Shown here: positions 1 through 27,342 of the stretch, piece after piece
Layout of the letters: each line of letters starts with the position of its first letter
Position numbering within the stretch: the first letter of the stretch is position 1
Origin: Candidatus Cloacimonadota bacterium
GTDB lineage: Bacteria > Cloacimonadota > Cloacimonadia > Cloacimonadales > TCS61
NCBI GenBank assembly: GCA_021108055.1
Contig: JAIORR010000233.1
Location: forward strand, 1-27,342
Length of the DNA: 27,342 bases
Reading direction: 5' to 3'
Translations under genes and position numbers: made by a program
The notes under the pieces: model-generated
What the model was told of the DNA's origin: nothing
The model's input: only the letters and a program-made list of their open reading frames with translations
Database searches by the model: none

Positions 1-63
1 CTTTAAAATTGATTAAAAGAAAACTTTCCGAAACTTACTTCCAAGAAATTCTTATGTGAGAAG

Positions 64-81
64 TTTAGTAAAGTTACTAAA
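64..81. promoter_or_regulatory. AT-rich inverted repeat TTTAGTAA-AG-TTACTAAA, possible operator
   Basis: Perfect 8-2-8 inverted repeat that extends imperfectly to 61-84. It is intergenic. Function is inferred only. Confidence 0.3.
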
Positions 82-193
82 TTTCTACTGCAATGCAATT
101 CAACATATCCAATTATAAAAAGTTAAGTAAATAGCAATTATATTTTATGAATTGAAATTAAGAAGTTAGAATTGAGCCTACGGCATTATCTGA

Positions 194-232
194 GTTTAAG
201 AACGCCGTGAACGGCGTACAAACTTTTTTTTT
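194..232 (+). terminator. Hairpin ACGCCG-TGAA-CGGCGT with outer GTTT/AAAC pairing and T-run; likely intrinsic terminator or REP-like element
   Basis: Perfect stem at 202-217, outer pairing of 194-197 with 220-223, and T9 at 224-232. Confidence 0.55.
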
Positions 233-241
233 GTTATTTTT

Positions 242-270
242 CCCACCGTAAACGATGGGGTTATTTTTTT
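242..270 (+). repeat. Second related hairpin CCCACCGTAAACGATGGG followed by a T-rich tract
   Basis: Stem with one mismatch at 242-259. It shares the CCGTRAACG core with the 202-217 hairpin. Confidence 0.45.
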
Positions 271-444
271 GGGGTTCTTTTGTGTAATAATTATTTGGGA
301 TAAATCTTATCGTTTTCTTTTGCAGGTCAACTTAAAATTGACAAAGATAATAGAGTAATTTTTTTTGTAAAAGTTTAAGAATCAGCTATAAGATATTCTT
401 GTCTTAAATGATATTTCTTAAACGATAATTTAACGGGAGAAATA

Positions 445-1668
445 ATGCGAAATAAAATAATTATAGTTCTGCTTGTTTTATCAGGTTCTCTTTTTGGTAA
501 TTCGATCTTTTCGTTCTATGGCTTACCAAACCAGTTTTGCGGAAATGATGTTTATGGTCTTGGAATGGGAGAGACCGGTTGTGCAGATCTTTTCAGAATG
601 AATCAGAATATTTCAAATCCGTCTGCAATGACAACCTCAAATAAAGTGATATACTCCACAGCCGCTTCGATGGGATATATGTGGTATTATGATGATCTGG
701 ATAACACTTTCAGAGATGATGGACTGGCTCTTCCCTACTTTACGGTAGTCGTACCAATAAAATCTCACAGGTTTGGTTTCAATTTTAATATGGTATATTC
801 GGGAAACCTGGAAAATGAGGAACTTTCGGAATGGACGAACAGCACCGGAGATACTCTGGAATATAACGAAATCAACAGGGTAAGTTCCAATGTATATAAA
901 GCAGATCTCAGTTATGCCATCAAGAATCCGTATTTTAATCTGGGCGTATCTTTCAATTACTATTTCGGGCACAAGATCAGGTATTGGAAGCTCGATTTTG
1001 ACGACACTGATTACACAGACACAAAATATGAAATTGAAAAGACTTTTAAGAATCCGGGATTTTCTGCAGGGATCAGTAAAAAGATCGGGAATATATCTTT
1101 AGGTGCAGCCTACACTATGTTCACGGAACTGAAAGGAGAATCCACATACAAATACGGACATTCTCCATACGTTGATACTTTAGGCTTGGCAGATGATATT
1201 TTATATGAGATTCCAAATAAATTTGCCGGCGGAATCACCTGGAAATTTACAGAAAAATATAAAGTATCTTTTGATGGTCAATATGAAATGTGGGAAGATA
1301 CGGATATATATAATGAGAACACTTATAAATTTGGGTTGGGCTTTGCTTACGATCCGCTGAGTGGTTATGGAAAATGGTTTGAAAGAATACCTCTGAGGTT
1401 TGGCGGTTATGTACGCAAACTTCCTTTCCGGAAAAATGAAGAAGATATTATGGAAAAAGCTGTTACTCTGGGACTTTCAATTCCTTTAAAATCACCTAAC
1501 ACAAAAATAGAATTTGCTGCCAAATATCTTACCCGCGGCGATAAGGATATTCACGGGATCGGTGACAGATCGTTTATGATAACAATTGGTATATCGGGAT
1601 TTGATGTGTTTAAAAAGAAACATAAAAAAAATGATCACAGAGATATTCCCAAAGCAGATCGAAGGTAA
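445..1668 (+). CDS. Outer-membrane beta-barrel protein, FadL/OmpP1-like (hydrophobic-compound transporter-like)
   Basis: 407 aa with an N-terminal signal peptide, GLGMGETG...ISNPSA N-terminal motif and alternating amphipathic aromatic strands. SD GGGAGA upstream. The family call is by resemblance only. Confidence 0.55.
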   Translation: MRNKIIIVLLVLSGSLFGNSIFSFYGLPNQFCGNDVYGLGMGETGCADLFRMNQNISNPSAMTTSNKVIYSTAASMGYMWYYDDLDNTFRDDGLALPYFTVVVPIKSHRFGFNFNMVYSGNLENEELSEWTNSTGDTLEYNEINRVSSNVYKADLSYAIKNPYFNLGVSFNYYFGHKIRYWKLDFDDTDYTDTKYEIEKTFKNPGFSAGISKKIGNISLGAAYTMFTELKGESTYKYGHSPYVDTLGLADDILYEIPNKFAGGITWKFTEKYKVSFDGQYEMWEDTDIYNENTYKFGLGFAYDPLSGYGKWFERIPLRFGGYVRKLPFRKNEEDIMEKAVTLGLSIPLKSPNTKIEFAAKYLTRGDKDIHGIGDRSFMITIGISGFDVFKKKHKKNDHRDIPKADRR

Positions 1669-1677
1669 AAAATATTA

Positions 1678-3249
1678 ATGGGTTTGAGGTGGAGCTATTT
1701 CGACAAATTAGATTGTTCTATTGTTGATCAGATCAAGAAGAACAGGAATCTACCGGATTCCTTCTTTTCTTTTTCTATGAACGACATACCAGATATTTCA
1801 TTAATGAAAGATATAAAAAAAGCTTCAGAAAGAATTATCCGGGCTATTCACAGAAAAGAAAAAATAATAATATATGGTCACGATGATGTTGACGGCATTA
1901 CTTCCGCTTATATCTTATTTGATTTTTTAGAAAAAATAGGTTCACAAAATCATTATTATTATATTCCAAACCGCCTTGTAGATAATCATGGAATGCAGGA
2001 AAATTTTATAAATAAAGTTGAGAAAGAAAATTTTAACCTTGTGATCACGGTAGATGGCGGAATATCCTGCTCGGAAGCTATCGAAAAACTCAGAAACCTG
2101 GGATGCGATGTTATCGTAACCGACCACCATATAGTGCAGGAAAACAAAATCCCAAAGGGTTGTGCTATCGTTAACCCGAAACAAAGCGATTGTGATTATC
2201 CATTCGATATGCTGGCAGGTGTTGGCGTCACTTATTTTTTGATCCGTAATATTGCCGAAATTTTAAAAAGCGAGATCGACAGCAATTATCTGTTCTGGGT
2301 TGCCGTGGGAACCATATCCGACAAAGTTCCCCTGATCGGTGTGAACCGGATAATTGTGAAAGAGACTATAAAAAATTGGTTTGATTTTGACGATGCAACG
2401 TTACGGAAATTTGATAAATATTTATGGAATGCCGATAATTGTCATAAGAAGATAAAGATAATCCAATATATAATAAAGATTTTTTCCAATGGCAGAGACC
2501 TAAATGGAAAAAACATGGGATTAGAATTACTGCTGGCACCGGAAGATGAAAAAACAAGTATTATTGATAAACTTATTAGCGGACAAAGAAAATTTAAAGA
2601 AAACCTGAATAAAGTAATGGAATGTTATGATAAGATAAAACCGGAAAGTTTTGATAATCACTTTGTTTTCTTTGATAGCAAGAATATAATCCCTGTCGAA
2701 TTGCTGGGATTTTTTTCGGCAAGAATTTCTAAACAGTTTCTAATTCCAGTAGTTTTTCTAAAAGAAAAAGGAAATATTGTTGCGGGTGAAGCAAGATGTA
2801 CAAAAGGTTTCAATCTCGTTGAGTCCTTCTGTTTTTGCAAACAAAACCTTATACAATACGGCGGTCATGCAAAGGCAGCAGGATTTACGATAAAAAAGAA
2901 GAATATAAATAAATTTAGAAAAAAATTCAAAGAATATATCGAGATGAAGAAAGAAATTATAGAAGACAATAGAAAGATCGATATCGATGCGATCTTCACA
3001 ATAGATGAGATCGATAAATTTGATGATTACCTGCAATTAGATATTCACAATTTGCAGCCATTCGGACAGGGAAATCCAAATCCAAAATTCCTACTGAAGA
3101 ATTTCATTCCAAAACGTGATTCCCGAAAAATAAAAGTTATAGATAAAAATATTATTTTAAAACCAGATGAAAGCTATAATATTATTTTTAATTTAAAAGG
3201 TTCGTCTTTCAAACTGATAGACCATCGAAAAGTAAATTATATGTTGTAA
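1678..3249 (+). CDS. recJ: RecJ-like DHH/DHHA1 phosphoesterase (ssDNA exonuclease-like, divergent)
   Basis: Motifs YGHDDVDG, YYIPNRL, ITVDGG, TDHH, AGVGV, GTISD, GGHAKAAG and LQPFGQGNPNP. Confidence 0.75.
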   Translation: MGLRWSYFDKLDCSIVDQIKKNRNLPDSFFSFSMNDIPDISLMKDIKKASERIIRAIHRKEKIIIYGHDDVDGITSAYILFDFLEKIGSQNHYYYIPNRLVDNHGMQENFINKVEKENFNLVITVDGGISCSEAIEKLRNLGCDVIVTDHHIVQENKIPKGCAIVNPKQSDCDYPFDMLAGVGVTYFLIRNIAEILKSEIDSNYLFWVAVGTISDKVPLIGVNRIIVKETIKNWFDFDDATLRKFDKYLWNADNCHKKIKIIQYIIKIFSNGRDLNGKNMGLELLLAPEDEKTSIIDKLISGQRKFKENLNKVMECYDKIKPESFDNHFVFFDSKNIIPVELLGFFSARISKQFLIPVVFLKEKGNIVAGEARCTKGFNLVESFCFCKQNLIQYGGHAKAAGFTIKKKNINKFRKKFKEYIEMKKEIIEDNRKIDIDAIFTIDEIDKFDDYLQLDIHNLQPFGQGNPNPKFLLKNFIPKRDSRKIKVIDKNIILKPDESYNIIFNLKGSSFKLIDHRKVNYML

Positions 3250-3279
3250 ATTATTATGAATTAGATCATCGGAGTAAAA

Positions 3280-3450
3280 ATGAGAATTAATAAAGAACTT
3301 TGTGATATCTGCGGAACCTGCGTTGCGGTGTGTCCAGCGGATGCCATCATTGTATCTGAATTTGAAGTAAAGATCGATAATAAAAAATGTACTAATTGCC
3401 TTAATTGTTTAAAGGTTTGTCCCATCAAAGCTATCGAGGAAGGTGACTAA
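3280..3450 (+). CDS. 2x[4Fe-4S] dicluster ferredoxin, 56 aa (not in ORF track)
   Basis: My translation: MRINKELCDICGTCVAVCPADAIIVSEFEVKIDNKKCTNCLNCLKVCPIKAIEEGD. Two CxxCxxCxxxCP motifs, SD GGAG upstream, and its TAA overlaps the next ATG (TAATG). Confidence 0.92.
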   Translation: MRINKELCDICGTCVAVCPADAIIVSEFEVKIDNKKCTNCLNCLKVCPIKAIEEGD

Positions 3451-4643
3451 TGGTACAAGATAGATATGATATAGTTATTATCGGAGCAGGACCAGCCGGA
3501 AGCGTTGCCGCCAGATTTGCAGCACAAAATGGTGCATCTGTTCTTATGCTGGAACGTGACCGTGAACCGGGCATTCCTGTGCGTTGTGCCGAAGGTGTTT
3601 CTCACAATGGAATAGCTCCTTTCATTGACATCGATGAACGGTGGATCGCTTCCCGGATAGAAATTGCAAAATTGCATGCACCAAATGGTGAAACAGCCAA
3701 AATGTATAATAATGGTTTAGGTTATGTTTTAGAACGAAGGGTCTTCGATACAGCTCTTTGCGAACTTGCTGCTAAACATGGGGCACATCTTATTACTAAA
3801 GCGGATGCTCTCGATCTATTGTGGGAAAAAGAGAAAATAACCGGAGTAAAATATAAATATTGCGGTGAGATAAAAACGGTGAAATGTGATATTGTCATCG
3901 GTGCGGATGGCGTGGAATCCCGCGTAGGAAGGTGGGCAGGAATAAAAACTGCCGTTCGTCTTGAAGACATAGATACTTGCGTTCAATATACACTGGCAGA
4001 TATTGATATTGAAGAAAATACCTGTGAATTTTATTTTGGGAATAATGTTTCTCCTGGCGGATATGTGTGGATATTTCCAAAATCCGATCATACAGCAAAT
4101 GTGGGGATAGGACTTTCCGGACATCTTTCGCATAAAAAGGGTCCAAAAAAATATCTCGATGAATTTGTGGAAAAACGCTTTCCCGATGCCAAGATAACTT
4201 ACACTGTTTATGGCGGCGTTCCCACATCTGCTACTCTTAAGGAGATAGTTCGTGATAACATTATGCTGGTTGGTGATGCTGCACGGCAGGTTAACCCGAT
4301 AACAGGCGGTGGTGTGGTGCAGGGAATGATTGCGGCAAGTATAGCAGGAAAAGTTGCTGCAGATGCGGTACGAGAAAAAAGATTCGATGCAAAATTCCTG
4401 AAAAAATACAGCAGTGAATGGGAAAAGAAACTTGGAAAAACTCAGAGGACAATGTTTACCATGAAAGAGAAATTTCTTACAATGAGCGATGAAAGATTTA
4501 ACAACATTGTACGTTTTTGCCAAAAAATTCCCAAAGATAAATTTGGTTTGAAGGTGCTTTTTACAGAAGCGGTCAAAGGAGATCCAAAACTCATGGTAGA
4601 TGTTGCAAAAGCATTTGTGATGAGTAAATTGAAAAGGAAATGA
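3450..4643 (+). CDS. Geranylgeranyl reductase family flavoprotein, archaeal DGGR-like
   Basis: GAGPAGS FAD-binding motif, PVRCAEG, GADGVESRVGRWAG, PGGYVWIFP and VGDAARQVNPITGGG. Confidence 0.85.
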   Translation: MVQDRYDIVIIGAGPAGSVAARFAAQNGASVLMLERDREPGIPVRCAEGVSHNGIAPFIDIDERWIASRIEIAKLHAPNGETAKMYNNGLGYVLERRVFDTALCELAAKHGAHLITKADALDLLWEKEKITGVKYKYCGEIKTVKCDIVIGADGVESRVGRWAGIKTAVRLEDIDTCVQYTLADIDIEENTCEFYFGNNVSPGGYVWIFPKSDHTANVGIGLSGHLSHKKGPKKYLDEFVEKRFPDAKITYTVYGGVPTSATLKEIVRDNIMLVGDAARQVNPITGGGVVQGMIAASIAGKVAADAVREKRFDAKFLKKYSSEWEKKLGKTQRTMFTMKEKFLTMSDERFNNIVRFCQKIPKDKFGLKVLFTEAVKGDPKLMVDVAKAFVMSKLKRK

Positions 4644-5230
4644 ATCCAAAACAAAAAAAGGAAATCTTTCGGAAGACAATACATGTCAGTTCGATCCTGC
4701 TTCCATTATCATATCGATATATTTTCCTGAACAACCGTAAGCTTGCGTTCCTGGTTTTGATCCCACTCACACTGATCGCATTAACAATAGAGGTTTTCAG
4801 GTTAGAGCATAAAACATTCAAAAAAATATTTTATAATATTTTTGGAATAATGCTTCGAAAACATGAGATAAATAATTTTACAGGTGCCACATATTTGATG
4901 ATCTCTGCCGTGATATGTATCGCTGTATTTCCGGCAGATATAGCATTTGTGGCTATTTCGTTCCTCGCTATCGGTGATACGCTTGCTGCACTTATTGGAA
5001 TTCCCCTTGGAAAAAGAAAACTTTTTAATACCGATAAAAGTCTGGAAGGAAGTATTGCCTGTTTTACGGGAACTTTTGTGTTCGCATTGTTTTTTTTGAA
5101 TCCGATAGTGTCCATGGCGGGAGCTTTTACTGCAACGGTTGCCGAGTTTTCCAAAATACCTCTTGACGATAATATTAAAATACCCATTTCTTCCGGTTTG
5201 ATGATGTCTTTTATGAATTTAATTTTTTAA
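4640..5230 (+). CDS. CTP-dependent membrane kinase, dolichol kinase/phytol kinase/DGK1 (SEC59/VTE5) family
   Basis: Polytopic membrane protein with RKTIH, RKHE..TGATY, GDTLAALIG, KSLEGS and DDNIKIP motifs. ATGA overlap with GGR. Confidence 0.8.
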   Translation: MNPKQKKEIFRKTIHVSSILLPLSYRYIFLNNRKLAFLVLIPLTLIALTIEVFRLEHKTFKKIFYNIFGIMLRKHEINNFTGATYLMISAVICIAVFPADIAFVAISFLAIGDTLAALIGIPLGKRKLFNTDKSLEGSIACFTGTFVFALFFLNPIVSMAGAFTATVAEFSKIPLDDNIKIPISSGLMMSFMNLIF

Positions 5231-5245
5231 AAAAGGGAAGTTATT

Positions 5246-6181
5246 ATGAAGTTATCTTTTATTATTCCGGTTTTTAATGAAGAAGAAAGTATCGATAAAT
5301 TGTACTTAGAAATAATTGAAAACATTAAAGGCTATAAGTATGAGATCATTTTTATTAATGACGGCAGTACGGATAGCAGCTATGAAATCATGAAACAAAT
5401 GGCTGCTAAAGATAGAAATGTGAAACTTCTTAATTTCCGAAAAAACTTTGGTAAATCTGCCGGACTGCAAGCCGGTTTCGATGTTGCAGATGGCGATATA
5501 TTATTTACGATGGATGCAGACCTTCAGGATGATCCGAAAGAGATTCCCAACTTCCTGAAAAAAATTGAAGAGGGATATGACCTGGTTACAGGTTGGAAAA
5601 AAAAACGAAAAGATCCCATTTCAAAAACTTTTCCTTCAAAACTGTTTAACTCTATTACTTCAAGTTTTTTCAAGATGAAACTGCATGATTATAATTGCGG
5701 GTTCAAAGCATATAGAAAAGAAGTTATTAAAGAACTTGATATTTATGGAGAAATGCACAGGTACATCCCCGCTTTAGCAAGCAGTAAAGGATTCAGAATT
5801 GCGGAAATCCCGGTGAAACACCATAAACGCAAATTTGGAAAAACAAAATATGGTTCCGAAAGATATCTGCGTGGTTTTCTGGACCTTCTTACCGTTAAAC
5901 TTGTAACGGGATATATTCACAGTCCGCTTTATCTTTTTGGAAGGATTGGAGCAATATTTGGTTTTATCGGTTTTTTTATCGGATTGTATCTTACGATCAT
6001 GAAATTGGGATTTGGTCAACCGCTTTATAATCGTCCGCTGCTATACCTGGCAACCTTGCTTATAATGATTGGATTACAATTCTTTTCTATCGGGCTGCTG
6101 GGAGAATTGATCGTGAACCAGAACCGCAACATGAACAGGAAAAAGAATATCTCGATTTCGGAAAAAATAAATTTTAATTGA
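5246..6181 (+). CDS. GT2 polyprenol-phosphate glycosyltransferase (GtrB/ArnC/DPM-like)
   Basis: IIPVFNEEE, NDGSTD, RKNFGKSA, DADLQDDP, DYNCGFKAYR, EMHRYIP and two C-terminal TM helices. Confidence 0.87.
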   Translation: MKLSFIIPVFNEEESIDKLYLEIIENIKGYKYEIIFINDGSTDSSYEIMKQMAAKDRNVKLLNFRKNFGKSAGLQAGFDVADGDILFTMDADLQDDPKEIPNFLKKIEEGYDLVTGWKKKRKDPISKTFPSKLFNSITSSFFKMKLHDYNCGFKAYRKEVIKELDIYGEMHRYIPALASSKGFRIAEIPVKHHKRKFGKTKYGSERYLRGFLDLLTVKLVTGYIHSPLYLFGRIGAIFGFIGFFIGLYLTIMKLGFGQPLYNRPLLYLATLLIMIGLQFFSIGLLGELIVNQNRNMNRKKNISISEKINFN

Positions 6182-6282
6182 TAGAATTATATTGAAGCAT
6201 GTATTATAAAAACATTGTGTGTTAACAATTAGAATCAATTTTGCAGAACTCATTTGAACAACAAAAAAGGAGAGAAAAAGAA

Positions 6283-7641
6283 ATGAAAAGTCATTTATCT
6301 GAATTTATAACGATAATGCAGAATGACGGATTGAACGATCTGGTAATTCGATCTTTTTCTGATTATTATGAACAAATATTAGCCGGAGCAACAGGCAAAT
6401 TATCCGAAAATGAAATAGAACCTCCATCCAAAAAAAGTATAATAGATTATAATGAGCTTAAGGTGACCGATTCTTCTCCACTTGAAAAAATGGTGGTGAT
6501 AAAACTTAATGGCGGACTGGGGACCAGCATGGGACTAAAGAAAGCTAAAACTCTGCTTAAAGTAAAGGAAGACAATAACTTTCTGGATATTATTACTCTT
6601 CAAATTCTGCAACTGAGAAAGACCTCAGGGAAAGATATTCCTCTTCTGTTTATGAACAGTTTCAACACGCGGAAAGACACAATTTCTTATCTTGAAAAAT
6701 ATCCGGAGCTTCCTCTTCCCCATCTTCCACTGGATTTTGTTCAGAATAAATTTCCAAAGATAAAACAGGAAGATCTGTCTCCTCTGAAAAGTAAAAATGA
6801 TAACCAGAACTGGAATCCTCCCGGTCATGGTGAGATATATCTGGTTCTAAAAATTTCAGGCGTGCTTGATAAATTATTAGATAAAGGATTTGAATATGCT
6901 TTTATTTCTAATTCGGATAATCTGGGAGCGATCGTAGATGAAAAAATATTGTCTCATTTTGCAATTACGAAGGAACCGTTTTTAATGGAAGTATGCAGGC
7001 GGACAGAAATGGATAAGAAAGGCGGTCATCTGGCTCAAACTAAAGATGGGCAGCTTATCCTGCGGGAAACCGCTCAATGTCCCGAAGGTGAAATGGACTC
7101 TTTTCAGGATGTGAATAAATATCGTTATTTCAACACGAATAATCTTTGGGTAAACCTGAAGGCATTAAAGAAAAAATTGAATGAAAGCAATAATTTTGTG
7201 CCGCTGTCTATGATCGTGAATCCAAAAGAAGTCGAAGGCACAAAGGTCTTCCAGATAGAATCTGCAATGGGTGCTGCAATCAGTATTTTCAAAGGTTCCA
7301 AAGCTATTGCCGTGGAAAGGAACAGGTTCGCACCTGTAAAAAAAACAACCGATCTCCTGGGAATCTGGAGCGATGCCTTTGTACTTACGGATGATTATAG
7401 ATTGATCCTGGACAAAAACTTGAATCAACCTCCGGCAATTAAATTGAATGAAAATTATTACAAAACCATCGATCAACTTCAGAATCATTTTAAGGATGGA
7501 ATTCCTTCCTTGAAAGATTGTGCCAATCTGACAATCGAAGGCGATGTTTATTTTGGGAAAAACGTAAAAATCATCGGAGATGTAAAAATAAATGATAGTA
7601 AAAAGTTGGAGAATTGCAGGTTGGAAAATGTAGAAATTTAA
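6283..7641 (+). CDS. UTP-glucose-1-phosphate uridylyltransferase, eukaryote-like UDPGP family (not GalU type)
   Basis: KLNGGLGTSMG, LFMNSFNT, WNPPGHGEIY, NSDNLGA, KKGGHL, LRETAQ, FNTNNLW and RFAPVK. I prefer ATG 6283 (AAGGAG upstream) over TTG 6241. Confidence 0.9.
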   Translation: MKSHLSEFITIMQNDGLNDLVIRSFSDYYEQILAGATGKLSENEIEPPSKKSIIDYNELKVTDSSPLEKMVVIKLNGGLGTSMGLKKAKTLLKVKEDNNFLDIITLQILQLRKTSGKDIPLLFMNSFNTRKDTISYLEKYPELPLPHLPLDFVQNKFPKIKQEDLSPLKSKNDNQNWNPPGHGEIYLVLKISGVLDKLLDKGFEYAFISNSDNLGAIVDEKILSHFAITKEPFLMEVCRRTEMDKKGGHLAQTKDGQLILRETAQCPEGEMDSFQDVNKYRYFNTNNLWVNLKALKKKLNESNNFVPLSMIVNPKEVEGTKVFQIESAMGAAISIFKGSKAIAVERNRFAPVKKTTDLLGIWSDAFVLTDDYRLILDKNLNQPPAIKLNENYYKTIDQLQNHFKDGIPSLKDCANLTIEGDVYFGKNVKIIGDVKINDSKKLENCRLENVEI

Positions 7642-7672
7642 GTAATTGTAAACAGAAAGAAATGGGGAAAAG

Positions 7673-8293
7673 ATGCAAAAAGAAACATTTAAATCGTTTT
7701 TAAAAGAATTTAATTTTCCACATTATGAAGAATTGCTTGATTCATTTCAAAAGTTTTTAGATTTTTTATTGGAAGAAAATTCTAAAGTTAACCTCATTTC
7801 CCGAAAAACAAAATCCGAAGATTATTGGACGATACATTTCCTGGATTCTATCCTGCCGATACGGCACATAGATTTTTCAAATAAAAAGATCCTGGATTTC
7901 GGAACAGGCGGAGGTTTGCCGGGTATTCCAATTAAATTACTCTATCCGGATTCAATCGTTTTTCTGTTAGATTCCAAGCAAAAAAAGATCAATTCAATAA
8001 AAAATATTGTCAAAAGACTTGACTTAAAAGAATGTTTCACGATTGTTTCACGGCTCGAAGAAATGGATGCGAAGTGGGGTAATTTTTTTGATATTATAGT
8101 GTGCAGGTCTGTGAAAATTTTGCCGAAGTATAAAACAAAAATGTTCGATCTATTGAAAAACGACGGTAAGATAATTCTTTACAAAAGCAGGAAATTAGAG
8201 GATATAATACAGTTTGGAAAGGTAAAAAAATATGATGTGAGCCTTCCGGAAATTGGAGAAAGGAAGATAATAGAGATAGAAAAAAAGAATTGA
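7673..8293 (+). CDS. rsmG: 16S rRNA m7G527 methyltransferase RsmG (GidB)
   Basis: NLISR, HFLDS, DFGTGGGLPGIP and LLDSKQKK motifs; directly upstream of parA. Confidence 0.92.
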   Translation: MQKETFKSFLKEFNFPHYEELLDSFQKFLDFLLEENSKVNLISRKTKSEDYWTIHFLDSILPIRHIDFSNKKILDFGTGGGLPGIPIKLLYPDSIVFLLDSKQKKINSIKNIVKRLDLKECFTIVSRLEEMDAKWGNFFDIIVCRSVKILPKYKTKMFDLLKNDGKIILYKSRKLEDIIQFGKVKKYDVSLPEIGERKIIEIEKKN

Positions 8294-8326
8294 AGAATTA
8301 AAGGAAGAAAAAATAACGGAAAAATT

Positions 8327-9082
8327 ATGGGAAGAATAATTACAATCGTAAACCAAAAGGGAGGGGTAGGCAAAACTACTACTGCGATCAGTCTTGCTTC
8401 TGCTCTTGCTATTTTTGAAAGAAAGACGTTATTAATAGATTTTGATCCTCAGGGAAATACTTCCAGTGGCGTTGGAGCTGAAAAGAAAAACCCGAATATT
8501 TATGAAGCATTGATAGGGAAAGTACCTTTGAAGGATGTGATCAAACCTTCTTCTATCCTTAAAAAGCTGGAAATTGCTCCGGCAAACGTCGATTTGAGTG
8601 GAGCAGAGATCGAGCTTGTGAAGGAATATTCACGGGAATATAAGCTGAAGAAAATCGTAGAGCCGCTTATAAATGATTATGAATTTATCATTATCGACTG
8701 TCCTCCTTCGCTGGGGCTGCTCACGGTTAATGCACTTACAGCCTGCACGGACGTTATCATTCCAATTCAATGTGAATATTATGCACTGGAAGGTGTGAGT
8801 CAGCTCCTTACTACCATCCGATTGATTAAAAAAGGATTGAACCCGGGACTTAATATAATGGGTATTTTACTCACATTATATGATAGAAGACTAAACCTTT
8901 CACGACAGGTTGCCAAGGAAGTTAGAAGATATTTTCAGGAACAGGTTTTTGAAACGATCATTCATAGAAGTGTAAAACTGAGTGAAGCTCCGGGTTTCGG
9001 GAAATCTATTTTTCATTATGATATAAAATCTCCGGGTTCAAAAAGCTATTTGGAATTAGCAAAGGAAGTGATGGCAAGATGA
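8327..9082 (+). CDS. parA: Chromosome partitioning ATPase ParA/Soj
   Basis: NQKGGVGKTTT deviant Walker A, DFDPQGN, IIDCPPSLGLLT and QCEYYALEG. Confidence 0.96.
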   Translation: MGRIITIVNQKGGVGKTTTAISLASALAIFERKTLLIDFDPQGNTSSGVGAEKKNPNIYEALIGKVPLKDVIKPSSILKKLEIAPANVDLSGAEIELVKEYSREYKLKKIVEPLINDYEFIIIDCPPSLGLLTVNALTACTDVIIPIQCEYYALEGVSQLLTTIRLIKKGLNPGLNIMGILLTLYDRRLNLSRQVAKEVRRYFQEQVFETIIHRSVKLSEAPGFGKSIFHYDIKSPGSKSYLELAKEVMAR

Positions 9083-9930
9083 CAAAATTAGGCAGAGGTT
9101 TAGAAGCACTGATAGATTCGGGACCTGAATCTACCGATAAAACAACTGGAATAACAACAATAAAAATCGATAACATAGCTCCAAACAGGTATCAGCCCCG
9201 TAAAAGATTCGATAAGAAAAAATTGCAGGAACTCGCAAATTCTCTTAAGGAAAATGGTCTCATCCAGCCGATCATTGTCACGAAAAGAGATGAAACAAAA
9301 TATGAACTCGTTGCAGGCGAAAGAAGATTGGAAGCATCACGACTTGCCGGATTTGATGAAATTCCTGTTATTATCAGAAGTGTTTCTCCCAAAGAACAAC
9401 TTCAATTTGCGATCATCGAAAACGTTCAACGAGAAGACCTGAGTGCTATCGAGGAAGCAAGGGCTTACCAGCAATTGAATGAAGAATTTAAATTAACTCA
9501 TTCCCAGATATCTGAAATTGTAGGAAAAGATAGAGTTACTATTTCAAATCTTATTCGCCTTTTAAAGTTAAATGATAATATTCAGCAGATGATATTGGAT
9601 GAAAAAATCTCATCCGGACATGCACGTGCTGTTCTTCAGGTTGATGAACAACTGCAGGAAGATTTTGCAAATCTGATATTAAAAAATAATTTGTCGGTAA
9701 GAAAAACAGAATTAGAAGCAAAACGAATCAAAGAAACAGGTTCTGTCCATAGACAAAAACCAGAAACAATTGTGATTCCAAAGTTAAATGAATATGAAAA
9801 AACACTCATTAACTCCTATAAAATGAGAGTAACGATTTCCGGAAAGGAAGATAAAGGCAGGATAATATTTCATTATGCTTCCGAAAAGGAATTGACTAAA
9901 CTTATCAAGGCTTTAAAAAAAAATAAATGA
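9079..9930 (+). CDS. parB: Chromosome partitioning protein ParB/Spo0J
   Basis: LGRGLEAL N-terminal peptide, PNRYQPR, LVAGERR, ENVQREDL and HTH. ATGA overlap with parA. Confidence 0.96.
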   Translation: MTKLGRGLEALIDSGPESTDKTTGITTIKIDNIAPNRYQPRKRFDKKKLQELANSLKENGLIQPIIVTKRDETKYELVAGERRLEASRLAGFDEIPVIIRSVSPKEQLQFAIIENVQREDLSAIEEARAYQQLNEEFKLTHSQISEIVGKDRVTISNLIRLLKLNDNIQQMILDEKISSGHARAVLQVDEQLQEDFANLILKNNLSVRKTELEAKRIKETGSVHRQKPETIVIPKLNEYEKTLINSYKMRVTISGKEDKGRIIFHYASEKELTKLIKALKKNK

Positions 9931-10610
9931 ATAAATTATTATTATTTCTTTTTTTAATCGTAATTGTTGCACTGGTTCTTGTTTATTCAGAGAATAGAAA
10001 ATTAAATTCCATCAACAAAGAGCAAAAGCAGAAACTGGAAGTATCCGAAGAATATATAGAACACATTACAAATGAAATAAATAAAATGCCATCTACAGAA
10101 GAGACCGACATTTCCAATTCCGATAGATTAAGAAATGCTTTGAATAATTATTTACAAAAACGTAAGACAGATAAAGAAAAAAATAAAGTTAATGTTGATA
10201 ATATCCATGAAAAACTTTCACAAAATGAAAAAAAAGGAAGATTCATTCCCAACCTTATTCCTATTAACGGAGATTATGCAATAAGTCAGAGGTATTCCGA
10301 AGACCATCCGGCTCTCGATTTTGCTGCTGCAAATGGAACCGAGGTTGTAGCTGCTGCCGCAGGTGTTGTTCGGGCTGTTTACGAAGATGACTATTTTGGA
10401 ATCGTTATGACGGTAGATCACCTTAACGAATATTCTACACTCTATGCGCATCTTTCTGCTGCTGTTTACGAAACCAGGATATTTGTAGAAAAAGGTGAAA
10501 CTATTGCCCTGGTCGGAAATACAGGAAATAGCTCTGCTCCTCATCTTCATTTTGAAATAATAAAAAACGATGAATATTTAGACCCGGGAAAATTTTTAGT
10601 AAAAGAATGA
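9927..10610 (+). CDS. Membrane-anchored M23 family peptidase
   Basis: N-terminal TM plus coiled-coil-like stretch; HPALDF, YAHL and GNTGNSSAPHLHFE zinc motifs. Confidence 0.9.
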   Translation: MNKLLLFLFLIVIVALVLVYSENRKLNSINKEQKQKLEVSEEYIEHITNEINKMPSTEETDISNSDRLRNALNNYLQKRKTDKEKNKVNVDNIHEKLSQNEKKGRFIPNLIPINGDYAISQRYSEDHPALDFAAANGTEVVAAAAGVVRAVYEDDYFGIVMTVDHLNEYSTLYAHLSAAVYETRIFVEKGETIALVGNTGNSSAPHLHFEIIKNDEYLDPGKFLVKE

Positions 10611-10624
10611 AAAGAGAGGATAAT

Positions 10625-11026
10625 ATGGCAAGAAACAAGAAAGTGGAGCTTTCTACAATAATTGGAAAAGGAAGCAAGATAAAAGGTTCTTTGATCATCG
10701 AAGGTGGTATTCGCATCGATGGCAAAGTGGAAGGCTCGATCGAATCAGACGGATTTGTTACGATCGGACTTTCCGGTGTAGCAAAAGCCGATATTAAAGC
10801 CGACGAGTGTCTTGTTTCCGGTAAGGTTGAAGGGAACATCGTTTGTGAAGATGCCCTCGAACTTGATAGAACCGCCAACTTAACAGGAGATATTATAGCA
10901 AAAGTGTTGAAAATTCACACAGGAGCTGTATTTAACGGTACAAGTAAAATGAACAAAAACAACAAACCTGCTGTTGCTAAAACTTTTGTTTATAAAAAAG
11001 ATGAGGAAGAAAAAAAATCTCAATAA
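10625..11026 (+). CDS. Bactofilin (polymer-forming cytoskeletal protein, CcmA-like)
   Basis: STIIGKG.KIKG.L...GGIRIDGKVEG.I beta-helix repeats and GAVFNG end motif. I prefer ATG 10625 after GAGGA over 10607. Confidence 0.9.
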   Translation: MARNKKVELSTIIGKGSKIKGSLIIEGGIRIDGKVEGSIESDGFVTIGLSGVAKADIKADECLVSGKVEGNIVCEDALELDRTANLTGDIIAKVLKIHTGAVFNGTSKMNKNNKPAVAKTFVYKKDEEEKKSQ

Positions 11027-11228
11027 GGAGTGGTATAAATATTTTAGTTTAATATCACAACTTGGACTCGTTGTAGTTTCATCTATCTTGATATTTTTCT
11101 TTCTTTTCCTTTATTTAGACAGGAAATTCAATACAAACGGTATCCTTATGGCGGTCGGTGTATTTCTTGGAGTAATATTGGGAGTGCTGGGAGCATATAG
11201 GCTGTTAAGAAAAATATACAGGGATTAA
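11001..11228 (+). CDS. ATP synthase accessory protein AtpZ/AtpI (gene 1 type)
   Basis: Two TM helices with SQLG...LDRKFNT...GV.LG pattern. First gene of the atp operon. The start at 11001 is inferred. Confidence 0.78.
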   Translation: MRKKKNLNKEWYKYFSLISQLGLVVVSSILIFFFLFLYLDRKFNTNGILMAVGVFLGVILGVLGAYRLLRKIYRD

Positions 11229-11244
11229 GTACTATAAAAATAAG

Positions 11245-11616
11245 ATGAATAACAAAATATATGTTAAGAGAATCGTGATTATTATTCTCTTGACAAACGT
11301 ACCTGCTATTTTGAGTCTGCCGTTGTTTTATAAAGAAGCTTTAGGTTGGATTTCGGGTTCAATTGCAAGTTTTATAAATTTTATATGGCTTGCAGATAAT
11401 GTGAAAAAAAGTATGAGACTACTGGAAACCAAATCTAAATTGAATGCTGTAAAAGGAACATTGCTGAGATTATTGTTCCTTGCTGTATATTCTGCGGTAA
11501 TAGTTTATTTATTAAGACCGAACATAGTTGTTTTTGGATTGGGGTTACTTTCGGCACAGATATGCATTTACGGAAATGAGATTTACGAGAATATAAAAAA
11601 AAGTAAGTATTTTTGA
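11245..11616 (+). CDS. atpI: ATP synthase protein I (UncI)
   Basis: 123 aa with about 4 TM helices (GSIASFINF...LRL...FGLGLL), directly upstream of subunit a. Confidence 0.72.
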   Translation: MNNKIYVKRIVIIILLTNVPAILSLPLFYKEALGWISGSIASFINFIWLADNVKKSMRLLETKSKLNAVKGTLLRLLFLAVYSAVIVYLLRPNIVVFGLGLLSAQICIYGNEIYENIKKSKYF

Positions 11617-11623
11617 GGTTGAA

Positions 11624-12535
11624 ATGGCAAAGAAAAAAAACCCGATGTTAAAAATATTTTTGATATTCTTCATTATAGAGATCATACTTGTATTTTTATC
11701 CGGTAATTTTTCCAGACAGCTTCAAGTTGGATTTGAAAACAAAAAGTTCGTTCTCAGAAATATTGAATTTCATTATGACCTCCAGGATGAAATAACAGAA
11801 GAATTCCAGATAGATGAATACAATAGGCAAAATAACATCACTCCCGATGTTTATGGAAGTGAAAAAATATATGATCTTTTTAAAAGATTTTTTGGAGCAC
11901 CAACAGCTCTTGGAACATTTCAACTTTTGCGAATGATCCTGATCGTAGATATTGTACTTCTGTTCATGGCACTATATATCAGGAAGCATTTGTTGGCTCG
12001 TCCTTCAAAATCACAACTTATTTTTGAATTGATATATACTTCATTAGAAGAATTTGTTACAGAAACTCTGGGAAAAGAAAAGGCAAATTACACGCCGTAT
12101 ATTGTTACTCTTTTCATCTTTATCTGGGTATGCAATATGATCGGCATGATTCCGATACCGGGATTTATGGAGCCTACAAGGAATTTAAATGTACCGCTGG
12201 GTCTCGGCTTTATGGTCGTCATTGTTGTACACTTCACGGCAATAAAAATGAAGGGTGCCTGGAAACATTTCCAGAACTATATTAATCCAATAAAAAATCC
12301 TCTTTGCCTTTTAGATATAGTTGGGGAAATGTCAAAAGTCGTTTCAATTTCTTTCCGTCTTTTTGGAAATATTCTGGGTGGAGCTATCATTATTCTGGTA
12401 GTTTCTTCACTTGTTAGTTTCGTTGTTTTTCCTGTAGGGCTGAATTTATTCTTCGGTATGTTTGTAGGAACGATTCAGGCATTTGTATTTACAATGCTTG
12501 CTCTCACATATATTGGTGTGGAAATTTCGGAGTGA
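11624..12535 (+). CDS. atpB: Fo subunit a, with N-terminal extension
   Basis: PSKSQLIFE, NMIGMIP, PTRNLNV, SISFRLFGNILGG (essential Arg) and IQAFVFTML. Confidence 0.95.
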   Translation: MAKKKNPMLKIFLIFFIIEIILVFLSGNFSRQLQVGFENKKFVLRNIEFHYDLQDEITEEFQIDEYNRQNNITPDVYGSEKIYDLFKRFFGAPTALGTFQLLRMILIVDIVLLFMALYIRKHLLARPSKSQLIFELIYTSLEEFVTETLGKEKANYTPYIVTLFIFIWVCNMIGMIPIPGFMEPTRNLNVPLGLGFMVVIVVHFTAIKMKGAWKHFQNYINPIKNPLCLLDIVGEMSKVVSISFRLFGNILGGAIIILVVSSLVSFVVFPVGLNLFFGMFVGTIQAFVFTMLALTYIGVEISE

Positions 12536-12538
12536 TAG

Positions 12539-13291
12539 ATGGCATTTACTATTGAACAAATTCAAATTGCCGCATACCTCGGTGCAGGACTTTGTGTAGG
12601 TATCGGAGCGGTAACCACCGGAATTGGTTCCGGTATAATTGCCGGAGAAGGAGCACAGGCAATAGTCAAACAACCCAAGGCAAACGAGCAAATTTTCCGA
12701 ACAATGCTTATCGGGCAGGCAGCAGCACAAACTGCCGGAATCTTTGCACTGGTTATTTCCATGCTTCTGATATACGGCAGGTCTGACAGCATAGAAGGAG
12801 GATGGTTCAAAGCTGCTGCATATCTTGCTGCCGGCATTGCAATGGGTTTCGGCTCTATTGGGCCATCTATGGGTGCAGGATATTCCGGAGGACAGGCTTG
12901 TAAGTCTGTTGCCAGAATGCCAAAACACGGAAATGCCATAATGGGAAATATGCTTATCGGTCAGGCACTATCACAAACTTCTGCAATTTTCGCATTAGTT
13001 GTATCTTTTCTTTTATTATATTCTATTCCGGAACAACCCGCCGATATTTCTCTGGGAAGATTAATTGTGAAAACAGTAGCATTTCTTGGAGCAGGACTAT
13101 CGATAGGACTTGGAACTTTGGGTCCCGGGATGGGCATTGGCTTTGTTGCTGGAAAGGCTAATGATATGATAGGCAGGTTTCCGGATGAGAAAGCAAAAAT
13201 CATGAGAACTATGTTTCTGGGATCTGCAGTATCGGAATCAACAGCTATTTATTCGCTTGTAATATCGTTTTTGTTAATATTTGCACTATAA
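12539..13291 (+). CDS. atpE: Fo subunit c, triple-hairpin (6 TM) form with one carboxylate
   Basis: Three tandem c-subunit hairpins with loops KQPK, RMPK and RFPD. Residues at the catalytic position are Q64, Q146 and E233. Confidence 0.92.
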   Translation: MAFTIEQIQIAAYLGAGLCVGIGAVTTGIGSGIIAGEGAQAIVKQPKANEQIFRTMLIGQAAAQTAGIFALVISMLLIYGRSDSIEGGWFKAAAYLAAGIAMGFGSIGPSMGAGYSGGQACKSVARMPKHGNAIMGNMLIGQALSQTSAIFALVVSFLLLYSIPEQPADISLGRLIVKTVAFLGAGLSIGLGTLGPGMGIGFVAGKANDMIGRFPDEKAKIMRTMFLGSAVSESTAIYSLVISFLLIFAL

Positions 13292-13368
13292 TTCAAAATG
13301 AAATCGGCAACAGATAGAACGAGAAAAAAGCAAAATTTCTGAAAGTTCTTTTTTATAGTTGATAATAA

Positions 13369-13397
13369 GTCACCATTGGTTTGTGAAAGACGGTGGC
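13369..13397 (+). promoter_or_regulatory. Intercistronic stem-loop upstream of the single c gene
   Basis: GTCACC (13369-74) pairs with GGTGGC (13392-97), with an inner stem capped by GTGA. It ends 10 nt before the GGAGG SD. Confidence 0.45.
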
Positions 13398-13416
13398 AAA
13401 AAAATATGGAGGAATC

Positions 13417-13668
13417 ATGGACTTAACATTAGCACAGGGAATCGTAAAAGCTTCAGCTCTTTTGGGGGCTGGTTTGTGTATGGGAATGGGTGCTCTGGGA
13501 CCTGGAGTTGGAGAAGGCTTTGTAGCAGGTAAAGCTTGCGAGGGTATTGCTCGTTCTCCGGAAAATGCAAGCTTGATAACCAGAACGATGCTTGTGGGAC
13601 AGGCAGTATCAGAATCTACCGGTATTTATTCTCTGGTTATTGCATTATTGCTTATTTTCTCAACTTAA
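13417..13668 (+). CDS. atpE: Fo subunit c, single hairpin, Na+-type with two-carboxylate motif
   Basis: 83 aa; GPGVGEG (E33) and GQAVSESTGIY (E66, S67, T68, Y71). Strong GGAGG SD before ATG 13417; the track's 13393 start is too early. Confidence 0.95.
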   Translation: MDLTLAQGIVKASALLGAGLCMGMGALGPGVGEGFVAGKACEGIARSPENASLITRTMLVGQAVSESTGIYSLVIALLLIFST

Positions 13669-13735
13669 AAAAAAAGATATAATTAGAAACAAAGAAAACT
13701 TGATTTTCTGATTTAATTCCTTAACTGGAGAATTT

Positions 13736-14218
13736 ATGATTAGTATAAATTATGCGTTCATTATTGTTATATTGAATTTTGTTCTTTTACTCATTATATT
13801 GAATAAAATTCTTTATAAACCAATAAAGAAATTTCTGGCTGAGCGGCAGAAAAACATATCAGATGATATAGATAACGCAAATGAATCAAAAGAAAAAGCA
13901 GCAAAACTTGTTGAAGAAAAAGAAGGGGAATTAAAGACCTCTGCAGAAGAAATAAGAAAGATGAAAACTGCTGCCAAGAAAGATGCTGAAATACAATCTT
14001 CTGAAATTGTGAAAAGTGCAAAAAGCAGAGAAAAGAAAATTCTTAAAGATACGGAAGAACAGCTTAAACACGAAAAGGAAAAAGTGAAATCAGAGATCGA
14101 AACAGAAATAATTGAACTGGTTTCAGATCTTTCTACAAAATTCCTTTCAGAAAAACTGGATGATAAAAAAGATGAAGCACTTTTGAAAAAGATACTTTCC
14201 GAGAAAGAGGATAAGTGA
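13736..14218 (+). CDS. atpF: Fo subunit b
   Basis: N-terminal TM with NF..L...L.K.LYKPI.KFL.ER and a long charged helix. SD GGAG. Confidence 0.93.
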   Translation: MISINYAFIIVILNFVLLLIILNKILYKPIKKFLAERQKNISDDIDNANESKEKAAKLVEEKEGELKTSAEEIRKMKTAAKKDAEIQSSEIVKSAKSREKKILKDTEEQLKHEKEKVKSEIETEIIELVSDLSTKFLSEKLDDKKDEALLKKILSEKEDK

Positions 14219-14748
14219 AAGATAAGTTGATCGCTAAACGCTATGCAACTGCTGCAATATTAAATATTCCAGAGAATCAATATTATTCTGTTATGGAAGA
14301 TATGAAGTTTCTTAGAAAAGCATTTGCGCAAGATGAAGATTATATAAAGTCGATCAATTCATATCTTTTTCCATTGCAAAACCGGATAAAGCTGGTGAAG
14401 CAAATATCCGCACAACTCAATAACAGAGTAATCTGGGAAAATCTTTTTGTCCTTTTAGTAAAGAAACACAGGTTTACGATTATTATGGAAGTACTTAATG
14501 AAATGGAAAATACTGTTTTGATCAGTAAAAATCAGGTTAAAGTATCTTTAACGATTGCACATGAACATTCCGAAATAGTGCTGAATAAGATAAGTTCCAA
14601 AATAGCTGATATTATTAAAAAAGATGTTGTGATGAAAGTTAATATCGATCCTGAAATAATTGGGGGATTTATCGCACAAACAGATTCTCTTTTAATTGAT
14701 GGCTCAATAAAAAATGGTTTGGTAAAATTAGTTAGTTCAAAGAAATAA
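14215..14748 (+). CDS. atpH: F1 subunit delta
   Basis: IAKRYA N-terminus and DPEIIGG...IDGSIK C-terminus. GTG start in a GTGA overlap. Confidence 0.9.
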
Positions 14749-14762
14749 TAAATGAGGTCAGA

Positions 14763-16243
14763 ATGAAGATTCAACCAGATGAAATAAGTTCGATACTAAA
14801 AGATAAAATAAACGATTTTAAATTCGAGATCGATATTGCCGAAACAGGAAAAGTAGTTCAGGTCGGCGATGGAATAGCCCGCATTTATGGAATGGATAAT
14901 GTAATGGCTGGCGAAATGATCGAATTTACAGGCGGTGTTGTTGGTATGGCTCTGAACCTTGAAGAAGATAATGTCGGGTGCATAATATTTGGTGAAACCA
15001 GAAAGATCAAAGAAGGTGATATTGCCAAAAGGACAAAGAAGATACTCCAGGTTCCCGTGGGGGAAGAAATGTTGGGTCGTGTTATTAATGCTTTGGGGCA
15101 TCCTATCGATGGAAAAGGTGAAATTAAAGCAGATGAATATAAACCGATAGAAAGAAAAGCTCTTGGAATTATTCAAAGGCAGCCTGTAAAAGAACCATTG
15201 CAGACTGGCTTGAAAGCGATCGATTCGATGATACCGATAGGTAGAGGACAAAGGGAATTAATTATTGGTGACCGGCAAACAGGAAAATCTGCTATCGCCA
15301 TCGATACGATCATAAACCAGAAAGATTCGGATATTATTTGTATCTATGTTGCCATCGGACAGAAAAAATCTTCCGTGGCTAAAATAGTTAAAACATTAGA
15401 AGCACACCAGGCTATGGATTATACGATAATTGTTACGGCATCGGCATCCGAATCGGCATCTCTAAGATACCTTGCTCCTTATGCAGGTTGTACGGTCGGA
15501 GAATTTTTCCGGGACAACGGAAAACATGCTCTCATAATCTATGATGATCTTTCCAAACACGCTGTTTCATATCGTGAACTATCACTTCTGCTCAGGAGAC
15601 CTCCAGGACGTGAAGCATATCCCGGCGATGTATTTTATCTGCATTCGAGGCTTCTGGAAAGAGCTTCCAAACTAAGCAATGAACTTGGCGGCGGTTCTCT
15701 TACTGCACTTCCTATCATAGAAACTCAGGCAGATGATATAACAGCTTACATTCCAACCAATGTGATTTCTATTACAGATGGGCAGATATATCTTGGCAGC
15801 CGTTTGTTTTATTCGGGGATAAGACCTGCCATTAATGCCGGACTTTCTGTTTCCCGCGTTGGCGGAAGTGCACAGATCAAAGCAATGAAAAGCGTTACCG
15901 GACAGCTTCGTCTCGACCTTGCTCAATATGCGGAATTGGAAGCATTCTCGATAAGGCAACTCAGGCTCAGCTTCGACGCGGTGAAAGACTTGTGGAAATT
16001 CTAAAACAGGATCAATATTCACCACTGCCTGTAGAAAAGCAGATATTCATTATCTTTATGGCAAACGAAGGCTATCTTGACGAGATCGAAATTAACGATG
16101 TTAAGAAGGTAGAAGAAGAACTTTATTCAACCCTTGATTCCGAATATAAAGAATTTATGAAAAGTATGATAAAAGATAAGATTACAGATGAAATGAAAGA
16201 AGCAATGCGCAAAATCTGTAAAAAGGTTTTAAAGAAGTTCTAA
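14763..16243 (+). pseudogene. atpA: F1 subunit alpha, frameshifted at 15949/15950 (inferred ~19-nt deletion; possibly an assembly artefact)
   Basis: GDRQTGKS and [15 protein letters not shown] present. Homology runs to ...ELEAF(S), then continues in another frame as [20 protein letters not shown] to the stop at 16243. The QFGSDL segment is absent. Confidence 0.9.
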
Positions 16244-16252
16244 GGAAATCAA

Positions 16253-17104
16253 ATGGCGAACATCAAAGAAATAAAAATGCGAATAGAAAGCGTTAAAAAC
16301 ACCAGGCAAATTACGAATGCCATGAGGATGGTTGCTGCTGCTAAATTACGAAAAGCTCAGGAGAACATCATTAAAGCACGCCCTTATGCTGACCATATCA
16401 ATAATATGCTTCGAATGATAAAACTCAAGAATAAAGCAACAGATCATCCGATTCTTACAAATGTTGAAGGTAAAGGAAAAAGTGCATTCATAATTGTAAC
16501 TTCCGATAGAGGACTTTGCGGCTCATTTAATTCACAGATCATACGTAAAGCACTAAAACATATTGAACAACATCCCGATGCAGATCTTATATGTATCGGA
16601 AAAAAAAGTTATGATTATTTCAGAAAACATTCCACAAATGTTACAGAAAAATATATAAATCTTTTCAATGAAATGGATTTCAGTGTTTCCAGCGATGTTG
16701 CTGAAAAGATTCTTGAATTATATCTTGATCAGAATTATAAAAAGATCGATATTTTATATAATGAATTCAAATCTGCAATTCAGCAAGATATTATCGTAAA
16801 GCAGCTTCTTCCTGTTAAGCCAATTGAAATGGAAGATGTAACGAATTTGGATTTTCTATATGAACCTGATGAGGATACGATCATTGAAGAAATTGGAAGA
16901 AAACATATTAAAGTGGAAATCTGGAGGATAATGTTAGAATCTTCTGCAGCAGAGCAAGGTGCCAGAATGACCGCAATGGATTCTGCAACGGATAATGCTA
17001 CCGATTTAATAGGAGAATTAACATTAAGATATAACAGGGTAAGACAAGCAAGTATAACAACAGAAATTATAGAAATAGCTTCGGGAGCTGAAGCTTTGCA
17101 ATAG
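16253..17104 (+). CDS. atpG: F1 subunit gamma
   Basis: ITNAMRMVAAAKL, TSDRGLCGSFN, EQGARMTAMDSATDNA and RQASITTEI. Confidence 0.97.
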   Translation: MANIKEIKMRIESVKNTRQITNAMRMVAAAKLRKAQENIIKARPYADHINNMLRMIKLKNKATDHPILTNVEGKGKSAFIIVTSDRGLCGSFNSQIIRKALKHIEQHPDADLICIGKKSYDYFRKHSTNVTEKYINLFNEMDFSVSSDVAEKILELYLDQNYKKIDILYNEFKSAIQQDIIVKQLLPVKPIEMEDVTNLDFLYEPDEDTIIEEIGRKHIKVEIWRIMLESSAAEQGARMTAMDSATDNATDLIGELTLRYNRVRQASITTEIIEIASGAEALQ

Positions 17105-17125
17105 AAAAAAAGATTGGAGAATTAA

Positions 17126-18649
<1,524 letters not shown>

Positions 18650-18651
18650 AT

Positions 18652-19050
18652 ATGAGTAAAATAAAATTAACCGTGGTTCAACCTTTTCAAACAAAGATAA
18701 AAGGTGATTTTGATCATATAATTATTCCCGGAGTTGATGGAGATTTCGGAATTGATAGTGGGCATACTCCATTCATCACAAAAATAAGACCGGGAAACTT
18801 GAAACTTTATTTAGGAAGGAATATAGAGAAATATGCAATTCATGATGGATTTGTGACTGTAGAAAATGACCAGGTTACAATTGTTTGTGAGATTATGGAA
18901 AGAGATAACGAAATTAATGCGAAAAGAGCTCAAGAATCAAAAGAAAGAGCTGAAAAAAGACTGAAAAGTTCTTCAGAAGAAATTGATTTTCGTAGAGCTG
19001 AAATTGCTCTGAAAAAAGCATTAGTGCGATTGGGAATTGTAAAAAATTAA
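18652..19050 (+). CDS. atpC: F1 subunit epsilon
   Basis: IPGVDGDFGI..GHTP, IHDGFVTV and C-terminal helices RA..SKERAEKRL...ALKKALVRL. Confidence 0.95.
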   Translation: MSKIKLTVVQPFQTKIKGDFDHIIIPGVDGDFGIDSGHTPFITKIRPGNLKLYLGRNIEKYAIHDGFVTVENDQVTIVCEIMERDNEINAKRAQESKERAEKRLKSSSEEIDFRRAEIALKKALVRLGIVKN

Positions 19051-19100
19051 TTATTTTAAAAAAATATTTGGATAAAACTATTTTTAAAAAACAAATAAAG

Positions 19101-20324
19101 ATGAGTAATATAAAAATTCTTTTTCTGATTTTATTAATTCTATGTTTTTGGAATTGTTCAAAAAAAATTGAAAAGGAGAATTCTGAAAATGAAAAAATTG
19201 GTGAAAGTTTCAAAACAGAAAAAGTTGATACCATAAAATATAAAGAAACAGCAAATAAAAATAAAGAAAAAATAAAATTTAAGAAAAAGAAAAATCTGAA
19301 AATTAATTTTACCCGCGGGATATATCTTACTGCATATACAGTTGCATCAAAATATTTTTATTCAATATTAGATAGTGCAGAAGCTGCAGAAATAAACACT
19401 GTAATTTTCGACCTAAAAAACATGAATGGGACCATTTTCTTTTCAATGCACCAAAAAGACTCCCTGACGCACAAAAAATCAAATCCGATAATCAGTATTC
19501 CTAAGGTCACAAAAACGCTCCACGATCGAAATATGAAAGCTGTTGCAAGGGTGGTAATGTTCCATGATCAGTTTTTCGCAGAAAATGATTCTCTTCTCAG
19601 ACCTCAAAAAAATGATGGATCAGCATGGCAGGAAAGTATAAAAAAAAAACCTTCGTGGTTAGATCCGTCAAATCCAAAAGTTCAAAAAGATCTTTTAACA
19701 ATAATTTCGGAAGCAGCAAAACAAGGAGTAGATGAAATTCAATTAGATTATATTAGATTTCCGACTCAGGGAAAATTATCCGAGGCTATTTTTAATTTCC
19801 AGGTGGAAGATTCATTATTTGCTTTGTCGGATAGTAATTATGTTGCAAGGGAAAAGAGAGATATAATTAAAGATTTCCTGGTTAAGGCTAAGAGGATTTG
19901 TTTGGAATACAATGTAACTCTTACGGGTGATGTGTTTGCAATAGTTGCCTGGCAGAGAGAGATCGATATAAAGAATACAGGGCAAGATATTAAGGTGATG
20001 ACGGAGTATCTTGATGCATTACACCCGATGATCTATTCTTCTCATTTTTTTAATAATTTTGGATATAGAGAGGACATCCCAAATGAGCCTTATTATATTG
20101 TTTACAAGGCAACAAAACTGGCACAAAAATATACAAACAAAAATTGTATGGTTATCCCCTACATTCAGTCGAATTCATGGAAGGTTAACTATAAACAGGA
20201 ATACATTATTTCGCAGATAAAAGCGATTGAAAACACAAATGCTAACGGGTATATTCTTTGGAACGCATCGAATAAATATTATAGAACATTAAGGTGGATA
20301 AAAAAATTTAATAATTCAAAATAA
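19101..20324 (+). CDS. Putative glycoside hydrolase (DUF4015-like TIM barrel), probable lipoprotein
   Basis: Hydrophobic signal ending FWNC; RGIYLT, VIFDLK, ARVVMFHD, WLDP, EIQLDYIRFP, PMIYSSHF and LWNASNKY. Start could be ATG 19101 or TTG 19068. Confidence 0.7.
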   Translation: MSNIKILFLILLILCFWNCSKKIEKENSENEKIGESFKTEKVDTIKYKETANKNKEKIKFKKKKNLKINFTRGIYLTAYTVASKYFYSILDSAEAAEINTVIFDLKNMNGTIFFSMHQKDSLTHKKSNPIISIPKVTKTLHDRNMKAVARVVMFHDQFFAENDSLLRPQKNDGSAWQESIKKKPSWLDPSNPKVQKDLLTIISEAAKQGVDEIQLDYIRFPTQGKLSEAIFNFQVEDSLFALSDSNYVAREKRDIIKDFLVKAKRICLEYNVTLTGDVFAIVAWQREIDIKNTGQDIKVMTEYLDALHPMIYSSHFFNNFGYREDIPNEPYYIVYKATKLAQKYTNKNCMVIPYIQSNSWKVNYKQEYIISQIKAIENTNANGYILWNASNKYYRTLRWIKKFNNSK

Positions 20325-20340
20325 TGTTTCACGTGAAACA
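20325..20340. promoter_or_regulatory. parS: parS centromere site TGTTTCACGTGAAACA
   Basis: Exact match to the canonical 16-bp parS palindrome, extending to an 18-bp perfect palindrome at 20324-20341. parAB lie ~10 kb upstream. Confidence 0.93.
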
Positions 20341-20357
20341 TAAACTGCAAAAAACTG

Positions 20358-21029
20358 CTATTTTTCATTAATCACTTTTTTTGTAATGATTGTTTCTATC
20401 TCGGTATTTGTCTTTGCTGTTCTTAAGATGTTCAGGATTTCGTCGTTCATAATTAATTTTGATATATATGATATCGAAAACAAATGCTGGATATCATTAT
20501 GGAGCAAAAGCATGAAGAACAATTTCACGGGTTGATTGTCGAGTGCATCAAATTCAATATCGTTTTTTGATCTTCCGAATATTATTGAAGGTTTCTTTAT
20601 TTTCGAGGGATGTAAATGGCGTGGATGAAGTAATGCAACTCCCTTTCCTATTGCTGTGGAAACAAGTTCTTCTCGAGCAACTACAACCTGATATAACCAT
20701 CTATGATCTCTTACGATTTTCAGATTTTTTGCACATTTTGACATCTCTGCTATTGCCTCATATTTATTATCAGCATCAAATTCGAGATGAATATATTTTG
20801 GTTTAAAATAATCAGAAAATCTACATACAGATCGTTTTAAAGCAAGCTTCTCTATCTCTCTATCGTTTAAGTTTGCTAACCATTCATCAACTTCTGCCTT
20901 ATCGATCTGGTAAGTGTTGCCTCTTTTTATAGCTTTAAACACTTTAGACTTTATCATTTCGCGAATAACAGAATCATTTACTTTGAGAAAATTAGCAGCT
21001 TGCCTTAAAGTTAAAAATTCTTTTTCCAT
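20358..21029 (-). CDS. Excisionase-like HTH domain fused to PTS EIIA (Ntr/Fru-type) domain
   Basis: N-terminal LTLRQAANFLKV...QIDKAEVDEWL; C-terminal REELVSTAIGKGVALLHPR (H135) and FDALDNQPVKLFFML. SD GGGAG. Confidence 0.88.
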   Translation of the reverse strand: MEKEFLTLRQAANFLKVNDSVIREMIKSKVFKAIKRGNTYQIDKAEVDEWLANLNDREIEKLALKRSVCRFSDYFKPKYIHLEFDADNKYEAIAEMSKCAKNLKIVRDHRWLYQVVVAREELVSTAIGKGVALLHPRHLHPSKIKKPSIIFGRSKNDIEFDALDNQPVKLFFMLLLHNDIQHLFSISYISKLIMNDEILNILRTAKTNTEIETIITKKVINEK

Positions 21030-21081
21030 ATCTTACTCCCTTATAATATTTATTTTACCTTAATTGGTTTTATGTGTTTTT

Positions 21082-21114
21082 TCTGTCAAGCATTACGAGT
21101 ATTTTCTTGACAGA
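21082..21114. promoter_or_regulatory. Inverted repeat TCTGTCAAG-N15-CTTGACAGA; back-to-back TTGACA hexamers in a divergent intergenic region
   Basis: Perfect 9-bp arms, each containing TTGACA on the strand of the adjacent gene. I found no clean -10 at canonical spacing. Confidence 0.5.
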
Positions 21115-21140
21115 TTTATACATTTCAAATTGCTAAATCT

Positions 21141-21629
21141 ATGAAATATTTTGTAATAATTGTAGTTGTATTAGTAATAAGTTCTTGCAGTTATTCGGTT
21201 TATTCGAGTGGATATCCTCACTTGAAGACGATCATGATTCAACCGTTTATTAATAATTCAACTAATTATGAGTTAGACGAGATTGTTTTCAACAGTCTGT
21301 CAGATTATTTTAATAATGACGGCAGATTAAAAATTGTCGGGCTTTCTCCCGATTGTCAGCTTGAAGGTGAAATCTTGGATTACTCAAACAATATTATCAC
21401 CTACGAAGGCGCTGATGTAGATGAATATGAAGTCAGAATACTTTTTAAGGTCGTTTTTAGTGACTTAAAGAAAAACAATGTTATCTGGCAAAATAACACA
21501 ATTGCATTATCTGAAACATATTCCTCTGTAAGCACTACAAGTAATTATTCTACTGAAGAAGAAGCTCAGAAAAAAATAATAAAAGATCTTTTCGATATGA
21601 TTCTCAGGGAAAGTCTTGAAGAATGGTAA
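21141..21629 (+). CDS. lptE: LPS assembly lipoprotein LptE-like
   Basis: Lipobox ISSC-SY, IMIQPFINNS, LEGEILDY and E....KIIKDLF pattern. Confidence 0.78.
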   Translation: MKYFVIIVVVLVISSCSYSVYSSGYPHLKTIMIQPFINNSTNYELDEIVFNSLSDYFNNDGRLKIVGLSPDCQLEGEILDYSNNIITYEGADVDEYEVRILFKVVFSDLKKNNVIWQNNTIALSETYSSVSTTSNYSTEEEAQKKIIKDLFDMILRESLEEW

Positions 21630-22342
21630 GAATAAATAAATATCTCGCTCAATGCAATCTTGGTTCACGAAGAAAAGTAGAGGAATTCATAAAAGAAGGT
21701 AAAATAACTCTTAATGGAAAAATAGTAAAAGATCTTTCAGTAAAGATAGACCCCAAGAATGATATTATCGAATATGATAAAAAAAAAATTGAATTTAATT
21801 TTGAAAAAATGTATTTAATGCTGAATAAACCTAAAAAATACATTACAACAAAATTTGATGAATTTAGCAGAAATACTGTTTATCAATTGCTTCCGGATTT
21901 TGATCAAAATATATTCTCCGTAGGAAGATTAGATTATATGTCGGAAGGATTACTTATTTTTACCAACGATGGTGACTTTGCGAATAAGATCATTCATCCT
22001 CGAAATAAATTTCCAAAAGTGTATAAAGTGATCATTAAAGGATCTTTGAGCATTGAGAAAATAAATCAACTTAGAAGCGGTATTATGATCGACGGTATAA
22101 AAACTCGACCTGCAATTGTTCATAAAAAAAAATCTGACAGCAATACTTCTACTTTTAGAATAACGATTTATGAAGGAAGAAAACGGCAAATTCGATATAT
22201 GATAAAAAGTGTTGGTTCAGAGGTTTTGGAATTAAAGAGATTACAGATCGGTAACATTAAATTAGGTAAACTTCCGTTAGGAATGTGGCGAATGTTAAAG
22301 CCTTCGGAAATAGAATCTTTTAATAATAAAAGGAAAATTTAA
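21623..22342 (+). CDS. rluB: rRNA pseudouridine synthase, RluB/RsuA family
   Basis: S4 domain RINKYLA...SRR, LNKPKKY, GRLDYMSEGLL and IYEGRKRQIRYM. Confidence 0.85.
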   Translation: MVRINKYLAQCNLGSRRKVEEFIKEGKITLNGKIVKDLSVKIDPKNDIIEYDKKKIEFNFEKMYLMLNKPKKYITTKFDEFSRNTVYQLLPDFDQNIFSVGRLDYMSEGLLIFTNDGDFANKIIHPRNKFPKVYKVIIKGSLSIEKINQLRSGIMIDGIKTRPAIVHKKKSDSNTSTFRITIYEGRKRQIRYMIKSVGSEVLELKRLQIGNIKLGKLPLGMWRMLKPSEIESFNNKRKI

Positions 22343-22348
22343 AATATC

Positions 22349-23428
22349 ATGAAAATAGGATTTATTGGACTTCAAAATTCAGGGAAAACCACTATATTCA
22401 ATGCATTGACCGGGCTTCATGCTGATATAGATTCATACTCTATGAAAAAAGTAGAACCAAATATTGGGATTGTTGAGGTGATCGATGAAAGGATAACAAA
22501 GCTTTCGGAAATCTATCAACCGGAAAAAACATTATATGCAAATATCGAATATATCGATTTCGTTGGTCTTCCTAAAAAATCAGATAAAAAAAACATTCTC
22601 TCTGAAGATCTTTTAAGACTTGGAAAGACAACAGATGCCATAGCATTAGTCGTAAGGAATTTCAGAGATGATATTATTTCTCAGACTCAGGGTGATTCCG
22701 ATCCATTAACAAATATCGAAACAATTGAATCCGACCTTATTATCTCTGATCTTATCATTGCAGAGAAGAGATTGGAGAAGATCGAATTAAGTAAAAAACG
22801 TGGCATAAAAGATCAATCTCTTTTGATTGAAGAAAAAGCAATCAAGAAAGCTATTGATTTTTTGGAAAGGGATGAAGCTCTACGAAATTTAGATATCTCC
22901 GAAGAAGAGTTAAAATCTATTCGTGGTTTTCAATTTCTTAGTCAGAAACCATTGATGATCATCTTGAACTCAGATGAAAATAATTTTGGAAAGAATCAAG
23001 AATTACTCAAGAAAATCAAGTTAAAATATCAAGTTATAGAGTTTGCAGGTAATTTTGAAATGGAACTTATTAATCTTACCGCAGATGAAGCGAAAGAATT
23101 CATGGACGATATAAATATTAAAGAATCTGCAAGAGACCGACTAACAAAATTTTCTTACGAATTACTTGGTTATATTAGTTTTTTTACTGTTGGAAAAGAT
23201 GAAGTCCGAGCCTGGACATTAAAAAAAGGTTGCAATGCTGTGGAGGCTGCCGGTAAAATACATTCTGACCTTGCCCGTGGATTCATCAGGGCAGAGTGCT
23301 TTTCTTATAATGATCTTATCAATTGTGGTACCGAGAAAGCAATTAGAGAAAAAGGACTTTTCAGGTTAGAAGGGAAAAATTATATTGTCAAAGATGGAGA
23401 CATATTAAATATCAGATTCAGCGTTTGA
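22349..23428 (+). CDS. ychF: Obg-family ATPase YchF
   Basis: GLQNSGKTT, DFVGL, FFTVGKDEVRAW, AGKIHSDLARGFIRAE and YIVKDGD. Confidence 0.95.
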   Translation: MKIGFIGLQNSGKTTIFNALTGLHADIDSYSMKKVEPNIGIVEVIDERITKLSEIYQPEKTLYANIEYIDFVGLPKKSDKKNILSEDLLRLGKTTDAIALVVRNFRDDIISQTQGDSDPLTNIETIESDLIISDLIIAEKRLEKIELSKKRGIKDQSLLIEEKAIKKAIDFLERDEALRNLDISEEELKSIRGFQFLSQKPLMIILNSDENNFGKNQELLKKIKLKYQVIEFAGNFEMELINLTADEAKEFMDDINIKESARDRLTKFSYELLGYISFFTVGKDEVRAWTLKKGCNAVEAAGKIHSDLARGFIRAECFSYNDLINCGTEKAIREKGLFRLEGKNYIVKDGDILNIRFSV

Positions 23429-23438
23429 TGGAGAGAAA

Positions 23439-25706
23439 ATGAACAAAGAAACTAAAATACAATTCTGGCATATTTTTATTGGAATAGTTATTATTCTATT
23501 CTCTATTCTAATGCTTTTTGCTATTTCCGGTAATATTTTATATTTAGTAAAGGATTACAGGATTCTTCAAAACTCAGAATTATCTTTTTTTAGAATTATT
23601 AAACTTGATTTTCCCTTACTTTCCAATCCAATAGGACCATTTGGTGTTTTTTTCGGCTTCTGGATAGTTTATATTTTTGGTAAATTCTTCAGTATTTCAT
23701 TGCTTCTTGGAACTGCACTCCTTGGCTTCTTCAGTATTTTTCTTAGAACAGAAAAACATCCCTTTCAAAAAACGATCTGTTTCATTGTTTTTGCTTTTTT
23801 CTTTAATTTAATTCTCTTTATACTACGTCCGGAATCTCAACTAAATGCAGGATTGATCCCCTGGGAGTTTTTTCAATTTTTAATTAGAATATTTGATTAT
23901 ACCGGAACGCTTATTATATCGTTAGCTTTAGTGATAGTATGTCTCCTTTTCATCTTTGAGGTTGACAATGTTACTAAATTCTTTAAATTTATATTCAAGG
24001 CTTCTTACAGTTTTTTGAAATTTGTATTCAAGAAAGAACCCAATAAAATAGTTAAGTTAAAGAAGGAAAAGAAAATATTTCCTAAAAAGATAAAAATAAT
24101 CGATGATGAAAAAAAACCTCTTACAATTCCAAATATAACTGATCATGTTTTATCAAATAAGAAAAAAGAAACAGAAATAAAAAAAACCAAGCCTGAGAAA
24201 TTTGTACGTAAACTTTCTCAGGATAAAAAAGATATGCCGGATGAACCTTTGAGAAAATATGTAATACCCGATATCGAAGATTTCCTTACCAGTACACAAT
24301 CCACTAAAAGAGATAGGGAAGAGATTGAAGCGAATATAAAGCATGTCAGTGAAATATTAGTTCAAAAACTTGCTGAATTCAATGTGGAAGCTGAAGTTAA
24401 GAACGTAAATATTGGACCCATTATAACTCAATATGAAATTGAACCGGCACCAGGAGTAAAAGTTAATAAATTCCATGCATTAGCAGACGACCTGTCACTC
24501 GCTATCAAAGCAACAAGCATAAGAGTTCAGGCTCCGATACCGGGTAGAGGACTGGTTGGTATCGAAATACCAAATGTTTACAGGGATACGATTTACTTGA
24601 AGGATGTCATGCTTTCTGCTGAAATGAAAGCGATAAAAAGCAAACTTGTATTCGGGCTGGGAAAAGATATTGCAGGAAAACCCTTCGTTGCGGATCTTTC
24701 TTTAATGCCGCATCTTCTGATTGCCGGAGCCACCGGATCGGGAAAAAGCGTGTGCGTAAATTCACTTATCTGCAGCTTACTGTTTAGAGTTACTCCCGAA
24801 GAAGTACGTTTTATACTCATTGATCCGAAAAGAATAGAATTATCCGTTTATGAAGGAATTCCTCATCTAATACAAAATGTTGTTACAAACAACGAAGATG
24901 CACTTATTGCTCTGGATTGGAGTGTTGCGGAAATGGATAAAAGATACGACCTTTTTCAGAAATACAAAGTTAAAAGTCTCAACGCCTACAATAAAGAAAT
25001 AACGAAATTACGGAAAAAAGATGGTTCCATAGAAGAGGATACTCTTCCATTTATAGTTATCATTGTAGATGAATTAGCAGATTTAATGATGACAGTTGGC
25101 AGAGAAGTAGAACGTCCAATAACGCGGCTTGCACAGATGGCTCGTGCGATCGGTATTCATCTTGTTCTCGCTACACAGCGACCTTCGATAAAAGTTATTA
25201 CCGGAATTATTAAAGCAAATTTTCCGTCCAGGATCGCCTTCCAGGTTTCTTCAAAGATCGATTCGAGAGTAATTATCGATGCCAATGGTGCTGAAAAACT
25301 TCTCGGGCTGGGAGATAGCCTTTATTTACCGCCGGGATCTGGTAAAACGGAACGAATTCACGGAGCATTCATAAAACCTTCGGAAATTCATGATCTTATC
25401 GATTATTTGAAAACGCAGCCTAAACCGGAAAAAGAGATCACAATCATTTCAGAGACACAATCAGAAATAGGAGATTTCGATTATGATGACGAACTTTTCC
25501 CAGAAGCTGCTGTGGCTGTTGTAACTGCCGGAACAGCATCTGTTTCTATGCTGCAAAGACATTTTAAAATTGGATATGCCAGGGCAGGAAGACTTATTGA
25601 TATGATGGAAAAAGCTGGTATAATCGGACCGCATGTGGGAAGTAAATCACGAGAAGTTTTGTCTACAGAAGAGGATATGAAAATTTATGGTTTTATTCCG
25701 GATTAA
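23439..25706 (+). CDS. ftsK: DNA translocase FtsK/SpoIIIE
   Basis: N-terminal TM domain, GPIITQYE, IAGATGSGKS, IVDELADLM, LATQRPS and gamma domain LQRHFKIGYARAGRLID. Confidence 0.96.
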   Translation: MNKETKIQFWHIFIGIVIILFSILMLFAISGNILYLVKDYRILQNSELSFFRIIKLDFPLLSNPIGPFGVFFGFWIVYIFGKFFSISLLLGTALLGFFSIFLRTEKHPFQKTICFIVFAFFFNLILFILRPESQLNAGLIPWEFFQFLIRIFDYTGTLIISLALVIVCLLFIFEVDNVTKFFKFIFKASYSFLKFVFKKEPNKIVKLKKEKKIFPKKIKIIDDEKKPLTIPNITDHVLSNKKKETEIKKTKPEKFVRKLSQDKKDMPDEPLRKYVIPDIEDFLTSTQSTKRDREEIEANIKHVSEILVQKLAEFNVEAEVKNVNIGPIITQYEIEPAPGVKVNKFHALADDLSLAIKATSIRVQAPIPGRGLVGIEIPNVYRDTIYLKDVMLSAEMKAIKSKLVFGLGKDIAGKPFVADLSLMPHLLIAGATGSGKSVCVNSLICSLLFRVTPEEVRFILIDPKRIELSVYEGIPHLIQNVVTNNEDALIALDWSVAEMDKRYDLFQKYKVKSLNAYNKEITKLRKKDGSIEEDTLPFIVIIVDELADLMMTVGREVERPITRLAQMARAIGIHLVLATQRPSIKVITGIIKANFPSRIAFQVSSKIDSRVIIDANGAEKLLGLGDSLYLPPGSGKTERIHGAFIKPSEIHDLIDYLKTQPKPEKEITIISETQSEIGDFDYDDELFPEAAVAVVTAGTASVSMLQRHFKIGYARAGRLIDMMEKAGIIGPHVGSKSREVLSTEEDMKIYGFIPD

Positions 25707-26304
25707 AATTAGTTTTTTACTATTGTTATTATCATTATCTCTTTTCTCAAGCGAAAATGACCTTGAAGAAATATACAATAATATACTTATATCATATTCT
25801 GCTATAAAGACTTATAAAGCTGACTTTGCACAGGAAAATTACTGGAATGAATTAGAAGTTCACAAAAAATCTTATGGAAAAATATATTATGATACCGAAT
25901 GTTTTCTATTGGATTATACAGAACCGGAGGGTCAGAAACTACTCTTAACTACAGATGATATAACGATATATGACTCTGCTTCAAAACAAATTATGATTTC
26001 CAATGACATACAAACCGAACTCAGACCGGATAAATTCATCTCCCGATATTGGGATGTTTCAAAAAAGGAAGTGGTGGAACATAACGGAAACGAGATTCGG
26101 ATCAAACTTCTAACTCCCGATAAAGAGTGCATTCATATCCATATCGTGGATTTTTATATCGTGGATTTTCTGATAATAGACGAAAGTTTAAATAGTGTTT
26201 CTTATACTTTTTTTTCTGAAGAAAAGAATATTGTTCTACCTGATGACATTTTTAAGTTGACTATTCCAGATGATTTCAATGTTCTTGATACCAGAAACAG
26301 GTAG
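25687..26304 (+). CDS. Outer-membrane lipoprotein carrier LolA-like protein
   Basis: Signal peptide, ADFAQE..., G.IYY, DYTEPEGQ and IYDS..KQ; follows ftsK as in the conserved ftsK-lolA order. Confidence 0.75.
   Translation: MVLFRIKISFLLLLLSLSLFSSENDLEEIYNNILISYSAIKTYKADFAQENYWNELEVHKKSYGKIYYDTECFLLDYTEPEGQKLLLTTDDITIYDSASKQIMISNDIQTELRPDKFISRYWDVSKKEVVEHNGNEIRIKLLTPDKECIHIHIVDFYIVDFLIIDESLNSVSYTFFSEEKNIVLPDDIFKLTIPDDFNVLDTRNR
26141..26169 (+). repeat. In-frame 15-nt-period tandem duplication ATATCGTGGATTTT x2
   Basis: 14-nt copies at 26141-26154 and 26156-26169, encoding IVDFY-IVDFL. Confidence 0.6.
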
Positions 26305-26401
26305 CAAAAAAAGTTCATAATTTTACTTTGGATTCTTAGATAAATTAGTCGAGAAAATATTAATTATTATATAAACAACAAGTAGATAGAAGGAGATTAT
26401 T

Positions 26402-27342
26402 ATGTTAGCTTTAATTATGGCAGGTGGCGTGGGTACCCGATTTTGGCCTTTAAGCCGTCAATCGAATCCCAAACAATTCTTAAATATAGTTTCCGATAAT
26501 TCAATGATCCGGATGACAGTGGAAAGACTTCTTCCACGTATAAAAATAGAAGATGTTTTTATTGTTACTGCCGGATCACAATCTGAACTCACAAAAAAGC
26601 ATCTTCCGGACCTTCCGGAAGAAAATATTATCATCGAACCTTTCGGAATGAATACTGCTCCCTGTATTGCCCTTAGTGCTCAATATCTCGCCCGTAAGTA
26701 TGACAAATCAGAAAAAATGATAGTGTTGCCGGCTGACCATTTAATTGCTCAGAAAGACGATTTCCTGGACTCTCTGGAAGTAGGTGAAACTTCAGCAGAT
26801 ATAGATAACCTGGTTACATTCGGGATAAAGCCAGATTATCCAGCCACAGGTTACGGCTATATCGAGGCTGGGCAAAAGATTGATGATAAAAGATCCTTCG
26901 TAAAACAATTCAAGGAAAAACCTGATCTGGAAACTGCAGAAGCTTTCTTGAAAGCAGGAAATTTTTTCTGGAACAGCGGCATGTTCATGTGGAAGATCGA
27001 AACCATTCTTAAAGCTTATCAGGATTATCTTCCCGAAGTTGTTACAGTTCTAAAAAAGATAAATACTAAATGGGATGCGGAAGGATTATCTGCCGACTTT
27101 TCCGAAGAATACGCATTAATGCCAAAAGTTCCGGTGGATATCGGCATCATGGAAAAAGCAGAAAAACGAGTTGTGATTCCGGTAGATTATGGCTGGAGTG
27201 ATGTGGGAAGCTGGAAAGCACTCTATGACGTTTCACAAAAAGATGAAAATAACAATGTCCTTAGATGCCAAAACGAAATAATTAAAAGCAAAAACAATTA
27301 TGTATTTTCAGAGAAATTTGTAGCTCTCATAGGAGTGGAGAA
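26402..27342 (+). CDS. manC: Mannose-1-phosphate guanylyltransferase (3' partial, runs off the window; not in ORF track)
   Basis: My translation: MLALIMAGGVGTRFWPLSR..PKQFL, EPFGMNTAP, PADH, TFGIKP.YPATGYGYIE, FKEKPD, WNSGMF and WSDVGSW. SD AAGGAG. Confidence 0.93.
   Translation, partial: MLALIMAGGVGTRFWPLSRQSNPKQFLNIVSDNSMIRMTVERLLPRIKIEDVFIVTAGSQSELTKKHLPDLPEENIIIEPFGMNTAPCIALSAQYLARKYDKSEKMIVLPADHLIAQKDDFLDSLEVGETSADIDNLVTFGIKPDYPATGYGYIEAGQKIDDKRSFVKQFKEKPDLETAEAFLKAGNFFWNSGMFMWKIETILKAYQDYLPEVVTVLKKINTKWDAEGLSADFSEEYALMPKVPVDIGIMEKAEKRVVIPVDYGWSDVGSWKALYDVSQKDENNNVLRCQNEIIKSKNNYVFSEKFVALIGVE

Follow-up and report, generated by a model that had tools for sequence, protein, structure and literature searches.

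The window, a stretch of 27,342 nucleotides, is contig JAIORR010000233.1 (forward strand) of a Candidatus Cloacimonadota bacterium (GCA_021108055.1). Its positions 3280 to 7641 carry five genes, all co-oriented on the + strand in the list of open reading frames (ORFs):

3280..3450, + strand: ferredoxin (Fd), 56 aa, 2x[4Fe-4S]; Pfam Fer4_10 and Fer4
3450..4643, + strand: GGR, archaeal-type geranylgeranyl reductase, FAD flavoprotein, 397 aa; GGR_cat and TIGR02032
4640..5230, + strand: Kin, 196-aa polytopic membrane protein, SEC59/DGK1/VTE5 fold by model
5246..6181, + strand: GT2, polyprenyl-phosphate glycosyltransferase, 311 aa; ArnC/GtrB/DPM1 architecture
6283..7641, + strand: UGPase, eukaryote-type UTP-glucose-1-phosphate uridylyltransferase, 452 aa; PF01704

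The Fd stop TAA (3448-3450) gives its last A to the GGR ATG (3450) in a TAATG junction, and GGR and Kin overlap by ATGA (4640-4643), a translational coupling seen here and throughout the family. GT2 (ATG 5246) follows the Kin stop (5230) after 15 nt, and 101 nt separate the GT2 stop (6181) from the UGPase ATG (6283), which is preceded by the ribosome-binding site AAAGGAGAG; the mechanical start of the UGPase ORF is an in-frame TTG at 6241, 5' of this ATG. Both the junctions (the last put at ~100 nt) and the five gene identities proposed in an earlier note on this DNA were thus borne out, the former by the sequence and the latter by profile, PDB and fold matches; the genes may be co-transcribed.

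At the profile level, GGR matched GGR_cat (Pfam, E 1.2e-29) and TIGR02032 (237 bits, cut-off 159), and its top NCBIfam models were DGGGPL reductases, with ChlP and MenJ far lower (MenJ scored 69 bits, one of the DGGGPL reductase models 273). The best PDB match was 3OZ2, the DGGGPL reductase of Thermoplasma acidophilum (E 3.7e-72), and the motifs GAGPAG, RCAEG (with Cys46), PGGYVWIFP and LVGDAA were found. Moreover, the GGGP and DGGGP synthases (GGGPS and DGGGPS) for which the earlier note advised a search are both encoded in the same genome, where contig C73 carries an operon polyprenyl synthase-DGGGPS-GGGPS (DGGGPS: NF009521, 199 bits; GGGPS: TIGR01769, 217 bits vs cut-off 162). A regular CdsA was present, and CarS (PF01864) gave no match in this genome; PMC7852524 already notes the absence of CarS from the Cloacimonetes ether-lipid gene set and ties the GGRs of Cloacimonetes genomes to ether-lipid saturation. 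GGR would here mainly hydrogenate the geranylgeranyl chains of ether lipids from the C73 operon, and the saturated archaeol-type lipid that the earlier note had offered as one possible product agrees with that published inference.

Fd is a Fer4 dicluster protein (Fer4_10 and Fer4, E about 3e-14 in Pfam) with two CxxCxxCxxxCP motifs (C8-C18 and C37-C47), and it adjoins GGR in 68 related loci. The modeled Fd-GGR complex scored 0.90 vs 0.00 for the best control, a mark that 51 of 78 solved complexes attained, as did 2 of 108 mismatched pairs. The GGR of M. acetivorans likewise depends on a ferredoxin encoded at its locus (PMC10821996). On the complex model Fd is the probable electron donor of GGR, a plausible dedicated reductant as previously suggested: the module would be a copy of the archaeal ferredoxin:GGR unit, in which the 2x[4Fe-4S] protein docks by the FAD/Cys46 site and supplies low-potential electrons.

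Kin had no Pfam or NCBIfam match of its own in the profile search (PF01148 was matched weakly by 21 of 81 family members), and its family assignment rests on homologues and a structure model. The AF2 model (pLDDT 96.6) matched RP860 (TM 0.87), DGK1 (0.82-0.85; the yeast enzyme 0.83), SEC59/DOLK (0.70-0.76) and VTE5 (0.69-0.76), while its TM to CdsA was only 0.40; fungal DGK1 (25-27% identity) was the best characterized fold match, ahead of VTE5 and SEC59. The CTP motif D113-x2-A-x3-G120-x3-G124 ... K133-S-x-E136-G137 is invariant in the family. The predicted fold matches that of DGK1/VTE5/SEC59, the kinase group named in the earlier note, and not that of CdsA or CarS. Kin would be a small CTP-dependent lipid-alcohol kinase, and the lipid monophosphate that it makes would most likely be that of a polyprenol (undecaprenyl phosphate). 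Two distant Kin homologues in other bacterial contexts lie directly 3' of lytic transglycosylase (SLT) genes.

GT2 carries PF00535 (Glycos_transf_2, E 4.6e-36) and matched ArnC (2e-50), GtrB sll0501 (8e-34) and Pyrococcus DPMS (8.5e-22) over its full length in the PDB. Its sequence shows the motifs DGS and DAD (DxD) and, towards the C-terminus, a pair of hydrophobic helices (228-246 and 272-290), in keeping with its earlier description as GtrB/DPM-like. Almost all loci that extend far enough have the gene 3' of Kin; other genes stand 3' of Kin in the nearest relative (L008), and two loci have spacers of 0.65-1.85 kb. In one family, GT2 and a gene for an LpxL-type lipid A acyltransferase overlap. 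UGPase (PF01704, UDPGP, 463 bits) had only UGPases as its best PDB matches, those of Trypanosoma and Leishmania at 1e-110 to 1e-108 and those of plant, human and yeast at about 1e-82 to 1e-89; it adjoins GT2 only in a subclade of Cloacimonadota. UGPase would supply UDP-glucose to GT2, which as an ArnC/GtrB-type enzyme would load the lipid phosphate with a hexose, most likely glucose, and the product of Kin-GT2(-UGPase) would be a polyprenyl-phosphate-hexose donor for envelope glycosylation. The GT-C and OST enzymes that the earlier note proposed to look for did not turn up: no GT-C consumer of a polyprenyl-phosphate-sugar was found in this genome (94% complete) and no OST (STT3) in the genus.

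The order Fd-GGR-Kin-GT2 was found in 71 of 80 related Cloacimonadota loci (two of the other nine were cut by contig ends), far more than chance, so the synteny on which the earlier note had wanted a check is strong. The neighborhood BamG-like, RecJ, (Fd-GGR), Kin, GT2, (UGPase) is very old and phylum-wide. Among 232 Cloacimonadota species genomes, GGGPS was present in 109 and GGR (at least 45% identity) in 102 of these, a co-occurrence that, related genomes being non-independent, rests on few evolutionary events. Kin was also not found in four of the seven GGGPS-positive genomes without GGR, suggesting an assembly gap. Kin itself was near-universal (209/232) and stays beside GT2 with or without GGR: it was present in 95 of 98 genomes of a family without GGGPS and mostly without GGR, seven loci pass from RecJ directly to Kin-GT2, and about 100 species have Kin-GT2 without GGR. 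One family (8 species) kept Fd-GGR-GT2 and lost Kin.

In a flanking-gene tree the GGGPS-less lineages fell in one clade (99 SH-aLRT), and two of its genomes show a clean excision of DGGGPS-GGGPS, the rest of the locus being conserved. Fd-GGR then either disappeared, at least three times, or evolved at a much higher rate: where RecJ/BamG divergence was equal, the GGRs of GGGPS-less lineages had 34-45% identity to that of the window vs 54-64% in GGGPS-positive ones. The repeated loss of GGR after that of GGGPS suggests that GGR is dispensable for the carrier module. Several GGGPS-less lineages keep an intact, fast-evolving Fd-GGR directly upstream of GT2 (ORFs intact in 8 species, catalytic motifs kept, dN/dS about 0.06-0.22), and judged by these sequences the retained pair is under purifying selection. 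No UbiA-family prenyltransferase and no phytoene/squalene synthase was found in five such genomes checked, suggesting a GGR substrate beyond ether lipids and quinones. With selected Fd-GGR kept 5' of GT2 in this clade, GGR may have another role, acting on polyprenyl carriers, though we consider this less likely than not.

Across the 232 genomes, then, the genes fall into two modules whose histories differ, and a single "bacterial dolichol" pathway is possible but not the best-supported reading. With somewhat better than even confidence we favor two juxtaposed modules, in which Fd-GGR would saturate ether lipids while Kin, GT2 and UGPase would provide a lipid-linked glucose donor; a minor second GGR activity on a polyprenyl carrier, for which the Haloferax volcanii GGR is a precedent, would be compatible with them. 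Several points run against this reading: i) the ATGA coupling of GGR and Kin hints at a shared pathway; ii) the best characterized structural match of the Kin model phosphorylates diacylglycerol rather than a polyprenol; iii) Fd-GGR persists 5' of GT2 in GGGPS-less lineages; iv) the search of this genome for a GT-C consumer was negative; v) the co-occurrence of GGR and GGGPS rests on few evolutionary events. The earlier note had suggested that the cluster could work as one pathway. Co-inheritance of the five genes as one pathway did not hold, since GGR follows GGGPS (102/109) and Kin-GT2 is phylum-wide regardless, one family lost Kin, and UGPase joins GT2 in a subclade only. The archaeol-type half of the earlier reading agrees with the published inference; the "Dol-P-Glc-like carrier" half is possible, given the persistence of Fd-GGR under selection in genomes without GGGPS, UbiA-family and phytoene/squalene synthase genes.

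A single pathway, which we regard as doubtful, would have Fd-GGR saturate at least one isoprene unit of a polyprenol or its phosphate (bactoprenol), Kin (re)phosphorylate the alcohol with CTP and GT2 add UGPase-derived glucose, yielding a dolichol-like, partly saturated polyprenyl-phosphate-glucose, with ether-lipid saturation as a parallel or secondary job of GGR. The tight gene coupling (TAATG, ATGA and the 15-nt gap), the gene order kept in 71 of 80 loci and the selected Fd-GGR beside GT2 in lineages without GGGPS (the five checked genomes also without UbiA-family and SQS/PSY) are consistent with it, UppS-type polyprenyl lipids being the obvious isoprenoid substrate left there. Moreover, one archaeal GGR, that of Haloferax volcanii, is required to saturate diether lipids as well as dolichol phosphate (PMC10821996), and eukaryotic dolichol synthesis follows the logic of reduction, then rephosphorylation (PMC13586052). 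However, Kin-GT2 occurs without GGR and GGR-GT2 without Kin, so no step requires the others; the conserved GGR form tracks GGGPS rather than Kin-GT2, and GGR was repeatedly lost after GGGPS; the faster-evolving retained GGRs could have changed function, which would make them inapplicable to this GGGPS-positive genome; and the STT3 search of the genus and the GT-C search of this genome were negative.

Kin could instead be a CTP-dependent diacylglycerol (or archaeol/DGGG-OH) kinase of DGK1 type, standing in for a missing DgkA and recycling diradylglycerol to phosphatidate/archaetidate for CdsA, the neighborhood then being one of general membrane-lipid genes rather than a carrier pathway. We consider this unlikely. 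The fold match to fungal DGK1 and the CdsA in the genome agree with it, as does the lack of any DgkA (PF01219) match in this genome and in 229 of 232 Cloacimonadota genomes while Kin is near-universal. On the other hand, fold scores do not resolve the substrate, in almost all loci the neighbor of Kin is a GT2 of the polyprenyl-phosphate type, the eight species that lost Kin have no DgkA match either, and the cell-wall context of the two distant homologues by SLT genes points to undecaprenyl phosphate, not phospholipid recycling.

Two further readings are highly improbable. That Kin is the missing CDP-archaeol synthase (a CarS analogue, cytidylyltransferase rather than kinase) would fit the lack of CarS, the CTP-binding superfamily shared with CdsA, the match of the Kin family profile to T. 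maritima CdsA (4Q2E, E 0.002) over DxxAxxxGxxxG...KSxEG and the translational coupling to GGR, but Kin is near-universal even in lineages without GGGPS or DGGGPS, its fold is nearer the kinases (TM 0.70-0.87) than CdsA with CarS not among the matches, and the genome has a regular CdsA, an enzyme known to take archaetidate (PMC7852524). That the GGR substrate is the side chain of a prenylquinone (as for MenJ) or some other isoprenoid that is no carrier would suit contig C62, where a second UbiA-family gene lies (TIGR01475, UbiA-like polyprenyltransferase, 214 bits vs cut-off 181; resembling MqnP), but the MenJ score is low, and GGR persists in genomes without any UbiA-family gene and tracks GGGPS.

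Compared with archaeal GGR systems, the window GGR is identical in length to that of T. acidophilum (397 aa) with full-length similarity, and it has the FAD motif, catalytic Cys, PxxYxWxFP and LxGD; as in M. acetivorans, a small 2x[4Fe-4S] ferredoxin gene abuts GGR, here with a confidently predicted interface, and GGGPS and DGGGPS are likewise in the same genome. The differences are that the host is a bacterium, that GGR stays below the equivalog cut-offs that NCBIfam sets for DGGGPL reductases of archaea (273 vs 780; 191 vs 580), that the Fd-GGR pair is placed 5' of a lipid kinase and GT2, and that Cloacimonadota orthologues survive in relatives that lost the ether-lipid synthases. The Cloacimonetes set of Villanueva et al. 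2020/21 (PMC7852524) is from the same phylum, and one syntenic locus, L015, is from a NIOZ-UU MAG (isolate NIOZ-UU2). The published set and this genome have in common GGGPS, DGGGPS, polyprenyl synthases, no CarS, and a GGR akin to euryarchaeal enzymes. A term search of the retrieved text of that paper found "ferredoxin" in the reference list only and dolichol unmentioned, and this text describes neither Kin, GT2 and UGPase as neighbors of GGR nor a clade without GGGPS/DGGGPS but with Fd-GGR.

Kin shares its modeled fold with yeast DGK1 (CTP-dependent diacylglycerol kinase) and VTE5 (plant/cyanobacterial phytol kinase) at 19-27% identity across all 196 aa, but compared with these it has no N-terminal extension, a bacterial host and another gene context. 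GT2 resembles ArnC and GtrB in its GT2 domain, its DxD motif and its pair of TM helices at the C-terminus, and it aligns full-length with their solved structures. It falls short of the ArnC equivalog cut-off (190 vs 529), suggesting that its sugar specificity may differ from that of ArnC, and it is paired with a CTP-kinase-fold protein rather than with arn or gtr partners. Relative to the eukaryotic/archaeal Dol-P-hexose route (reduction, SEC59/DOLK, DPM1/ALG5 GT2, UGPase), no OST was found in the genus, the modules are not inherited as one, the reductase belongs to the GGR flavoproteins and not to SRD5A3/DFG10, and Kin (196 aa vs more than 500 aa for DOLK) is nearer DGK1 and VTE5. In common with that route, Kin has the CTP-kinase-family fold and the DxxAxxxGxxxG...K[ST]xEG motif of SEC59/DOLK (motif per PMC13586052), GT2 resembles Pyrococcus DPMS, UGPase is of the eukaryote type, and the reductase gene here adjoins the kinase gene.

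The window genome, from an uncultured organism, is a fragmented MAG of 2.13 Mb (94% complete). Its gene cluster comprises five co-oriented ORFs:

3280-3450, + strand: ferredoxin (Fd), 56 aa
3450-4643, + strand: geranylgeranyl reductase (GGR), 397 aa
4640-5230, + strand: kinase-like membrane protein (Kin), 196 aa
5246-6181, + strand: glycosyltransferase (GT2)
6283-7641, + strand: UDP-glucose-making enzyme (UGPase), with an ATG at 6283 behind a good ribosome-binding site and an in-frame TTG at 6241

Read from the sequence, the junctions were as the earlier note had described them: TAATG at Fd/GGR, ATGA at GGR/Kin, 15 nt before GT2 and a 101-nt spacer before the UGPase ATG, the last unusually long next to the ~20 nt of relatives. 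The promoter/terminator scan placed no terminator-like site between the cluster genes and one promoter-like site (TTGATA-18-TATTAT, window 6178-6207) within the GT2-UGPase spacer, and its 13 sites were no excess over shuffled sequence (15.4). Upstream, at 445-3249, lie genes for a BamG-like outer-membrane protein (NF053685, 119 bits, under its cut-off) and RecJ. Because these two neighbours are also kept phylum-wide, gene order alone is weak evidence for shared function.

Synteny was compared over 80 related loci, all of them Cloacimonadota or MAGs placed there. The order BamG-like protein, RecJ, Fd, GGR, Kin and GT2 recurred, and the synteny that the earlier note had wanted checked holds for Fd-GGR-Kin-GT2 across Cloacimonadota loci. 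GGR was present in 71 of the 80 loci, RecJ was directly followed by Kin-GT2 in seven, and contig ends cut the remaining two. UGPase lies 3' of GT2 in one subclade only, the one that includes the window. At the closest relative locus (L008:1733-8019; 91% nucleotide identity to window 3501-5233), synteny stops exactly past the Kin stop codon, and a PEGA/FGE-sulfatase protein, a Bro-N protein and a HEPN protein stand in place of GT2-UGPase; at two other loci (L013 and L051), 0.65-1.85 kb is inserted between Kin and GT2. Such breaks are explained either by a hotspot for insertions or by contig chimerism. Two loci labelled Armatimonadota (L030 and L031) yet carrying a typical Cloacimonadota locus (68-81% identity to the window proteins) nest within Cloacimonadota in the GGR tree; mis-binning or mislabelling of the MAG contigs is the probable cause.

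Among the 232 species genomes of the phylum, the archaeal-type ether-lipid synthase GGGPS was found in 109, a GGR (any match) in 124 and Kin in 209 (139 of the 151 high-quality genomes); the genomes are related, and such counts exceed the number of independent events. Of the 109 GGGPS-positive genomes, 102 have a GGR at least 45% identical to that of the window, i.e., the conserved form of GGR tracks the ether-lipid genes. As for the seven exceptions, Kin was not found in four of them either, so in these four the locus is probably unassembled. The largest family, with 98 species, lacks GGGPS altogether and GGR nearly so, yet carries Kin in 95 of them. Therefore Fd-GGR and Kin-GT2 are separable modules.

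The Fd is of the 2x[4Fe-4S] type, matching Pfam Fer4 families and carrying CxxCxxCxxxCP twice (Cys 8/11/14/18 and 37/40/43/47, with a Pro after each set). GGR scored over the cut-offs of TIGR02032 (237.4 vs 158.8 bits) and Pfam GGR_cat (102.5 vs 27). Its top NCBIfam models are archaeal DGGGPL reductases, whose equivalog cut-offs it does not reach (NF041160, 272.8 vs 780; NF041080, 191.3 vs 580), while ChlP (155) and MenJ (69) score far lower; its closest solved relative is Thermoplasma acidophilum 3OZ2 (E 3.7e-72). Its placement relative to archaea comes from these model scores and the PDB match, the quick trees holding no archaeal, ChlP or MenJ sequences. The family is marked by GxGxxG (FAD), a catalytic Cys (Cys47 in the archaeal enzymes), PxxYxWxFP and LxGD (PMC10821996). 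The window GGR carries GAGPAG (12-17), RCAEG with Cys46, PGGYVWIFP (202-210) and LVGDAA (~273-278), all invariant in seven diverse Cloacimonadota GGRs. Modelling of the Fd-GGR complex supports binding (score 0.90, against 0.00 for the best of three controls; in the benchmark, 51 of 78 solved complexes and two of 108 mismatched pairs scored as high). In the predicted complex, the Fd cluster loops face GGR residues 36-37, 45 and 155-158, beside Cys46/FAD.

Kin itself had no NCBIfam match and no Pfam match even at E 10, and PF01148 was weakly matched by 21 of 81 Kin relatives (best E 4e-6). Public names of its close homologues vary (SEC59/DGK1/VTE5 family, dolichol kinase, phosphatidate cytidylyltransferase), and cluster look-ups of distant homologues returned "dolichol kinase" twice and one CoaE fusion. 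One metagenomic homologue (P0184, 402 aa) is a natural fusion of CoaE (dephospho-CoA kinase, residues 1-176) with a Kin-family domain (208-390). The CTP-binding motif of dolichol kinase is DxxAxxxGxxxGx8KKTxEG (PMC13586052); the Kin counterpart reads D113-TL-A116-ALI-G120-IPL-G124, seven residues, then D-K133-S-L-E136-G137, i.e., with a spacing one residue shorter, D for the first K and S for T. Among 81 family members, D113, G120 and G137 never vary, and conservation at A116, G124, K133 and E136 is 90% or more. This motif alone is not diagnostic, because CdsA carries it as well.

Fold comparison used an alignment-based AlphaFold model of Kin (pLDDT 96.6; the single-sequence AF2 model reached only 48). 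The model matched Rickettsia RP860 (TM 0.87), fungal DGK1 (0.82-0.85), SEC59/DOLK (0.70-0.76) and the plant and cyanobacterial phytol/farnesol kinases VTE5/FOLK (0.66-0.76), as well as M. jannaschii MJ1137. Against CdsA, TM was 0.33-0.51, mostly near 0.40 (rmsd ~10 A), and a Foldseek search of the PDB gave weak CdsA matches only (E 0.027, TM 0.37). To our knowledge, no kinase of this fold family has a solved structure. The modelled fold, far nearer the kinases than CdsA, places Kin in the kinase branch of the superfamily and not with CdsA or CarS. Kin is a putative CTP-dependent lipid-alcohol kinase, with polyprenol the most likely alcohol. Two distant homologues (L104:3621-6642 and L107:3340-6147; 32-33% identical) occur in other bacterial contexts, directly 3' of and co-oriented with genes for SLT-domain lytic transglycosylases, a cell-wall context.

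GT2 matches PF00535 over residues 4-164, with DGS at 39-41 and a DxD motif (DAD) at 90-92, and has C-terminal hydrophobic helices at 228-246 and 272-290. It aligned over its full length with ArnC (2.2e-50, residues 2-290), GtrB (7.7e-34, 2-289) and PfDPMS (8.5e-22) in the PDB, and reached no equivalog cut-off (ArnC, 190 vs 529; PgfS, 166 vs 500); by sequence, it is a predicted polyprenyl-phosphate glycosyltransferase of the ArnC/GtrB/DPM1 type. UGPase matches nearly the entire PF01704 profile (462.7 bits); all 16 of its PDB matches at E <= 1e-10 are UGPases (best 4e-110), and it matched no NCBIfam model. This last gene of the cluster is a putative eukaryote-type UTP-glucose-1-phosphate uridylyltransferase. 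Both proteins are ordinary members of their families, and we infer UDP-glucose as the GT2 donor from the UGPase neighbour alone. In the GGGPS-less relative G106, which belongs to a family that lost the Kin gene, at L089:5683-6582 (- strand), GT2 overlaps by 11 nt a downstream gene for an LpxL-type lipid A acyltransferase (Pfam E 1e-43), a hint that what GT2 makes is used to modify LPS/lipid A.

The earlier note had asked which further lipid enzymes the genome encodes. GGGPS and its partner synthase DGGGPS were located on a second contig (C73; L004:1198-3666), where genes for a polyprenyl synthase, a DGGGPS-like UbiA and GGGPS (PcrB) follow one another with their ends overlapping, upstream of CpsB/CapC, an epimerase, a methyltransferase, an LPG-synthase TM protein and MoxR. 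The cis-prenyltransferase UppS is also present, beside CdsA, and so is BacA; DgkA is absent. The search for GT-C and OST enzymes came back empty, with no PMT_2-type or PMT-type GT-C in this 94% complete, fragmented genome (PMT type in two of nine congeners) and STT3 in none of nine genomes of the genus. A third contig (C62; L002:1501-2097, - strand) carries a second UbiA-family gene (TIGR01475, 214 vs cut-off 181) that resembles MqnP, which suggests that this organism, usually deemed fermentative, makes a prenylated aromatic compound.

In the accessible part of PMC7852524, the GGGPS/DGGGPS pair is biochemically shown to yield archaeal-type ether lipids in this phylum, GGRs are named and an ether-lipid role for GGR is already inferred; that part does not describe the kinase, GT2 and UGPase neighbours, and a term search of it placed "ferredoxin" in the reference list only and returned no mention of dolichol. 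Our literature search on Cloacimonadota and "geranylgeranyl reductase" found nothing past this 2020 paper, which uses an older phylum name.

In a tree of BamG-like protein, RecJ and GT2, the GGGPS-less lineages form one clade (SH-aLRT 99; the GGR and flanking-gene trees were quick searches built without an archaeal outgroup). In two complete genomes of this kind (G106 and G101; L100 and L102), the C73-type locus is missing exactly the DGGGPS-GGGPS pair, the polyprenyl synthase being directly followed by CpsB, the epimerase, the LPG-synthase TM protein and MoxR. The pair was cleanly excised, probably once, after which Fd-GGR was lost at least three times within the clade. Several lineages kept the position: one family has Fd-GGR-Kin-GT2 there, two genera have GGR-Kin-GT2, and eight species from another family have Fd-GGR-GT2 after deletion of Kin, so that in these eight GGR adjoins the polyprenyl-phosphate GT2.

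Several features characterize the retained GGRs: i) Their identity to the window GGR is 34-45%, versus 54-64% in GGGPS-positive lineages of equal RecJ/BamG divergence, and in the GGR tree a well-supported split leads to them and their branches are long; ii) All catalytic motifs are kept, and eight of eight genes are intact; iii) Pairwise dN/dS is ~0.06-0.22, approximate since dS is saturated; iv) Five GGGPS-less genomes bearing GGR, of which four are single-contig, lack any UbiA-family gene or squalene/phytoene synthase and encode two trans-polyprenyl synthases. In such genomes, the retained GGR is under selection yet unable to act on ether lipids or prenylquinones. What obviously remains as substrate there is either lipids of the cis-polyprenyl (bactoprenol) type or whatever the second polyprenyl synthase makes.

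We consider it somewhat probable that the cluster joins two modules, Fd-GGR for ether-lipid saturation and Kin-GT2-UGPase for lipid-linked glucose. In the GGGPS-positive window genome, Fd would reduce the GGR flavin and GGR would saturate the geranylgeranyl chains of ether lipids; Kin would phosphorylate a membrane alcohol with CTP, most likely polyprenol, and GT2 would move glucose from UGPase-made UDP-glucose onto polyprenyl phosphate. By analogy with the Haloferax volcanii GGR, a side activity of GGR on the carrier is plausible. This reading overlaps with the following two. That Fd-GGR, Kin, GT2 and UGPase build a dolichol-like carrier in a single pathway, as the earlier note had suggested, appears doubtful: the five genes are adjacent and the order of the first four recurs, but Fd-GGR and Kin-GT2 come apart across the 232 genomes. 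It is rather unlikely that Kin is a DGK1-like diradylglycerol kinase standing in for the absent DgkA. DgkA (PF01219) occurs in only three of the 232 species genomes versus 209 for Kin, which may be its non-orthologous replacement, and the fold ranking points to DAG, whereas context (the GT2 neighbour, and the SLT neighbours of distant homologues) points to polyprenol. Kin as a CarS analogue is highly improbable, Kin being near-universal (GGGPS-less lineages included) and kinase-like in fold, with no CarS-type (PF01864) match anywhere in the window genome at E <= 1 and no CarS among the Kin fold matches. GGR as a MenJ-like quinone reductase is just as hard to credit, given the low MenJ score and the persistence of GGR where any UbiA-family gene is missing.

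A more far-reaching reading, less likely than not, is that Fd-GGR also, or only in GGGPS-less lineages, hydrogenates a bactoprenol-type polyprenyl phosphate. The lipid carrier of some Cloacimonadota would then be partly saturated and dolichol-like, the adjacent GT2 would charge it with glucose and, in most lineages of this DgkA-less phylum, a CTP-dependent polyprenol kinase would replenish it. One clade excised its ether-lipid synthases and kept the reductase under selection beside a polyprenyl-phosphate glycosyltransferase, a natural experiment that makes it testable whether a GGR can saturate bacterial glycan carriers. If this reading is true, the saturated carrier could be traced back to archaeal lipid genes that were gained and afterwards lost in part; should the carrier be no more than ordinary undecaprenyl-P-glucose, the genes are simply juxtaposed, which is of interest but nothing unusual. 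Relative to the literature searched, two things are new: the finding that a small DGK1/VTE5-fold kinase stays paired with an ArnC/GtrB-type GT2 across a DgkA-less phylum, for which Kin is a candidate lipid kinase, and the evolutionary evidence that the reductase retains function after loss of the ether-lipid synthases.

Among bacteria with a functional archaeal GGGPS/DGGGPS pair, Cloacimonadota are the best documented, and as such bear directly on the "lipid divide". The locus offers the likely saturating enzyme together with a dedicated electron donor, and both are required if fully saturated archaeal lipids are to be rebuilt in a heterologous host. The M. acetivorans GGR requires a ferredoxin encoded at its own locus, and in Haloferax volcanii a single GGR is needed to saturate both diether lipids and dolichol phosphate (PMC10821996). 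The window mirrors M. acetivorans in having a ferredoxin gene at the GGR locus, and its Fd-GGR adds a new member, from a bacterium, to the archaeal Fd:GGR unit. Were the proposed hydrogenation of polyprenyl phosphate true, its product would give bacteria their first counterpart to the saturated carrier of archaea and eukaryotes.

Follow-up and report, generated by a model that had tools for sequence, protein, structure and literature searches.

A fused three-hairpin c subunit with one carboxylate precedes a sodium-type c subunit in the F-type ATP synthase operon of a Cloacimonadota bacterium

The window analyzed here, a stretch of 27,342 nucleotides (contig JAIORR010000233.1 of assembly GCA_021108055.1), belongs to a Cloacimonadota bacterium whose genome (2.13 Mb in 373 contigs, 94% complete) derives from marine sediment and cold-seep metagenomes. 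It carries an ATP synthase gene cluster, read on the forward strand throughout, in the order AtpZ-like gene, atpI, atpB, c3, c, atpF, atpH, atpA, atpG, atpD and atpC, so that a triple-hairpin c gene, here called c3, stands immediately before a second c gene of ordinary size (Table 1). Pfam matches identify AtpI and subunits a, c and alpha, and the beta subunit scores 834 bits against the canonical F-type family TIGR01039, for which the cut-off is 463. By gene set, gene order and beta family the cluster falls in the canonical bacterial F-type (F1Fo) class, so the description of an otherwise canonical atp operon in an earlier note on this DNA stands. N-ATPases, the alternate F1Fo enzymes, have beta and c subunits of separate families, and their operon runs atpDCQRBEFAG; we rejected this identity given the canonical gene order and a score of 591 bits against the alternate-beta model TIGR03305, below its cut-off of 752.

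The AtpZ-like gene opens the cluster, with an uncertain start codon, and a gene of this kind likewise lies upstream of atpI in Fo operons of Desulfobacterota. The position of atpF in the operon corresponds to ATP-synt_B in related loci. The atpB product has about 100 additional N-terminal residues, and the atpD product ends in a Lys-rich tail of 43 residues.

Table 1. Genes of the atp cluster, and hairpins of c3, in window coordinates
Feature	Position	Strand	Assignment or residues
AtpZ-like (ATPase_gene1 family) small membrane protein	10974..11228	+	PF09527, E 9.7e-12
atpI	11245..11616	+	PF03899, E 9.6e-8
atpB (subunit a)	11624..12535	+	PF00119, E 4.8e-45, residues 104-297
c3, triple-hairpin c subunit, 250 aa	12539..13291	+	three PF00137 stretches, E 1.9e-45
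c3 hairpin 1 (aa 1-82)	12539..12784	+	S31, Q64, T65, A66, F69; loop KQP
c3 hairpin 2 (aa 83-168)	12785..13042	+	A113, Q146, T147, S148, F151; loop RMP
c3 hairpin 3 (aa 169-250)	13043..13288	+	I200, E233, S234, T235, Y238; loop RFP
single-hairpin c (atpE), 83 aa	13417..13668	+	PF00137, E 9.2e-18
atpF (subunit b)	13736..14218	+	by position and ORF only
atpH (delta)	14215..14748	+	by position and ORF only
atpA (alpha)	14763..16243	+	Pfam domains divided between two ORFs
atpG (gamma)	16253..17104	+	by position and ORF only
atpD (beta), canonical F-type	17135..18649	+	TIGR01039
atpC (epsilon)	18652..19050	+	by position and ORF only

The reading frame of atpA is split into two ORFs in the assembly, which lacks 19 nt after base 15945. 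Logan contigs of three sequencing runs (X1, X2 and X3) carry 19 extra bases at this point, at full contig depth, and their insertion gives an open frame of 499 aa that contains AELEAFSKFGSDLDKATQ. The frameshift is an artefact of a 19-nt assembly deletion and the operon is intact; the repair of atpA that the earlier note had called for is unnecessary, the missing bases being present in all three run assemblies. A pseudogene or broken operon was rejected on this ground and on that of the strong purifying selection acting on c3, described below.

The genome, at its stated completeness, yielded no further c subunit and no further catalytic subunit of F- or V-type, so we take the operon to encode the sole rotary ATPase of this organism and reject the possibility that a second ATPase does the real work. 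Among the genes of Na+ bioenergetics, the genome has an RnfD/NqrB-type subunit, a membrane pyrophosphatase and the beta subunit of a Na+-translocating decarboxylase, a set whose presence agrees with the sodium-based energy metabolism published for Cloacimonadota (PMC8542988).

The c3 gene encodes six predicted transmembrane helices, and Pfam places three ATP-synt_C stretches in it and then one in the following gene, as expected from the earlier proposal of three fused hairpins accompanied by a second c gene. At the carboxylate positions of its successive hairpins, c3 reads Q64, Q146 and E233, a pattern denoted Q-Q-E in what follows. Hairpins 1 and 2 have no carboxylate, their Gln codons both being CAA (12728-12730 and 12974-12976), and hairpin 3 holds the sole one, encoded by GAA at 13235-13237, at a site that lacks a helix-1 ligand, the corresponding position being occupied by I200. 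Every residue and codon named in the earlier note was present in the alignment, and its count of one carboxylate, at a site that is itself short of the helix-1 ligand, proved accurate. Each hairpin retains an inner helix rich in Gly and a loop of the form [R/K]-x-P. Several NCBIfam F-type c models score c3 above cut-off, placing it in the F-type by sequence, and the V/A-type proteolipid class does not apply, with the best V-type K model at 66 bits against a cut-off of 211. NCBIfam holds no model for a multi-hairpin F-type c; c3 matches the single-hairpin models three times.

The single c has E, E, S, T and Y at the aligned columns, constituting the two-carboxylate Na+ motif E..E-S-T..Y, and its combination of a helix-1 Glu/Gln with helix-2 E-[ST]-[ST]-x-x-Y marks it as a predicted Na+-binding c. 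A GGAGGA five bases upstream makes ATG 13417 its most likely start codon, in place of GTG 13393.

A hybrid rotor has been described for the Na+ F1Fo enzymes of Acetobacterium woodii and Clostridium aceticum, in which c1, a subunit of two hairpins with one site, occurs together with c2/c3, a designation unrelated to our c3 (PDB 4BEM; PMC7911925; see also PMC9171764). A. woodii c1 is the best match by sequence to the window's c3 among solved structures (4bem_J, E 1.3e-27), with c3 residues 11-164 aligned to c1 residues 27-180 in a register that pairs hairpin 1 of c3 with the Glu hairpin of c1, and hairpin 2 with the Gln hairpin. Searching the PDB with each hairpin separately gave the same correspondence, hairpin 1 matching best to c1 residues 27-95 and hairpin 2 to residues 104-180; hairpin 3 alone resembled an active single hairpin (65 bits to A. 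woodii c2, 64 to Fusobacterium nucleatum and 62.5 to Ilyobacter tartaricus). An AlphaFold2 model of c3 based on 77 homologues predicts six helices (pLDDT 96, pTM 0.91), and the top Foldseek match to this model was again 4bem_J (TM 0.81 on target, rmsd 1.7 Å, 39% identity), followed by V-type proteolipids. The resemblance to A. woodii that had been suggested beforehand is thus upheld, c1 being the closest solved relative by sequence and by predicted fold.

The likeness extends to the organization of the locus, as in both cases an F-type operon with atpI contains a multi-hairpin c followed by a Na+-type single c, and in both the multi-hairpin subunit, for which c3 and c1 are homologous, has Gln in place of carboxylate and fewer carboxylates than hairpins. 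They differ in that c1 comprises two hairpins (four helices) whereas c3 comprises three (six helices), and in that hairpin 1 of c3 is also without a carboxylate, which would create two consecutive blind positions. In addition, the remaining site of c3 has no helix-1 Gln/Glu ligand, and its host belongs to another phylum. We regard c3 as a variant of the A. woodii kind of subunit. To our knowledge, one type of bacterial hybrid rotor has been characterized, that of A. woodii, the C. aceticum case being deduced from sequence, and this type has a single blind position.

Fused c subunits are also known from other rotary enzymes. The triplicated c of the Methanocaldococcus jannaschii A1AO enzyme has three hairpins and two carboxylates and so resembles c3 in being a fusion of three hairpins with fewer carboxylates than hairpins, but the enzyme it serves is archaeal and of the A-type, the ring is presumably homomeric, and there is no single c to partner it, whereas the window encodes an F-type enzyme; we take the triplication in c3 to be independent of the archaeal one. 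V-type proteolipids (Enterococcus hirae NtpK and the eukaryotic c, c' and c'') are likewise fused, with one site per two hairpins that is completed by the preceding outer helix, and they are the second-best fold matches to the c3 model (TM about 0.8 on target), but they share 17-29% identity with c3 and are part of V/A-type enzymes. We know of no V-type proteolipid in which blind positions are adjacent. The c11 Na+ rings of I. tartaricus and F. nucleatum (1YCE, 3ZK1) match the single c and hairpin 3 (E 1e-15 to 1e-16), and the single c has the two-carboxylate motif of the F. nucleatum type; those rings are homomeric and built from single hairpins, whereas the window has two c genes.

A phylum-wide search detected c3 in 129 of 232 genomes, covering 56/66 genera and 16/17 families, and in 48 of the 50 loci inspected the single c directly followed it, so that the pair is not a chance feature. 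The combination of a three-hairpin c with an adjacent single atpE, which the earlier note had proposed to search for, is therefore spread across the phylum and not special to the window genome. The large exception is one family (f3), in which just 3 weak c3 matches were obtained in 98 genomes. In five f3 genomes examined, a c gene with two PF00137 units was present instead, in an open frame of 173-183 aa; this is the size of a V-type K subunit. The V-type K genes of this family escaped a narrow hairpin HMM.

Comparison with close relatives gave c3 a dN/dS of 0.03-0.09 over the whole gene, with dS saturated in most pairs and the closest pair at 0.026/0.293. All computable values for individual hairpins were at or below 0.13, the carboxylate-free hairpins included, and those of the single c were 0-0.04. 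The low values for c3 identify it as a constrained, functional gene.

The carboxylate pattern itself varies by lineage. Of the 30 closest loci in family f1, 29 have Q-Q-E with hairpin 1 reading S..AQTA..F, and the remaining one has Q-Q-Q; in family f7, one locus is Q-Q-E and another G-Q-E. In most other families the pattern is E-Q-E and the E/E-T site of hairpin 1 is complete, and families f15 and f16 have E-Q-Q. Some lineages have no carboxylate in c3 at all, including family f14, some of whose genomes are closed and of 1.6 Mb, with Q-Q-Q, and others with G-Q-Q. The Gln of hairpin 2 is present nearly everywhere. Conservation of the two Gln substitutions, on which the earlier note had staked its reading, hence differs between them: Q146 is nearly invariant (at least 90% conserved), whereas Q64 is confined to the clade of the window, the residue being Glu in most other families.

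In a tree of individual hairpins, hairpins 1, 2 and 3 of Cloacimonadota each formed one clade (support 100/96, 99/97 and 97/98, respectively), and the triplication therefore predates the sampled diversity. Hairpin 3 grouped with two kinds of sequence, the single c subunits and the last hairpins of proteins with four or five hairpins that are described below, and hairpin 1 grouped with the first hairpins of those proteins, in a tree that covers 84 columns and has weak deep branches; the A. woodii hairpins were compared through the per-hairpin PDB searches instead. The simplest history we can propose is that a c1-like E-Q double hairpin was joined to a third hairpin resembling a single c. The ancestral pattern was probably E-Q-E, and the Q-Q-E of the window is probably derived through later loss of the first carboxylate, with some lineages apparently having lost all three carboxylates and others part of them.

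The residues flanking the carboxylate positions bear on how c3 is used. In E. hirae NtpK and I. tartaricus c11, the carboxylate site is completed by the outer helix of the preceding hairpin, which donates a backbone carbonyl and the two residues after its own carboxylate position. Counting each distinct residue pattern once, we found the Ser/Thr donor pair intact much more often where a carboxylate follows in the next hairpin: the odds ratio was 14 for Cloacimonadota and 7.6 for other phyla, as against 0.79 (not significant) and 0.13 for the opposite handedness, these being related sequences for which p-values overstate the support. The sequences support donation from the preceding hairpin, a handedness that is drawn from the NtpK and c11 structures together with these counts. 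Applied to the window, this scheme would leave the interface between the previous subunit and hairpin 1 dead (Q64), as well as that between hairpins 1 and 2 (Q146, with donors T65 and A66). The interface between hairpins 2 and 3 would combine E233 with the donors T147 and S148, with Ile at the helix-1 ligand position, and that between hairpin 3 and the next subunit would be complete, S234 and T235 being kept.

S-T..Y usually persists in the last hairpin even of proteins in which this hairpin has lost its carboxylate, and the Ser-Thr pair of hairpin 3 is retained in 103/104 homologues covering these columns, including those in which the Glu of the hairpin has itself become Gln. Such retention is hard to explain unless c3 directly precedes a live Na+ site within a ring. 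Taken together, donor covariation and the retained Ser-Thr pair of the last hairpin fit co-assembly of c3 with the single c in one ring.

We therefore consider it likely that c3 joins the ring formed by the single c, where it would occupy three positions with one carboxylate and lower the Na+/ATP ratio, a state reached by evolutionary loss from E-Q-E. In this model c3 and the single c would share a c-ring, in the manner of c1 in A. woodii, each copy of c3 filling three ring positions, offering E233 as its one carboxylate and introducing two consecutive ion-blind positions, and the Ser-Thr pair of hairpin 3 would complete the Na+ site of the following subunit. The solved Na+ F-type rings known to us have 11 hairpins. 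By analogy with these, a ring of 11 hairpins with one copy of c3 would have 9 sites (3.0 Na+/ATP) as compared with 11 (3.67) in its absence; one E-Q-E copy would give 10 sites, and one Q-Q-Q copy 8. An E-Q-E c3 with 8 single c subunits would thereby equal A. woodii, with 10 sites on 11 hairpins. The Gly motif of the inner helix is similar here to that of the solved Na+ F-type rings. With fewer ions per ATP, hydrolysis builds a larger sodium gradient, or synthesis becomes cheaper in ions but needs more driving force. We know of no characterized precedent for two or three consecutive blind positions, and during synthesis these may carry a mechanical cost. Both the conservation of c3 and the covariation of its ligands fit the proposal in the earlier note of a hybrid ring with fewer sites.

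An alternative arrangement of the two subunits is that c3 and the single c form separate homomeric rings, for example one of four c3 copies with 12 hairpins and 4 sites, resulting in two enzyme populations with very different ion/ATP ratios. Fused multi-hairpin c subunits of archaeal A-type and V-type enzymes are established to form homomeric rings, and V-type chains come directly after c1 as fold matches to the c3 model. However, c3 proteins with Q-Q-Q or G-Q-Q could not form a working ring from c3 alone and are nevertheless conserved, and the last hairpin retains donors for a live site that would follow it. Moreover, the two genes share an operon, no regulatory signal separates them, and in A. 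woodii the two kinds of subunit occupy one ring (PDB 4BEM). Separate rings therefore seem to us very improbable.

The same carboxylate-free lineages indicate that ion carriage is dispensable for whatever c3 does, and could be taken to mean that it is not a working part of the rotor but a template or nucleus for assembly, by which ring size is set, or else a membrane protein with another role; the adjoining atpI and AtpZ-like genes would suit a part in assembly. Against this, the [R/K]-x-P loops that contact F1 and the Gly motifs for packing are retained in all three hairpins, and the donor residues of these hairpins covary with the neighboring carboxylates, as expected for real ring interfaces, while a nucleus that remained in the ring would amount to the same thing as incorporation of c3 beside the single c. 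We regard a purely non-rotor role as unlikely.

The earlier note had further suggested that the number of c3 copies per ring might be varied physiologically as a gear shift that tunes the ion/ATP ratio, an idea for which the presence of two c genes speaks, and nothing beyond that. In the 125-base spacer between c3 and the single c, promoter-like and terminator-like sites occurred at chance level and folding was no better than that of shuffled sequence, leading us to reject an internal promoter, attenuator or structured RNA as a regulatory element at this place. The spacer also varies among relatives, and the variation actually observed is evolutionary, taking the form of 2, 1 or 0 carboxylates by lineage. 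In A. woodii, the ring composition is fixed at 9:1. With the two genes in one operon and no signal above chance between them, the gear shift found no support and is the least probable of the readings we weighed. Incorporation of c3 into a common ring, with lineage differences arising by carboxylate loss, is the reading that we retain.

Scanning species-representative genomes, we identified 80 loci of this kind, 48 of them outside Cloacimonadota. Their hosts are Thermodesulfobacteriota (including the isolate Dethiosulfatarculus sandiegensis SPR, and Desulfonema limicola), Margulisiibacteriota, Planctomycetota (including Brocadiaceae), Latescibacterota, Omnitrophota, Methylomirabilis and Anaerolineales. 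In 47/48 of these loci a c subunit of 3, 4 or 5 hairpins is followed by a single c; the contig of the remaining one stops within the multi-hairpin gene. The single c almost always has E-E-[ST]-T..Y, with two truncated cases and two in which one position is different. Four-hairpin proteins of approximately 324 residues and five-hairpin proteins of approximately 402 occur in Desulfarculaceae and Desulfococcus, where the Fo operon reads AtpZ-like gene, atpI, atpB, multi-hairpin c, single c, atpF, atpF.

These proteins, known as sequence records, share a common plan, in which the first hairpin is active, the middle hairpins have Gln (at times Thr or Ser), and S-T..Y is retained in the last hairpin with or without a Glu of its own. 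They resemble the window in gene order, from the AtpZ-like gene through atpI, atpB, the multi-hairpin c and the single c to atpF, but have 38-45% identity with c3, comprise 3, 4 or 5 hairpins and nearly always have an active first hairpin, in contrast with the inactive one of the window.

A full-text literature search, outside of which lay Brandt & Müller 2015, recovered the hybrid rotor of A. woodii and C. aceticum and the archaeal multi-hairpin c subunits; it yielded no F-type c with three or more hairpins, and no description of pairs of a multi-hairpin c and a single c in other phyla. PMC13343851 describes Brandt & Müller 2015 as a survey of multiple atpE copies in Rnf-dependent anaerobes.

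It is quite possible, and we offer this tentatively, that fused c subunits of 3-5 hairpins, partly or wholly ion-blind and paired with a single Na+-type c, constitute a widespread and so far undescribed class of F-type rotor component among anaerobes from several phyla; their rings would contain two to four blind positions in a row and have Na+/ATP ratios that became lineage-specific through stepwise loss of carboxylates. If so, the steps would lead from E-Q-E to Q-Q-E and then to Q-Q-Q, with the window at the one-site stage. The ion/ATP ratio sets both the smallest quantum of energy that can be conserved and the largest gradient that can be built from ATP. A natural series of F-type rotors having between one and four blind positions side by side, and 2, 1 or 0 sites in a subunit that is otherwise orthologous, would permit two tests, namely how the interface between the a subunit and the c-ring copes with long blind stretches, and whether this is a way for energy-limited fermenters and syntrophs to tune their coupling ratio. 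As Cloacimonadota are abundant in digesters and anoxic sediments, how much ATP they gain is relevant to models of syntrophy.

Family f3, which with 98 genomes is the largest in the phylum, is nearly devoid of the pairing of c3, the fused three-hairpin c subunit, with a single-hairpin Na+-type c. All five of the f3 genomes examined (G004, G007, G010, G020 and G044; loci L040-L048) instead carry a c gene in which the PF00137 unit occurs twice and whose size matches that of a V-type K subunit, and a separate, single c resembling that of N-ATPases is also present in two of the five.

Within the window, atpA was read as two ORFs because 19 nt are missing from the assembly at 15945/15946; contigs of three sequencing runs carry these nucleotides, and putting them back yields a single frame of 499 aa. 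Two other subunits have extra segments. The beta subunit ends in a Lys- and Ser-rich tail of 43 residues, which closes with a Lys/Arg run and lies beyond the point where the atpD family model stops, and about 100 residues, including a hydrophobic stretch close to the N-terminus, precede the Pfam ATP-synt_A domain of subunit a. Several ORFs adjoin the atp cluster immediately on its 5' side (table).

Features of the window and of two loci outside Cloacimonadota
Feature	Sequence	Position	Strand	Basis
Putative ParA-like and ParB-like ORFs	window	within 8327-11026	as atp cluster	ORF translations only
Putative peptidase-like ORF	window	within 8327-11026	as atp cluster	ORF translations only
Small repeat-rich ORF	window	within 8327-11026	as atp cluster	ORF translations only
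atpB residues 1-103	window	11624-11930
atpA	window	14763-16243
atpD residues 462-504	window	18518-18646
Five-hairpin c, then single Na+-type c	L108	about 2958-4530
Four-hairpin c, then two single c genes	L124	about 2994-4600

Two loci carry questionable taxon labels. L092, from a MAG labelled Armatimonadota, is 64% identical to c3, a value that falls inside the range for Cloacimonadota; mis-binning may therefore account for its label. Similarly, the label of L105 (Alteromonas sp. MAG; 44% identity) looks doubtful, since its residue pattern places it with the Marinamargulisbacteria loci.

Longer c subunits also occur outside Cloacimonadota. In a Desulfobacteraceae MAG (L124), the gene order recalls c1-c2-c3 of Acetobacterium woodii. 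The five-hairpin c of Dethiosulfatarculus sandiegensis SPR (L108) reads E-Q-Q-Q-E at the successive carboxylate positions, and this cultured isolate could offer an experimental system for multi-hairpin c subunits.
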